Assembly (NCBI GenBank): GCA_963729605.1
Contig: CAVSNY010000002.1
Coordinates: 160,001-224,000 of the forward strand
Length of the DNA: 64,000 nt
DNA from: an uncultured Gammaproteobacteria bacterium
GTDB lineage: Bacteria; Pseudomonadota; Gammaproteobacteria; DRLM01
Direction of reading: 5' to 3'
Under the pieces are notes generated by a model. The model was not told the DNA's origin, made no database searches, and saw only the letters and a program-made list of their open reading frames with translations. A program made the position numbers and the translations under genes. Shown piece by piece: positions 1 through 64,000 of this stretch; positions within the stretch are counted from its first letter, which is position 1, and every line of letters starts with the position of its first letter.

Positions 1-192
1 GAAGTGCTTTTCGTTCTTTTCGATGGCCTGATACTTCATGGCGAAGTCATGGGCCGGATCGACCGCGCCCTCTTTGGGGAGCAGATCGCGGACATGGCCA
101 TAGGAGGCGAGGACGGTAAAGTCCTTGCCCAGGTATTTCTTGATGGTTTTTGCCTTGGCCGGCGATTCGACGATGACCAGATTTTTACTCAT
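1..192 (-). CDS. topA: DNA topoisomerase I, 5' end (runs off the window)
   Basis: Reverse strand from ATG at 192 reads [40 protein letters not shown], the TOPRIM N-terminus of TopA; usual position downstream of dprA-smg. Not in the ORF track. Confidence 0.95.
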
Positions 193-340
193 CGCACTCT
201 ATTAAGTCTGTTGATGTTCAGCGTCATGCTGTTTCGCACCGCCTGACATAATCAGTGGTGCCCCTCGCCGCCCATAGCGGGCCGCTTTGATTGGTTTACG
301 GCGTGTTTGGACGGTTCGCCCGCCGTGTCGTACTGGCGCT

Positions 341-820
341 TTAATGCAGCCAGCCGGGGCTGCCCTCGAATAACAAATCTTCCATCCAGGCGAAGGCGGC
401 TTCCTTGCCGGGCTGGTTGAAGAGGACCAGCAGGATAACCCATTTGAGGTCGGTCAGGTCGGTTTCACCGGTATCGAGGGCCATGATGCGGTCTATCACC
501 AATTCCCGGCTGGACGGGTCCAGGACGCCGACTTGCTCGAGAAACATCAGAAAACCGCGGCTTTCGGTGTCGAGCCGTTTGATTTCCTCGGCGGTGTAGA
601 TACGCAGCGCGCGGGCGGCGGGTGTGGTGACGGCCCCGGCGTTTTCCCGCATGGCGGCCAAGCCCTCTAACCAGGAAAAGGCCTTGTTGATTTCTTGGTC
701 GGGGAAGCCGGCGCGCTGCAATTCCGAACGCAGCGAGGCCTCGTCGGCGCTGTCGTCTATGTCCCCGCAAATGTAGTTTTCCAGCAGGTACATCAGGATA
801 TCCAGCATATTTTCTTTCAT
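341..820 (-). CDS. smg: Smg / DUF494 family protein
   Basis: MLDILMYLLENY...AGF...INKAFSWLEGL...RIYT..E...RGFLMFLEQ...LKWVILLVLFNQPG; lies between dprA and topA. Confidence 0.93.
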   Translation of the reverse strand: MKENMLDILMYLLENYICGDIDDSADEASLRSELQRAGFPDQEINKAFSWLEGLAAMRENAGAVTTPAARALRIYTAEEIKRLDTESRGFLMFLEQVGVLDPSSRELVIDRIMALDTGETDLTDLKWVILLVLFNQPGKEAAFAWMEDLLFEGSPGWLH

Positions 821-843
821 CAGCCTCGTCTCTGGTCGGTCGT

Positions 844-1959
844 TTACGGCATGCGGGTATACAGGCCGCCCGGTCCGGATATCACCTTTCCATGCAATTC
901 AAGTACCACCAGCATGGAGGAAACCTGCTCGGTCGTCAATCCGCTGCGTTCCACCACCGTATCGATGGAGGTGGGTTCGAAGCCGAGGGAATTCAATAGG
1001 CTTGAGAATTCATCGCCGTTTTCGGCGCCGCTGTCGGCCGGGCCGGTATTCTGCGTAAAAAAGGGTTTACCGGCGGTAAAGCCCGCCAATTCTTCGAGGA
1101 TGTCCTCACCGGTTTCCACCAATTTCGCCCCTTGCCGGATCAAGGCGTGGCAGCCGCGGGACAGCGGATTGTGGATGGAGCCGGGGATGGCGAACACCTC
1201 CCGGCCTTGTTCATTGGCCAGCCGGGCGGTGATCAGTGAACCGCTTTGGGGCGCGGCCTCCACCACCAAGGTGCCCAGCGCGAGACCGCTGATGATCCGG
1301 TTGCGGCGGGGAAAGTGGTCCGGCCGCGGCGGTGTGCCCACCGGGAATTCGGAGATCAGCGCGCCCTGTTCGGCGATGGCATGGGCCAGCTCCCGATGCT
1401 GGGCCGGATAAACGCGGTCGAGGCCGGTACCGGCCACGGCCAGGGTGGGTCCCGGGACTTGCAATGCGCCGCGATGCGCGGCGGCGTCGATGCCGACGGC
1501 CATGCCGCTGGTGATGGTGAGACCGGCCCGGCTCAAATGGGCGGCGAAGTCGGCGGCGGTGCGTTCGCCGGCGGGACTGGGATTGCGGCTGCCCACCACC
1601 GCGAGTTGAGGGGCGCGGAGGAGGGTCGGGTCGCCATGGATGAACAGGGCCGGTGGCGGGTCGGGGATTTCCCGCAGCAGCGGCGGGTAGTCCGGATCAT
1701 TTACCGTGAGGAAGTGATGATCGGGTTGAGCGAGCCAGGCGAGATCGGCGTCGATCTCCGCCCAGGCCGGATTCGCCAGGTAGGCGCGGGTCGGGGCGGA
1801 GAGTCTGAGCTCATGCCAGGCGGACTCGCCCGCCTCGAAGAGCCGGCGCGGCGTGACGAAACGGGATAACAACACCCGTGCCCCCGCGGCGCCGATGCCC
1901 GGCAGGCGGAGCAGTGCGAGCCAATAGGCCCGTTCGTCCTCGCCCTGTGATTCCCCCAT
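844..1959 (-). CDS. dprA: DNA-processing protein DprA (Smf)
   Basis: AVVGSR, ITSGMAVGID, GTGLDRVYP, FPRRNRIISG, SGSLITA motifs plus C-terminal winged helix. Start placed at ATG 1959 because the ORF-track extension to 2016 runs into a repeat. Confidence 0.95.
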   Translation of the reverse strand: MGESQGEDERAYWLALLRLPGIGAAGARVLLSRFVTPRRLFEAGESAWHELRLSAPTRAYLANPAWAEIDADLAWLAQPDHHFLTVNDPDYPPLLREIPDPPPALFIHGDPTLLRAPQLAVVGSRNPSPAGERTAADFAAHLSRAGLTITSGMAVGIDAAAHRGALQVPGPTLAVAGTGLDRVYPAQHRELAHAIAEQGALISEFPVGTPPRPDHFPRRNRIISGLALGTLVVEAAPQSGSLITARLANEQGREVFAIPGSIHNPLSRGCHALIRQGAKLVETGEDILEELAGFTAGKPFFTQNTGPADSGAENGDEFSSLLNSLGFEPTSIDTVVERSGLTTEQVSSMLVVLELHGKVISGPGGLYTRMP

Positions 1960-1992
1960 CCCTGTTCCGAATGCCCCTCGTTGGTTTTTTAT

Positions 1993-2147
1993 TAAGGCAA
2001 GCGCTGATAATTCCATCCTGAATTTTCAGGGCACGGAAGCGAAAAAGGTGATTTTCGCTTTGCTTCATGTTCAATGGCGGTTAGCCATTGAACATGAATG
2101 CACCCCCGTGTGCCGCCAGGGACCCTGGATAAGTCCGCGGCCCCTAA
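1993..2147. mobile_element. MITE-like dispersed repeat, copy 1
   Basis: taaggcaagcgctgataattccatcctg...gtgattttcgctt...gccattgaa...tgtgccgc...ccccta aligns over its full length with 42075-42227; its right end overlaps the stop codon of the LysM gene. Confidence 0.7.
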
Positions 2148-3217
2148 GGGTTGCGCACCGCGTCATACAGGCGGATATCCCGCGTCGCCTCCATCACTAA
2201 AGCGTAGCTTACTTTATCGAAGACGCGGAACACCATGACCAGCCCTTCCTGCGCGTCCGGCAGCTTCACCAGCCCCGCTTTGGGTTTCACCGGGTCGCGC
2301 ACCTCTGCTCCGGAGTGGAAGGCGGCCAGCACATTGCCGGGGCGCACCCCGTCGTTGTGGCCGAGGTTGAGCACCACCACTTGGTAGCGGCCGGCGCGGG
2401 AGATGGCGTCGAAGAGGGCGACGATACCGCCCTCCACGTTTTTATCCGGGGCGCTGGGCACGAAGTTGAAGTCGCGCGCCTCGTTTTCGGGGGTGGCGAT
2501 CAGCCGGTCGCCGCTCAGGGTTTCGCGGGTGGCTTTCATCAGGGTGAGGGTGGCGGGATCGCCGTAGGCCTCCACCCGGCCGTCCGCTACCTTGAGGGCC
2601 TCATAACCGAGCACGTCGTCTTTTTTGGCGTGGGGATTGCGATAGACCGTGCCGGTGCGGAACACTTGATAACGGGTGGTGCTGCGGTCGTTGACGCCGC
2701 GGGCGTAGATTTTATTGCCGGTACCGCCGATCAAGCGTCCCTCTTCGATGGAGATCACGTAGCCGGATTTTTCCAATTCATCGGGTGAAATGATTTGGGC
2801 GTCGAGCAGGAACTGTTCGATCGCCTCGATGGGCACGGTGGGAATGGGCCGATTCAGCGTGGTGATACGGACTTGCGGCGAGAGTTTCACCACATTGCCG
2901 GTGCCGGCGCTGTCCGCCGCGTCGCTCTGAGCCGAGGGGCGTTCCAATTGCAGCACCGGTTGCCCCTCGCGATACGTGAGGCTGATGATGTCGCCGGGAT
3001 AGATGAGATGGGGATTGTCGATCTGGGGATTGATCTCCCACACGTCGGGCCAGCGCCAGGGGTCGCGCAGAAAGCGTGAAGAAATATCCCAGAGCGTGTC
3101 GCCCTTGACGACTACGTAACGATCGGGATGCTCGGGGTTGAGCGTAACGGTGTCGGCGTGGGCGGTGCTCAAGGCCAAGGCCAGCAGCAGTGCCGTCACG
3201 GTATTGCGAATCGTCAT
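2144..3217 (-). CDS. LysM peptidoglycan-binding protein (TsaP-like)
   Basis: Signal peptide, then LysM YVVVKGDTLWDIS...WRWPDVW...NPHLIYPGD; conserved position divergent from def. Confidence 0.9.
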   Translation of the reverse strand: MTIRNTVTALLLALALSTAHADTVTLNPEHPDRYVVVKGDTLWDISSRFLRDPWRWPDVWEINPQIDNPHLIYPGDIISLTYREGQPVLQLERPSAQSDAADSAGTGNVVKLSPQVRITTLNRPIPTVPIEAIEQFLLDAQIISPDELEKSGYVISIEEGRLIGGTGNKIYARGVNDRSTTRYQVFRTGTVYRNPHAKKDDVLGYEALKVADGRVEAYGDPATLTLMKATRETLSGDRLIATPENEARDFNFVPSAPDKNVEGGIVALFDAISRAGRYQVVVLNLGHNDGVRPGNVLAAFHSGAEVRDPVKPKAGLVKLPDAQEGLVMVFRVFDKVSYALVMEATRDIRLYDAVRNP

Positions 3218-3365
3218 AGTCGACCCTTTTCCAGGTTGCTTCGCGGGAGTGTAGCCGAATCATGCCGCGGTCTCTAGCTGGGTGGCATCCACCCGCGTAA
3301 GTTCGGTATGATCGTCAGGCTAGCAATATATACGGCCGCTTGACTAAGACCTTGATGGATTTCCT

Positions 3366-3869
3366 ATGGCGATACTTCCCATTTTGCATTTTCCCGATCC
3401 CCGTTTGCGCAATCCGGCCCAGCCGGTGGCGCGGGTCGACGACGAGGCGCGTCGCCTGCTCGACGATATGTTGGAGACCATGTACGCCGCGCCGGGCATC
3501 GGGCTGGCCGCGCCGCAGGTCAATGTGTCCAAACGCATGATCGTCATCGACATCTCCGAAGAGCGCAACGATCCGCGTTATTTCGTCAATCCCGAGATCC
3601 TCGCGCGGCGCGGCAACGAGGTGTTCGAGGAAGGTTGCCTGTCGGTGCCCAATATCTACGAAACCGTCGAGCGCGCGGCCTGGGTCCGGGTAAAAGCGCT
3701 CGGCCGGGACGGCAAATCCTACGAGTTGGAGGCCGACGGTCTGCTGGCGGTGTGCATACAACACGAGATCGATCACCTGGAAGGCAAGCTGTTCGTCGAT
3801 TACCTTTCCGAACTGAAGCGCGGCCGCATCCGCAAGAAAATGGAAAAATTGCGGCGCCATACCTTATGA
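3366..3869 (+). CDS. def: Peptide deformylase
   Basis: [13 protein letters not shown] and QHEIDHL motifs. Confidence 0.98.
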
Positions 3870-3907
3870 GCCCAAGGGCTGCCGCCCCTTAATTCAAGCG
3901 ACTCCTT

Positions 3908-4876
3908 ATGCCACTGAACATCGTTTTTGCCGGTACCCCCGAGTTCGCGCGGGTCGCCCTGGCGGCGTTGCTGCAATCGGGGCATGCGCTGCGCGCCGTG
4001 TACACCCAGCCCGACCGGCCCGCCGGGCGCGGCCGCAAATTGAGCGCGAGTCCGGTGAAACAGCTGGCGATCGACGCGGGGGTCGCGGTGCATCAGCCGC
4101 CCAGCCTGAAGCCGGCGGCGGAACACGACATCCTGCGCGGCCACGGCGCCGATGTGATGGTGGTGGTGGCCTACGGCCTGATCCTGCCGCGGGCGGTGCT
4201 GGACATTCCGCGCCACGGCTGCCTCAACATCCACGCCTCGCTGTTGCCGCGCTGGCGCGGCGCGGCGCCCATCCAGCGCGCCATCCTGGCGGGTGATGAT
4301 GAAACCGGCATCACCATCATTCAAATGAACGCCGGGCTCGATACCGGCGACATGTTGCTGAAACTCGCCTGTCCCATCGCCGCCGACGACACGGCGCAAA
4401 GCCTGCACGACAAATTGGCCACGCTCGGCGCCGAGGCGATACTCGCCGCCCTCGCGCACGTGGAGCGGGGCGATGTGCGGCGCGAGGCGCAGGACGATGC
4501 GCTGTCCTGTTACGCCGCCAAGCTCGACAAGGCCGAGGCCTCGATGAATTGGTCGCGGCCCGCCCGCGAGCTCGACCGCCAGGTGCGCGCCTTCAACCCC
4601 TGGCCGGTGGCGCAGACCCAATGGGGCGATAAAACCCTGCGGGTGTGGCGCGCCCTCGCCGTCGCTTCGGAGTCCCGCGCCGCGCCGGGCACGGTGCTCG
4701 CCGCCGGCCGCCACGGTATCGATGTCGCCACCGGCGACGGCGCGCTGCGACTCTTGGAGATCCAACTCCCCGGCGGCCGGCCCTTGCCGGTCGCGGCGAT
4801 ACTCAACGCCCATCCTCTCGTTTCCGGCGCGGTGTTGGGCGTCGCGGGACAGGCCGTCCGCTCCGATGCGGATTAA
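3908..4876 (+). CDS. fmt: Methionyl-tRNA formyltransferase
   Basis: FAGTPEFA, TQPDRPAGRG, NIHASLLPRWRGAAPIQR, GLDTGD motifs. Confidence 0.98.
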   Translation: MPLNIVFAGTPEFARVALAALLQSGHALRAVYTQPDRPAGRGRKLSASPVKQLAIDAGVAVHQPPSLKPAAEHDILRGHGADVMVVVAYGLILPRAVLDIPRHGCLNIHASLLPRWRGAAPIQRAILAGDDETGITIIQMNAGLDTGDMLLKLACPIAADDTAQSLHDKLATLGAEAILAALAHVERGDVRREAQDDALSCYAAKLDKAEASMNWSRPARELDRQVRAFNPWPVAQTQWGDKTLRVWRALAVASESRAAPGTVLAAGRHGIDVATGDGALRLLEIQLPGGRPLPVAAILNAHPLVSGAVLGVAGQAVRSDAD

Positions 4877-6191
4877 GGCGCCCGCCGGCGGTGCCGCGGA
4901 GGCCAGGGGCGCGGCGGCGGGGGTATTGGCGCAGGTCATGGCGGAAGGGCGTTCCCTGAGTGCGGCCTTGCCGCCGGCGCTCGCCGGCTTGCCCGCGCAG
5001 GAACGGGCGCTGCTGCAGGAGCTGTGTTATGGCGTATTGCGCTGGGGTCCGCGCCTGGAGGTGTTGCTTGCCCGCTTGATGACCAAGCCGCTGCGCGACA
5101 AGGAGCGGGTGGTGCACGCCTTGCTCTTGGTGGGCCTCTATCAATTGTTCTATACCCGCATCCCGCCGTATGCCGCGGTGGCCGGCACCGTGGATGCGGC
5201 GCGCGCGCTGGGTAAACCGTGGGCGGCGGGCCTGGTCAACGCGGTGTTGCGCGGCGCGCAAAAGGGCGGCGAGGCCTTGCTGGCCGAGGTGGATCGCGAC
5301 GAGTCCGCGGCCGCCGCGCATCCGGTCTGGTTATTGGAATCGTTGCGCGCCGGCCGGCCCGAGGAATGGCGGACCATCGTCGCCGCCAATAATGAACGGG
5401 CGCCGATGTTCTTGCGCGTCAACCGCCGCCGCGGCGACCGCGCCGCCTATCTCGCGCGGCTCGCCGCCGCCGGCATCGACGCCGCGGCGGTGGCGCGCAC
5501 CGAGTGCGGCGTGGTGCTGGCGCGGCCGCTGGATGTCGATCAACTGCCCGGTTTCGCCGCGGGCGAGGTGTCGGTACAGGACGGCGCGGCGCAACTGGCG
5601 GCGGAATTGTTGGACGCGCAACCGGGTGAGCGGGTGCTGGACGCCTGCGCCGCCCCCGGCGGCAAGACCTGCCATATATTAGAGCGTCAGCCGGAGTTGG
5701 CCGAGCTGACGGCGCTCGACCACGATGCGGCGCGGATGGCGCGGGTGCACGACAATCTGGCGCGGCTGGGTTTGACGGCGCGGGTGATCGTCAACGACGC
5801 CGCCCGGCCCGACGCATGGTGGGACGGCGCGCCGTTCGACCGGATAGTGTTGGACGCGCCCTGTGCCGGGCTGGGGGTGATCCGCCGTCATCCCGATATC
5901 AAATATCTGCGCCGGCCGGAGGACATCGCGGCCTTGGCCGCCTTGCAGGGCCGGCTACTGGACGCGCTGTGGCCCTTGCTGCGCGCGGGCGGTAAGCTGG
6001 TGTACGTCACCTGCTCGGTGCTGCCGCAGGAAAACGAGATGCAGATCGAGCGCTTTTTGCGGCAGCGGGCCGACGCCCGCGAACACATCATCGCCGCCGC
6101 GTGGGGCCGCGCGTTGAACCACGGCCGTTTGATCTTGCCGGGTGAAGAGGGGATGGACGGTTTTTATTATGCTTGCCTGGAAAAGACCTGA
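4866..6191 (+). CDS. rsmB: 16S rRNA m5C967 methyltransferase RsmB
   Basis: NusB-like N-terminus, VQDGAAQ, LDACAAPGGKT, DAPC...RRHPDI, YVTCS; ATG at 4866 overlaps the fmt end. Confidence 0.96.
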   Translation: MRIKAPAGGAAEARGAAAGVLAQVMAEGRSLSAALPPALAGLPAQERALLQELCYGVLRWGPRLEVLLARLMTKPLRDKERVVHALLLVGLYQLFYTRIPPYAAVAGTVDAARALGKPWAAGLVNAVLRGAQKGGEALLAEVDRDESAAAAHPVWLLESLRAGRPEEWRTIVAANNERAPMFLRVNRRRGDRAAYLARLAAAGIDAAAVARTECGVVLARPLDVDQLPGFAAGEVSVQDGAAQLAAELLDAQPGERVLDACAAPGGKTCHILERQPELAELTALDHDAARMARVHDNLARLGLTARVIVNDAARPDAWWDGAPFDRIVLDAPCAGLGVIRRHPDIKYLRRPEDIAALAALQGRLLDALWPLLRAGGKLVYVTCSVLPQENEMQIERFLRQRADAREHIIAAAWGRALNHGRLILPGEEGMDGFYYACLEKT

Positions 6192-6194
6192 ACG

Positions 6195-6776
6195 GTGAAC
6201 GGCGCGCGTGGCGTGAGCAAGGCGAGGACGGCCCGGCGTTTTTGGGCGCTGCTGCTGCTGCCCGCCGTGTGGGCCGGTTCGGCCGCCGCCGCGGAGTTCG
6301 TGGTGCAAAGCGCCGAGACGTATTTGACGGACAAGGTCCATCATCTCAACGCCAACATCGATTATGACTTCGGCGAACCGGCCCTGGAGGCCCTCCACAA
6401 CGGCGTGCCGCTGGTGGTGCAATTGGACATCGAGATCGACCGCGTCCGCGATTATATCTGGAATGAAAACATCGCCGCCCTGCATCAGCGTTATCAACTC
6501 GGTTACGAAGCCCTGATCGGCCGCTATGTGATCACCAATCTCAACAGCGGCGCCGATGCGTTTTATCCCAGCTTCGACGCGATGCTCGAGGCCTTGGGCC
6601 GGATCCGGGATCTGCCGATCCTGGACGCGGATTTGCTGAGTGAAGGCAAGCGTTATCGGGTGTCCCTGCGCGCCAGTTTGGATTTGGAGGCCTTGCCGGT
6701 ACCGATGCGCATCATGGGTTATTTCTCGTCGGACTGGCGGATTTCCAGCGAGTGGTTCACATGGTCCTTGGAATGA
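6195..6776 (+). CDS. DUF4390 family exported protein
   Basis: Signal-like segment, EALHNGVPL, LDLEALPVPMR, SSEWFTW; conserved position between rsmB and an NtrY-like kinase. Confidence 0.85.
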   Translation: MNGARGVSKARTARRFWALLLLPAVWAGSAAAAEFVVQSAETYLTDKVHHLNANIDYDFGEPALEALHNGVPLVVQLDIEIDRVRDYIWNENIAALHQRYQLGYEALIGRYVITNLNSGADAFYPSFDAMLEALGRIRDLPILDADLLSEGKRYRVSLRASLDLEALPVPMRIMGYFSSDWRISSEWFTWSLE

Positions 6777-8956
6777 TCCGAAGGTGGAGCGCGGGGGTGG
6801 TGCCGATCGTCTTATTGTTCGGTCTGCTGCTGGTGTCGCTGTATCTGATGGCGCGCGCCACGCAAAACTCCGAGGAATTCGGGCGGCTGTACGTGGTACT
6901 GCTGGTCATCAATGTGCTGCTGTTGGTGGTGCTGGTGGTACTGATCGGCGCCAATATGGTCCGCCTGTGGCGGCAATACCGGGCGCAGGCCACCGGGGCG
7001 CGGCTCACCCTGCGGCTGGTGGTGATGTTCGTGGTGTTGGCCATGGTGCCGGTCAGCATGGTGTATCTCTTTTCGGTGGATTTTCTGCGGCGCGGCATCG
7101 ACAGCTGGTTCGACGTGCGATTCGAACGGGCGCTCGACGACGCCTTGGAATTGAGCCGCAATGTGCTCGACACCCGCATGCGCGACTTGATGCGCCGCAG
7201 CGAGGCGATCGCGGACGAGCTGGCGCACGTCGATGACGGCCAAATCGCCTCCACCTTGAACGAGTTGAGTCTCGACAATGAGGCGGGCGAAATAGCCTTG
7301 TTCACCCTGAGCGGCCGCATCCTCTCTTCGGTCGGCGGCAATCCCGCCAAGGTATTGCCCGCCTACCCCAGCGAGGCCATTCTGTTGCAGCTGCGCCAAG
7401 GAGTGCCGTATGTCGGCCTCGACCAAATTCCCGGCCAGGGTTTGAATATGCGGATCGTGGTGCCGATGAGCGGCGGCCGCCTGCTGCAGGCCTTGTATCC
7501 GGTGCCGGAGCGGCTGGCGACGCTCACCGCCAATGTGCAGGACACCTACACGCGTTACGACCGCCTGCAATATCTGCGCGAGTGGTTGAAATTCAGTTTC
7601 ATGCTCACCCTCTCGCTGGTCTGGCTGCTCAGTCTGCTCACCGCGGTGTGGGCGGCGTTTTACGCGGCGCGGCGCCTGGTGGCGCCGATCCGCACCTTGG
7701 CGATCGGTACCCGCGCGGTGGCCGCCGGCGATTACAGCCGCCGTCTGCCTTTGCCGAGCAACGATGAATTCGGCGTGCTGGTGCATTCCTTCAATGAGAT
7801 GACCGGCAAGATCGCCCTGGCCCAGGAAGAGGCCCGCCTCAGCCAGCGTCTCGCCGAAAGCGAGCGCGCCCATCTCGAGGCGGTGCTGGGGCGTTTGTCG
7901 TCCGGGGTGCTGGCGCTGGACGGCGATCAGGTGGTGCGCACGCTCAACGCGGCCGCCGGCCACATCCTCGGCGTGGCGGAGGAGGAGGTGCTGGGACGGA
8001 CGCTGGCGAGTATTGCGGAATCTCATCCCCACTTGGTGGGTTTGGTGGACATGCTCGGCTCGCATACGCGGCAAAACGTGAGTGAATGGCGCGAGGAGAT
8101 CACGCTGTTCGGCGCGGCGGGACGCCAGGTGCTGATCTGCGGCGGCGCCTTCCTGCCCGCCAGCGGCGATACCGGCGCCGGAACGGTGATCGTCTTCGAC
8201 GACATCACCGAACTGGTGCAGGCGCAGCGCAACGCGGCGTGGGGAGAGATGGCGCGCCGCCTCGCCCACGAAATCAAAAACCCGCTCACGCCGATCCGGC
8301 TTTCCGCCGAACGGCTGCGCCACAAATACCTCAAGGGCATGCCGCCCGCCGACGCGGACGTGCTGGACCGTTCCACCCACACCATCATGCAGCAGGTGGA
8401 CGCCATGCAAGAGATGGTGAAGTCCTTCTCCGACTATGCGCGCAGCCCCAAGCTCGAGCGGCGCGCGCTGGATATAAATCGCCTGCTCGATGAGGTGCTG
8501 GATTTGTACCGCGGCCACTCGCCGGTGCGTTGGATATTGGAGCTCGATCCGGACTTGCCGGCGGTGGAGGCCGACGCGGGGCGTTTTCGCCAGTTATTGC
8601 ATAACCTCATCAAGAACGCCTTGGAGGCCTTGGCCGAACGCGGCGACGCCTACGTGCGGCTGACCACCCGCCGGGTCGATCATTCCGGTTTTCCCTGCGT
8701 GGAGTTGCGGATCGACGACAACGGTCCGGGTTTTCCCGCTGATTTGGTCGGCCAGCTGTTCGAGCCCTATGTCACCACCAAGCACAAGGGCACGGGTCTG
8801 GGTTTGGCGATCGTGAAGAAGATCGTGGAGGAACACGGTGGGATGATCACCGCGGAAAATACGGTCAACGGCGCGTGTATCGTCATTCAATTACCCCTGG
8901 AAACCGCCGCCCCGGCCCACGGGGCGGCGAGTCCGCGGGAGGGAGAATCGGCATGA
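6773..8956 (+). CDS. Membrane sensor histidine kinase, NtrY-like (HAMP-PAS-HisKA-HATPase)
   Basis: N-terminal TM helices, HAMP, PAS, AWGEMARRLAHEIKNPLTPI H-box, DNGPGF, GTGLGL. Confidence 0.93.
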   Translation: MIRRWSAGVVPIVLLFGLLLVSLYLMARATQNSEEFGRLYVVLLVINVLLLVVLVVLIGANMVRLWRQYRAQATGARLTLRLVVMFVVLAMVPVSMVYLFSVDFLRRGIDSWFDVRFERALDDALELSRNVLDTRMRDLMRRSEAIADELAHVDDGQIASTLNELSLDNEAGEIALFTLSGRILSSVGGNPAKVLPAYPSEAILLQLRQGVPYVGLDQIPGQGLNMRIVVPMSGGRLLQALYPVPERLATLTANVQDTYTRYDRLQYLREWLKFSFMLTLSLVWLLSLLTAVWAAFYAARRLVAPIRTLAIGTRAVAAGDYSRRLPLPSNDEFGVLVHSFNEMTGKIALAQEEARLSQRLAESERAHLEAVLGRLSSGVLALDGDQVVRTLNAAAGHILGVAEEEVLGRTLASIAESHPHLVGLVDMLGSHTRQNVSEWREEITLFGAAGRQVLICGGAFLPASGDTGAGTVIVFDDITELVQAQRNAAWGEMARRLAHEIKNPLTPIRLSAERLRHKYLKGMPPADADVLDRSTHTIMQQVDAMQEMVKSFSDYARSPKLERRALDINRLLDEVLDLYRGHSPVRWILELDPDLPAVEADAGRFRQLLHNLIKNALEALAERGDAYVRLTTRRVDHSGFPCVELRIDDNGPGFPADLVGQLFEPYVTTKHKGTGLGLAIVKKIVEEHGGMITAENTVNGACIVIQLPLETAAPAHGAASPREGESA

Positions 8957-10329
8957 GCACGGCGCATATTTTAGTGGTGGACGACGAGCGGGATATCCGC
9001 GAGCTGCTCAAGGAGATACTCGAAGACGAGGGCTACGAGGTGAGCACCGCCGAAAACGGCGGCGCGGCGCGACTGGCGCGGCGCGCGCGGCGGCCCGATC
9101 TGGTGCTATTGGATATCTGGATGCCGGACGTGGACGGCATCAGTTTGCTTAAAGAGTGGAGCGACGAGCGCGGACCGTCTTGTCCGGTGATCATGATGTC
9201 GGGTCACGGCACGGTGGAGACCGCGGTGGAGGCCACCCGGTCGGGCGCCTACGACTTCATCGAGAAACCCTTGTCGATGGCCAAGCTGCTGGTGACCATC
9301 GCGCGGGCCTTGGAGGCGCAGCGCCTGGCGCGGGAGAACATGGTGTTGCGCAAATACGCGCCGCCGGTCTTGGAGCCGCTGGGCAGGAGCGTGCCGATGC
9401 AGCAGTTGCGCGAACAGATCCAGCGGGTGGCGCAGCATGACGCCTGGGTCTTGATCAGCGGCGAGCCCGGCACCGGCAAGGGTTTGTGCGCGCGTTATCT
9501 GCATGCGTGCAGCGCGCGGCGCAACCATCCCTTCGTCGAAGTGGGCGCCGCCACCTTGCTCCGCGAGAATTCCGCCACGGAATTGTTCGGCGCCGAGACC
9601 GGCGGCAGGCTGCAATACGGTTTGCTGGAGCAGGCCAACGGCGGCAGCCTGTTTCTCGACGAAGTGGGCGACCTGGATTTGACCATCCAGGCCCGCTTAT
9701 TCGGCGCCTTGGAGAGCGGCGCCTGCCTGCGGGTGGGCGGCGTCGAACCGGTGCGGCTCGACGTGCGCATCATCGCCGCCAGCCACCGCGACTTGGCCCG
9801 CGAGGTGCAGGCCAAGCGTTTCCGCGACGATCTTTATTACCGCCTGGCGGTGGTGCCGCTGGCCGTGCCGCCGCTCCGCGAACATCCCGAGGACATCCCG
9901 GAATTATTGAATCATTACGTGGATCTGCTGGTGAATCAGGAAGGGCTGGCTTATCGCCGCTTCAGCGTGGCGACGCAAAATCGCTTGCGCCATCACGGCT
10001 GGCCCGGCAATATTCGCGAACTAAAAAATCTGGTGCAACGTTTGTTGATTCTGGGCGGCGGCGCGGATATCGGTCTCGACGAGGTGGAAGCCGCCCTGCT
10101 GGCGTTCGGCGATCAGGCCGCGGTGACGGCCGTGGGTGATTTTGATCTGCCTTTGCGCGAGGCGCGCGAACAATTCGAACGCGCTTATCTGGAGTATCAA
10201 TTGCGCGCGGCGGGCGGCAGCATGGGTAAAGTGGCGAAGGTGGCGGGGATGGAGCGCACCCATCTCTATCGCAAGCTGCGCGCCCTGGGGCTGAACCCGA
10301 AAGGGGGAAAGCCGGAAGAGGAGGAGTAA
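8953..10329 (+). CDS. Sigma-54-interaction response regulator, NtrX-like
   Basis: REC domain (LVVDDE, LLDIWMPD), AAA+ (GEPGTGK, LFLDEVGD, FRDDLYYRL, WPGNIREL), Fis-type HTH. GAFTGA is replaced by GAETGG. Confidence 0.93.
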   Translation: MSTAHILVVDDERDIRELLKEILEDEGYEVSTAENGGAARLARRARRPDLVLLDIWMPDVDGISLLKEWSDERGPSCPVIMMSGHGTVETAVEATRSGAYDFIEKPLSMAKLLVTIARALEAQRLARENMVLRKYAPPVLEPLGRSVPMQQLREQIQRVAQHDAWVLISGEPGTGKGLCARYLHACSARRNHPFVEVGAATLLRENSATELFGAETGGRLQYGLLEQANGGSLFLDEVGDLDLTIQARLFGALESGACLRVGGVEPVRLDVRIIAASHRDLAREVQAKRFRDDLYYRLAVVPLAVPPLREHPEDIPELLNHYVDLLVNQEGLAYRRFSVATQNRLRHHGWPGNIRELKNLVQRLLILGGGADIGLDEVEAALLAFGDQAAVTAVGDFDLPLREAREQFERAYLEYQLRAAGGSMGKVAKVAGMERTHLYRKLRALGLNPKGGKPEEEE

Positions 10330-10427
10330 TCCGCCGGCGGCGGGATTTCCATCCCACGACCACCCTTTACTCTGATGAGGCAAGGGATCCAGTGATTTGC
10401 CGGCGCCAATAGCGGAGAAGATATAAC

Positions 10428-11801
10428 GTGAAAATCATCATACTCGGCGCCGGGCAAGTGGGTTCTTCGGTGGCGGAGGCCTTGGTTTCCGAGGCCAACG
10501 ACATCACCGTGGTCGATGCGGAGTCGCAAAAACTCCGTGATCTGCAAGACCGTTTCGATCTGCGCACCGTGACCGGCCATGCCGCCCACCCCGAGGTATT
10601 AAGGCGCGCCGGCGCCGAAGACGCCGACATGATCCTCGCCGTCACCAACAGCGACGAGACCAACATGATCGCCTGTCAGGTGGCCTACACCTTGTTTCAC
10701 ACCCCCACCAAGATCGCGCGGGTGCGGGCTCGCGATTATCTGGCCCATCCGCAACTCTTCACCCAGGAGGCGCTGCCCATCGACGTGTTGATCAGCCCCG
10801 AGCAGGTGGTGATCGACTACGTGCAACGCCTGATCGAGTACCCCGGCGCCCTGCAGGTGCTGGATTTCGCCGGCGGCAAGGTGCGGCTGGTGGCGGTGCG
10901 GGCCTATTACGGGGGGCCGCTGGTGGGGCACGAGCTGCGCGAACTGCGCAATCACATGCCCGGTGTGGACACCCGGGTGGCGGCGATCTTTCGCCGCGGC
11001 AAACCGATCATTCCCGAGGGCACTACCGTCATCGAAGTGGACGACGAAGTCTTTTTCATCGCCGCGCGCAAGCACATCCGCGCCGTGATGGGCGAGCTGC
11101 GCAAACTCGACAAACCGGTCAAGCGGCTCATCATCGCCGGCGGCGGCAACATCGGCCGCGGTTTGGCGCGGGCCCTCGAAAACAGTTATCAGGTTAAACT
11201 CATCGACCACAATCCCGGCCGCAGCCGCGAAATCGCCGAGGAGGTCAGCAAAACGATCGTGTTGCTGGGCGACGCCGCCGATGAAGAGCTGCTGCTGGAA
11301 GAGAATATCGAAAATACCGACGTGTTCTGCGCGGTGACCAACGACGACGAGGCCAATATCCTGTCGGCGATGCTGGCGAAGCGCTTGGGCGCGCGCAAGG
11401 TGATGTCGCTGATCAACCGCGCGGCCTATGTCGATCTGGTGGAGGGCGGCGATATCGACATCGCCATCTCGCCGCAGCAGGCCACCATCGGCAGCCTGCT
11501 CGCGCACGTGCGGCGCGGCGACGTGGTGGTGGTGCATTCGCTGCGGCGCGGCGCGGCGGAGGCCATCGAGGCGGTGGCCCACGGCGATAAGCGCACGTCC
11601 AAGGTGGTGGGCCGCGCCATTCAGGATATCAAACTGCCGCCGGGCACCAATATCGGCGCCATCGTGCGCGGCGAAGAAGTGCTGATCGCCCATCACGACA
11701 CGGTGATCGAAGCGGAGGATCACGTCATCCTGTTCCTGGTCGATAAACGCCGCATCGGCGAGGTCGAACGTTTGTTTCAGGTCGGGATTACCTTTATTTG
11801 A
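10428..11801 (+). CDS. trkA: Trk potassium uptake system NAD-binding subunit
   Basis: [12 protein letters not shown], second RCK domain [20 protein letters not shown]. Confidence 0.97.
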
Positions 11802-11937
11802 ACGGCGGCGGAAAATGATAAGCAGCAGCAGCGGGCAGTAAAGATACCAGCATCAACAGTGAGGCCGCATTTAAAAATGAGTTCAATGAGTTCATCGAAT
11901 ATTTACCGCCAGCCGTTTGCCGCTCGCTGCTGATTCC

Positions 11938-13389
11938 ATGCAACTGCAAGTCGTCCAGCGTATTCTCGGTCTCCTGCTCATGATGTTCAGCATCACCATG
12001 CTGCCGCCGGTGGTGGTGGCCTGGTGGTATCAGGACGGCGGAATGATGGCCTTCTTGCTGGGTTTCGTCATCACGCTCGGCGTGGGCTTTTTGTGTTGGG
12101 TGCCGGTCCGCCAAGTCCGCCGTGAATTGCGGGTGCGCGACGGCTTCGTGGTGGTGACGATGTTTTGGGTGGTGCTCGGTTTCTCCGGCGCGATTCCCTT
12201 GATGTTGTCGGAACGGCCGGAGATGTCGTTCACCAACGCGGTGTTCGAGTCGTTGTCGGGACTCACCACCACCGGCGCGACGGTGCTCACCGCCATCGAT
12301 GATTTGCCGCACTCTATTTTGTGGTACCGCCAGCAACTGCAATGGTTGGGCGGCATGGGCATCATCGTGCTGGCGGTGGCGATCCTGCCGATGCTGGGCG
12401 TGGGCGGCATGCAGCTTTATCGCGCCGAGACGCCGGGCCCGATGAAGGACGCCAAACTCACGCCGCGCATCACCGAGACCGCCAAGGCGCTCTGGTACAT
12501 CTATCTCGGCCTCACCGTGGCCTGCGCCACGGCCTATTGGGCGGCGGGCATGGAGGTCTTCGACGCCATCGCCCATGCCTTCTCCACGGTGGCGATCGGC
12601 GGATTTTCGACTCATGATCTCAGCATCGGGTATTTCAACAGCGGCTTGATCGAAGCGGTGGCGATAGTATTCATGCTGCTCGCGGGCGTGAATTTCTCGT
12701 TACATTTTTTGGCGTGGCGCTCTCTCAGTCTCAAGCCCTACTTCGGTGATGCGGAATTCAAGACCTATCTCATCGTATTGGCGGTAGTGGCGTCCGTCAC
12801 CACCGGCTATTTGTACGGCAGCGGCACCTTTGGCGATGTGGATTCGGCGCTGCGTCACGGCCTGTTTCAAGCCGTGTCCATCGGTACCACCACCGGTTTC
12901 ACCACCACCGATTACCACAACTGGCCGGGCTTTCTGCCGGTGATGCTGCTGTTCACCAGCTTCATCGGCGCTTGCGCCTTCTCCACCGGCGGCGGCATGA
13001 AGGTGATCCGCATATTATTGCTGGTCAAACAGGGCATGCGCGAGATCAAACGGCTGATCCATCCCAATGCCCAGTTCGTGATTAAAATCGGCGGCAAGCC
13101 TTTGCCCGACAATGTGGTCGAGGCGGTGTGGGGATTTTTCTCCGCTTACGTGGCGGTCTACGTGATCATGCTGCTCATGCTCATGTTCACCGGCCTCGAT
13201 CAGATCACGGCGTTTTCCGCGGTGGCGGCCTGTCTGAATAATCTGGGGCCCGGTCTCGGCGAAGTGGGGGCCAATTACGCCTCCGTTAACGCGCCCGCCA
13301 AGTGGATACTGTGTTTCGCGATGGTGATGGGGCGGCTGGAGATTTTTACCTTGCTGGTTTTGTTCACCCCGGCTTTCTGGCGTAGATGA
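11938..13389 (+). CDS. trkH: Trk potassium uptake membrane subunit, copy 1
   Basis: FESLSGLTTTG, WLGGMGII, VAIGGF, TTTGF, NNLGPG, GRLEIFT motifs. Confidence 0.96.
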   Translation: MQLQVVQRILGLLLMMFSITMLPPVVVAWWYQDGGMMAFLLGFVITLGVGFLCWVPVRQVRRELRVRDGFVVVTMFWVVLGFSGAIPLMLSERPEMSFTNAVFESLSGLTTTGATVLTAIDDLPHSILWYRQQLQWLGGMGIIVLAVAILPMLGVGGMQLYRAETPGPMKDAKLTPRITETAKALWYIYLGLTVACATAYWAAGMEVFDAIAHAFSTVAIGGFSTHDLSIGYFNSGLIEAVAIVFMLLAGVNFSLHFLAWRSLSLKPYFGDAEFKTYLIVLAVVASVTTGYLYGSGTFGDVDSALRHGLFQAVSIGTTTGFTTTDYHNWPGFLPVMLLFTSFIGACAFSTGGGMKVIRILLLVKQGMREIKRLIHPNAQFVIKIGGKPLPDNVVEAVWGFFSAYVAVYVIMLLMLMFTGLDQITAFSAVAACLNNLGPGLGEVGANYASVNAPAKWILCFAMVMGRLEIFTLLVLFTPAFWRR

Positions 13390-13468
13390 TCGCCCCGCGA
13401 AGCGGTTGGTACTGCGGGTCACTCTCCAAAGTGGCCGGATATCGATGATCGAGCGGGCCGGATAAGAC

Positions 13469-14920
13469 ATGCAGCTAAGTGTCGTGCAGCGGATTCTGGG
13501 TATCCTGCTGATGGTATTCAGCATCACCATGCTGCCGCCGGTGGCGGTCGCCGGCTGGTATGGCGATGGCGCCATGCTGCCTTTTTTGCTGGGCTTCGCG
13601 ATCATTTTCGGCACCGGATTTCTGTTCTGGGCGCCGGTGCGCAAGGCGCGGCGCGAACTGCGGGTGCGCGACGGCTTCGTGGTGGTGGCGATGTTCTGGT
13701 TCGTGCTGGGCCTCGCCGGCGCCATTCCGCTGATGTTGTCGGAGCGGCCGCACATGTCCTTCACCAACGCGGTGTTCGAGTCGGTGTCGGGGCTCACCAC
13801 CACGGGGGCCTCGGTGCTGACCGGCCTCGATCAACTGCCGCACGCCATCAACTTCTATCGCATGGAACTGCATTGGCTGGGCGGCATGGGCATCATCGTG
13901 CTGGCGGTGGCGATCCTGCCGATGCTGGGCGTCGGCGGCATGCAGCTCTATCGCGCCGAGACGCCGGGGCCGATGAAGGATGCGAAACTCACGCCGCGCA
14001 TCGCCGAGACCGCCAAGGCGCTGTGGTACGTCTATCTCGGCCTCACCGCGGCCTGCGCGCTCGCCTTCTGGCTGGCGGGCATGGGCGGCTTCGACGCCGT
14101 GGTGCACAGCTTCACGGTGTTGTCGACCGGCGGCTTTTCCAGCCACGACGCCAGCCTTGGTTATTTCGACAGTCCGTTGATCGACGCCATCGCCATCGTC
14201 TTCATGCTGTTCGCGGGCGCCAATTTCGCATTGCATTTTATCGCCTGGCGTTCCTTGAGCGTGGACGCCTATCGCGCCGACTCCGAGTTCAAGGCCTACC
14301 TGCTCGCGCTGGCGCTGATCAGCCTCGTCGTCATCGCTTATCTCTACGGCACCGGCACCTTCGAGGACCTGGGCGACGCCGCCCGTCACGGGATCTTTCA
14401 CGTGGTGTCCATCGGCACCAGCACCGGCTTGCTGACCACGGGGTTCGGCGAGTGGCCGGGATTTTTGCCGGTACTCCTGCTGCTGGCGAGTTTCATCTGC
14501 GGCTGCGCGGGTTCCAGCGCGGGCGGTCTCAAGATGGTCCGCTTCGTATTGCTGGTGAAGCAGGGCGCGCGGGAGGTCATGCGTCTGATTCACCCCAGCG
14601 GCGTCCTGCTGATCAAGATCAACGGCAGGCCGCTGCCGGAACGGGTGATGCAGGCGATATGGGGATTTTTCTCGATGTATGTCGCGGTATTCGTGGCGCT
14701 GATGCTGGGCCTGCTGATCACCGGCCTCGATCAGGTCACCGCCTTTTCCGCGGTGGTCGCGTGTATCAACAACATGGGCGTGGGCCTGGGCGAGGTCGGC
14801 GCCAACTTCGGGTCGATCAATGAGCCGGCCAAATGGATCTTGTGCGCGGCGATGATCTTGGGCCGTTTGGAGATCTTCACGCTCTTGGTATTATTGTCCC
14901 CGGCATTCTGGCGCAAATAA
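13469..14920 (+). CDS. trkH: Trk potassium uptake membrane subunit, copy 2
   Basis: Paralogue of the upstream gene: FESVSGLTTTG, WLGGMGII, STGGF, TSTGL, NNMGVG, GRLEIFT. Confidence 0.95.
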   Translation: MQLSVVQRILGILLMVFSITMLPPVAVAGWYGDGAMLPFLLGFAIIFGTGFLFWAPVRKARRELRVRDGFVVVAMFWFVLGLAGAIPLMLSERPHMSFTNAVFESVSGLTTTGASVLTGLDQLPHAINFYRMELHWLGGMGIIVLAVAILPMLGVGGMQLYRAETPGPMKDAKLTPRIAETAKALWYVYLGLTAACALAFWLAGMGGFDAVVHSFTVLSTGGFSSHDASLGYFDSPLIDAIAIVFMLFAGANFALHFIAWRSLSVDAYRADSEFKAYLLALALISLVVIAYLYGTGTFEDLGDAARHGIFHVVSIGTSTGLLTTGFGEWPGFLPVLLLLASFICGCAGSSAGGLKMVRFVLLVKQGAREVMRLIHPSGVLLIKINGRPLPERVMQAIWGFFSMYVAVFVALMLGLLITGLDQVTAFSAVVACINNMGVGLGEVGANFGSINEPAKWILCAAMILGRLEIFTLLVLLSPAFWRK

Positions 14921-14938
14921 ACACAGCGAGGCAGCGCG

Positions 14939-15556
14939 ATGATCGATCGAATCACCCAGGACAGATGGGACAGCCGTTACCGCGACATGGGTCTGCCCGG
15001 CGCGCCGGCCACGGTGTTGCTGGAGAACGGCCATCTGCTGCCCGGGCACGGCATCGCGCTGGATTTGGCCTGCGGCCTCGGCGCCAATAGTCTGTTCCTG
15101 GCGGAGCGCGGTCTGGTCACTCACGCGTGGGATATCTCACCGGTGGCGGTGGAGAAGCTGCGGTCCATCGCGGCGGAACGCAAACTGCCGGTGCAGGCCG
15201 ACGCCAAGGACGTGCTGCGCGAAGCCATTCCGCCCGCGCAGTTCGACGTGATCGTGGTCTCGCATTATCTGGAGCGCGCCCTCACCCAGCCGATCATGCA
15301 CGGCCTCAAGGTCGGCGGCCTGCTGTTTTATCAAACCTTCACCCGCACCGCGGTGAGCGACGAAGGTCCGGAAAAACCCGAGTGGCGGCTTGCCGACGGC
15401 GAACTGCTGACGATGTTCGCGCCGCTGCGGCCCATCGTCTATCGCGAGGAAGGCCGCGTCGGCGACATCACGCGAGGTTTTCGCAACAAGGCGCTGCTGG
15501 TGGCGATCAAGGAAACGGCGCACGGCGGCGACTGTCTGAAAGCGATGCGGGACTGA
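14939..15556 (+). CDS. Class I SAM-dependent methyltransferase (TehB-like)
   Basis: ALDLACGLGAN motif I, WDIS, FDVIV, LKVGGLL. Confidence 0.85.
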   Translation: MIDRITQDRWDSRYRDMGLPGAPATVLLENGHLLPGHGIALDLACGLGANSLFLAERGLVTHAWDISPVAVEKLRSIAAERKLPVQADAKDVLREAIPPAQFDVIVVSHYLERALTQPIMHGLKVGGLLFYQTFTRTAVSDEGPEKPEWRLADGELLTMFAPLRPIVYREEGRVGDITRGFRNKALLVAIKETAHGGDCLKAMRD

Positions 15557-15650
15557 CCGAAAAAACCATCGCGAACGGCTGACGCGGCGGGTACGCCCCG
15601 GCGCGCCGCGCGGCTGGCCGCCCCCCTCACTGAATTAATAGGAGTTTCAA

Positions 15651-16292
15651 TTGGACCTGCTGTTGCATTTCTTGGATATGATGTTGCACCTCGACCGTTA
15701 CCTCACCGAGCTGGTGACCGATTACGGGCCGTGGGTGTACGGTATTTTGTTCCTGATCATCTTTTGCGAAACCGGCCTGGTGGTCACGCCGTTTCTGCCG
15801 GGCGATTCCTTGCTGTTCGTGGCGGGCATGCTGGCCGGCGCCGGCCTGCTCGATCCGACCTGGCTGATGCTGCTGCTGATACTCGCCGCCATCCTCGGCG
15901 ACAGCGTCAACTACAGCATCGGCCGCTGGGTCGGTCCTGCGGTGTTTCGCAAGGAAGAAGGGCGTTTCTTTAAAAAGAAACACCTTGAACATACCCAGCG
16001 CTTCTACGAAAGACACGGCGGCAAAACCATCATCATCGCCCGTTTCGTGCCTATCCTGCGTACCTTCGCGCCTTTCGTAGCGGGCATCGGCAATATGGTT
16101 TACCGGCGCTTCCTGGCGTATAACGTGGCCGGCGCGATACTCTGGGTCGTTTCTTTAGTGACGGCGGGTTATTTTCTCGGCGACCTGCCGGTGATCAAAG
16201 ACAATCTCACCGCGGTCATCTTCGGCATCATCTTCCTCTCCCTCCTGCCGGGTTTGATCGAATATTGGCGGCATCGCCGCGCGGGGGGATGA
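15651..16292 (+). CDS. dedA: DedA family membrane protein
   Basis: [38 protein letters not shown]. Confidence 0.95.
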
Positions 16293-16512
16293 CCATGTCC
16301 TTAGGCCGATGTAAAAAATGGCGTACCAGCAAGCGGAGCCGGACCCCGCGCCCGTCAATCCAGCACCCCGGCCGATCCTTCGCGTGGGCGGCGCCCTGCA
16401 GCGCGCCGGCGCCAGGGGCCGGTCAGGCCGCCGCGAGGGAACGACGTGCCGCGCTATTCACTTGTGCCGGGCGGCTGGGTACCATGCCTTTTTTATTCGA
16501 GGTGCCGACGAC

Positions 16513-17304
16513 GTGAGTCACATTGAAGATTTACTGGCCATCATGGCCCGCTTGCGTGACCCGCGCGAGGGCTGTCCCTGGGACCGGGCCCAGGATTTCA
16601 CCACTATCGCCCCCCACACCCTCGAAGAGGCCTACGAAGTCGCCGATGCCATCGCCCGCAAGGACATGACGGACCTCAAGGACGAATTGGGTGATCTGTT
16701 GTTCCAAGTGGTATTTCACGCGCGCATGGCCGAAGAGGCCGGCCATTTTCGTTTCGAGGACGTGGTGCAGGCCATCGTCGACAAACTTACCCGCCGTCAT
16801 CCCCATGTCTTCGGGGACGCCAAAATCGGCAGCGCCGCGGAACAAAGCGATGCCTGGGAAGAAAGCAAGGCGGCCGAGCGTGCCGCGAAGGCGCAAGGCC
16901 GGCCGCCTGGCGCGCTCGACCATGTGCCGGTAACGCTGCCGGCCATGAGCCGCGCGGTGAAGATCCAGCGCCGGGTTTCCCGGGTCGGTTTCGATTGGAA
17001 CGACCCGCTCAAGGTGCTGGAGAAAATCGCCGAGGAGAGTGAGGAGGTGCGCGAGGAGCTCGGCGAGCGCAACCCCGACCGCTTGCGCCACGAGATCGGC
17101 GACCTGCTGTTCGCCTGCGTCAACCTCGCGCGTCACGTGGACGTGGACCCGGAAACCGCCTTGCGCGAGACCAATCTGCGCTTCGAGCGGCGCTTCCGCC
17201 GTATTGAATCCTTGCTCGCGGAAAAACAGTTGCACCCTCAGCGCGTCAGCTTGGAGGAAATGGAGACGCTGTGGCGCCAAGCCAAGCGCGAGGAAAAGGC
17301 TTGA
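16513..17304 (+). CDS. mazG: Nucleoside triphosphate pyrophosphohydrolase MazG
   Basis: LRDPREGCPWD, EEAYEV, ELGDLL, RRHPHVF, GFDW, EIGDLLF; probable GTG start at 16513. Confidence 0.95.
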   Translation: MSHIEDLLAIMARLRDPREGCPWDRAQDFTTIAPHTLEEAYEVADAIARKDMTDLKDELGDLLFQVVFHARMAEEAGHFRFEDVVQAIVDKLTRRHPHVFGDAKIGSAAEQSDAWEESKAAERAAKAQGRPPGALDHVPVTLPAMSRAVKIQRRVSRVGFDWNDPLKVLEKIAEESEEVREELGERNPDRLRHEIGDLLFACVNLARHVDVDPETALRETNLRFERRFRRIESLLAEKQLHPQRVSLEEMETLWRQAKREEKA

Positions 17305-17491
17305 GTGGCGGGCGCGGGCCCGGCGCGGACCTTGCGTCATGAGCAAACGCGGCGTCCTCCCCCGTGCGAAAAAAGTAGGCCTTTCTTTACGTGCGGCCCC
17401 GGCGTTTGCCCGAGGGCCACGGCACATCGTCGCAAGGGCGATGGCCGCGGGTGGCTTGCTCGCGTGGGCGGCCATCGCCACGGGCGCGGCA

Positions 17492-17520
17492 TTGACTCCC
17501 CGACGCGAGCAAGGTATACA
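17492..17520 (+). promoter_or_regulatory. Sigma-70-type promoter for csoS1D
   Basis: TTGACT (17492-17497), 17-nt spacer, TATACA (17515-17520), ending 28 nt before the ATG at 17548. Confidence 0.6.
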
Positions 17521-17547
17521 GCGCGCTGCCCAATTGGAAGCCCGGCC

Positions 17548-18168
17548 ATGATTAAGTTACGTACATATGTTTTCATCGACTCGCTGCAGCCGCAGCTGGC
17601 CGAATATCTAGGTACCGTCTCGCAGGGCTTTCTACCCATTCCCGGTGATGCCTGCCTGTGGCTGGAAGTCGCGCCGGGCATGGCCATCCACCGCCTCACC
17701 GACGCCGCGCTCAAGGCCACGCGCGTGCGGCTCGTGCAGCAAGTCGTCGAGCGGGCCTTCGGCTCCATGTTGATCCACCATCGCGATCAGAGCGACGTGC
17801 TCGAGGCCGGGCACATCGTGCTCAATCATCTCAAGACCAAGGAGGAGGCGCGGCAGAAGTGCCGTATCGCCTGGGCCGAAACGATTCGTTCCATCACGCC
17901 CGATCATGCCGTGGTCATCAATCGCCAGGACCGCCGCGGCTCGATGATCCTGCCCGGGCAAAGCATGTTCATCCTCGAAACCGAGCCCGCCGGTTATATC
18001 GTTTACGCCGCCAATGAGGCCGAGAAGGCCTCCAACATCACCCTCGTCGACGTCAAGGCGGTGGGCGCCTTCGGCCGCCTCACCCTGGCCGGCAAGGAGG
18101 CGGATATCGACGCCGCCGCTCATGCCGCCATCGATGCCCTTCATCATCTCTCGGGCGTGGAAAATTAA
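17548..18168 (+). CDS. csoS1D: Alpha-carboxysome tandem BMC shell protein CsoS1D
   Basis: [15 protein letters not shown]...[20 protein letters not shown]...VERAFG...GSMILPG...ETEPAGY...AFGRL is the CsoS1D/CcmP-type BMC-T sequence. Confidence 0.93.
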
Positions 18169-18354
18169 TCTCGGATTGGCGTTCCGCCGGCTGGGCGGCG
18201 TGGCGATGCGGAGCTGATTTCCGCGAAACAAAAGAAGTGTTTCCGCATTTCGCGTCTTGTTGCGCTGTGCCCGGCGGGGAGAGTTTTATACGCAACGGAT
18301 TCCATCGCCATGCACGCTGACGGTAAAGCTCATCTGTTTTATGCGCGGCAGGAC

Positions 18355-19338
18355 TTATTCCGGCGCGGTTTTGCGGCGTGAGGCGGGTTTTACGGGTGTT
18401 TTATTCAGGGAAAATCTCGCTTCCATATTGGTGCGCCAGTTTTCCAGAATGTGGGGGCTGTTCTCGAGTATGAAGTCGAGAAAAGTTTTCACCACCAGCG
18501 GTAATTTCTTGCTTTTCAGGTGTACGGCGTACCACATGCGGTTGAGCGGCAGGTCTTCGACGTCGAGTAGTGCGATCAGGCCGGCAGCCAATTCGAGCCG
18601 CATATTGTGCAGCGAGAGTACCGAAATGCCGAGATCGGCCATCACCGCCTGCTTGACCGCCTCGCTGCTGCCCAGTTCCATATAGGGTTCGAATGTGAGC
18701 TTGCGTTCGGCGAGCAGGCGATCAAAGGCCATGCGTGTGCCCGAGCCGGGTTCGCGCGTGAGGCGCCGTTCCTGTAGCAGGCGTTCCAGCGGAATATTTT
18801 TTTCCTTGGTGAGCGGGTGATCCGGGTGGGCGATGCACACCAGCGGATTTTCCAGGAAGGGTTGCGCCGCCACATCAAATTGCTCCGGCACTTGACCCAT
18901 GATGAGGATGTCGTCTTCGTTGTTGGACAGGCGGCTGATGACGCGCGCGCGATTGGTGACGGTGAGGCGCGGTTGCACGTCGGGATAGAGTTGCAGAAAG
19001 GCGCCGAGCAAGTGCGGCATGAAATATTTTCCCGAGGTCACCACGGCGATATTCAGCGGCCCGCGCACGCTGCCCTGCATCGCCAGGATTTCTTCGTTCA
19101 AGTCTTCCAGGCGCTTGAGCACGTCACTGCAGGCATCGTACATCTCGCGGCCCGCCGGGGTGAGGTAGATGCGTTTACCCGCCATTTCAAACAATGGGAT
19201 ACCCGCGTTGTCCTCCAGCCGTTTGACCTGAATGGAGACGGCCGGCTGAGTGAGGAACAGCTCTTCCGCGGCGCGGGTGAAACTGCGATGGCGGGCCACG
19301 GCCTCGAATAATTTCATCTGTTGCAGGGTCAGGTGCAC
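18355..19338 (-). CDS. cbbR: LysR-type regulator CbbR
   Basis: HLTLQQMKLFEAVARHRSFTRAAEELFLTQPAVS HTH, KYFMPHLLG, REPGSGTR; divergent from cbbL. Confidence 0.93.
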   Translation of the reverse strand: MHLTLQQMKLFEAVARHRSFTRAAEELFLTQPAVSIQVKRLEDNAGIPLFEMAGKRIYLTPAGREMYDACSDVLKRLEDLNEEILAMQGSVRGPLNIAVVTSGKYFMPHLLGAFLQLYPDVQPRLTVTNRARVISRLSNNEDDILIMGQVPEQFDVAAQPFLENPLVCIAHPDHPLTKEKNIPLERLLQERRLTREPGSGTRMAFDRLLAERKLTFEPYMELGSSEAVKQAVMADLGISVLSLHNMRLELAAGLIALLDVEDLPLNRMWYAVHLKSKKLPLVVKTFLDFILENSPHILENWRTNMEARFSLNKTPVKPASRRKTAPE

Positions 19339-19346
19339 GGCTCATC

Positions 19347-19396
19347 CATATACAAAAGTAAATGACAAATAAAAAAATAATTAACTGTTTTTTATC
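19347..19396. promoter_or_regulatory. Probable CbbR operator / divergent cbbR-cbbL promoter region
   Basis: AT-rich tract catatacaaaagtaaatgacaaataaaaaaataattaactgttttttat next to the cbbR start, where LysR T-N11-A boxes are expected. Confidence 0.6.
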
Positions 19397-19535
19397 AAAC
19401 ACCCTCCCTATAGTCAACCGCCTGGCCACCAGTCCATGACTGGGGCCGGCAAGATTGATCCCTATGGATTCGTCATGGTGGTTCCGGGCCTCACGCTCGG
19501 ACGTTGCGGAAGCTAGATTTCGAGAGGACTAAATC

Positions 19536-20948
19536 ATGGCCAAGACTTACCAAGCGGGCGTGCAAGATTACCGGCAAATGTACTGGACGCCGGACTATGT
19601 GCCCCTAGATACCGACATATTAGCGTGCTTCAAGATCACCCCCCAGGCCGGTGTACCCCGGGAAGAAGCCGCCGCCGCCGTGGCCGCCGAGTCGTCCACC
19701 GGCACCTGGACCACGGTGTGGACCGACCTGTTGACCGACATGGAGTTTTACAAGGGCCGCGCCTATCGCATTGAAGACGTGCCCGGCGACAAAGAGGCCT
19801 TCTACGCCTTCATCGCCTATCCCCTCGACCTGTTCGAGGAAGGCTCCATCGTCAACGTGCTGACCTCGCTGGTCGGCAACGTGTTCGGCTTCAAGGCGAT
19901 ACGTTATCTGCGCCTGGAAGACATCCGTTTCCCCATCGCCTACATCAAAACCTGCTTGGGCCCGCCGAACGGCATCCAAGTCGAGCGCGACAAGCTCAAC
20001 AAATACGGCCGTCCGCTGCTCGGTTGCACCATCAAACCCAAGCTGGGTCTCTCCGCCAAGAACTACGGCCGCGCCGTGTACGAATGTTTGCGCGGCGGTC
20101 TGGATCTGACCAAGGACGACGAGAACATCAACTCCCAGCCCTTCATGCGCTGGCAGAACCGTTTTGAATTCGTCGCCGAAGCCGTGCTGAAGGCGCAGGC
20201 CGAGACCGGCGAGCGCAAGGGTCACTACCTCAACGTCACCGCGCCCGATCCGGAAGCGATGTACGAGCGCGCCGAGTTCGCCAAAGAACTGGGCATGCCC
20301 ATCATCATGCACGACTTCTTGACCGGCGGTTTCACCGCTAACACCGGTCTCGCCAAGTGGTGCCGCAAGAACGGCATGTTGCTGCACATCCACCGCGCCA
20401 TGCACGCCGTGCTCGACCGCCACCCCAAACACGGTATCCACTTCCGCGTCTTGGCCAAGTGCCTGCGCCTGTCGGGCGGTGACCACATTCACACCGGCAC
20501 CGTCGTCGGTAAGCTCGAAGGCGACCGCGCCTCGACCTTGGGTTTCGTCGATCTCCTGCGCGAATCCTTCATCCCCGAAGATCGCCGTCGCGGTATTTTC
20601 TTCGACCAAGATTGGGGTTCCATGCCCGGCGTGTTCGCCGTCGCCTCCGGCGGTATTCACGTATGGCACATGCCCGCGCTGGTCACCATCTTCGGTGACG
20701 ATTCCTGCCTGCAATTCGGCGGTGGTACGCAAGGTCATCCCTGGGGCAACGCCGCCGGCGCCGCCGCCAACCGCGTCGCGCTGGAAGCCTGCGTCAAGGC
20801 CCGTAATCAAGGCCGCCAGATCGAGAAAGAAGCACGCGACGTGCTGATGGAAGCCGCCAAGAGCAGCCCCGAACTGGCCATCGCGCTCGAGACCTGGAAA
20901 GAGATCAAGTTTGAATTCGACACCGTGGACAAGCTGGACGTGGCCTAA
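19536..20948 (+). CDS. cbbL: RuBisCO form IA large subunit (carboxysomal IAc type by context)
   Basis: [26 protein letters not shown] (carbamylated Lys), HRAMH, VVGKLEG loop 6, [13 protein letters not shown]. Confidence 0.99.
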
Positions 20949-21001
20949 GGCCGCGTCTCTCCACGCAACGAGTCAACTAACGGAACCACGAGGTAAAGAT
21001 C

Positions 21002-21349
21002 ATGAGAAACGACGCAAACAACATGGGTGATTATCAAACCAAGCAGACCTTCGAGACCTTCTCGTTTCTGCCGCAGTTTTCGCAACAGGACGTGTTTGCC
21101 CAAGTGGAATACATCATCGCCCAAGGCTGGAATCCGGGTATCGAACACGAGCATCCCAGTAGCGCCTTCAATCATTACTGGACGATGTGGAAGTTGCCTT
21201 TCTTCGGTGAGAAGGACCCCACGCGGGTATGGGCGGAGTTGGAAGCTTGCCGTCGCGCCTACCCCGACCACCACATTCGCCTGATCGGGTATGACAACTA
21301 TGCCCAATCGCAGGGGATGCAGCTGGTGGTGTTCCGCGGCCGCAGCTGA
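21002..21349 (+). CDS. cbbS: RuBisCO small subunit
   Basis: GDYQT..TFETFSFLP, QGWNP.IEH, YWTMWKLPFFG, IGYDNY.Q; the start could be 21023. Confidence 0.98.
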   Translation: MRNDANNMGDYQTKQTFETFSFLPQFSQQDVFAQVEYIIAQGWNPGIEHEHPSSAFNHYWTMWKLPFFGEKDPTRVWAELEACRRAYPDHHIRLIGYDNYAQSQGMQLVVFRGRS

Positions 21350-21433
21350 GTACGGCGCAGAGGGCGTGATGCCGGCATAAGTGCCGACGTCCGCAACGGA
21401 GACGATGCTCCATTAACTAGGGCGGAGTTGATC

Positions 21434-23755
21434 ATGGCAGAAATGACGAAACAACAGATCACCAGCGGCCGCGCCGCCGCGTTGGAGCGGCGTCGCGCGC
21501 TTTCAACGCAAGGCAAGGCCAGTCTGGGCGGCGCGCCCGGCGCGCAGCGGATGCGCGCTGAAGCAAGCTCCCGCACGGCTGAGGCGCCGCCGCGGGTCAG
21601 CGGTCCGGCACCCGCTTCCGCGTCCGTGCCGAAAGCGGCTGCGCACGCCAGCGGCCGCGCGCTCTCCTTGGCGCGCCGCGCGACCTTGTCGAGCAAAGGC
21701 AAGGCGGGTCTTGCGGCGAAAGAACGCACTCGCGGTGAAACCGATGTGCGTGCGCCTGAAGCGGAGCGCAGCGGTGATTGCGGTTGCGGTTGCAAGGGCG
21801 AAAAAAAGGCGGACGGCGCCAGTCCGTGCGCGGACCGTACCGAGCGGAGCGAGGGCAGCGCGCCGCAGGTGAGCAACACACCGAGCAGCGGTGGTGGGCT
21901 CAACAAGCGTTCATCGGCGGTCAATACCTTGGGGGCGGGGCGCTTGTTGTCGCAGGCGCGTCGCCAGGCCTTGGCCAAGGGCGGCAAAACGGCGCAGACG
22001 GCGTTGAAAAACGGCGGCGTCTCCGTGGCGCAGCTGGCGCGTCAAGCCCAGCCCGACGTCAGCGGGCGTGATCTGTCGCGCAGCGTGCGCGAAGAACGCA
22101 GCCGCAATGGGGCTCGCGGTCAACGCAATAGCGGGCCGGCCGGCCGCACCCGTCCCGCGCCGGCCGCGTCGCAGGACGCGCCGTGGAAAGTCGGCGCTAG
22201 TGAAACCGCCGCGGGTCAGACCGTGACCGGTAGCATCGTGGGCCGCAGCCGCAGCGTGACCGGTGACGAACCCAGCACCTGCCGCATCATCACCGGCACC
22301 GAGTACATGGGTGCGGACATCTTTCGTTCCTTCTGCAAGGCCGAGGTGGACAAGCCCCCTTTCAAAGTGGGCAAGAGTCCGACCTCGCGGGGCTTGAGCG
22401 TCACCGGCACCATGGTGGGCCGCGGCGAACGGGTCACCGGCGATGAGCCGGGCACCTGCAAGCGCGTCACCGGCACGGAATACGTCGGCGCCGATCAGGG
22501 CCAGGCCTATTGCGGCACCCCCAGCGAGCCCGCGCCGCGCAAGATCGGCATGAGCGAGACGCGCAAAGGCCAATCCGTCACCGGCAACTTGGTCGGCCGT
22601 TCCGGCAAAGTGACGGGCGACGAGGCCGGCGCGGGGCGCCAGACCACCGGCACGCAGTACATGCAGCCGGGCGACGGCAGCGTGCCGCCCAAGGTGGGGG
22701 TGACGAATACCCTGCGCGGCGGCGCGGTGACCGGCACCATGGTGGGCCGCGGCCAGCGCATGACCGGCGACGAACCCGGCAGTTGCCGCAACATCACCGG
22801 CGATGAGTACCTCGGTCAAGAGCAGTTCAAGACCTTCTGTGAGAATGTTCCGGCGCCGCAAGACGCCAAGGTCGGCGTATCGCGCACCTTCAAGGGCGAG
22901 ACCGTTACCGGTACTATGACCGGCCGCGGCGGCAAGGTGACCGGCGATGAACCGGGCACATGCAAGACCGTGACCGGCACGCCGTATGCGGGTGTCGAGC
23001 AGTACGACGCCTATTGCGATGTCGATGCCCAGCGTCAGGTGCAGTCCCGGGTGCAACGCATGATGCCCGGATCGGTGATGACCGGTTTGCAACCCGGCGT
23101 CAAAGGCAAGACGACCGGCGACGCGCGCGGCGCCCACCAGTCCATCAGCGGCACGCCGTATGGTGGCGCGGATCACGCCCAGGGCGGCGGCGACTTGGCG
23201 GCCATGCCCGGCAGTCCCGATTTTCCGCAATCCATCAGCGGCGGGGCTTCGTGGAAGGCATTCAGCGTCAGCACCCCGGCGCGTGAATCGCAGCTCATCA
23301 AACGCCAACAGGGCGCGGTGACGGGGACCAGCTACGAGCAGGGCAACATCACCGGTCCCTTCGGCATGGGCACGGGCAAAGTGACCGGCACCGAGCAATT
23401 CCGCTTCGGCGCCGGTGCCAAGGGTGCGCCCGCAATGCCGGCGCCGGAAAAGATGGAGGCCGTCGAGCAACGGTCGCGCGTCACCGGCGAAGGCATGTCA
23501 GGCGCTTCGAAGATCACCGGCGATGATTGGGATCGCGGCGATCGCGTCACCGGCACGGAAGGCCGTTCCGCCACGGGACGCAACCCCACCCGGCGCGGCG
23601 CGGTGAATACCGTCATGCCCGCCCCGCAAGGGGTCGGCCGTAGAGAGAAGGAAAAGAAGGAAAGCGTGGAGCCGCAAGTGAGCAAGGTGACCGGTTCGGC
23701 CGGCAGCTATGATCGCGGCGCCATGATCACGGTCTCGGGCGGCGCCCGGGGCTAA
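21434..23755 (+). CDS. csoS2: Alpha-carboxysome scaffold protein CsoS2
   Basis: Four N-terminal Rubisco-binding helices (GRAAALERRRALS, GRALSLARRATLS, GRLLSQARRQALA, GRDLSRSVREERS), (V/I)TG middle repeats, C-terminal ITVSGGARG. Confidence 0.97.
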   Translation: MAEMTKQQITSGRAAALERRRALSTQGKASLGGAPGAQRMRAEASSRTAEAPPRVSGPAPASASVPKAAAHASGRALSLARRATLSSKGKAGLAAKERTRGETDVRAPEAERSGDCGCGCKGEKKADGASPCADRTERSEGSAPQVSNTPSSGGGLNKRSSAVNTLGAGRLLSQARRQALAKGGKTAQTALKNGGVSVAQLARQAQPDVSGRDLSRSVREERSRNGARGQRNSGPAGRTRPAPAASQDAPWKVGASETAAGQTVTGSIVGRSRSVTGDEPSTCRIITGTEYMGADIFRSFCKAEVDKPPFKVGKSPTSRGLSVTGTMVGRGERVTGDEPGTCKRVTGTEYVGADQGQAYCGTPSEPAPRKIGMSETRKGQSVTGNLVGRSGKVTGDEAGAGRQTTGTQYMQPGDGSVPPKVGVTNTLRGGAVTGTMVGRGQRMTGDEPGSCRNITGDEYLGQEQFKTFCENVPAPQDAKVGVSRTFKGETVTGTMTGRGGKVTGDEPGTCKTVTGTPYAGVEQYDAYCDVDAQRQVQSRVQRMMPGSVMTGLQPGVKGKTTGDARGAHQSISGTPYGGADHAQGGGDLAAMPGSPDFPQSISGGASWKAFSVSTPARESQLIKRQQGAVTGTSYEQGNITGPFGMGTGKVTGTEQFRFGAGAKGAPAMPAPEKMEAVEQRSRVTGEGMSGASKITGDDWDRGDRVTGTEGRSATGRNPTRRGAVNTVMPAPQGVGRREKEKKESVEPQVSKVTGSAGSYDRGAMITVSGGARG

Positions 23756-23779
23756 CTGTAGTTAAGTGGACTGACGAAG

Positions 23780-25327
23780 GTGCTGGGTATGCAGAGCTTA
23801 CGCCGCAAAAATACTCGCAACATCTGCTGGTCGGCAGGTGCGCCGAGTGCGCGTGCGACGGTGGTTTCACCGGCGGCCGCACCTTCGTCTTATTTTGCCA
23901 CGCCCAATTCTGATCGAGCGGCGCACCCCTTGACGCGTCACTCGGAAAACGAGCGTCTTCACGCTTACGAACGTTGCGTCAAGGGCGCCTTCGACGACAT
24001 CGTGCCGACGCTGCGGGAAATCTCCGCGCTGCAACATGAGGCGGACTTCGAAGCCCGCGCGCAACGCATTGCCCAGGAACGTTTCGGCTGTGAATTTCCG
24101 CCGGAATTATTGCGCAGCGCCTGGGTGAAGGGCTTGGATATGCGCGCCTTGTACGCCTATATCGTCTTCGAGTCCGCCCAAGCGATGGCGGAAGATTTTT
24201 TCACCAATGACCCCTTGGCGGGTGCGTGCAGCGAGGCCTTCGAGAAGTTTCTTCAAGCCTGCGGTTTTCACGCCCTCTCCATCACGCCCTGCGCGGACGG
24301 GCGGTTGGCGCACGTCATCAGTTACGTATTGCGTCTGCCTTACGGGGTGGTGCGGCGTAAATCCTCCGCCGGGGCGACATTCGATATCGAAGAGGCCACG
24401 GAAAAATGGATACAGACCGAGTTTAGCCGCTACCGCGAAGCCAAACCCAACAGCTCCGATGCCTCGACGCGCTATTTGAAAATGGTGGTCTATCATCACA
24501 GCAGCAGCGACCCTGGGCATGAAGGTTGCGCCGCGCACGGCAGCGACACGCGCAAGGCCGCGCAAGCCGGATTGGATCGCCTGTTGGCATTCCGCACCGC
24601 GATCGAAAACAGCTTCTGCTGCGGCGCGTCCATCGATTTGCTCTTGATCGGTTTGGATACCGACAATGACGAGATCCGCATTCATATCCCCGACGCCGCC
24701 GGCAATCTTAGCTTGGAGCGCGTCATCGATGTGCGGGAAGTCTACGCGGCCACCCGCGCCCTGAGTGCCACCGAGGCCGAAGCCACGATCGAACGCCTCG
24801 TGCGCGAACGCGGCCAGGGTGGTGTCGGTGAAACCGTGCCCGGCATGCGGCGCTTCATCACGCGTCTGCTCATCAACAACATCGCCCAGGTCGATTATGT
24901 GCGCGCCTATCACGGCGACCGATATGAAGACATCGGCCATAACGAACGTTTCATCGGCGTGGGCAAGGGTTTCGAGGAAGTGCAGCTGCGCAATCTCACC
25001 TACTTCGCCTATCTCAACACCGTCGAGGAAGGCGCCAGGGATTTGGACGTGGGCGTGAAAATATTCACGGCGTTGAATATCGCCCGCGGTCTGCCCATCC
25101 CCGTGGTGGTGCGTTTCGATTACGACGGCAAGGTGCCGGGCGCGCGCGAACGCGCGGTGGCGCACTGCCAGCAAATCCGCGCCGCCGCCTATGCGCGCTA
25201 CGAGAAGCTGGTGGAAGAAGGCTGGTTGCACTGCTTGCTGATGGTGCGTGATCGCGCGGAGACCCAAGGTTTGGAAATGGTCGCCTGCTCGGTCACCGAC
25301 AAATACCGCGAACGGGGAGCGCACTGA
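23780..25327 (+). CDS. csoS3: Carboxysomal beta-class carbonic anhydrase CsoSCA
   Basis: HPLT, PCADGRL, VYHHSSSDPGHEGCAAHG Zn ligands, GHNERFIGVG, TVEEGA.DLDVG; the start could be ATG 23789. Confidence 0.96.
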   Translation: MLGMQSLRRKNTRNICWSAGAPSARATVVSPAAAPSSYFATPNSDRAAHPLTRHSENERLHAYERCVKGAFDDIVPTLREISALQHEADFEARAQRIAQERFGCEFPPELLRSAWVKGLDMRALYAYIVFESAQAMAEDFFTNDPLAGACSEAFEKFLQACGFHALSITPCADGRLAHVISYVLRLPYGVVRRKSSAGATFDIEEATEKWIQTEFSRYREAKPNSSDASTRYLKMVVYHHSSSDPGHEGCAAHGSDTRKAAQAGLDRLLAFRTAIENSFCCGASIDLLLIGLDTDNDEIRIHIPDAAGNLSLERVIDVREVYAATRALSATEAEATIERLVRERGQGGVGETVPGMRRFITRLLINNIAQVDYVRAYHGDRYEDIGHNERFIGVGKGFEEVQLRNLTYFAYLNTVEEGARDLDVGVKIFTALNIARGLPIPVVVRFDYDGKVPGARERAVAHCQQIRAAAYARYEKLVEEGWLHCLLMVRDRAETQGLEMVACSVTDKYRERGAH

Positions 25328-25575
25328 TGAGAATCTGTCAGGTTGAAAAGCCACTGGTGTCCACTAACCGCATCTCGGGTTTGGAACACAAGCTCTTGCA
25401 AGTGGTGAACGATGGCAAGACCAAATACGTGGCGGTGGACCCGGTGGGTTGCAAGCCTGGTGATTGGGTGATTTGCGTGGGCAGTTCCGCCGCGCGCGAG
25501 GCCGCGGGCAGCAAGGAGTATCCCAGCGATCTGACCATCGTCGGCATTATCGACTACTGGAACGAGGGCGTCTGA
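25327..25575 (+). CDS. csoS4A: Carboxysome pentamer vertex protein CsoS4A
   Basis: VEKPLVSTNRI...VAVDPVGCKPGDWVICVGSSAAREAAGSKEYPSDLTIVGIIDYW. Confidence 0.96.
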   Translation: MRICQVEKPLVSTNRISGLEHKLLQVVNDGKTKYVAVDPVGCKPGDWVICVGSSAAREAAGSKEYPSDLTIVGIIDYWNEGV

Positions 25576-25576
25576 G

Positions 25577-25846
25577 ATGGACATCCTGCAAGTGGTCAGT
25601 CCTTTGGTGTGTACCAGCAGGATCCCCGGCCTGGACCGCGTGGGACTGCGCGTGCTCAAGGATCGGAACGGTCAGTTGCAGGTGGCCACCGATCCGGTGG
25701 GTTGTCATCCGGGCAACTGGGTGTTCACGGCGAGCGGGTCGGCGGCGCGTTGGGCGATGGGGGACTACGCGGTCCTGACTGATCTCACGATTGCCGGGAT
25801 CATCGATCATTGGGAAGAAGAGCGGGTAAATGAAGCGGGTAAATGA
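25577..25846 (+). CDS. csoS4B: Carboxysome pentamer vertex protein CsoS4B
   Basis: LVCTSRIPGL...VATDPVG..PGNWVFTASGSAAR.AMGD..VLTDLTI.GIIDHW. Confidence 0.96.
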   Translation: MDILQVVSPLVCTSRIPGLDRVGLRVLKDRNGQLQVATDPVGCHPGNWVFTASGSAARWAMGDYAVLTDLTIAGIIDHWEEERVNEAGK

Positions 25847-25924
25847 AAAAGCGTAACTGGATATGAAGGTAGCAGCGGCGCGCTGTGTCATGAGTGTGAT
25901 TGAACTTTAACAGGAGTAATGAAG

Positions 25925-26227
25925 ATGGCTAACGAAACATACGGTATTGCATTGGGCATGATCGAGACGCGCGGCTTGGTGCCGGCGATCGAAGCGGCGG
26001 ACGCGATGACCAAGGCGGCGGAAGTGCGTCTGATTGCGCGCGAATTCGTCGGTGGTGGTTACGTGACCGTGCTGGTGCGCGGCGAGACGGGTGCGGTGAA
26101 CGCGGCGGTACGCGCCGGTGCGGACGCGTGCGAGCGCGTGGGTGACGGCCTGGTCGCCGCGCACATCATCGCCCGCCCGCACAAAGAAGTGGAGCCGATG
26201 CTGGCCCCGGCTGCCAACGTGAAGTAA
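25925..26227 (+). CDS. csoS1: Carboxysome hexamer shell protein CsoS1, copy 1
   Basis: GIALGMIETRGLVPAIEAADAMTKAAEV...GGGYVTVLVRGETGAVNAAVRAG...AHIIARPH BMC-H domain. Confidence 0.97.
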   Translation: MANETYGIALGMIETRGLVPAIEAADAMTKAAEVRLIAREFVGGGYVTVLVRGETGAVNAAVRAGADACERVGDGLVAAHIIARPHKEVEPMLAPAANVK

Positions 26228-26261
26228 ATGTTTTTAACTGGTGTTGAGACTGGAGACGACC

Positions 26262-26564
26262 ATGGCTAACGAAACATACGGTATTGCATTGGGCATGATC
26301 GAGACGCGCGGCCTGGTGCCGGCGATCGAAGCGGCGGACGCGATGACCAAGGCGGCGGAAGTGCGTCTGATTGCGCGCGAATTCGTCGGTGGTGGTTACG
26401 TGACCGTGCTGGTGCGCGGCGAGACGGGTGCGGTGAACGCGGCGGTACGCGCCGGTGCGGACGCGTGCGAGCGCGTGGGTGACGGCCTGGTCGCCGCGCA
26501 CATCATCGCCCGCCCGCACAAAGAAGTGGAGCCGATGCTGGCCCCGGCTGCCAACGTGAAGTAA
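26262..26564 (+). CDS. csoS1: Carboxysome hexamer shell protein CsoS1, copy 2
   Basis: Protein identical to copy 1; GGAG RBS upstream of ATG 26262. Confidence 0.93.
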   Translation: MANETYGIALGMIETRGLVPAIEAADAMTKAAEVRLIAREFVGGGYVTVLVRGETGAVNAAVRAGADACERVGDGLVAAHIIARPHKEVEPMLAPAANVK

Positions 26565-26598
26565 ATGTTTTTAACTGGTGTTGAGACTGGAGACGACC

Positions 26599-26925
26599 AT
26601 GGCTAACGAAACATACGGTATTGCATTGGGCATGATCGAGACGCGCGGCCTGGTGCCGGCGATCGAAGCGGCGGACGCGATGACCAAGGCGGCGGAAGTG
26701 CGTCTGATCGCGCGCGAATTCGTCGGTGGCGGTTACGTGACCGTGCTGGTGCGCGGCGAGACGGGTGCGGTGAACGCGGCGGTACGTGCCGGCGCGGACG
26801 CGTGCGAGCGCGTGGGTGACGGCCTGGTCGCCGCGCACATCATCGCCCGCCCGCACAAAGAAGTGGAGCCGATTCTGGTGCCGCCCACCAGCGGCGCGAA
26901 CGGCAACCGTCCGCAACGCAGCTGA
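26599..26925 (+). CDS. csoS1: Carboxysome hexamer shell protein with C-terminal extension (CsoS1B-like), copy 3
   Basis: Same BMC-H core with the extended tail ILVPPTSGANGNRPQRS. Confidence 0.96.
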   Translation: MANETYGIALGMIETRGLVPAIEAADAMTKAAEVRLIAREFVGGGYVTVLVRGETGAVNAAVRAGADACERVGDGLVAAHIIARPHKEVEPILVPPTSGANGNRPQRS

Positions 26926-26973
26926 TGCGCGCGCATAGCGGGCGTGCTTGAAGGCATGAGTTGAATCGGGGGC

Positions 26974-27453
26974 GTGACAGCGATGATAAACGCCAATGTC
27001 AATCCGCGGGTGTTGGGCTATTTGGGCCGCGCATTGAGTCATGAATTGTCTGCGGTGCAGCAGTACCTCACGCAATCGAAGTTGGCCGAGGCGTGGGGGC
27101 TGCTGGAAGCGGCCGGGCGCTTGCGCGATGAGGCGGCCGAGGAGATGAGGCATGCCGAACGCATCATCACACGGATGATCGCGCTCGGCGTGGCGCCCAG
27201 CGCCTCGCAACTGCGTCCCGCGCAATTGGGCGCCAATCTCGCCGAGTGTTTGCACAAGAATCATCGCGTCGAGGCGGAGGCCATCGCGCTCTACGAGGAT
27301 GCGCTGCGTTATTGTCAGCGTATCCAGGATCGCGACAACGGGGCCTTTTTCGAAGCGTTGTGGAACGAAGAACTCGCCCATGGCCGGGAAATGGCGCAAT
27401 GGTTCGCGACGGTGGAGTCGAGTGCGGCCAGCGGCAGGCGGGCATTTTTCTAG
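26974..27453 (+). CDS. Carboxysome-associated bacterioferritin-like protein
   Basis: LGRALSHELSAVQQY, EAAEEMRHA, EAEAIALY, EELAH di-iron ferritin-fold motifs; typical gene directly after csoS1. Confidence 0.9.
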   Translation: MTAMINANVNPRVLGYLGRALSHELSAVQQYLTQSKLAEAWGLLEAAGRLRDEAAEEMRHAERIITRMIALGVAPSASQLRPAQLGANLAECLHKNHRVEAEAIALYEDALRYCQRIQDRDNGAFFEALWNEELAHGREMAQWFATVESSAASGRRAFF

Positions 27454-27464
27454 CGAGGTGCGCG

Positions 27465-27725
27465 ATGAGCGAAACATGGCAAGTGCGTAAACGGCCGGCG
27501 CGCCTGGAGGGGCGGGTCGAGTTCGCGGACTATACCGCGACGCGGGATTTTCTCGATCGCTTGGCGGAGTTGTCCGAGCGCGAGCAGAGCTATCCCAACC
27601 TCAGTTTCGGCAGGACGTACGTCAATATCACGCTCGACTCGCCGGAAGAAGATGATGAGGTGAGTGAGGCGACCTGGCGTATCGCGCGGCTCATCGATGA
27701 GCTCGTGGCGGGGACGGGGGGCTGA
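27465..27725 (+). CDS. Pterin-4a-carbinolamine dehydratase-like Rubisco assembly factor (acRAF/Raf2)
   Basis: WQVRKRPARLEGRVEFADYTATRDFLDRL...YPNLSFGRTYVNIT, the PCD-like protein of alpha-carboxysome loci. Confidence 0.92.
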   Translation: MSETWQVRKRPARLEGRVEFADYTATRDFLDRLAELSEREQSYPNLSFGRTYVNITLDSPEEDDEVSEATWRIARLIDELVAGTGG

Positions 27726-27730
27726 GCATC

Positions 27731-28372
27731 ATGGCCGGTTCGTCACTGCTCATCGCCATGATGGGAAACAAAGGCGGAACCGGCAAGACCACACTGGCGG
27801 TCAATATGGCGGTGGGCCTGATGCGGCGGGCGCCGTCCGCGTTGCTGGATTTGGATCCGCAACGTTCCGCGTGGCAATGGTCGCGTATCGCCGAACGGGC
27901 CGCGCACGCGGCGCATGTCTACGAATGCCATGGCGATGTGGGCGAGGTCGTGGCGAACCTTAAAGAACGTTATCAGTACGTGGTACTGGATTGCCCGCCT
28001 TCGGTGCATGCGCGGGAAACGCGCGATGCGCTGCGTCTTTGCGATCACGCATTGGTGCCGGTGCAGCCTTCGCCGATGGACTTATGGGCTACCCTGAGCG
28101 TGGTGGAAGCGGTGAGTGCCGCGCAGCGCGAGCACCCTCGCCTCAAGGCGCGCATCGTGCTCAATCAATTGGAGGCGCAAACCGTATTGTCGCGCGATAT
28201 CCGCGCGGTGATCGACGAGGTGGGTCTGGCCGTGCTGAGCGCTGACGTGAGGCGGCGCGCGATTTATCGCAATGCCATGGCGGAAGGCAAGACTGTGTTC
28301 GATATGGGTGGCGCCGGCCGCGAGGCGGCGATGGAAATAGAGCGTTTACTGACGGAGGTCATAGCAGCATGA
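27731..28372 (+). CDS. mcdA: ParA-type carboxysome-positioning ATPase McdA
   Basis: Deviant Walker A GNKGGTGKT, DLDPQ.S, LDCPP, PVQPSPMDLWA; overlaps the small downstream partner gene. Confidence 0.88.
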   Translation: MAGSSLLIAMMGNKGGTGKTTLAVNMAVGLMRRAPSALLDLDPQRSAWQWSRIAERAAHAAHVYECHGDVGEVVANLKERYQYVVLDCPPSVHARETRDALRLCDHALVPVQPSPMDLWATLSVVEAVSAAQREHPRLKARIVLNQLEAQTVLSRDIRAVIDEVGLAVLSADVRRRAIYRNAMAEGKTVFDMGGAGREAAMEIERLLTEVIAA

Positions 28373-28623
28373 GCAAGAGCGATAAGACCAGCCAGAAATT
28401 ACTGGACTCGATACGCAAGACCAAGGCGTCGGCCGACACCCCGATGAATGCATCGCCGGATGCCGCGCCTGTCTCTGCGCCGGCGCCTGTTTTGAATGCG
28501 GCTGCCAAACAACCACCCGCGGAACAACGCTCCGCCGCGCAAGGCCAACAGCCACAGCCATCACAGCAACCTGCTGAGGAGCCGCGGCGCATCTTCAGCA
28601 GTCGGCGCGTATGGCCTGACTGA
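28369..28623 (+). CDS. mcdB: Carboxysome-positioning adaptor McdB
   Basis: Basic N-terminus, disordered Ala/Pro/Gln-rich middle, C-terminal RRVWPD typical of alpha-McdB. Confidence 0.88.
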   Translation: MSKSDKTSQKLLDSIRKTKASADTPMNASPDAAPVSAPAPVLNAAAKQPPAEQRSAAQGQQPQPSQQPAEEPRRIFSSRRVWPD

Positions 28624-28909
28624 CCACGGCGCCGTGATGCCAGCGCGGAACGCGGCCAGAGATGTGCCGCGTCGGCTGATCCCATCTGAGGTGAACACAA
28701 TGAACTAGCGGATGCGGTGGCAGCGCCATCGAAAGCCGCTGATCACCGCGCGAAATCGGGGATGTAATGACTGAGGGCTGAAATATTCAATGCTCCTTGC
28801 CTTGCTTCCGGCCAGTGGCAGGCTAGCGCCGGCACTTTGTCTCCCGTCGTAGAGAATTGAGGATCCCTGCCGTGAAGTGTTTGCTTAATAGTCAGGATAG
28901 TGGTCGCAT

Positions 28910-29932
28910 ATGTTGAGCAATTTACTCATTCCGGCGGTGTTGTTTTTTGCCTTGGGTTTTTTGGCCAGGGTTATCAAATCGGATTTGCGTTTTCCAGCTG
29001 ATTTGGCCAAGGCGCTTTCGATTTATTTGTTAGTCGCGATTGGCTTGCACGGCGGTTACGAGCTCGGCAAATCCGACCTGTTCACCGCGATCAATTCGGT
29101 GATTTGGGCGTTGGTGCTGGGCTTCGGCTTGCCACTGATCGGCTATGCCATCTTGGTATTTTCGAAGAAAGTCGATGCGATGAATGCGGCGGCGATCGCC
29201 GCCCACTATGGCTCGGTGAGCGCGGGCACGTTTCTCACCGCAGTGGCTTATCTCGATAGCTTGCACATCCCCTACAACTCTTATCCGGTCATCATGCTCG
29301 CCGTCATGGAGTCGCCGGCTATCGTCGTTGGTTTGCTGCTGGCCGCGTGGTCACGGCGTCGCTTGGCGGCGAAGCAAGGCACTCCGGCGATCACCGCCGC
29401 CAGCGCCGACGGCAATAGCAATGGTGATGAGCGTGGCCAATTGACGCATATACTGCGTGATGCCTTCACTAACGGCAGTGTCGTGTTGCTGATCGGTTCG
29501 ATGATCATCGGTGCGGTGGCGGCGCCGCAGTCCATGGCAAAAATAAAGCCCTTCATCGAAGAGATTTTCATGGGCGTGTTGTGCTTGTTTCTGTTGGAGA
29601 TGGGCATGGAAGCGGCGCGCCGGATCGGCGATTTCCGCCGCGTCGGCTTGGCCCTGGTGGCATTCGGCGTGGCGATGCCCCTGTTGGGGGGGGCGATAGG
29701 CATCTTCGTCGGGCACTCGATCCTTGGCTTCGACGTCGGCGGCACCGTGCTGGTCGCGGTGCTGGGGGCGTCGGCGTCGTACATCGCCGTGCCGCCCGCC
29801 ATGCGGCTGGCCGTGCCCGAAGCGAATCCGTCACTGTATTTGACGCTGTCGCTCGGCGTAACTTTTCCATTCAATGTCGTGTTCGGGATTCCTCTCTACC
29901 ATACCCTCACCGATATGTTGATCGGAGCATGA
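28910..29932 (+). CDS. sbtA: Sodium-dependent bicarbonate transporter SbtA
   Basis: KSDL.FP...SIYLL.AIG..GG, AAHYGSVSAGTF, MESPAIV, FLLEMG, ASASYIAVP, SLGVTFPFN. Confidence 0.93.
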   Translation: MLSNLLIPAVLFFALGFLARVIKSDLRFPADLAKALSIYLLVAIGLHGGYELGKSDLFTAINSVIWALVLGFGLPLIGYAILVFSKKVDAMNAAAIAAHYGSVSAGTFLTAVAYLDSLHIPYNSYPVIMLAVMESPAIVVGLLLAAWSRRRLAAKQGTPAITAASADGNSNGDERGQLTHILRDAFTNGSVVLLIGSMIIGAVAAPQSMAKIKPFIEEIFMGVLCLFLLEMGMEAARRIGDFRRVGLALVAFGVAMPLLGGAIGIFVGHSILGFDVGGTVLVAVLGASASYIAVPPAMRLAVPEANPSLYLTLSLGVTFPFNVVFGIPLYHTLTDMLIGA

Positions 29933-29956
29933 GCGAAACTATGACGGGGGAACGTT

Positions 29957-30265
29957 ATGCATAGGCTGCATCCAGAGAAACAGATCACGGTGATCACCTC
30001 CGACGTGCTGGAGGATCGCCTCGTCAAGCTCATCAAGCAGCGCGGCGCACGGGGTTATACGGTGTTCCGTGCTTATGGCGCCGGCACCTCCGGCGAGCAG
30101 TCGGGCATGCTGGACGTCGACACCAACATCGTTATGCACGTGATCGTTCCTTCGGCCAAATTGAGCACGCTGCTTGACGGTTTGGAAAACTTGGGGCGCA
30201 AGGGTCATCACTTGACGGTGACGGTCGCCGACGTGTCGGTGTTATGGCCGGAAAAGTTCGAGTAG
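29957..30265 (+). CDS. sbtB: P-II-like regulator SbtB
   Basis: KQITVIT...GARGYTV..A.GAG...VSVLWPEKF; immediately after sbtA. Confidence 0.88.
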   Translation: MHRLHPEKQITVITSDVLEDRLVKLIKQRGARGYTVFRAYGAGTSGEQSGMLDVDTNIVMHVIVPSAKLSTLLDGLENLGRKGHHLTVTVADVSVLWPEKFE

Positions 30266-30293
30266 CGATCTTGAGCGGCGAGAGGGCGAGCTA

Positions 30294-31415
30294 ATGGCTT
30301 TGGTGGATATGCGCGACATGTTGCGCCATGCCTACGAGCATGGTTACGCCGTGGCCGCCTTTGAAATCGTGAGCCTCGACGTACTCGCGGCGGTGCTGGA
30401 CGCGGCCGAGCGTTGCCGCGCTCCGGCGCTGATCATCGTCGGCGATGACGACGATGCCCCGTGTGACCTGGAGGTGTTGATGCCGGCGGCGGAAACCGCC
30501 GCGCGGCGCGCGTCGGTGCCGGTGGCCATTCAATACGCACCGGTGAATTCGCTCGATGACGTCTACCGGGCGATGGCATTGGGATGCAACGGCATCGCGA
30601 TGTCACGCCGTCGCGAGACATTTCCCGAGGCGATCAAAAAGACCCGCGAAATCGTCGACTGGGCCCACGGCTGCGGTATGCCAGTGGAGGCGGGTTGGTT
30701 GTCCGCGCCGCCTATGCTTGCAGCGGACGAGGCGCATGCTGAAGAAGAGGAGGCGTGGCCTACGCCGAGCGAAGCGGCGGCCTTCGTGCAACGCGCGGGC
30801 GTGGATTTTTTTGCGCTCGACGATCCGCGCAGCGTAAAGACCAAGATCGATTTCCCGCGTCTCAAATTGATCGGCGCCGCGGTGCGCACGCCGCTGGTGC
30901 TGTACGGCGCCGGCGCATTGAGCGAAGACCAAATCAGGCGGGCGATTTTCAAAGGCGTCGCCAAGATCAGCGTCGATCCGGCCACGCTGCAGGGCCGCGA
31001 CACATCCTCGCGCACGTCCGCGGCCCGCGCGCGCAGAGCCGCCATGGGGGCCGAAGCGGAGCGGCACATGCGTTTGTACGGTAGCGCCGGCCGTGCCGCG
31101 GAAGTGCTGAGCCGCTGCGCAGCGTGGACGGTGGTGCAGCAGGTCTGGCTCTGCGGTGGCGATTCGGTCGATGAACGCGCGTTTGCGGGTTTGATGGACG
31201 AATGCCGGCGCCTCGTCGGCACCACCCCCGGCGTGCGTGGCGTTTTCGCCGGCCGCGCCTCGGCCGAGCAGGAAAGATATCGCTATTGCATCGTGTTCCG
31301 GCTGTCGCATCCCGACGCCGTGAAACACGCGCACGACGCGCTGTCGACGGTGCGCCGCAGCTTCAGCGAACGTTGTCTCGCGGTGGATGTGCCGGCGCTG
31401 GAGATTGTGGCGTAG
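30294..31415 (+). CDS. Class II fructose-bisphosphate aldolase-like protein with degenerate active site, fused to a C-terminal Dabb-like domain
   Basis: Barrel scaffold recognisable (LVDMRDML.HA...YAVAAF, AHGCG.PVEA, PSEAAAFV...GVDF.A, IDFPRL, GVAKI, GSAGRA), but HLDH reads QYAP, GxxHG is absent and LHGG reads LYGA. C-terminal ~95 aa (PGVRGVFAG...RYRYCIVFRL.HP) resembles Dabb. Confidence 0.8.
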   Translation: MALVDMRDMLRHAYEHGYAVAAFEIVSLDVLAAVLDAAERCRAPALIIVGDDDDAPCDLEVLMPAAETAARRASVPVAIQYAPVNSLDDVYRAMALGCNGIAMSRRRETFPEAIKKTREIVDWAHGCGMPVEAGWLSAPPMLAADEAHAEEEEAWPTPSEAAAFVQRAGVDFFALDDPRSVKTKIDFPRLKLIGAAVRTPLVLYGAGALSEDQIRRAIFKGVAKISVDPATLQGRDTSSRTSAARARRAAMGAEAERHMRLYGSAGRAAEVLSRCAAWTVVQQVWLCGGDSVDERAFAGLMDECRRLVGTTPGVRGVFAGRASAEQERYRYCIVFRLSHPDAVKHAHDALSTVRRSFSERCLAVDVPALEIVA

Positions 31416-31543
31416 GTGTCATTTGAGAAAGTAGACGCATAGTTCGGAAGAACTATTTGGCGCCATGCGGACGATAGGCGCGACGGCGCTGGTAACAGTC
31501 GGTACGGTCTTTGTGCTTTCACTGGTGCGAGGTGATGTAGTTC

Positions 31544-33220
31544 ATGAACCAGCTCATCGCTTTAATGCCGGCGCTGCCGGTCATCTCGGCGTTGCTGACG
31601 CATCTGTTGGCGGCGAGACTCGGCCGTCGAGTGGCGAGGCTGAGCGTCGTCGCGGCAGGGATCACGTTCGCGCTCACCGTGGTGATGCTCGGCCTGACCG
31701 TGGCTGGGCATGGCCCGGGACAGATTGCGGCTGCCGGGGATATCGGCGTTTTAATGAGCGACCCCTTGAGCGCGGTGATGGCGGTGCTGATCGCCGGCAT
31801 CAGCTTCATCGTGCACCTCTATTCGGTGCGTTATATGGCCGAAGAAGCCGGCTACGCCCGATTCTTCGTGCTGTTGGATCTGATGACGGCGGCGCTGCTG
31901 GTCATGGTCGCGGCGGGAGATTTGATCACGCTGCTGGCGGCCTGGCACATCATCGGCGTCTTGCTCTACTTCCTGCTCGGCCAGGACACCCGCAGCCCGT
32001 CGGCCTATCGCTACGCCTTTTGGACGTTTTTCACCTATCGCATCGGTGACCTCGCGCTGGTGCTGGCCGCTGCCTTGTTGTATTGGGCCTACGGGACTTG
32101 GTCCTTGCCGGAGATCTTCGCGGGCGTCGAGGCCGACCCCGCCGCCCGCAGCTTTTTCGGCGTGCCGGTGGTCGAAGCGGTCGGCGCGCTGTTGGCGCTG
32201 GCGGCCTTTGCGCGCTCGGCGCAGTTTTTACTGCATACGTGGCTGCCTTACACCATGGCGGGTCCCACCCCGGTGTCGGCGTTGATGCACGCCGGCATCG
32301 TCAATGCCGGCGGTTTCTTGATCAATCGCTTCGCGCCGATCTTCGTGCACAACAGCGACGTATTGCATGCGATCTTTCTGGTGGGCCTGGTCACGGCCGT
32401 CATCGGCTCGGTCCTGATGCTCACCCAGAACGACATCAAGAAGGCACTGGGCTACTCCACGATGGGGCAGATGGGTTTCATGGTGATGGAGTGCGGACTC
32501 GGGGCGTTCTCCCTCGCCATCTTCCACCTGATCGCCCATGGGATGTTCAAAGGTACGCTGTTTCTCGGCGCCGGCGGCGTGATCGGCGAGGCGCGCAAGG
32601 ACGACGGCGTGCCGAAGGATCACCTCTACACCTTCGTGGTGGAGAAACGCCCGGCCCGGCGCCGGCAACCCTGGCTGTTGATGGCGGCGATCACCTTGGC
32701 GGTGCCGGTCGCGGTGCTCGTCGCGGCGCACTGGATCGTTTCCGACGATTTCTTCCAGAAGCAGGGCGCCATCGTGCTGCTCTTCTTCGGCTGGATGACC
32801 GGGGCGCAGCTGCTGTTCGCGACCTACCGCATGCGCACCGAGAACGTCGGAAGACTGTTCACGCTGATCCTGTCGTCGTTCGTGGTCATCGTGCTGGGCT
32901 ACGCCTTGATCAGTCACGCCTTCGATGTGTTCCTGTATCCAGATCCGGCGTTCCGTGCCCGCATCTACGAAGCCGCCAATGTGGACGTGTTCTGGTTCGA
33001 TCTGCTCGTGGTGCTGGTCACCACCGTGGTCGTGCTCGGTTGGCTGATCACCTACTACTCGGAACAAAGCGGCCGGCGGGACAAGGACGCCGGCCCAGTT
33101 TGGATGAGCTTCTACGCCCTGGTCTCCCGGGAGTTCTATCTCGCGGATGTCTACAGTTGGGCGACGCGCGTAATCCTCGCGGCCGCGGCGAAGGTCAACG
33201 TCTGGCTGAGGTGGGCGTGA
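31544..33220 (+). CDS. dabB: DAB inorganic carbon pump membrane subunit DabB (NuoL/ND5-like)
   Basis: DPLSAVM, YSVRYM, RIGD, SAQF.LH.WLP.TMAGPTPVSALMHAGIVNAGG, YSTMGQMGFM, HGMFKGTLFL; upstream of a DUF2309 gene. Confidence 0.92.
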   Translation: MNQLIALMPALPVISALLTHLLAARLGRRVARLSVVAAGITFALTVVMLGLTVAGHGPGQIAAAGDIGVLMSDPLSAVMAVLIAGISFIVHLYSVRYMAEEAGYARFFVLLDLMTAALLVMVAAGDLITLLAAWHIIGVLLYFLLGQDTRSPSAYRYAFWTFFTYRIGDLALVLAAALLYWAYGTWSLPEIFAGVEADPAARSFFGVPVVEAVGALLALAAFARSAQFLLHTWLPYTMAGPTPVSALMHAGIVNAGGFLINRFAPIFVHNSDVLHAIFLVGLVTAVIGSVLMLTQNDIKKALGYSTMGQMGFMVMECGLGAFSLAIFHLIAHGMFKGTLFLGAGGVIGEARKDDGVPKDHLYTFVVEKRPARRRQPWLLMAAITLAVPVAVLVAAHWIVSDDFFQKQGAIVLLFFGWMTGAQLLFATYRMRTENVGRLFTLILSSFVVIVLGYALISHAFDVFLYPDPAFRARIYEAANVDVFWFDLLVVLVTTVVVLGWLITYYSEQSGRRDKDAGPVWMSFYALVSREFYLADVYSWATRVILAAAAKVNVWLRWA

Positions 33221-33221
33221 C

Positions 33222-33980
33222 ATGTCCTCGATGATGTGGCTGTTGTCGGCTTTCTTTCTGCCCCTATTTCCACTCAGCATGGGGTTCAACGCCCTGTTTG
33301 CACGGCTCCGCCACCCGCTGCTGCGGACGGCGATGCTGCTGATATGGCCCCAGATCGGGGTGGTGGCGCTTTCCCTGGTGACCACACCGATACCCGGATG
33401 GGTCCTGGCGCTGGCGGTGACGACCTCGATACTGTATGGCGTTCGGGCCCTGGCTCTCCGCGAATTGGGCCTGTGGACCAGCTTTCTCGCGACCTCCAGC
33501 TGGGCCCTGCTTTGGATATCGGCCTATGACGGTGCCGACGCCTCGACGTTGCACCTCTACGCCGCGGGTTTCAGTGTGCCGCTGGTGCTGTTGGCGCTGC
33601 TGACCGGTGGCTTGGAACGCCGCTTCGGCGCGGCGTATACGGGGCTCTATGGCGGTCTCGCCCAGGTGCTTCCCCGCTTTTCCGGCGTGTTGGTGTTCGT
33701 GGTGCTGGCGGTAATCGCCACGCCGGTCTTCCCGGCGTTTTTCGCGATGCTGTCGACGATCGTGACCGCGGTGCCAGCCGCCCCCGCGGTCGCCGCCGGC
33801 GTCGCCGTGAGCTGGCTGGTGTGGAGCTGGGCCGGGGCGCGCCTGTTGCAGGGCATGATCGTCGGGCCTGGGTGTGACTGTGAGGTGCGGGACCTGAGCC
33901 GCGCCGCCACTTGGGGATACGCCTCGGTGCTGGTGCTGCTCGCGGTAGCCGGCCTCTCGTGGATGGGGGGACTGTCATGA
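33222..33980 (+). CDS. Additional membrane protein of the DAB cluster
   Basis: Multi-TM protein with LERRFG...GGLA..LPRFS, resembling the C-terminal part of NuoM-like antiporter subunits; closely coupled to dabB and dabA. Confidence 0.75.
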   Translation: MSSMMWLLSAFFLPLFPLSMGFNALFARLRHPLLRTAMLLIWPQIGVVALSLVTTPIPGWVLALAVTTSILYGVRALALRELGLWTSFLATSSWALLWISAYDGADASTLHLYAAGFSVPLVLLALLTGGLERRFGAAYTGLYGGLAQVLPRFSGVLVFVVLAVIATPVFPAFFAMLSTIVTAVPAAPAVAAGVAVSWLVWSWAGARLLQGMIVGPGCDCEVRDLSRAATWGYASVLVLLAVAGLSWMGGLS

Positions 33981-36900
33981 GCTTGCCGCTGGGCCAAAAA
34001 CTCGGCATTCGCACCATGATTTATGTGGCCGGGGAGCCGGTGCCGTTCTTCTGGCCCATGCGCTCGTTCATCCATCACAATCCCTTGCATGGCCTCGAGC
34101 GTCACCCGTTTTACAGCGCCGTGCGGACCGGCGAGCGTCTGTTCCATGGGCGGGGCTATCTGCCGCGGCGCCTGTACCAGCGTTATCTCGGTCAGGGCAA
34201 GATAGACCGGGAGGCCCTCGCCGGGGAGCTTGCCGCGTTCCTCGGTTCGCGGGAGGTGCCCGGCCTGGATCTTGAGCGCTGGCTGATGACGCTCCTGACC
34301 GAAACACCTTTATCGGTGTGTGTGGCCACGACGCTTGCCGGCGCCGCCGACATACGAGCCGCCTTCGACAACAGGCCGCCGGGCCCCGCATCGGCGATCC
34401 CCCGAGAGGTGCTCGCGTCGCGGCTGGCGGGGGAGCTGCTGGGCGATCGGCCGGTGTACGAAGCGGTCGACGCCTTGTACGGCACGGAGATTGGCGCCAC
34501 CCTGGATGAACTGGTGGTCAAGAGCTGTCTCGATTTCTTCGACGAAGGGCAGTCCTCCTGGGCCATGCCGCAGCGCGAGCGGGGCTTCTTCGCCGCCTGG
34601 CGCGAGGTGGCGCAACGCAACGCCCGGCTGTTTCTGCGCGGACTCCATATCAACCAAATACTGAGCGTGGACGAAAGCCCAGAAGGGGTGATCGCCTATG
34701 TCATGGAGAACCTGCAGATCCCCCGGGATCGTTGGATCGGTTATTTCACCCGGGAGCTCGCCCGGCTGCACGGCTGGGCCGGCTTCATCCGCTGGCGTTC
34801 CAGCGCCAAGCACTACCATTGGACCCAGCGTTATCCGGGCGATCTCGTCGACTACATGGCGGTGCGCCTGACCCTGGCCCTGGCGCTGCTGCGCGAGGTG
34901 GGCGAGCGGCAGATTCCCTGCACGGCCGCTGCAATCGAAGAGGCCGTGCACGGCCGGCTCGAGGAGATTTATCTGCGCCACGAATTCCATGGCGGCGGCA
35001 TCGTGCCCGCCCTGGCGCACCGGGTCGAAGACGCCTTGTCGAGGGGCTCGGAACGTCACCTGTCGAAGGTCTTCGCCGAGTATGTCGAGAAGAAACGCGG
35101 CTGCGAAGCGGAACAGCAGGCGGTACGTTTACGCGACCTGGCGCTGCAGGTCGGTGAGATGGAGGCGGTCACGCAGCTCGCCGCAAATGAGTTTGCATGC
35201 CTGCTCGACCTGCTGAGGGAATTCGAAAAGTGCGAAGGCCCGATCTGGCTGAGGGCCTCGGAGGCACGGGCCATCGAGCAGTTTCTGGGTGGGGCACATG
35301 TGCAGGCGCCGCCGCAGCGGACCAAACGCCCTTTCGTCCAGGCGCTGTTCTGTATCGATACACGCTCCGAGCGCATTCGGCGACACTTGGAAGGCATCGG
35401 GGATTACCAGACCTTCGGCATCGCCGGCTTCTTCGGGGTGCCGGTGAGTTTCATGGAGATGGGCAAAGGCAGCGAGACCCACCTGTGTCCGGTATTGCTG
35501 ACGCCCAAGAACCTGGTCCTGGAAATGACGGCGGGCAGTCCGCGTGACGAGGATGCGCTCACCTTCCTGGAAAAGGCCATGCACGAGCTGAAGGAGTCCG
35601 TGCTGACGCCGTTCGTGACCGTGGAGGCCATCGGTCTCTTGTTCGGCTTCGACATGGTCGGCAAGACCGTCGCGCCGGCCTCGTATAACCGCTGGCGCCG
35701 GCGTATTCATGCCAGCAAACCGCCGACCCGGCTGCTGTTGGACAAGCTTACCCGCGAACAGGCGGATTCCATCGTGCGCACGGTGCAGCGGGCGGTGATC
35801 GTCAAGGCCCTCGAGCAGGAAATCCGCCTGCGGCCGGAGCGCATCACCGACGAACTGGTGCGGGAACTCCGCGAGGTCGCGCTGGGCCACGACGAGGGCT
35901 GCCCCAAACTCCTCGAGGCATTGGACGGCGACGCGTCCCGGGCGCAGGCGTTCATCGACCGCCTGCGGGGGCCGTACCGCATCAATCCCTCCTTTGCCCA
36001 GCTGCAACTGGAGCGGCTCGGGCGCATCGGCTTCTCCCTCGATGAACAAGCCCATTTTGTCGCGCAAGCCTTGCGGGCGATTGGACTCACCGAAGGGTTT
36101 TCCCGTTTCGTGCTGCTGGCGGGCCATGGCAGCCGCTCGGAGAACAATCCCTATGAGTCGGCGCTGGACTGCGGCGCGTGCGGCGGCAATCATGGCCTGG
36201 TCAGCGCCCGGGTCTTGGCGCAAATGGCGAACAATGCCGGAGTGCGTCAGCGGCTGCATGAGATGGGTATCGACATCGCTGCGGATGCCTGGTTTCTTCC
36301 GGCGCTGCACAACACCACCACCGACGAAGTGAAACTTTTCGATCTGGACCTGCTGCCGTCCTCCCACTTGGTGTATTTGGATCGGCTGCGCGGCGGCCTG
36401 ACGGCGGCGTCGCGACTGTGCGCGCAGGAGCGCGTGCCCAGCTTGGCCATCGAAGGGGATCGGGTGGACAATCCGGCTGCGGCCTACCGCGCCGCGCAGC
36501 GCAACGCCATGGACTGGTCGCAGGTGCGTCCGGAGTGGGGACTGTCCGGCAACGCCTACTTCGTCATCGCGACGCGGGGCCTCACCCAGGGCATGTCTCT
36601 GGAGGGGCGGGCCTTTCTCCATTCCTATGACTACCGTATCGATGAGCGGCGGCGGCTGCTGGAAACCATCTTGTCCGGCCCGCTGGTCGTGGGTCAGTGG
36701 ATCAACCTGGAGCACTATTTCTCCACCGTCGACAACGAGCGCTTCGGCAGCGGCAGCAAGGTGTACCACAACGTGGCCGGTCGCTTCGGCGTGATGACCG
36801 GCAACCTCAGCGACCTGCGTACCGGCCTGCCGTCTCAGACCGTGCTGGACAACGGCCTGCCGTATCATCAGCCGATCAGGCTGATCACCGTGATCGAGGC

Positions 36901-37090
36901 CCCGTTCGAGCATGCCCGCGCCGCGATCGAGGCGGTGGCGCCGGTCAAGAACCTGGTGCGCAACGGCTGGGTACGATTGATGGTGGTCGATCCAGAGGCG
37001 GCAGCGGTGTTTGTTTATGACGAGGGGGATTGGCGCCGCCGTTCCCTCGTCGACGCGACTGGAACGGCATCTCTGGAGGAGTCCCACTGA
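33977..37090 (+). CDS. dabA: DAB inorganic carbon pump cytoplasmic subunit DabA (DUF2309, beta-CA-like)
   Basis: WPMRSFIHHNPL.GLE, FCIDTRSE, GIAGFFG, GHGS.SENNP..SALDCGACGG, DWSQVRPEWGL, FLHSYD, GSGSKVYHNV. Confidence 0.95.
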   Translation: MSLPLGQKLGIRTMIYVAGEPVPFFWPMRSFIHHNPLHGLERHPFYSAVRTGERLFHGRGYLPRRLYQRYLGQGKIDREALAGELAAFLGSREVPGLDLERWLMTLLTETPLSVCVATTLAGAADIRAAFDNRPPGPASAIPREVLASRLAGELLGDRPVYEAVDALYGTEIGATLDELVVKSCLDFFDEGQSSWAMPQRERGFFAAWREVAQRNARLFLRGLHINQILSVDESPEGVIAYVMENLQIPRDRWIGYFTRELARLHGWAGFIRWRSSAKHYHWTQRYPGDLVDYMAVRLTLALALLREVGERQIPCTAAAIEEAVHGRLEEIYLRHEFHGGGIVPALAHRVEDALSRGSERHLSKVFAEYVEKKRGCEAEQQAVRLRDLALQVGEMEAVTQLAANEFACLLDLLREFEKCEGPIWLRASEARAIEQFLGGAHVQAPPQRTKRPFVQALFCIDTRSERIRRHLEGIGDYQTFGIAGFFGVPVSFMEMGKGSETHLCPVLLTPKNLVLEMTAGSPRDEDALTFLEKAMHELKESVLTPFVTVEAIGLLFGFDMVGKTVAPASYNRWRRRIHASKPPTRLLLDKLTREQADSIVRTVQRAVIVKALEQEIRLRPERITDELVRELREVALGHDEGCPKLLEALDGDASRAQAFIDRLRGPYRINPSFAQLQLERLGRIGFSLDEQAHFVAQALRAIGLTEGFSRFVLLAGHGSRSENNPYESALDCGACGGNHGLVSARVLAQMANNAGVRQRLHEMGIDIAADAWFLPALHNTTTDEVKLFDLDLLPSSHLVYLDRLRGGLTAASRLCAQERVPSLAIEGDRVDNPAAAYRAAQRNAMDWSQVRPEWGLSGNAYFVIATRGLTQGMSLEGRAFLHSYDYRIDERRRLLETILSGPLVVGQWINLEHYFSTVDNERFGSGSKVYHNVAGRFGVMTGNLSDLRTGLPSQTVLDNGLPYHQPIRLITVIEAPFEHARAAIEAVAPVKNLVRNGWVRLMVVDPEAAAVFVYDEGDWRRRSLVDATGTASLEESH

Positions 37091-37092
37091 TC

Positions 37093-37419
37093 ATGAAAAA
37101 TCTCAATTTAAGCCCTCTCAAGAAACTGGAAATCATCCTGGACGGTGAGCATCAGGCGTTTGTCACCGACATCCTCGACCGGGCAGGGGTCAAGGGCTAC
37201 ACCATCATCAACAATCTGTCCGGCAAGGGGCGCCATGGCTTCCACGAAGGCCATCTCATGTTCAACGAGGACGATGTGTTGATCATGATCATCGCCGCCG
37301 TGCCCGAGCACCTCGTGAATCCGATCCTCGAGGGGCTCTCGCCCTTCTACAACGAACACTCAGGCGTGGTGTTCATTTCCGATATTCAGGTGACCCGCTT
37401 AGTGAAATTCGGCGGCTAG
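37093..37419 (+). CDS. P-II family regulator associated with DAB
   Basis: LKKLEIIL...GVKGYTII.NLSGKG.HG...SGVVFISD..V.R..KF. Confidence 0.9.
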   Translation: MKNLNLSPLKKLEIILDGEHQAFVTDILDRAGVKGYTIINNLSGKGRHGFHEGHLMFNEDDVLIMIIAAVPEHLVNPILEGLSPFYNEHSGVVFISDIQVTRLVKFGG

Positions 37420-37514
37420 ACAACGAAGGGTCCGATGCCGCGTACGATTCCCCACCTACTCCGCAACGAGAGGGAGTTGTTGAGCACGGCGCCAGGGTGT
37501 CGGCGCCGCTGCAA

Positions 37515-37660
37515 ACGGATGCCATCGCACACTACGAGGACGCGGTGCGTTATTGCCGGCGCATTCAAGGACTGGGACAATGGCGTGTTTTTTTGAAGTG
37601 CTGTGGAACGAGGAGCTCGCCCACGGCCGTGAGATGGCGCGATGGGCGGCCGCTCTGGAC
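37515..37660 (+). pseudogene. Frameshifted 3' fragment of a second bacterioferritin-like gene
   Basis: With two +1 indels it reads DAIAHYEDAVRYCRRIQ/DWDNGVFF/EVLWNEELAHGREMARW, matching the C-terminus of 26974-27453 (EAIALYEDALRYCQRIQDRDNGAFFEALWNEELAHGREMAQW). Confidence 0.85.
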
Positions 37661-37931
37661 ACAGTCAGTGCTGGTGGCAGACGTGCTTTCTTTTAGGGAC
37701 ACGTAATCATAAGCGGTTACAGAATAGCGATGGCGAATCCGTGATCTCGATAATCTGAGGCGTAGTGCTCACGCGAAAATGTTCGACATATCGACATGTA
37801 TTCGGCGTGTGTTTTTTCGTGCACCTGTTTCTTCACGATCTCACGCGACGCCGTTCATGAACAATTCAAACTAAGCGGCGCGACGGCCATGCCGCGGAGC
37901 CGCCGATGGTAAGTGAAAAACGGGGAATGTT

Positions 37932-40241
37932 ATGACTGAGGCTCCACAAAACGGCATAAAAGGATTGAAACATTGGCGTTATGACCTGCTTGCGGGGTTA
38001 CAGGTCGCGCTAGTGTCTTTGCCGCTGTCGCTGGGTATCGCTATCGCTTCCGGCGCGCCGCCGGTTACTGGTTTAATCTCGGCGATCATCGCCGGTCTCA
38101 TTTTTCCGTTCTTGGGCGGCGCCTACGTCACCATCAGCGGTCCGGCCGCGGGACTCGCGCCGGCGTTGTTGTCGGGCATGTTGCTGTTGGGCGGCGGCGA
38201 TCTGGCGACGGGTTATCCGTTGTTGCTGGTCGCGATCTGTTTCACGGGATTGGTGCAGGTCGTGCTGGCTTTCTTCAAGGCCGGACGTTTTGCCATTTTC
38301 CTTCCCGTCACCGTGGTGGAGGCGATGCTCGCCGCCATCGGCATCATCATCATCATCAAACAGATTCCGCCGTTGATGGGCGCTATCGTGCCGGCTTCCA
38401 AAAACATGTTGGCCTCGATTGGCAAATTGCCGCAGGCCATGATGCAAGTGGATTGGAGCGTGTTTTTCATCGGCGGGCTGAGTTTGTTCCTGCTCTTTTA
38501 TCTGAACAAGAGTCGCCATGAATGGATGCGCAAGCTGCCGCCGCCGCTGTTCGTGGCCATGCTCGGCATCGTGTTGGGTTATGCGCTCGGTCTCGATCCA
38601 AAATATCTCATCAAAATGCCAGAGAACGTATTGGAAGGCGGCATCACGATGCCGGCTTTCGGCGAGGTGTTTAATCGTCCCGAATTGTGGTGGGGCGTGC
38701 TGGTGGTCGTTATCACGCTCACCTTGATCGACGGCATCGAGTCGCTGGCGACCATCAAGGCGGTAGACAAGATCGATCCCTTCCAGCGCAAGTCGGATGC
38801 CAATGTCACGTTGCGCGCGATGGGCGTGTCGAATTCGCTATCGAGTATCTTCGGCGGCCTGACGATTATTCCGGGCGGCATCAAGAGTCGCGCTAACATC
38901 GACGCCGGCGGACGTACCTTGTGGGCGAATTTTTACAACGCCATTTTTCTGCTGCTATTCCTGTTTTTGGCCACTGACGTCATCGCCCGCGTTCCGCTCG
39001 CCTCGATCGCCGCGATCGTGATCTACGTCGGCTGGAAGCTGTGCGAGTACAAGGTGTTCACCAAGACCTACGCCATCGGCCGGGATCAGATCGTCATCTT
39101 CGTGATCACGGTGTTTGCGATCCTCGCCACCGACTTGTTGTGGGGCATCATCACGGGAATCATGGCTGAGGTGCTAATGCTGTTGTATCTGCTCATGCCT
39201 TCGTTTCGATACGTCTTGACTGGACGCATGACTTTCAAGCAGTCGTTTCCCTTGTTATGGGTCAATTTGCGCGGCTTGTTCTCGACGCCGGTGATCAAGG
39301 TCAAGGAGCAGACCCGCGACGGCCGGGCGCATTATGAAGTGTCCCTGTCCTCCATCGTGTGCTTCAACCTTCTGCCGCTGGATAAATTCTTCGCCAGCCT
39401 GCCGGCGGACTCCGGCATCACCCTTATCATTACCGAATCAGGCCGCATTATCGATCACACCGGCATGGAATACCTTCACCAGTTTCAAGAGGAATGCGTA
39501 CGCGACGGGCGGACCTTCGAGTTGCTGGGGATGGAGAACTTTTTTCAATTCACCAGCCACTCGCTGTCGGCGCGGATGCAGGATGCGATCTTAATTAAAG
39601 AAAAGGTCAAGCACAGCGAGCGTGAAGAGCAGATGGAAAAGCTGGCCAAGCGGTGGAATCTGGCTTTTAATCCCGCGACCGTGAGTATTCTCAACAAGCA
39701 GAATTTCGTGTATCTGCGCAGAGGCTCTGATAAACAAGAGAGCAATGTGATGTCGGGTGATTACCTTGGATGCGAGGTGCGCCTGTTCGATTATAGTCAC
39801 ACCGCGCCGCCGGATTATTTCTCAAAACACTGGCATACCATCATTACCATGAGCTGCCCCGGCTTGGCCGATGCCGCGGTGCCTGATTTCGTCATTACTC
39901 CCGGTCATTATTTGGAGCGGTATTTGGTGGATTTCACTGAAATGCCTTTGTCCGGGCCGCGTGAGTTCGCCGAGAATTATCACTTGCACGGCCAGGCGGG
40001 ACATGATCCTTCGCCCTATATTTCGCCCGAGCTGGTTGCCTTTTTGATGAGGCACAAAGGGTTTTATTTAGAAGTGCGCAATGGCGTGCTCTTAGCTTTC
40101 AGGCAGGATCAGGAGTTGGCCAAGCCCGATGATGTGTCTCTGCTGTTCGTCTTGGCCGAAATATTCAACGCGGCTTGTAATGCGGCGCCAAATCAAGGTC
40201 GAGATGCCGCCGAGGTGCTGCCATCCAATACGGGCGCATGA
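37932..40241 (+). CDS. SulP/SLC26 family anion transporter (probable bicarbonate uptake) with STAS-like and extra C-terminal domains
   Basis: DLLAGLQVALVSLPLSLGIAIASG, SGPAAGL, IESLAT..AVDK.DP, SRANIDAGGRT, STAS-like IIDHTGME; about 200 extra C-terminal residues. Confidence 0.9.
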   Translation: MTEAPQNGIKGLKHWRYDLLAGLQVALVSLPLSLGIAIASGAPPVTGLISAIIAGLIFPFLGGAYVTISGPAAGLAPALLSGMLLLGGGDLATGYPLLLVAICFTGLVQVVLAFFKAGRFAIFLPVTVVEAMLAAIGIIIIIKQIPPLMGAIVPASKNMLASIGKLPQAMMQVDWSVFFIGGLSLFLLFYLNKSRHEWMRKLPPPLFVAMLGIVLGYALGLDPKYLIKMPENVLEGGITMPAFGEVFNRPELWWGVLVVVITLTLIDGIESLATIKAVDKIDPFQRKSDANVTLRAMGVSNSLSSIFGGLTIIPGGIKSRANIDAGGRTLWANFYNAIFLLLFLFLATDVIARVPLASIAAIVIYVGWKLCEYKVFTKTYAIGRDQIVIFVITVFAILATDLLWGIITGIMAEVLMLLYLLMPSFRYVLTGRMTFKQSFPLLWVNLRGLFSTPVIKVKEQTRDGRAHYEVSLSSIVCFNLLPLDKFFASLPADSGITLIITESGRIIDHTGMEYLHQFQEECVRDGRTFELLGMENFFQFTSHSLSARMQDAILIKEKVKHSEREEQMEKLAKRWNLAFNPATVSILNKQNFVYLRRGSDKQESNVMSGDYLGCEVRLFDYSHTAPPDYFSKHWHTIITMSCPGLADAAVPDFVITPGHYLERYLVDFTEMPLSGPREFAENYHLHGQAGHDPSPYISPELVAFLMRHKGFYLEVRNGVLLAFRQDQELAKPDDVSLLFVLAEIFNAACNAAPNQGRDAAEVLPSNTGA

Positions 40242-40269
40242 GTGGATGTGGGCGAATTCGGATGTCGCT

Positions 40270-40465
40270 TGTGGCTATGTTTTTCTGTCACGTGAGAGGC
40301 TGTCAGGTTGAGTAGTTTGCTCATGCCGGTCGTATGGTCTGCTTCGGTCATGAGCGTTATCTGGCCGTAGGCGTGCAAGCCTTCGAAATCGTGGCGTAAG
40401 GAATGCGCGCGCGGCATCGGGAATCCGGCGCACTTGGCGTGGTGAATTATCAGGCGCATCATCAC
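40270..40465 (-). pseudogene. Possible decayed tyrosine recombinase C-terminal fragment
   Basis: HAKCAGFPMPRAHSLRHDF...MSKLLNLTASHVTEKHSH resembles the H-x-L-R-H...LLGH...T-x-x-Y-x-H boxes with the catalytic residues eroded. Confidence 0.4.
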
Positions 40466-40673
40466 TCGTCGCGATCTCGGCCTTCGGTGGGATTCACGCG
40501 ATTTCGTGCGAAAAGGAACGGTACGGAATATCAGCGCCGACGCGAGGCCGTGTTCGCTATTGAATCCCCCGGTTCCCCTCGGCTTGGCCCCGCATCCACC
40601 GGCGGCGCGCTCCTCGCCTTGCTCTTTCCGCCAGGCAGCTCAACCGCCGCGCCGACAAATTCGGCGGACCCGA

Positions 40674-41624
40674 TCAATCTACTCGCCGCCAGGCGCCATC
40701 TTCCTGCACGACTTCATACTTGGCCCAGCGGGCGAAGTCGGCGCGGGTGCAAGTGCCGGTGGTGCGGGCCTGGGCGCCGGCCATGACGCGATAAATGATT
40801 TTGTCTTTGGCGGGAGATGAAACGACGCCCGCTTCATCGATGACCTTGCGTACCGATCCGTCGCTGCCGGGCCGGCCGTTGCTGTAACAATGGCCGAGCA
40901 GGATTTGTTCGGGCGACAGGCGCGCCGCTTCGGCATGCCGGGCGGCCAGCGTATAAATCTCGGCGAGGTCCGGCGCGCTAATGTCCACGAAGGATTCCAT
41001 GCGGTTTAACGCGTAACGTATGTCCTCTTCGCCGAGATAGGGCGGCATCGCCTCGGCCGCCGAGATCTGCGCTTCCGCCGTTTTAAAAGAGGAAAGCCCC
41101 AGCGGATAACGCCGCCAGGGGAACAGATAATTGAACAGGACCGCGATAACGATGATCGCCAGGGTGTCCAGCACCACCGGCGCGACCACGTATTGATACC
41201 CGAGTTGGTGCACCGCCTCATCGCCGAGTACGGCGCTGAGCGCGGTGGCGCCGCCCGGCGGATGCAGACAGCGCAGATAGTACATGATGACCAGCGCGAG
41301 ACCGACCGCCAGCGCGGCGGCGACCTGCGGGTTGGCGATATGATTGGCGCAGGCGACGCCGATGAGGGCGCTGATGAATTGTCCTCCGAACAACGGCCAG
41401 GGTTGGGTGAACGGGCTATGCGGCGTGGCGAACAGCAGCACCGCGGAGGCGCCCAGCGACGCGATGACCAGCGGGGTCCCCAGATCGGGAATCAGCCATG
41501 AGTTGAGCGCGCCGACCAAAAAAATCGCGATGAGTGCGCCCATACCGGAGACCAGTTTTTCGACGTGGTGGCCGGCGGGCGGCTCGGCGTACCGGCTGAA
41601 AAAATAGCGGCGTAGTTTATTCAT
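40674..41624 (-). CDS. HPP family membrane protein with soluble C-terminal extension
   Basis: ASLGASAVLLFATPHSPFTQPW, LRCLHPPGGATAL, RRYP. Confidence 0.9.
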   Translation of the reverse strand: MNKLRRYFFSRYAEPPAGHHVEKLVSGMGALIAIFLVGALNSWLIPDLGTPLVIASLGASAVLLFATPHSPFTQPWPLFGGQFISALIGVACANHIANPQVAAALAVGLALVIMYYLRCLHPPGGATALSAVLGDEAVHQLGYQYVVAPVVLDTLAIIVIAVLFNYLFPWRRYPLGLSSFKTAEAQISAAEAMPPYLGEEDIRYALNRMESFVDISAPDLAEIYTLAARHAEAARLSPEQILLGHCYSNGRPGSDGSVRKVIDEAGVVSSPAKDKIIYRVMAGAQARTTGTCTRADFARWAKYEVVQEDGAWRRVD

Positions 41625-42074
41625 GCGGTATTTGTGACGGCGTGTTGTTGGCTACGGCGGTGACGCTTAAAGACGCCTTTAACATACAACATTTAATGCC
41701 CTGTTAGCCAGAACGGATTTCACGGCAATTACGCCGTTTTTTCTGCGGATTTTTTGCACGAGGGAGATGGAGGCGGGTCCGTGAGTGCCGAGCCGTTCGC
41801 GGCTGTTCACGATACCTGTCACATCACTTAAGAACGCCCGCGAGTTTGCAGGTCTGGCGAACTTGATTAATCGATCCCTCTTAAAATCGAGGTTTGACGG
41901 CAGGGCATTTTCGGCGGAGGTTGCGCGGCTTGAAAGCCCCGTTCCGATTTCGAGAGAGCTTGAATAAGCGTGTAAACCCAGCCTCGTCCCTCCGGCACCG
42001 GAAAAATCTCGGCCCTTCCCCTTTCCCGCTTGCGAGAGAGGGGGCATGACTCTTCGGTCCGGCTTGGCGTCTCT

Positions 42075-42227
42075 TAAGGAAGCTCTCAATAATTCCATCC
42101 TGGAATCTTCAGCGCACGGGAAGTGAAAATGTGATTTTCGCTTCCCTTGGTTTTTAACGGCTGCCATTGAAGATGGCGGCACATCCATGTGCCGCGGGAG
42201 CCTCTGAATGAATCAGAGGTTCCTTGA
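42075..42227. mobile_element. MITE-like dispersed repeat, copy 2, with terminal inverted repeats
   Basis: Left end taaggaagctctcaataattc; reverse complement of the right end caaggaacctctgattcattc; interior homologous to 1993-2147. Confidence 0.75.
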
Positions 42228-42251
42228 TTTGATTCCACGTTGAGATAGGTT

Positions 42252-42725
42252 CTAGCCGTTCTCGAGCAGCGACCGCAGCATCCAGGCGTTTTTCTCGTGG
42301 ATCTCCATGCGCTGAGTGAGCAGGTCGGCGGTCGGCTGGTCGTTGGCGGCCTCGGCGACGCGGAAGGCCGCGCGCGCGGTGCGCGCCACCGCTTCCTGGC
42401 CCGCCACCAGTTGCCGGATCATGTCCTCTGCCGAGGGCACGCCGTCCTCCTCCTTGATGCTGGAGAGTTCGGCGTAACGCCGGTACGAACCCGGCGCCGG
42501 AAAACCCAGCGCGCGGATGCGTTCGGCGATGAGGTCGAGGGCGTTCCACAGCTCGGTGTATTGGGTCATGAACATGGTGTGCAGGGTCTGGAACATCGGC
42601 CCGGTGACGTTCCAGTGAAAATTGTGGGTCTTGAGGTACAGGATGTAGCTGTCGGCGAGCATGCGCGACAGCGCCTCGGTGATGTCCTTGCGGTCGGTTT
42701 CGGCGATGCCGATGTCGATGGCCAT
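42252..42725 (-). CDS. dps: Dps ferritin-like DNA protection protein
   Basis: [35 protein letters not shown]...HEKNAWML. Confidence 0.96.
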
Positions 42726-42769
42726 GGTGTCGTCCTCCTGGAAGTGGCGTTAAATGAAACGCCGGGTGT

Positions 42770-43696
42770 TCAGCCCAGCGTGGTGTCTAAAATCATCATC
42801 AGCGCGAAGCCGGCCATCAGGCCGAGGGTCGCCGGGGTCTGATGGCCGTTGCGGTGGGTCTCGGGGATCACCTCGTGCGAGACCACGAAAATCATCGCGC
42901 CGGCGGCGAGGCCGAGGCCGATCGGATACGCGATGGCCAGTCCGCTGGAGAGCCCCACCCCCAGCAGCGCGCCGAGCGGTTCGAGCATGCCGCTGCCGGC
43001 GGCGATCAGCACGCTGGGCAAGGCGCCGAAACCCGCGCCGCGCAGCGCGAGGGCGACCGCGAGTCCTTCCGGAATGTCTTGCAGCGCGATGGCGGTGGTG
43101 AGCGGCAGGCCCACGCTCAGGTCGGCTTCCGCGAAGCTGACGCCGATCGCCATGCCCTCGGGCAGATTATGCAGCGCGATGGCGAATACGAACAACCATA
43201 CCCGGCCGCAGCGTTCGTGACCGGGGCCGCAGGGGCCGGTCTTGTCGTGTTCGTGCGGCGTGAATTCGTCGAGGCCCAGCATCAGCATGACGCCGATGGC
43301 CATGCCGAACACCACCACCGCCGCGCCCAGGCCCTTGTTGTCGGTAATCTGCGTGCCCGCTTCCAGGCCGGGCAGCAGCAGCGAGAAGGCGCTCGCCGCC
43401 AGCATCATGCCGGCGGCGAGGCCGAGCAGGCTGTCTTCGACGCGCTGGGGAATGCGGCGCAACATCAGGGCAGGCAGGGCGCCGAGGGTGGTGGTGGCGA
43501 AACCCGCCAGACCGCCGAGCAGCGCATACCTCACCGCCGCATCGGCCTCGCCCGACCATATCAACACGAGGCTTTGCAGCAGCAGGCCCAGCATGGTGAC
43601 CAGGGCGATGCCGAGACCGGTCGCGATCAGAGGATGGTCGCCGGCATGCCTGCGCAGCAGGCCGAACCAGGTGGGCGGTGTGCGGGCGATTTCCAC
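42770..43696 (-). CDS. ZIP family divalent metal transporter (GufA/ZupT-like)
   Basis: AAGMMLAAS, PHEH loop, IALHNLPEGMAIG, LQDIPEG, AAGAMIFVV..EVIPE. Confidence 0.93.
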   Translation of the reverse strand: MEIARTPPTWFGLLRRHAGDHPLIATGLGIALVTMLGLLLQSLVLIWSGEADAAVRYALLGGLAGFATTTLGALPALMLRRIPQRVEDSLLGLAAGMMLAASAFSLLLPGLEAGTQITDNKGLGAAVVVFGMAIGVMLMLGLDEFTPHEHDKTGPCGPGHERCGRVWLFVFAIALHNLPEGMAIGVSFAEADLSVGLPLTTAIALQDIPEGLAVALALRGAGFGALPSVLIAAGSGMLEPLGALLGVGLSSGLAIAYPIGLGLAAGAMIFVVSHEVIPETHRNGHQTPATLGLMAGFALMMILDTTLG

Positions 43697-43845
43697 GCCT
43701 TTGCTACCTCGTCATCGCGGCTGAAAAATCCGATTGCTTCAGTGTCGAGTGTACTCCCAAAGCCCGGCGGCCGCATGGGACTCATGAAAACCGGGGCGGA
43801 ACGTCATCGTTGATTTCGCGCGCGGCCGGTCGGCGGCGGCCGCGC

Positions 43846-44724
43846 TTAATAGATTTTCTCGTCCCCCGCCGGACGGGTGCGAAAACGTTTATAGCCCCAT
43901 TGATACTGTTGCGGAGAGCGGCGTATCAAGTCTTCAACCATCGCATTCATCACGCCCACGGAATTTTCGATGGGCGCTTGATTGATCGCCGGCGGGGCGG
44001 GAAAGAAATGCAGATGATAGCCGCGGCCACCCGGCAGGCGTTCGGCGTAGCCGAAGATCACCGCCGCGCCGGTTTTGATGGCGAGCCGCGACAGCAGCAC
44101 CATGGTGTTGGCCGGCACGCCGAACAGCGGCGCGAACACGCCGTTGCCGGCGCCGGGTTCCTGGTCGGGCAACATGCCCACCAATTCGCCGCGGCCCAGG
44201 GCTTGATACAGCGCCCGCACGCCGCCGGCATCGGCCGGCACCAGCTTGGCGCCGAGGCGTTCGCGGCCATGGCGCACCAGCGTATCCATTTCCGCCAAGC
44301 GCGGCGGCCGATACAGACTGGTCATGGGATAGTGATGTGAGCAATACAGTCCGATCATTTCCCAGGCGCCCAGATGCGGCACGGCCAGGATGGCGCCCTT
44401 GCCGAGCGCGAGGGCGTTGCGCAGATGTTCTTCGCCGCTCACCGCGCGCACCAGTCGCAGCGTGCGTTCGCCGGGCCACAACCACAAGGCGCCGGCCTCG
44501 CACATGGTCTTGCCGGCCTCGATGAGGCTGGCGTGGATCAGCCGCCGTTGTCGCGCGGCGCCGAGTTCCGGCCAGCACAGCGGCACGTTGATCGCGCTAA
44601 TGCGGCGCAGTTGATTGGGCGCGATCAGCAGGCCGCCGCCGATGATGACGCCCGCGGCGTGGGCGAGCGGCAGCGGCAGGGCGGCGAGGGCGCGCAGCAG
44701 CCGGCGGATTAGACGCGCGCGCAT
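43846..44724 (-). CDS. Lipid A biosynthesis acyltransferase family (LpxL/HtrB-like)
   Basis: PHLGAWE, LYRPP, MLPDQ.P, FAPLFG, PQQYQWGYKRFR. Confidence 0.9.
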   Translation of the reverse strand: MRARLIRRLLRALAALPLPLAHAAGVIIGGGLLIAPNQLRRISAINVPLCWPELGAARQRRLIHASLIEAGKTMCEAGALWLWPGERTLRLVRAVSGEEHLRNALALGKGAILAVPHLGAWEMIGLYCSHHYPMTSLYRPPRLAEMDTLVRHGRERLGAKLVPADAGGVRALYQALGRGELVGMLPDQEPGAGNGVFAPLFGVPANTMVLLSRLAIKTGAAVIFGYAERLPGGRGYHLHFFPAPPAINQAPIENSVGVMNAMVEDLIRRSPQQYQWGYKRFRTRPAGDEKIY

Positions 44725-44727
44725 GGC

Positions 44728-44967
44728 TCAGTCACCGCCGGCGGACAAGTCGGCGGAGTAATCGGTGTCGAGTATGAGGCGGGCCTGCGCACTGTGTTCC
44801 GCGTCCACTTGCAATTTGATCCAGCCCACCGCGATGTTGTACAGCCAATCGGTCTGGCCGAGGTGTTCGTCCTTCAACCAACAGGCGATGCCTTCGGTTT
44901 CGAGGCGGCCCTTGGCGATGTGGGCGGCGGGCATATTGTCGAAGGTGGCGACGGTAACCAGTTTCAT
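44728..44967 (-). CDS. DUF2007-like small protein
   Basis: LVTVATF..MPAAHIAKGRLETEGI...DEH...AVGWIKLQV. Confidence 0.82.
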   Translation of the reverse strand: MKLVTVATFDNMPAAHIAKGRLETEGIACWLKDEHLGQTDWLYNIAVGWIKLQVDAEHSAQARLILDTDYSADLSAGGD

Positions 44968-45075
44968 GCGGGGAGTCCAGTCCGGGCGCTGTCTGCGCTA
45001 GGCCGCTATTCTAGCGTAGCGCTTCGCAATGGCTGGAATATTTGCTCCGCGATGAAAGACCAAACGGTTCCATCA

Positions 45076-45213
45076 CTCCCCTCCTCAAACGAGGAGGGGT
45101 GGCGCGCTAGCGCCGGGGTGGTTGGGTGCAAAGGCGCAGTGAGCAGACTACTCGGGCACGGCGCATAAACCACTCCGCCCCTCCGGGGCACCCTCCTTGT
45201 ACAAGGAGGGGAG
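45076..45213. repeat. Pair of inverted REP-like palindromic elements
   Basis: ctcccctcctcaaacgaggaggggtggcg...cgccggggtggtt, and its inverted homologue aaccactccgcc...ggcaccctccttgtacaaggaggggag; each carries an internal ccctcct/aggaggg hairpin. Confidence 0.75.
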
Positions 45214-45369
45214 ATTTCTGTTCCTCAATATACGAAGCACTACACTAGCCGTTCCGGCCCCGACCCCACTCGCGTCCGGCGGGCATGCCGGACCGGGGCG
45301 TGGGTGATAGAATAGCCCCCTTTTTTGAATTGACGGCGGCCGCGCCGCCGCGCACGGGTGAAGAAAACG

Positions 45370-49035
<3,666 letters not shown>

Positions 49036-49040
49036 CTGCT

Positions 49041-49523
49041 ATGAGTCTCCCTGATTTAACTGAACTCACAATTGCCGATCTGCTTGCCACCCATAGCGCG
49101 GTGCTGGATGAGTTGCGGCATCGGAATGTGATTCGCTCAAAAAACAACCCGACAGGTGATTATGCGGAGTGGCTCGTTTCAACAAAGCTCGGTCTTATGC
49201 TCGAAACAAACTCCGCCAAGGGTTTTGATGCCAAAGATTCGCAGGGGCTGCGTTACCAGATTAAAGGGCGCCGAATAACTCCCGGAAACAAATCCACTCA
49301 GTTGGGCGTAATTAGGAATATCGATGGCAAAGATTTTGATTTTCTAGTGGCTGTAGTTTTCGATGCAAAGTGGCAAGTATGCTATGCCGCAAAAATTCCT
49401 TATCAAACCGTTCCTTTGTTAGCCACATATCGCGCACACGTAAACGGTCATACAATGCATTTGCGCCCCGCCGTTTTTGATATGCCGAACGTTGAGGACG
49501 TTTCCCATAAACTGCGTAGCTGA
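49041..49523 (+). CDS. Hypothetical PD-(D/E)XK-like nuclease-fold protein (DUF6998-like)
   Basis: NNPTGDYAEW...GFDA....LRYQIKGRR...FDFLVAVVF; clearly more AT-rich than the flanks. Confidence 0.6.
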   Translation: MSLPDLTELTIADLLATHSAVLDELRHRNVIRSKNNPTGDYAEWLVSTKLGLMLETNSAKGFDAKDSQGLRYQIKGRRITPGNKSTQLGVIRNIDGKDFDFLVAVVFDAKWQVCYAAKIPYQTVPLLATYRAHVNGHTMHLRPAVFDMPNVEDVSHKLRS

Positions 49524-49633
49524 CTCATCGCGTGTTCAAGCAATAAGTTCGCCGCCATTTGGCTCCGCGTTAGACATCATGGCCATTCCTATCGTACTTC
49601 TCCTTTTAAACGGATAGCGATTCACGCGCACAC

Positions 49634-49668
49634 AAAAAAAGACACCCCGCCATTGCCGGCGAGGTGTC
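49634..49668 (-). terminator. Rho-independent terminator downstream of the catalase gene
   Basis: gacacc-ccgcc...ggcg-aggtgtc hairpin next to an A7 run (U-tract on the minus strand). Confidence 0.7.
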
Positions 49669-49711
49669 CGTTTCTCAAAAGACCTACTGAAAGTTTAGAT
49701 CGGCAACACGA

Positions 49712-51179
49712 TCACGCCCGTTGATTTAAAGCCTTGCTGACCCGGCTGGCGTAGTCCGCGTCCACTTTGGCGAATTGGGCCAGCATCCGTTCTTGCGCCG
49801 ACTTGGAGGCGTGGATCAAACCGTCGGCGATGTTGTTGACCAGCTGATTTTTTTGATCGTCGCTCATCAGCCGGTATAAATTGCCGGGCTGGCTGTAGTG
49901 GTCGGCCTCGCTGGTGTCGTAGGCCTTGACCCAGGCGTTTTCCAGCAGCGGCAGCGGCGGCGCCGCGGTTTCCGGCGCGGGAGCGGGGGCGCCTTGCGCG
50001 GTTTGGTCGTTGGGGAAGAAGTTCACGCTGTCGTCTTGGTTGTTGCTGCCGCCATGGGCCGGGCACATGCCCGCCATCGCGCCGTCGCGTTGGTAATGAT
50101 TGACCGGGCAGCTTGGGCGCGTTGACCGGAAGCTGATTGGCGTTGACGCCGATGCGGTAACGATGGGCGTCCTGATAGGCCAGCAGGCGCGCCTGCAACA
50201 TTTTGTCGGGCGAGGCGCCGATGCCCGGCACCAGATTGCTGGGCGCGAATGCGGACTGCTCGGTTTCCGCGAAATAATTGGTGACGTTGCGGTTGAGTTC
50301 GAGCTGGCCGATCTCGATCAGCGGGAAATCACCGTGCGGCCAAATCTTGGTCAGATCGAAAGGGTTGATGTGATAGGTCTTGGCCTGGGCCTCGCTCATA
50401 ATTTGCAGCTTGACGGTCCAGCTCGGAAATTCGCCGCGGTCGATGGCTTCCACCAAATCCTTCTGCGCGCCGAAAGCGGGCATTTTGGCGGCTTCTTCAT
50501 TGGTCAGGGATTTGATGCCCTGGTTGGTTTTGATGTGCCACTTGACCCAGTAGCGCTCGCCTTTGCGCGTTCCAGAAACTCAAGGTGTGCGAACTGAAGC
50601 CGTGCATGTGGCGCAGCGAATAGGGTATGCCACGGTCCGACATCAGGATCGTCATCTGATGCAGCGACTGCGGGTGGTTGGCCCAGAATTCGTATACGGC
50701 AGCAGGATCGGGAAGATTGGTCGCGCGGATTTTTCTTCTGCGAATGGATGAAGTCGGGAAACTTGATGCGGGTCGCTCAAGAAAAATACCGGCGTGTTGT
50801 TGCCGACCATGTCGAAGTTGCCTTGCTCGGTATAAAATTTGATCGCGAAGCCCCGCGGGTCCCGGGCGTAGTCACTGGAGTCCTGTCCGCCGCCGACAGT
50901 GGAAAAGCGCACGAAGACCTCGGTCTTCTGCCCCGGTTGCTGGAGAAAGCTCGCGATGCTGTAATCTTGAGGACTTTTGTCAAGCGTGAAACTGCCGTAG
51001 GCGCCGGTGCCGCGCGCATGCACCACTCGTTCCGGAATGCGTTCGCGGTTGAAGTGCGCGAGCTTTTCAAACAACTGATGGTTGTCGAAGGTTAACGGGC
51101 CGCGTTCGCCGGCGCTGATGCTGTTGTTGTCGTCGGCGACCGGTGCGCCGTTGGATGTGGTTAATGTCCTGTTGCTCAT
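49712..51179 (-). pseudogene. katA: Monofunctional heme catalase broken by several single-base frameshifts (pseudogene or assembly error)
   Basis: Pieces in different frames join into one catalase: RERIPERVVHARG, RFSTV, RDPRGFA, VGNNTPVFF / KFPDFIHSQK / RHMHGF / YWVKWH / [27 protein letters not shown] / YQRDG. Confidence 0.9.
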
Positions 51180-51276
51180 GATTCCCTCCTGCTCTACTCA
51201 AGTTGCGGTTCCGCTGAACCGTTGGTGTAAATTGGTGTTCGAAGAAAATACTAACAAGCGAAACGGGTTTAGTTAA

Positions 51277-51313
51277 TTTGATTTTTACAATGAGGGCGAT
51301 TGGATGTCGCTAT
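51277..51313 (-). promoter_or_regulatory. OxyR-type operator upstream of catalase
   Basis: Minus strand reads ATAG-cgacatc-CAAT-cgccctc-ATTG-taaaaat-CAAA, with exact ATAG-N7-CTAT-N7-ATAG-N7-CTAT spacing, about 100 nt upstream of the catalase start. Confidence 0.7.
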
Positions 51314-51428
51314 GAATGGAGAGATGCCCGCGACCGATCCTGTCGGTGTTGTTAACGCTGAAAATTGTTTAATTGCCAAGGCGGCAAGGTTGTCTTGGCG
51401 CCTTGGCGGCTCACATTAAACTGATCGG

Positions 51429-52313
51429 CTAGCGCTGATTCGCGATTTGTCCCCGCCACACCGGCAGGATTTCCGCGACAAAGGCGTCGAAGCTGCGGGG
51501 CTCGTGTTTCAATATTTTGCGCTGCGCCGCGAAATCCGCGGGGCTGGCGATCATGCCGTGTTGCTGAAAATGCTGGTACATGGCGCGGAGGTCTTTGACC
51601 ATCCATTCCGGCATCATGTGCTGCGACTGCTTCGCCCACTCGTCCAGGTCATTGCCCGCGTAGCGGATGGGGCGTCCCAGGTGTTTGCTGAAGACCGCGG
51701 CCACCGCTTCGCCGGTCAGCACGTCCGGTCCGTGCAAAGGATATTCGGCGCCTTCGTGGCCGGGTTCGGTCAAGGCGGTGACGGCGGCCTCGGCCACGTC
51801 GCGGATATCCACCCGATTCAAACCTGTCGAGCCGATGGGCGGGGGGTATACGCCGTAGGACATGATCGCCGCGCGGCACCATAGAAAATCGTTTTGAAAA
51901 AAGTTATTGGGCCGCAGGATGGTATAGGCGAAGCCCGCCTGTTTGATGGCCTGTTCGACGGCGAGTTTGCTGCGGAAATGGGGGATGTTTTCAGAACCCG
52001 GCGGCATGGGTACCGACAGATAGACCAGCTTGGTGATGCCCGCCGACTTGGCCGCTTCCACCGCGGCCAGACCCAATTGGGTTTCGTTGCGGCTGAGGGG
52101 GGTGATCAAAAACACGCCGTCGACGCCGTCGAAGGCCATGCCCAGCGAGGCGGGTTTCTCCAGGTCGCCCACGCAGCCTTCCACGCCGTCGGGGAGGGAC
52201 TTGACCTTGTTGGCGTAACGGGACATGCAGCGCACGCCGACGCCACGTTGCCGGAGACCGTGTATCACCGCGCCGCCCAGCGTACCCGTACCACCGATCA
52301 CCAATATTTTCAT
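51429..52313 (-). CDS. NmrA-like / atypical SDR NAD(P)-binding protein
   Basis: MKILVIGGTGTLG Rossmann motif, TILRPNNFFQN, VDIRDVAEAA. Confidence 0.9.
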   Translation of the reverse strand: MKILVIGGTGTLGGAVIHGLRQRGVGVRCMSRYANKVKSLPDGVEGCVGDLEKPASLGMAFDGVDGVFLITPLSRNETQLGLAAVEAAKSAGITKLVYLSVPMPPGSENIPHFRSKLAVEQAIKQAGFAYTILRPNNFFQNDFLWCRAAIMSYGVYPPPIGSTGLNRVDIRDVAEAAVTALTEPGHEGAEYPLHGPDVLTGEAVAAVFSKHLGRPIRYAGNDLDEWAKQSQHMMPEWMVKDLRAMYQHFQQHGMIASPADFAAQRKILKHEPRSFDAFVAEILPVWRGQIANQR

Positions 52314-52473
52314 TATCTCTCCCCTCTGAGTCAGGCCGCGGGCGCGAATATGAAAACCGAGTGGATACTCGATTTTTATATTGGCGCGGTGTCAGGCCGC
52401 TACTCTCGCACTGATTGCCAGGCAAGACAAGTTGTAATGGGCGATTAGATGCGTGGCGGACGGTGTCGGGGGC

Positions 52474-52713
52474 TCAGTGCAAGCTGGCCCGCCCGCCTAG
52501 CGCCATCTGGGTGCGGAAGGTCACTTCCGGGTGGACCAGGCTGGGATAAATGACCACTTGCATGCCCAAGGCATGGTCCACTGTGCCGTGAGGAGAAACC
52601 TCCAATTCACCGCGTAAGGTTCGGAACTGCTCCGCATTTAAATAGAGAAGATTGGGGGCATAGCCGTGTTCGCGTTCGAAGCGGAAGGCCAGGGCAAGAA
52701 TAAAGCTGAGCAT
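52474..52713 (-). CDS. Small hypothetical protein
   Basis: 79-aa ORF with GGAG-like RBS and globular-looking composition (FEREHGYAPNLLYLN). Confidence 0.6.
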   Translation of the reverse strand: MLSFILALAFRFEREHGYAPNLLYLNAEQFRTLRGELEVSPHGTVDHALGMQVVIYPSLVHPEVTFRTQMALGGRASLH

Positions 52714-52927
52714 GGTAAGGTCTCTCCCACCGCCGTGCGACGATACCGGTTTGCAGCATCACATCGCGGATTGTCGATTTACCTTTAATTCGGACAAAAG
52801 GCCGGGTTCTTTAGGGGGCTGAACGAGGGCGCTGAGCGGAAGGGGGATTTGCGCCGCGGCGGCGCATGCGCATGTAAAAATAAACATCCCCAGGCCGGTG
52901 TCGGCCCGTGCGGGAGATGAAACGGGG

Positions 52928-52956
52928 TAGAGGAGCGGCAGGTCGCCGCCCCTCTT
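52928..52956 (-). terminator. GC-rich hairpin after the RRM gene
   Basis: agaggagcggc-aggtc-gccgcccctct stem, about 15 nt past the RRM stop. Confidence 0.5.
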
Positions 52957-52971
52957 TGAAATTATGTTGGT

Positions 52972-53247
52972 TTAGAAACGATTCCGGTCTTGGCGCGGGG
53001 CCCGTTCACGCTCGCGCGCTTCGTTGATGCGCAAGGGGCGGCCGTTGATTTCTTTGCCGTTCAATGCGGAGATCGCGTTGCTCGCGGCGGAATCGTCCAT
53101 TTCCACGAAGGCGAAACCACGAGGCCTGCCGGTCTCGCGATCAGAAACCATTTTGACGGAGTGCACGGAGCCGTATTGGCTGAACATGTTGCGCACTTCG
53201 TCTTCGGTGGAAGTAAATGGCAGGTTACCGACATAAATAGACTTCAT
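52972..53247 (-). CDS. RNA recognition motif (RRM) RNA-binding protein
   Basis: RNP2 IYVGNL, RNP1 RGFAFVEM, GRPLRINEAR. Confidence 0.95.
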   Translation of the reverse strand: MKSIYVGNLPFTSTEDEVRNMFSQYGSVHSVKMVSDRETGRPRGFAFVEMDDSAASNAISALNGKEINGRPLRINEARERERAPRQDRNRF

Positions 53248-53885
53248 AATCACAAATCACTCTCTAGAAGCGGTTCCTAAGGTTTGACGTAGCATCGTCA
53301 AGGCAGTGAACCTACACTAACAAACGCAGCCGTTACCTATCCTCTCTTGCGCCTGGATATTGAGGCAAACCATCGGCGGGTGAGAGGAGTGTCGCAACGC
53401 GCTGCAACCGGCCCAGGCTATTACGCGAGTCATAGACGGCAATATGAATCTTAATTGATGCAAAGAAGAGACGCGTTATAGACTTATTGGCCAAAGCAAA
53501 GCTTACCCCTTCTTACACGGCCAGACAATCCATTTCTTTAGGCCATTTCCGGAATTTAATGGCGTTTTTTGAGGCGGCATCATCGTAAGTTGAAGAGCGC
53601 GGCTAATAGTTTGATGCGGCCATTACTCGAATCGGCCGGCGATCTTTTAGTCGTCGCCGACCCTTCATCCATACCTTGATAAATCCGATTGGTTGACTGT
53701 GAATGCTGCATGTTGACCGCTCATGTTTTGCTGGTGTTCATTGTCACCGCAACTCGGTTGCCTTGCCTGGAAACGTGCGAGGAGCCGGACCTTGTAACGG
53801 CGTTAACCGCTGATCGATATTTTTAAAGAATAAATGCCCGCCGGCCGTAAACCAGGCGTGGCATGCCGTTCACATAATAATTTTT

Positions 53886-55220
53886 ATGGAGTATGCAATG
53901 TCTGGTCAACAAGACCCGCTGGATTATGTCTCCGCCTCTATCCACCGTGATTTTTATTACAACAATGCTCTCGGCACCCCGACGCTTATCAAAGAATACG
54001 CCAATGTGGAAAAGCTGCTGGTCGAGACGCACTATTTGGCCTGCATCACCATTCAGGTGCCGCAATTGCATCGCATCGAATACAATTACGGCAGCCAGCT
54101 TTACGGCAAGCTCTTGACCGAGGTGACCACATTGATCCGCGATGTGAAGGAACACGCGTTTCGCGGTACGGACATCTTCGTGGTGGATTTGCTCGATGTC
54201 GACACTTTCATCATCTTTCTTTCGCCACCGCGGGATAGCGGCACCCTGTTGCTCGATCACTTGGAGCTGATCTCCGAGCGTACCCGCGTCAGCCTCACCC
54301 AGCGGATTTTTGAAATCTTCTATCCCTATACCCGCGAATATTTGCGGCCCGCGGTGGGTTACGCCATGGCCATCAACAATCCCATGATCAACAACACCCG
54401 CTTGATCACCCAGTTGGTGGCCCATTCCAAACGCATGGGCGAATTTCTCTCCACCCGTCACGGCTATCAAAGCAAATACGCGCTGCAAAAACTCATCATC
54501 CAGCGCGACATTCAAACCGTCTTTCAGCCGGTGGTGGATATCAACACCCTCGACCCCATCGGATATGAGGCCTTGACGCGGGGACCCAAGGATTCGGAAT
54601 TCGCCAGCCCGCTGTTGTTATTCCTGCTCGCCGGCGAATTCGGTTTGTCCTTCGAACTCGATTCCTTGTGCCGGCAAGAGGCGTTTCGCCGCGCGCGCGA
54701 TCTGACCAAGGATACTAAGATTTTCGTCAACACCCTGACCATGACCATTCACGATCCGGAGTTTCGCGGCAAGTATCTCGAAGACTTGCTGAAGGATCTG
54801 GAGATCAAGCCTGAAAACGTCGTCTTCGAGATCAACGAAAAATTGGCCATCGATAATTACGAAGTATTCCGGCGCGCCATGCGGGACTACTCCGACATCG
54901 GTATCGTCCACGCCAGCGACGATATCGGCAACGGCTATTCCGACCTGGAACGCATCATGGAACTCAATCCCGGTTACATGAAGATCGACATCAGTCTGGT
55001 GCGCGACATCAATAATAGTTATATCAAGCGCGAGATCATCAAATCCATGGTCAGCCTCTCGCAGGGTATCGGTTCGCAGATTATCGCCGAAGGCGTCGAG
55101 ACCCCGGAGGAATACCAGACCCTTCGGCAACTGGGCGTGCCTTATGGACAAGGTTATCTCTTCGGCAGACCTTCGCCGACCCTCGATCCTATCGACAAGG
55201 CCTGGTTGGACGCCGGTTAG
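53886..55220 (+). CDS. EAL-domain c-di-GMP phosphodiesterase with degenerate GGDEF-like N-terminus
   Basis: FQPVV, YEALTRGP, FVN, FEINE, DDIGNGYS, KIDISLV, AEGVET, QGYLFGRP. Confidence 0.88.
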   Translation: MEYAMSGQQDPLDYVSASIHRDFYYNNALGTPTLIKEYANVEKLLVETHYLACITIQVPQLHRIEYNYGSQLYGKLLTEVTTLIRDVKEHAFRGTDIFVVDLLDVDTFIIFLSPPRDSGTLLLDHLELISERTRVSLTQRIFEIFYPYTREYLRPAVGYAMAINNPMINNTRLITQLVAHSKRMGEFLSTRHGYQSKYALQKLIIQRDIQTVFQPVVDINTLDPIGYEALTRGPKDSEFASPLLLFLLAGEFGLSFELDSLCRQEAFRRARDLTKDTKIFVNTLTMTIHDPEFRGKYLEDLLKDLEIKPENVVFEINEKLAIDNYEVFRRAMRDYSDIGIVHASDDIGNGYSDLERIMELNPGYMKIDISLVRDINNSYIKREIIKSMVSLSQGIGSQIIAEGVETPEEYQTLRQLGVPYGQGYLFGRPSPTLDPIDKAWLDAG

Positions 55221-55407
55221 CGCCGCGATTAAATGATTTCCTTTTCTAGACGTTATATCCCAAGTATTCCCCAAACCGCAGGGTGCGCACGGGATTGTGA
55301 GTGGTTGAGCGCGCGGTGCATTGCCAAAGCCGATCCCTCTCGCTTTATAGAGGATAGGGCGTCCGAGCCGGGTTAAGGCTCGCGCGCTCGGATCTAAGGA
55401 GTAGACC

Positions 55408-57006
55408 ATGAAGCTAAAGATCGGCGCCAAGATGGCAATCGCCCTCGGTTTGATAGGCACATTGCTTATCGCTTGCGGCATCGTAGGTTATCTCGGGGCC
55501 AGCAAGCTCTCCGATGAACTTTCTTTTATCACCACCAAGGCTTGGGACGCGGCCGACGGCGCTATGGAGGGCACCATAGGCGTACAGCGGCAACTGCTCG
55601 AGGTGGACCGCCTGCTGATCCCCGGTTTGCCGGCGGAACAGGTTCAGCACCATCGCGATGAGTTGGCGAAGGCGATCAGCTTCGCGGACGAGGCATTGAC
55701 CCGCATGCGGGATTCCGGGCTGATAGACGCCCCGCACTTGGCGGATCTGGATAGATTGCTGGACGAACAGGCGGAGGCGCGCGACGAGCTGCTGAGTTCT
55801 ATTGCGTCAAAAGCTGCGGAAGAGCGTTATTTTCAAAAAACATCCGAGCTGCTTGAATTTATCGATACATTGGAAGCGCTGGGCGACAGCCAAGTGGAAA
55901 ATAAAACCGGAGAGATCGAAACGATCACCGCGGAAGTGAAAATCGCCATCGCCATCACCATGTTGATCGGTATCGCGGTAGCGGTCGGCATCATCGTGTT
56001 CACCGTCCGCGTGGTGGTGTCGCCGATCACCAAAGTGACGCAAAGGATGCGCGATATCGCCGAAGGAGAAGGCGATCTCACCGTTCGCCTGGACGTGCAT
56101 GGGCACGACGAGATCGCCGAGTTGAGCACGGCGTTTAATGCCTATACCGCCAAGATTCACGAAATGGTCACCAAGGTCGCCGACGCCACCGCCCAGCTCG
56201 CCGCTTCCTCGGAACAGACCGCGCGCATCACCTCGGCCGCCAGCGATCAAGTGGAGCGCCAGAAATACGAATCGGAGATGGTGGCGGCCGCGGTCACCGA
56301 AATGGCGCACGCGGCGCACGACGTGGCGCGCAGCGCCGAAGTCGCGGCGGCGGCCGTGCACAGCGCCGATGAAAAATCCCAGTCCGGCAATCAAATCGTC
56401 ACCAATACCATGAACTCCATTCATGCCCTGGCGAGCGAGGTGGGCGTCGCGAACGGCGTCATCACCGAACTGGCCGATGAAAGCGAAAAAATCGGCAAGA
56501 TATTGGATGTGATCCGCAACGTCACCGAGCAGACCAATCTGCTCGCGCTGAATGCCGCCATCGAGGCCGCCCGCGCCGGCGAACAAGGCCGGGGTTTTGC
56601 GGTGGTGGCGGACGAGGTGCGGACCCTCGCGCAGCGGACCCAGGCCTCCACCCTGGAGATTCACAGCATTATCCAGCGCTTGCAGGAAGGCACGGGCAAG
56701 GCGGTGTTGGCCATGGAGAAGGGCCGTCAGCAGGTCAATCAAAGCGTTACGCAATTCGAGGGTGTCAACGAGGCCTTCCGCAATATCGCCGACGCGGTGC
56801 GTTCCGCCACCGACATGACGACGCAGATCGCCGCGGCCGCCGAGCAGCAAAACGCCGTGAGCGAAGAGGTGGGCCGCAACGTCACCAACATCCGCGACGC
56901 GGCGGAAGAGAGCGCCAAGAGTACCCGCCAGGTGATGGACGCCAATCTCGGCGTGGCCGAATTGGCGACGCAGCTGCAGGGTCTGGTCGGGTCGTTTAAA
57001 ATTTGA
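55408..57006 (+). CDS. Methyl-accepting chemotaxis protein
   Basis: Two TM helices, periplasmic helical sensor, HAMP (GEGDLT...DEIAEL), [31 protein letters not shown]. Confidence 0.96.
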
Positions 57007-57104
57007 AGGGGCTAAGGCCGGCGCGCGGCTAACGCGAAATTACCGTCCGCCCGATTTTTAACGCGCTATGATTAGGCATAGGTATATCTCTAAGGAGAGA
57101 GCGT

Positions 57105-58826
57105 ATGCCCGCCTTCATCGATTCCGTCGCCGACCTCGACTTTACCCCCCGCGCACCCTTGCAGGCCTCGCCGCCGGATTGGCGGGACCATTTCATGTAT
57201 TTCCTGCTGGTGGACCGCTACGACGACAACGACCCCGCGACGCCCGCCTTCGGCGGCCTGGCCGGCGCACCGCCGCCGCCCGGTGCGGGCCAGCGCTTTC
57301 AAGGCGGCAACCTCAAGGGCATCACCCGCCGCCTGGATTACATCCGGGGTTTGGGTTGCACGGCGATCTGGCTGAGTCCCATCCTCAAGAATCGCCTCGA
57401 CAAGATGGACAGTTATCACGGCTACGGCATCCAGGATTTCCTGCAAGTCGATCCGCGCTTCGGCACCCTCGACGATCTGCGCGAACTCACCCGCGAGGCC
57501 CATCGCCGCGGCATGTACGTGATCCTCGACGTGGTACTCAATCACGCCGGCGACGTCTGGGCCTATCCCGGCGATTTTGATTATTACTATTATCAAAACC
57601 GGCGTTTTCCCTTCGGCTTTTGGCGCGAGAGGGACCCGGCCGCCGGCCTGCAAGGCGACGACGGCGTCTGGCCGCGCGAGCTGCAACAGCCCGACGCCTT
57701 CAAGCGGCGCGGCCAGATCCGGGATTGGAACGACGCCGAGGAAAGCCGCAACGGCGATTTCCTCAGCCTCAAGGAACTGGACCTGCCCAACCCGCCGGTA
57801 CTCGATGTCCTGATTAAGGTCTACAAATACTGGATCGTCGCCGCCGACCTCGACGGCTTCCGCATCGACACCGTCAAACACATGGAAGATTCGGCCACCG
57901 CGATTTTCTGCAACGCCATCCGCGAATACGCGCAGCGGATCGGCAAGCACAATTTCTTTTTGTTCGGGGAGATCGTCGCCGACGATGAATTAATTCAACG
58001 TTACATCGGCCGCAACGCCCGCATCGAAGGCACCCAGGAACGTTTTCCCGCCCTCGACGCGGCGCTGGATTTTCCGCTCTACTTCATGCTGGAAGAGGTC
58101 ATCAAAGGTTTCGTGAATCCCGCCGCGCTGCGCGCGCGTTACGACGCCTTCCGCGATCGCTACGCCGACCACGGCGCGGCGGGGCGCTACTTCGTCACCT
58201 TCGTCGACAACCACGATCAGATGAGCCGGCCCTACCGCCGTTTCCTGCACGCCAATCCGCATTGGCGGCAGGCGGCGCTGGCGATCGCCTATCTGCTTAC
58301 CAGCCAGGGCGTGCCGTGCATCTACTACGGCACCGAACAGGGTTTCGACGGCGGCGGCCCGCATGACAGTTATGTCCGCGAATGCATGTTCGGCGGCGAA
58401 TGGGGCGCCTTCGGCACCACTGGCCAACACTTCTTCAACGAGAACCATGCGCTGTATCAGGCCATCCGCGCCGTGGCGCGGGTCCGCCGCCAAGAAACGG
58501 CTTTACGTTACGGGCGGCTCTATTTCCGTGAGATTTCCGGCAACGGCGTCGACTTCGGCCACCCCCTCAACGGCCGCTGCACCTTGGCCTATTCGCGGAT
58601 ACTCGACAGCGAGGAGGTGCTGGTCCTGCTCAATCTCGACGCTCAGCCGCGCGCGGATTTCATCACCGTAGATATTCACTTGAGCGCACCGGGCCGGCAG
58701 ATGGTGGACATGCTGGCGGGCGGCGGGCAACCGGTGGTGCAGGAACGCGGCGGGCGGGCCTGCGTGCAGGTGGAATTGGCGGGACACGCCATCGCCATTC
58801 TGAAGTGCGGCGGCGTGCCGCTGTGA
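57105..58826 (+). CDS. Alpha-amylase family glycoside hydrolase (GH13)
   Basis: YFLLVDR, YHGY, DVVLNH, DGFRIDTVKH (nucleophile), GE, FVDNHD, PCIYYGTEQ; no signal peptide. Confidence 0.93.
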   Translation: MPAFIDSVADLDFTPRAPLQASPPDWRDHFMYFLLVDRYDDNDPATPAFGGLAGAPPPPGAGQRFQGGNLKGITRRLDYIRGLGCTAIWLSPILKNRLDKMDSYHGYGIQDFLQVDPRFGTLDDLRELTREAHRRGMYVILDVVLNHAGDVWAYPGDFDYYYYQNRRFPFGFWRERDPAAGLQGDDGVWPRELQQPDAFKRRGQIRDWNDAEESRNGDFLSLKELDLPNPPVLDVLIKVYKYWIVAADLDGFRIDTVKHMEDSATAIFCNAIREYAQRIGKHNFFLFGEIVADDELIQRYIGRNARIEGTQERFPALDAALDFPLYFMLEEVIKGFVNPAALRARYDAFRDRYADHGAAGRYFVTFVDNHDQMSRPYRRFLHANPHWRQAALAIAYLLTSQGVPCIYYGTEQGFDGGGPHDSYVRECMFGGEWGAFGTTGQHFFNENHALYQAIRAVARVRRQETALRYGRLYFREISGNGVDFGHPLNGRCTLAYSRILDSEEVLVLLNLDAQPRADFITVDIHLSAPGRQMVDMLAGGGQPVVQERGGRACVQVELAGHAIAILKCGGVPL

Positions 58827-59007
58827 AGGGTGATCATCGCCGCGGCGCTGATCGGAATCTATCTCAAAAATGGATCACCGCGTTTTTGAATAGGCTCTCC
58901 GCCTTCCTCCCCCGCGAGGGTTACAGGGTGGTTAAAAACGTCCTTCTCCCCCGGCGGGAGGGCGATGATTTTGAGATAGGTCCTGGCCGCAGGCGCCGGG
59001 TTCGCGC

Positions 59008-59832
59008 TTATCGCGGGCGGTAGAGAATGAAGCTGAGGTCGTCCGGATGGGACGGCACACCCGCTCGGGGATGGCGCATCCGTTCATGGCAGCGTGCCGC
59101 CAGCTCGCGGCCGATCCCGCGCAGCGATCCGGCCCGTATGCAATCCACCAATTCGCTGATGTAGAGATTGTCCGGCGCGCCGTCGCTGGCCAGCAATAAG
59201 GTGTCGCGCGGCGCCAGGGCGAAGGTCGGGCCGATGTCGATGCGCATCTCCGGCGAACCGATGACGTTGGAGACGATATTGCGCTCGGCGTGATGCAGCG
59301 CTTCGCTTTCGTCCAGCATCCCGGATTCCACCGCGTAGCCCACCGGCGAATGGGGCATGGTCTGGTATTTCACCTTGCCGCGCTGACCGGCGACCAGGAT
59401 CAATGAATCGCCCACATGGTAAGAACGCATCAGCCGGCCTTGCAATTCCACCACCGCGATGGTGGTGGCGGAGCCGCCGCCGAGGGCGATGATTTCCCGA
59501 TTGGCCTGCTCGATGCCGTTGAGGATGGCGTCGCGCAGCGCCGCATTGTTCCGCTGCGCGGCGCGCACCGCTTCGGCCAGGCGTTGCACCGCCAGCCGCG
59601 AGGCGGCCTCGCCGGCCGGCAAACCGCCCAGGCCGTCCGCTACCACCAGCACCCCGGCGTCGGCACCCGCCGGGATCAGCGCCAGCGCGTCCTCGTTCAC
59701 CGTCTCCTTGAAGGGCGAACGCCGGGTGAAGGCCGCCGCCTTAGCGCCGGCGAAAGAATACGTCTCGACGTCGGCCAGATCCTTTTGGGTATGGATCAGC
59801 GTGTCGGTGAGAATGCGCGGTGGAATGGCCAA
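59008..59832 (-). CDS. PP2C-family Ser/Thr protein phosphatase
   Basis: NEDA, VADGLGG, HVGDS, LLLASDG, DDLS metal-binding motifs; TTG start 4 nt after the kinase stop. Confidence 0.9.
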   Translation of the reverse strand: MAIPPRILTDTLIHTQKDLADVETYSFAGAKAAAFTRRSPFKETVNEDALALIPAGADAGVLVVADGLGGLPAGEAASRLAVQRLAEAVRAAQRNNAALRDAILNGIEQANREIIALGGGSATTIAVVELQGRLMRSYHVGDSLILVAGQRGKVKYQTMPHSPVGYAVESGMLDESEALHHAERNIVSNVIGSPEMRIDIGPTFALAPRDTLLLASDGAPDNLYISELVDCIRAGSLRGIGRELAARCHERMRHPRAGVPSHPDDLSFILYRPR

Positions 59833-59835
59833 GCA

Positions 59836-60576
59836 TCAACTCCACTGAATAGTTTCGAGATAGTGGCGCAACTGGCCCGCGGTTTTGAACTTGCGCAGAA
59901 TCAACGAACGTTTGAGCCCGCAGCAAATGTCCTTCACCTCCGGCGGTTGTTTCGCGTAGAGCTTGGCGCCGCCCACCGCGTCGTAAAACAGCCGGATCAG
60001 ATTGATGACGTCGTCGTGAATATGCTGGGGGCTGGAGGCGCCCCAGTGGAACATGTCGAGCAGTTTCAATTCAAAGCCCAGGCCGTAGCGCTGCACGATG
60101 ACGTTATCGGAATGCAGGTCGCCGTGGTATTCGCCCAGCTGGTGGATCGCCTCCATGCCCATGGCCAAGGCGTGCAGCAGATGCACCGCTTGAAAGGGAC
60201 TGAGGCGTTTGCGCGGCTGCCGTGCCAGAAAGGCGCTGAGCAATTCGCCTTCCACGAATTCCGAAACCAGAAACGTGATCGGCACGCCGCGATAGAGGAT
60301 GCTGTCCTGGGTGTAATATTGGATCACGATCGGGCACTGGCGCAGCTTGTGTAATTTTTTGGCGTAAAACACCGCGGCCTTGTCGCGTTGGTTGCGGTGA
60401 GGGAAGAAAAACTTGGCGGTGCGGTCGATGCCGGTGGCGCGTTCGCGGATCAGATATACCTCGCCCTCCCAGCCGGCGCCGAGGTGATGGACGATTTCAT
60501 AACGCCCGCGCAGCAGTTTGCCCGGCGGGAAATCAAAAGAGTCGATGCGGGGGTGTTGTTGGTTGCTCATGTCCAT
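59836..60576 (-). CDS. Atypical Hanks-like Ser/Thr protein kinase
   Basis: RYEIV..LGAGWEGEVY, TAKFF, LVSEFVEG, HGDLHSDNV, KLLDMF. Confidence 0.85.
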   Translation of the reverse strand: MDMSNQQHPRIDSFDFPPGKLLRGRYEIVHHLGAGWEGEVYLIRERATGIDRTAKFFFPHRNQRDKAAVFYAKKLHKLRQCPIVIQYYTQDSILYRGVPITFLVSEFVEGELLSAFLARQPRKRLSPFQAVHLLHALAMGMEAIHQLGEYHGDLHSDNVIVQRYGLGFELKLLDMFHWGASSPQHIHDDVINLIRLFYDAVGGAKLYAKQPPEVKDICCGLKRSLILRKFKTAGQLRHYLETIQWS

Positions 60577-60728
60577 CCGCGCTTGCCGCGCGCCGCGCCC
60601 GGCAGGGTTTTTCAGCGGAGGCGCCGCCCTTGCGCGGCGTCCCCCATGTCAAGTTTCCAGTCTGAAGCGACGATACCAAATTGCCGAGGCAGGGAGCATA
60701 ACAAGCCTTTTTTCAGGAGGCCATCCTT

Positions 60729-61382
60729 ATGAATCATCCAGGGTACACCGCCGGCGGGCACCGCGATTGGGATTTGATCGCGGCCGCGATCTTCTTCATC
60801 GCCTGTTGCCTGATCGTGAGCCTGGTGCTGCCTTACCGGCATGCCGGCGCCGGCGCTGATAAGCCGGAGGCTGAACCGGTTTCCGCCGCGCGGCCCGCGC
60901 TCATCGCCCTGATCGTCACCCCGGAACAGAAAAGCGCGGCCTTGACCGCCTACCGGCAAGGCATGTTAGCCCTGCGCGCCGCCGATTATCCGGCCGCGTC
61001 ACTCGCGTTCAAAAAGGCCTTGGAAAAATTTCCGAGCCTCGCCGAGGCCTACATCGGCCTGGGCGAGGCCAATCATTTTCTCGGCGACGATCAGGCCGCC
61101 GCGCTCAACGCCCAGCACGGTCTCGACGAACTCGCCGCCGATCGAACCGTCTCCGCGCCGGACTTGAATATCAAAGCGGCCGAGGCCTGGGCGCATCGCG
61201 TACTGGGCATGGCCTTGCTGCGGCGCGCCGAGAACGAGCTGAATCGGAACGAGGCGTCGTTGGGAAAAATGGAGGCGAATCGCGCCCGCTTTCACTGTCA
61301 GCAGGCGCTCGCGCTGGATCGGGGCGACGCCGCGGCGGAGGATTGCGAAAAAACCGCCGCGGTATGGGCGCGGCGGTCGTGA
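60729..61382 (+). CDS. Membrane-anchored TPR-repeat protein
   Basis: N-terminal TM helix, TPR-like helices (FKKALEKFPSLAEAYIGLGEA, AHRVLGMALL). Confidence 0.7.
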   Translation: MNHPGYTAGGHRDWDLIAAAIFFIACCLIVSLVLPYRHAGAGADKPEAEPVSAARPALIALIVTPEQKSAALTAYRQGMLALRAADYPAASLAFKKALEKFPSLAEAYIGLGEANHFLGDDQAAALNAQHGLDELAADRTVSAPDLNIKAAEAWAHRVLGMALLRRAENELNRNEASLGKMEANRARFHCQQALALDRGDAAAEDCEKTAAVWARRS

Positions 61383-61476
61383 CGTTCCGCGCGCCGACGG
61401 CGCACGCGGGTAGAGCGCGCGCCGGGATTCGTGGATAATGCAGCGCCAGAGCGACAACCTAAGGGGCGTGTGTTAA

Positions 61477-62531
61477 TGATCCATTTTTCGCAGAGCATTT
61501 CTCGCGGGGGGCCGCGACTCGGCGTCCGCCGCGGTCTGCTCACCCTGTGCGCGGCGGGTGTGTTGCTGGCCCTGGCCGCTTGCGCGAGCGGTCCTGATAA
61601 ACGCTTCGCCGAGGATAGGCACGCGCAGGCCAAGGCCGCCTATCTGGCCCACGACTATCAGCGCACCCTCGCCATCGTCGAGCCGCAGGCCGCCGCGGGC
61701 GCGGCCTGGGCGCAATACACCCTCGGTTTCATGTACTACTACGGACGCGGGGTCAGGATAGACCGTCCGCTGGCGCGGCAATGGATACAACAAGCGGCGG
61801 CGCAGGATTACCCGCCCGCCAAGGAAGCCTTGCGCCGTCTGCCGCCCGTGGATGTCCCCGGCGGACCCGGTGTCCGCGGCGCCACCCGCCAAGGGCGGCG
61901 ATCCGGCGCCGCCCGGGCTCGCGGCGTCCCCCGCCGCGTCCGCGCCGAATTTTCCGCCGCGTGAAATGCCGGCCGGCCAGGGGGCCGCCGCGCGGGGTGG
62001 CGGCGCAAACATGGAGACGCCGCCGCCAGCGTCCATGCCCGCCGTGCCGGAGCCGCCGCCGATCGAGCCCGTTGCCGCCGTCCCGCCGATGGAGGCATCG
62101 CCCGCGCCGATGAGCGAACCGCCGGCCGAACCCGCAGCTGCGGAGCCGGCCGAACCCCGCCCGCCTGTGGTTTCTTCCGACCCGTCACTCGTGCCCCGCC
62201 CGCCATCCCGCTTGCCGCCACGGCCGACGAGCGGGACAACCGGTGGGTCTCCCAACAAGACCCCGCCCGGGTGACCCTGCAATTGATCGGCAGCAGCGAT
62301 CGGGCGGCCATCACCCATTACCTGCGCGAGCACGCCTTGGAAAAAGAGGCCGCCTATTACATTACCAGTCGGGCCGGCCGGCCTTGGTATGTGGTGGTGT
62401 ACGGCAATTATGCTGACTTGAACGAGGCCCGCGCCGCCTTGGGCCGTTTGTCGCCGGCCTTGCGCGCCGCCTCGCCCTGGATACGCCCGTTCGCCGACAT
62501 TCAGCAACAAATCAACACCACCGTGCCCTGA
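61477..62531 (+). pseudogene. Lipoprotein with Sel1 repeat, Pro-rich linker and SPOR domain, split by about two frameshifts (likely assembly error)
   Basis: LAAC lipobox and Sel1 (AQYTLGFMYYYGRGV) in one frame, Pro/Ala linker in a second, WVSQQDPARVTLQL...WYVVVYGNY...PWIRPF SPOR domain in a third. Confidence 0.75.
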
Positions 62532-62703
62532 GCCGGGCCGCCGCGCCGCTCGTACCCTTTATCTCGCAAATTTAATCTTACAATTCCCCGCGGCTTGCCG
62601 CGGAGGGGAGATGCTCAAGGAGGCGAGGGTGTAGCGAGGGCGCGATTCCCTCCTTTGCGCAACGCGGCATACATTCCCCGTGCGCGGTCAGACCCATTTT
62701 ATT

Positions 62704-62770
62704 TAAGAAAGCGCCGACGCATTCCCTCCTGGAATTTTCAGAACACGGCCGCCGCTGTGCCGCGGCAGCG
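62704..62770. mobile_element. Partial, internally deleted copy of the MITE-like repeat
   Basis: taagaaagcgccgacgcattccctcctggaattttcagaacacgg...tgtgccgcgg matches the left end and the tgtgccgc block of 1993-2147 and 42075-42227. Confidence 0.55.
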
Positions 62771-62831
62771 GGTTTGCTGCCCGGCGGACAGCGCGCGGAG
62801 TGTGATCGAAGGCGGGTCGGCGGGCCTCTCT

Positions 62832-63971
62832 TCACAAATGGAAATAAATCCCGAGCCCGGTGTAGCGCAAGCGGTCCTGATAGAACTGGCCGTTGGGGGA
62901 AAAGCCGTGGAAGTGTTCGAGCATGATCCGGATCTCGCGGGCGCGGCGGTGGCTGAAGGCGAGGCCGATCTGGTAAGAGTGATTCCAGCGCCAGTCTCTT
63001 TCCTCGTGGGTCTGAAAGTCGGCGGCCGCTACGCCATCCAAACTGCCCAGTAAATTTTCCTTGCGGCCTTCCAGGCCGGTCTGGAAATGCCAGGGTTTGA
63101 GATCCGGTTCGCTGTTCAGGATGTAACCGCCGCCGCCGTAGACGCGAATACTGTTGAGGTCGAGGGATGCCAGCACCTCGAAGTCCTCGTAGCTGAGATT
63201 GACGCGGCGGATGCCGGGGTTGCCGAGCAGGAACTCGTCGCCCAAATGCGAGCTTTGATGGTAGATCCGCGCCAGCACGGACCACGGCCCGCTGCGATAG
63301 GAGACCGGAATTCCTATCCAGTAATCGGCGTTGACCAGATCGGCGGAAGGCGCGTCGAGATTGAACAGCCCGAACACCGCCGCCTGCAGGCCGATTTGCG
63401 ACACCGAGGCATCGCCCCACCAGCTGTTGGCGAAGCCGAAATATTCGCCGAAGGAGACCATCGCCGCGTTAAATTCACTTGTGGAGCTGTGATAGCGCTG
63501 ATAACGCATGGAGAATTGCGGCTGGCGCGGATCGGCCAGCAAGGGACCGAAGATGTCGTAGGGCGGCAGGGGTTCGATCACTGCTTCAGTCTGCACGACC
63601 GGCACGGCCGGCGCGTCATCTTCCGGCAGGCAGCTCTTTAAATCCTGCCATGCCACCCGTTTGATGCGGCCCGCGGTCAGCAGGGCCTGTTCGACGGCGC
63701 GTTGATCCGCTTCCTTCAAACAGCCTTCGGTGACCAGCAGCACCTGCTCCGCCTCCACCTTCAATACCGATACCCGCAGGCCGGCGAAGCGGCTATCCAA
63801 GATCGCGTCGGCGTAGCCCGCCAGATAACCGGGTTCGACGGCGAAGCCGATGCAAGGCGATAACAACCCGCACAGAATTCCGATTCTCGTGCTCGAACGG
63901 CGCCAACTTTTCACGACTGCCCCACCTTCCTTAGTGCTCCGTCCCCCGGCCCGGATCTGCTGCGCCATCAA
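62832..63971 (-). CDS. DUF1207-like exported / outer-membrane protein
   Basis: PLLADPRQPQF, DLVNADY, RIYHQSSHLGDE, SPNGQF, aromatic C-terminus GLGIYFHL; the true start is probably downstream of 63971. Confidence 0.75.
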   Translation of the reverse strand: MMAQQIRAGGRSTKEGGAVVKSWRRSSTRIGILCGLLSPCIGFAVEPGYLAGYADAILDSRFAGLRVSVLKVEAEQVLLVTEGCLKEADQRAVEQALLTAGRIKRVAWQDLKSCLPEDDAPAVPVVQTEAVIEPLPPYDIFGPLLADPRQPQFSMRYQRYHSSTSEFNAAMVSFGEYFGFANSWWGDASVSQIGLQAAVFGLFNLDAPSADLVNADYWIGIPVSYRSGPWSVLARIYHQSSHLGDEFLLGNPGIRRVNLSYEDFEVLASLDLNSIRVYGGGGYILNSEPDLKPWHFQTGLEGRKENLLGSLDGVAAADFQTHEERDWRWNHSYQIGLAFSHRRAREIRIMLEHFHGFSPNGQFYQDRLRYTGLGIYFHL

Positions 63972-64000
63972 AATAAAGTCAACTGATCGGTGTCGAGCCG

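Follow-up and report, generated by a model that had tools for sequence, protein, structure and literature searches.

The window analysed here, a 64,000-nucleotide stretch of DNA from an uncultured gammaproteobacterium, contains cso genes, sbtAB, and dabBA with a P-II gene. Between sbtB and dabB it holds an uninterrupted open reading frame (ORF) of 373 codons plus stop (30294..31415, plus strand), as had been described in the original prediction. The ORF, whose product is termed P0001, starts 28 nt past the stop codon of sbtB, and a Shine-Dalgarno-like site, read from the sequence as GAGAGGG (30280..30286, plus strand), precedes its ATG by 7 nt. On the same strand, sbtA (28910..29932; PF05982 at E 3.8e-115) and sbtB (29957..30265; P-II at E 4.4e-13) are located upstream. 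The alpha-carboxysome genes and an acRAF-like ORF (27246..27725) likewise precede the ORF. The downstream stretch (31544..37419, plus strand) consists of dabB (31544..33220), a 252-aa ORF without family, dabA, and the P-II gene. All flanking genes named in the original prediction were thus found. Between the genes of the sbtA-to-P-II stretch of the window no terminator-like excess is present, and the P0001 gene is probably co-transcribed with sbtA and sbtB. Contigs of metagenome run X3 span the ORF; the RNA label of this run is a guess and is not readable as transcription, and no RNA run holding the locus is contained in the sequencing-run listing.

The N-terminal part of P0001 (residues 1-262; 30294..31079, plus strand) forms a TIM barrel of the class II aldolase type, in which the active site has degenerated. 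PF01116 matches residues 4-267 with an E-value of 1.8e-36 and 126.6 bits, which bears out the proposed aldolase framework, and the whole genome has only two matches to this family. P0001 stays below all NCBIfam equivalog cut-offs, the best score being 121.7 bits where 383 are required and another being 116.6 where 423 are required. NCBIfam and Pfam searches of the barrel returned aldolase matches only and no recognised alternative catalytic motif. The AF2 model of P0001 has a pLDDT of 85 and a pTM of 0.86. Its top Foldseek match is the aldolase YdjI (6ofu; E 4e-22), which is also the closest solved relative by sequence (E 3.3e-25). Together with KbaY/SqiA (8q57), the T. aquaticus FBA (1rv8), and AgaY (1gvf), YdjI represents class IIb aldolase structures that share the TIM-barrel fold of P0001 at 25-28% identity (Foldseek E 4e-22; TM 0.85-0.88 on target). 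These structures bind Zn or Co with three His residues and carry catalytic Asp, Glu, and Asn residues, none of which is present in P0001, and they lack the Dabb domain.

The residues of P0001 were compared with the canonical class II FBA of the same genome (HQDHG / GTSHG / HGS / KVN) and with a second set of 113 more distant homologues, and all active-site substitutions listed in the original prediction were recovered in both. A82-P83 (30537..30542, plus strand; LDHG to YAPV in the alignments) stand where active aldolases have their catalytic Asp and first Zn-binding His. The GTxHG loop with the second Zn-binding His, which we take to be H180 in agreement with PDB titles naming an 'H180Q variant', is removed by a 5-residue deletion in the alignments (at L175-S180; 30816..30833, plus strand), and the site now reads L175-D176-D177-P178. 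At the third Zn-binding His, the alignments show HGG replaced by YGA with Y204 (30903..30905, plus strand), a position that is still His in P0002 and in metagenome relatives of about 95% identity. The substrate-binding Asn is S226 (30969..30971, plus strand; KIN to KIS in the alignments). The phosphate-binding HGGxG of aldolases has become YGAGA, K-I/V-N-x-x-T with its substrate-binding Asn and Thr has become KISVDP, and the MxDAS motif and the catalytic-loop Glu of GExGYV are also missing. With none of the five key positions (Asp, three His, Asn) kept, P0001 is probably non-catalytic as an aldolase and presumably acts in a non-enzymatic manner. Because the HGGxG and N-x-x-T elements are lost, a sugar-phosphate sensor at the old site, one of the roles suggested in the original prediction, is unlikely.

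The barrel is followed by the linker GSAGRAAEVLSRC (residues 263-278; 31080..31127, plus strand, from alignments), which is invariant within the clade of P0001 and almost so in the active fusion family, and by a Dabb-like ferredoxin-fold domain (residues 279-373; 31128..31412, plus strand, from model and homologues). In the AF2 model, residues 281-367 form a beta-alpha-beta-beta-alpha-beta arrangement. The VEH and HPxH motifs of the family are gone from this domain, whereas HPxH is kept in active fusions. The isolated domain was folded from a single sequence (pLDDT 77), and for this reason its Foldseek matches are weak; the top ones are Dabb proteins (5b0d, 1si9, 1q4r; E 7e-4 to 1.4e-3). The Dabb proteins At3g17210, poplar SP1, and olivetolic acid cyclase (OAC), which lead the matches of the isolated domain, have the same ferredoxin-like fold, with a weak likeness of E ~1e-3 and TM ~0.5, and the PF07876 proteins used for comparison are free-standing whereas the domain of P0001 is fused. 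P0001 itself reaches 14.5 bits with PF07876 (E 0.057), below the gathering cut-off of 25, and among the C-termini of five clade members two have a sub-threshold match and three have none. Since the Pfam match is sub-threshold or absent in the clade, the Dabb assignment rests on the fold and on homologues: relatives carrying both PF01116 and PF07876 align over 91-100% of P0001 with 39-45% identity. The C-terminal Dabb domain of the original prediction therefore stands by fold and homology, but not by its own PF07876 score.

P0001 has its parent in a wider aldolase-Dabb fusion family, which typically closes Rubisco/activase operons. It fits the architecture of this family, in which a barrel, a GSAGRAAEV linker, and a C-terminal ferredoxin-fold domain containing PGVR are combined in one chain, and it scores 497 bits with the A2 profile (positions 1-393). 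With cso genes, sbtAB, and dabBA-PII around it, its gene also has the genomic setting of the family, whose members are encoded beside Rubisco, activase, carboxysome, or Ci-uptake genes. A survey of a 400-genome sample of the class yielded 61 fused ORFs, and 14 of the 28 fusions with an intact site end cbbLS-cbbX or cbbLS-cbbQO operons. At least three of the five key residues are changed in 15 of the 61 ORFs, 12 of which adjoin Sbt, DAB, cso, Rubisco, beta-CA, or glcDF genes. Other lineages as well have His-less fusion relatives neighbouring cso, sbt, and dab genes, a recurrence that had been raised in the original prediction. Roughly 100 degenerate representatives of the fused family were recovered. 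At least five state changes are required on the family tree, and the AU test rejects one single degenerate clade (p 0.011). Loss of catalytic residues is recurrent in the fusion family. The clade of P0001 may share its loss with L011/L104 or L112-L116; the fork concerned is drawn open, with a support of 88 and long branches.

The active parent family is already in print as the Rubisco-operon 'cbbA'. According to the respective study (PMC2942843), the 'CbbA' protein of the cbb1 (carboxysome) operon of A. ferrooxidans (ACK80290.1) contains Pfam01116 and Pfam07876, and RT-PCR indicated co-transcription of its gene with the Rubisco/carboxysome cluster. This protein shares both domains of P0001 and is encoded at the tail of that cluster. 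The homologue L009 from A. sulfuriphilus has 39% identity with P0001 over residues 1-343. Unlike P0001, the aligned Acidithiobacillus-type proteins retain the five key residues (DHHHN in L009), and they score 250-290 bits with PF01116 as opposed to 127 bits for P0001. In the literature searched, neither an aldolase-Dabb protein devoid of catalytic function nor an aldolase gene following sbtAB is described.

The catalytic-site losses of P0001 are common to its clade (P0002-P0008, 54-95% identity), which a search of 1.84 billion representatives returned as a single 50% cluster with P0002 as representative; a metagenome scan with the seven-sequence alignment A1 added one locus only, L035. This clade is kept by purifying selection and is not a fresh pseudogene. 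Its dN/dS values are 0.10-0.24 (NG86/YN00, 10 pairs), with dN 0.062, dS 0.276, and an omega of 0.22 in the least saturated pair, L005-L035. The conserved pseudo-aldolase favoured in the original prediction over early pseudogenisation is therefore supported by the shared lack of the catalytic set, by these dN/dS values, by the recurrence of His-less relatives in other lineages, and by synteny, the order sbtA-sbtB-ORF being found at all six loci with upstream DNA (window, L003, L004, L005, L006, and L035). In an order-level survey of 12 genomes, SbtA was found in five, and the dead form was found in those same five. The remaining seven have neither SbtA nor the dead form, and three of them hold an active-looking fusion instead. 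Orthology of P0001 with the active-looking copy of the sister genus g2 is unsupported because the respective sequences, L031 and L032, are widely separated from the dead clade in the tree. A slowly decaying relic that was acquired horizontally, travels with sbtAB, and is heading for loss is very improbable, although several observations point in its direction. The ORF is less constrained than its neighbours (omega 0.06-0.15 for SbtA and 0.06-0.11 for SulP), and P0001 has 56-63% identity to its congeners compared with 85-87% for SbtA. Among the 40 of 229 variants listed, the nonsynonymous:synonymous ratio is 9:7 in the ORF versus 3:14 in sbtA. The assembled sequence of one of the seven clade members, L006, is frameshifted at about residue 107, and a contig of run X2 joins 30320 to 31428 and thus represents a gene-less form (depth 13 vs 32). 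The stem branch of the clade is long (1.28 changes per column), and omega is 0.30-0.47 in other degenerate pairs. Against decay, the frame is open in six of seven assemblies at dS values of up to ~1.5, A1 contains 137 invariant columns, and dN/dS is alike in barrel and Dabb domain at about 0.2 each. In copies of ~95% identity from four metagenome runs, the only indels within the ORF are in-frame indels of 3 nt, and a 10.1-kb metagenome contig from sbtA through the end of the ORF has none in the ORF.

Constraint on the barrel, with an omega far below 1, would also be expected of a new enzyme that has a metal-independent site or a pocket of clade-specific residues for a substrate or ligand that is not a ketose bisphosphate. 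The former active-site face shows invariant clade-specific residues (W135-L136, W155-P156-T157-P158, D176, and P178, with T183 likewise invariant) in place of the old catalytic loops. Furthermore, the HHRY subtype, which makes up 6 of the 61 fused ORFs, keeps a regular alternative set of His, Arg, and Tyr at an omega of 0.08-0.16, so that the fusion family is able to hold non-canonical sites. However, the residues at the key positions are unrelated between degenerate lineages, which therefore have no common new site, and with the barrel matching aldolases only, without a known catalytic motif, such a new activity is unlikely. A similarly low probability is assigned to a specific SbtB/P-II adaptor or carboxysome cargo in direct contact with SbtB, the DAB-linked P-II protein, CsoS2, or Rubisco. 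This idea is in line with the adjacency of sbtB at 6/6 loci, with the HHRY ORFs, all six of which lie beside dabB-dabA-PII and a LysR gene and ~2.3 kb past the DAB-linked P-II gene, and with the position of active relatives after Rubisco activase genes. On the other hand, no P0001-like gene is present within a 1.5-kb flank on each side of the second sbtA-sbtB pair of the genome, and other degenerate lineages adjoin genes without a P-II protein (glcDF, beta-CA). A complex prediction for P0001 with SbtB (alignments A1 and A3) gave 'no answer' with a score of 0.00, which is evidence neither way.

We consider it fairly probable that P0001 is a non-catalytic CCM accessory protein that is maintained by selection and descends from the aldolase-Dabb enzymes of Rubisco/activase operons. 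Its ancestor would have been such an enzyme encoded at the end of a chemoautotroph operon of this type. P0001 still has the barrel, the linker typical of the family, and a C-terminal domain with ferredoxin-like fold; its catalytic acid/base residues and phosphate-binding loops are gone, and metal binding is presumably lost as well. Counting against this reading are the weaker constraint and the signs of decay given above, and the second sbtA-sbtB pair of the genome, which has no such gene in its 1.5-kb flanks. The protein would be translated off an sbtA-sbtB(-dabB...) transcript and would most likely have an accessory or regulatory function in inorganic-carbon uptake, acting via protein contacts and not by turnover of sugar bisphosphates. 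A role in the CCM is probable for P0001. A comparable principle is known from acRAF, a pterin-4a-carbinolamine-dehydratase-like protein of alpha-carboxysome loci that serves as a Rubisco assembly factor. Like P0001, it has an enzyme fold without the ancestral activity and is retained in a CCM cluster; the two are unrelated in fold and ancestry, and the analogy is one of principle only.

Inventories of chemoautotrophic CCM components (carboxysome, DAB, SbtA, SulP) serve the engineering of CO2 fixation in crops and industrial hosts, where the lack of accessory factors is a recognised hurdle. By a rough count, the fusion family occurs in CCM/Rubisco clusters of about one eighth of the sampled Gammaproteobacteria. 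Its members invariably carry the annotation 'fructose-bisphosphate aldolase', a function that would be impossible for a large minority of them judging by their active-site residues. If the dead forms modulate the function of SbtA, DAB, or the Rubisco operon, they would be new CCM components as well as a clear case of repeated conversion of an enzyme into a pseudoenzyme. At minimum, the assignment of degenerate members as aldolases of the CBB cycle would be wrong in metabolic reconstructions.

A broader and more tentative possibility is that the aldolase-Dabb fusions as a whole constitute an unrecognised, widespread accessory family of CO2 fixation and the CCM, of which P0001 would be the version dedicated to SbtAB. 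Their selected role would be independent of aldol cleavage, and catalysis would therefore be dispensable and repeatedly lost. The fusions, which would often be paired with a CbbR-like LysR gene, might be regulators or adaptors that connect modules of Rubisco/activase, DAB, SbtA, or carbonic anhydrase.

P0001 is encoded by an unbroken open reading frame of 373 aa at window 30294-31415 (+), which begins only 28 nt after the stop codon of sbtB and has a GAGAGGG site ending 7 nt upstream of its ATG. Terminator-like sites are not in excess between 27500 and 38500 of the window (13 vs. 9.8 ± 3.1 in shuffled sequence). A search with PF01116, the family to which the barrel had been assigned, matched residues 4-267 with an E-value of 1.8e-36, and P0001 scores far below the cut-offs of all NCBIfam aldolase models (best 121.7 bits vs. 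a cut-off of 383). By sequence, the closest solved structures are class IIb aldolases, with YdjI (6ofu, E 3.3e-25) ranking before KbaY and the FBA of T. aquaticus. The window's genome has two PF01116 matches only and a single canonical class II FBA, which adjoins pyruvate kinase and has the motifs HQDHG, GTSHG, HGS, and KVNIDT. In an alignment of P0001 with this canonical FBA and 120 database homologues, LDHG is replaced by YAPV (A82, P83), HGG by YGA (Y204), and KIN by KIS (S226). The GTxHG loop has a 5-residue deletion, and the MxDAS strand end and the Glu of the GExGYV loop are absent. The original prediction of an intact ORF of 373 aa with replaced LDHG, GTxHG, HGG, and KIN motifs was right in every detail. 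As judged from these residues, P0001 lacks the acid/base and phosphate-binding groups, and canonical binding of the catalytic metal is predicted to be impossible.

AlphaFold2, run on a 48-sequence alignment, gave a confident model of P0001 (pLDDT 85, pTM 0.86), in which residues 1-262 form a TIM barrel and residues 281-367 a beta-alpha-beta-beta-alpha-beta domain, joined by a conserved linker; an acidic loop (residues 140-152) is disordered. Foldseek searches with the whole model lead to class II aldolases (6ofu at E 4e-22). The C-terminal domain had been described as Dabb-like, which agrees with its fold and with the presence of PF07876 in relatives that align with P0001 over the full length, but the Pfam Dabb model itself reaches only 14.5 bits on this domain. 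When the domain was modelled alone (pLDDT 77), the top Foldseek matches were the Dabb proteins olivetolic acid cyclase, SP1, and At3g17210, all of them weak (E ~1e-3, TM ~0.5). The VEH(L/V)I and HPxH motifs of active relatives are replaced in the dead clade, which comprises P0001 and its close homologues P0002-P0008.

Early pseudogenisation had been named as the alternative to a repurposed protein, and several lines of evidence argue against it. The losses are common to P0002-P0008, the seven closest database proteins (54-95% identity), and a 7-sequence alignment of the clade contains 137 invariant columns. Former catalytic-loop sites carry invariant residues specific to this clade (W135-L136, W155-P-T-P158, D176, P178). 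DNA is available for the dead-clade loci L003, L004, L005, and L006 from the genome collection and L035 from a metagenome. Pairwise dN/dS (omega) of the gene is 0.10-0.24 and therefore below 1, as had been proposed for a retained protein. The least saturated pair, L005-L035, has a dN of 0.062, a dS of 0.276, and an omega of 0.22, and omega is alike in the barrel and the Dabb domain. Constraint is tighter in the neighbours SbtA (0.06-0.15), SulP (0.06-0.11), and SbtB (0.06-0.12), and the ParA values (0.10-0.24) are close to those of the dead-clade gene. Comparison pairs gave 0.05-0.19 for fusions with an intact site, 0.08-0.16 for the HHRY subtype (see below), and 0.30-0.47 for other degenerate members. 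Copies of the P0001 gene with ~95% identity are found on contigs of four metagenome runs. One contig of 10.1 kb covers sbtA through the ORF end with zero indels in the ORF, and the only indels within the ORF in metagenome copies are two 3-nt deletions, both in the acidic loop. Among the 40 variants listed, of 229 in total, 16 fall into the ORF (7 synonymous, 9 non-synonymous), and sbtA has 14 synonymous and 3 non-synonymous ones.

Two observations point toward gene decay. In a MAG titled uncultured Chromatiaceae bacterium, a frameshift near residue 107 breaks the orthologue (L006:5808-6961) into two pieces; since these are otherwise intact, the break is either a sequencing error or very recent. 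In metagenome run X2, one contig (depth 13 vs. 32 for the intact form) joins window 30320 to 31428 with 3 letters between, which would represent a relative with an almost exact deletion of the P0001 gene; the shorter side of this junction matches over 30 letters only. Overall, the gene is conserved, under purifying selection, and placed for co-transcription with sbtAB.

The cluster of the window starts with cbbR on the reverse strand, followed by cbbL, cbbS, csoS2 (cbbR to csoS2 assigned by blastp), csoSCA, csoS4AB, three csoS1 genes, a ferritin-like ORF, an acRAF-like ORF, a ParA-like ORF, an 84-aa ORF, sbtA, sbtB, the P0001 ORF, dabB, a 252-aa ORF, dabA, a P-II gene, and a SulP gene. The order sbtA-sbtB-ORF is kept in six of six dead-clade loci with upstream DNA, and the downstream genes vary by locus. 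Among 12 species genomes representing the taxonomic order of the window's genome in the genome collection, the dead form is present in five, namely in all four of genus g1, including the window's genome, and in the single genome of g3. SbtA (PF05982) is encoded in exactly these five genomes. Neither SbtA nor the dead form was found in the other seven, and three of the five g2 genomes among them have an active-looking fusion instead. Because the genomes are kin, this co-occurrence may represent a single event. A second sbtA-sbtB pair of the window's genome (contig 3, 283456-284361) is divergent, with 43% and 32% identity to the pair in the window, and has no aldolase-like gene within 1.5 kb of flank on each side. 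P0001 is a genuine pseudo-aldolase, conserved and linked to sbtAB.

At ~40% identity, more distant homologues of 390-430 aa have an aldolase fused to a Dabb domain. According to PMC2942843, the carboxysome operon cbb1 of A. ferrooxidans ends with 'cbbA', which is co-transcribed with it and encodes such a Pfam01116 and Pfam07876 fusion; the gene is also included in a gene table (PMC6458275). The family was surveyed with a profile of the family alignment in a class-level sample of 400 genomes. Regions of ±8 kb were taken around 60 of the listed matches, chosen because they looked like fused or long low-scoring ORFs; 195 further matches lie outside the survey, and all counts are lower bounds. The catalytic Asp, the three Zn-binding His, and the substrate-binding Asn were scored by hmmalign. 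Neighbouring genes were identified with one Pfam scan and with blastp searches of a panel whose proteins had been verified by Pfam. At least 61 fused ORFs fall into seven classes. All five residues are kept in 28, of which 14 end cbbLS-cbbX or cbbLS-cbbQO operons and 10 have no panel gene nearby. His180 is replaced by Gln in six, five of them in the same operon-end position. The HHRY subtype (Asp to His, His180 to Arg, His208 to Tyr) has six members (L084, L085, L088, L089, L094, L099; L103 is a truncated one), all located after dabB, the 252-aa ORF, dabA, and P-II and divergent from a CbbR-like LysR gene. Three ORFs have two changed residues, one adjoining Rubisco and two without a panel gene nearby. 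In 15, three or more residues are changed, and 12 of these adjoin CCM- or CBB-related genes. Two partial ORFs were left unclassified, and the split gene L096, excluded from the 15, has a C-terminal piece scored as degenerate and an N-terminal piece reading DHHHN.

Whether His-less relatives recur beside cso, sbt, or dab genes can be answered positively from these 15. The 12 with such neighbours are located beside sbtAB (the window's clade), dabA and LysR (L102, L104; L011 of the species collection shares this context), the cbbL-cso operon and LysR (L112, L113, L115, L116), LysR and a beta-carbonic anhydrase (L114), cbbLS-cbbX (L087), and glcD/glcF-like genes (L107, L110). The pattern extends beyond this sample: when 1.84 billion cluster representatives were searched with a profile, many of those bearing PGVR had scrambled active-site motifs. 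The intact-site fusion of L100 lies directly 5' of dabB, a 252-aa ORF, dabA, and P-II, which is the downstream order of the window.

A quick IQ-TREE phylogeny was calculated from 71 rows, comprising 67 fused and four short ones meant as outgroup, two of which fell inside the ingroup. The window's clade forms a starred group with a long stem (1.28 changes per column). It is placed apart from L031 and L032, the active-looking copies in its taxonomic family, and clusters weakly (support 88, drawn open) with further long branches that are degenerate. Clear separation is seen for other degenerate sets, namely the HHRY clade with L101 and L102 and a set of L107, L110, L111, and L114, and L087 is nested in a starred clade of intact-site proteins. 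At least five state changes are required on the tree. An AU test, which is limited by long branches and used a group set by motifs rather than by the tree, rejected one clade of all 27 degenerate rows (log-likelihood difference 95.7, p 0.011). The window's protein belongs to an aldolase-Dabb family of Rubisco/CCM operons in which several branches, its own among them, have degenerated independently. Pseudoenzymes in CCM clusters are known as such; the searched literature contains no description of the aldolase-Dabb family with its recurrent loss of catalysis, of catalytically dead fusion members, or of an sbtAB link.

P0001 probably works without catalysis, in an accessory or regulatory role in inorganic carbon uptake. 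Elements common to active and dead members, namely the N-terminal M..M.DML.HAY..YAV.AF, LGCNG, GSAGRAAEV, and PGVR, are candidate interaction or oligomerisation surfaces. Control of the fusion family by the CBB/CCM regulon is suggested because a divergent CbbR-like gene is often paired with its members. Active members encoded directly after Rubisco activase genes might, speculatively, cleave ketose-bisphosphate by-products of Rubisco.

In many otherwise intact fusions (among P0009-P0121 and in L059, L062, L063, L064, L066, L080), the second Zn-binding His is replaced by Gln (GTVQG), as in the engineered H. pylori H180Q variant in the PDB. The highly degenerate genes L107:1753-4572 and L110:5444-7926 follow glcD-/glcF-like glycolate-oxidase genes, and these neighbours tie them to salvage of the Rubisco oxygenase product rather than to inorganic carbon uptake. 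Many Rubisco-activase operons have, between cbbO (or cbbX) and the gene for the aldolase-Dabb fusion, a conserved ORF of ~120 aa without Pfam family (L034:10202-10564 (-), with homologues in L059, L060, L061, L063, L065, L066, L068, L069, L080, L093, L101). In the window, the 84-aa ORF directly 3' of the ParA-like gene (28369-28623 (+)) has no Pfam family and lies where an McdB-like partner of a carboxysome-positioning ATPase would be expected. The 252-aa ORF between dabB and dabA (33222-33980 (+)), also without Pfam family, has equally placed homologues in at least nine other DAB loci (L032, L084, L085, L088, L089, L094, L099, L100, L102) and may be an unannotated conserved component of DAB operons.
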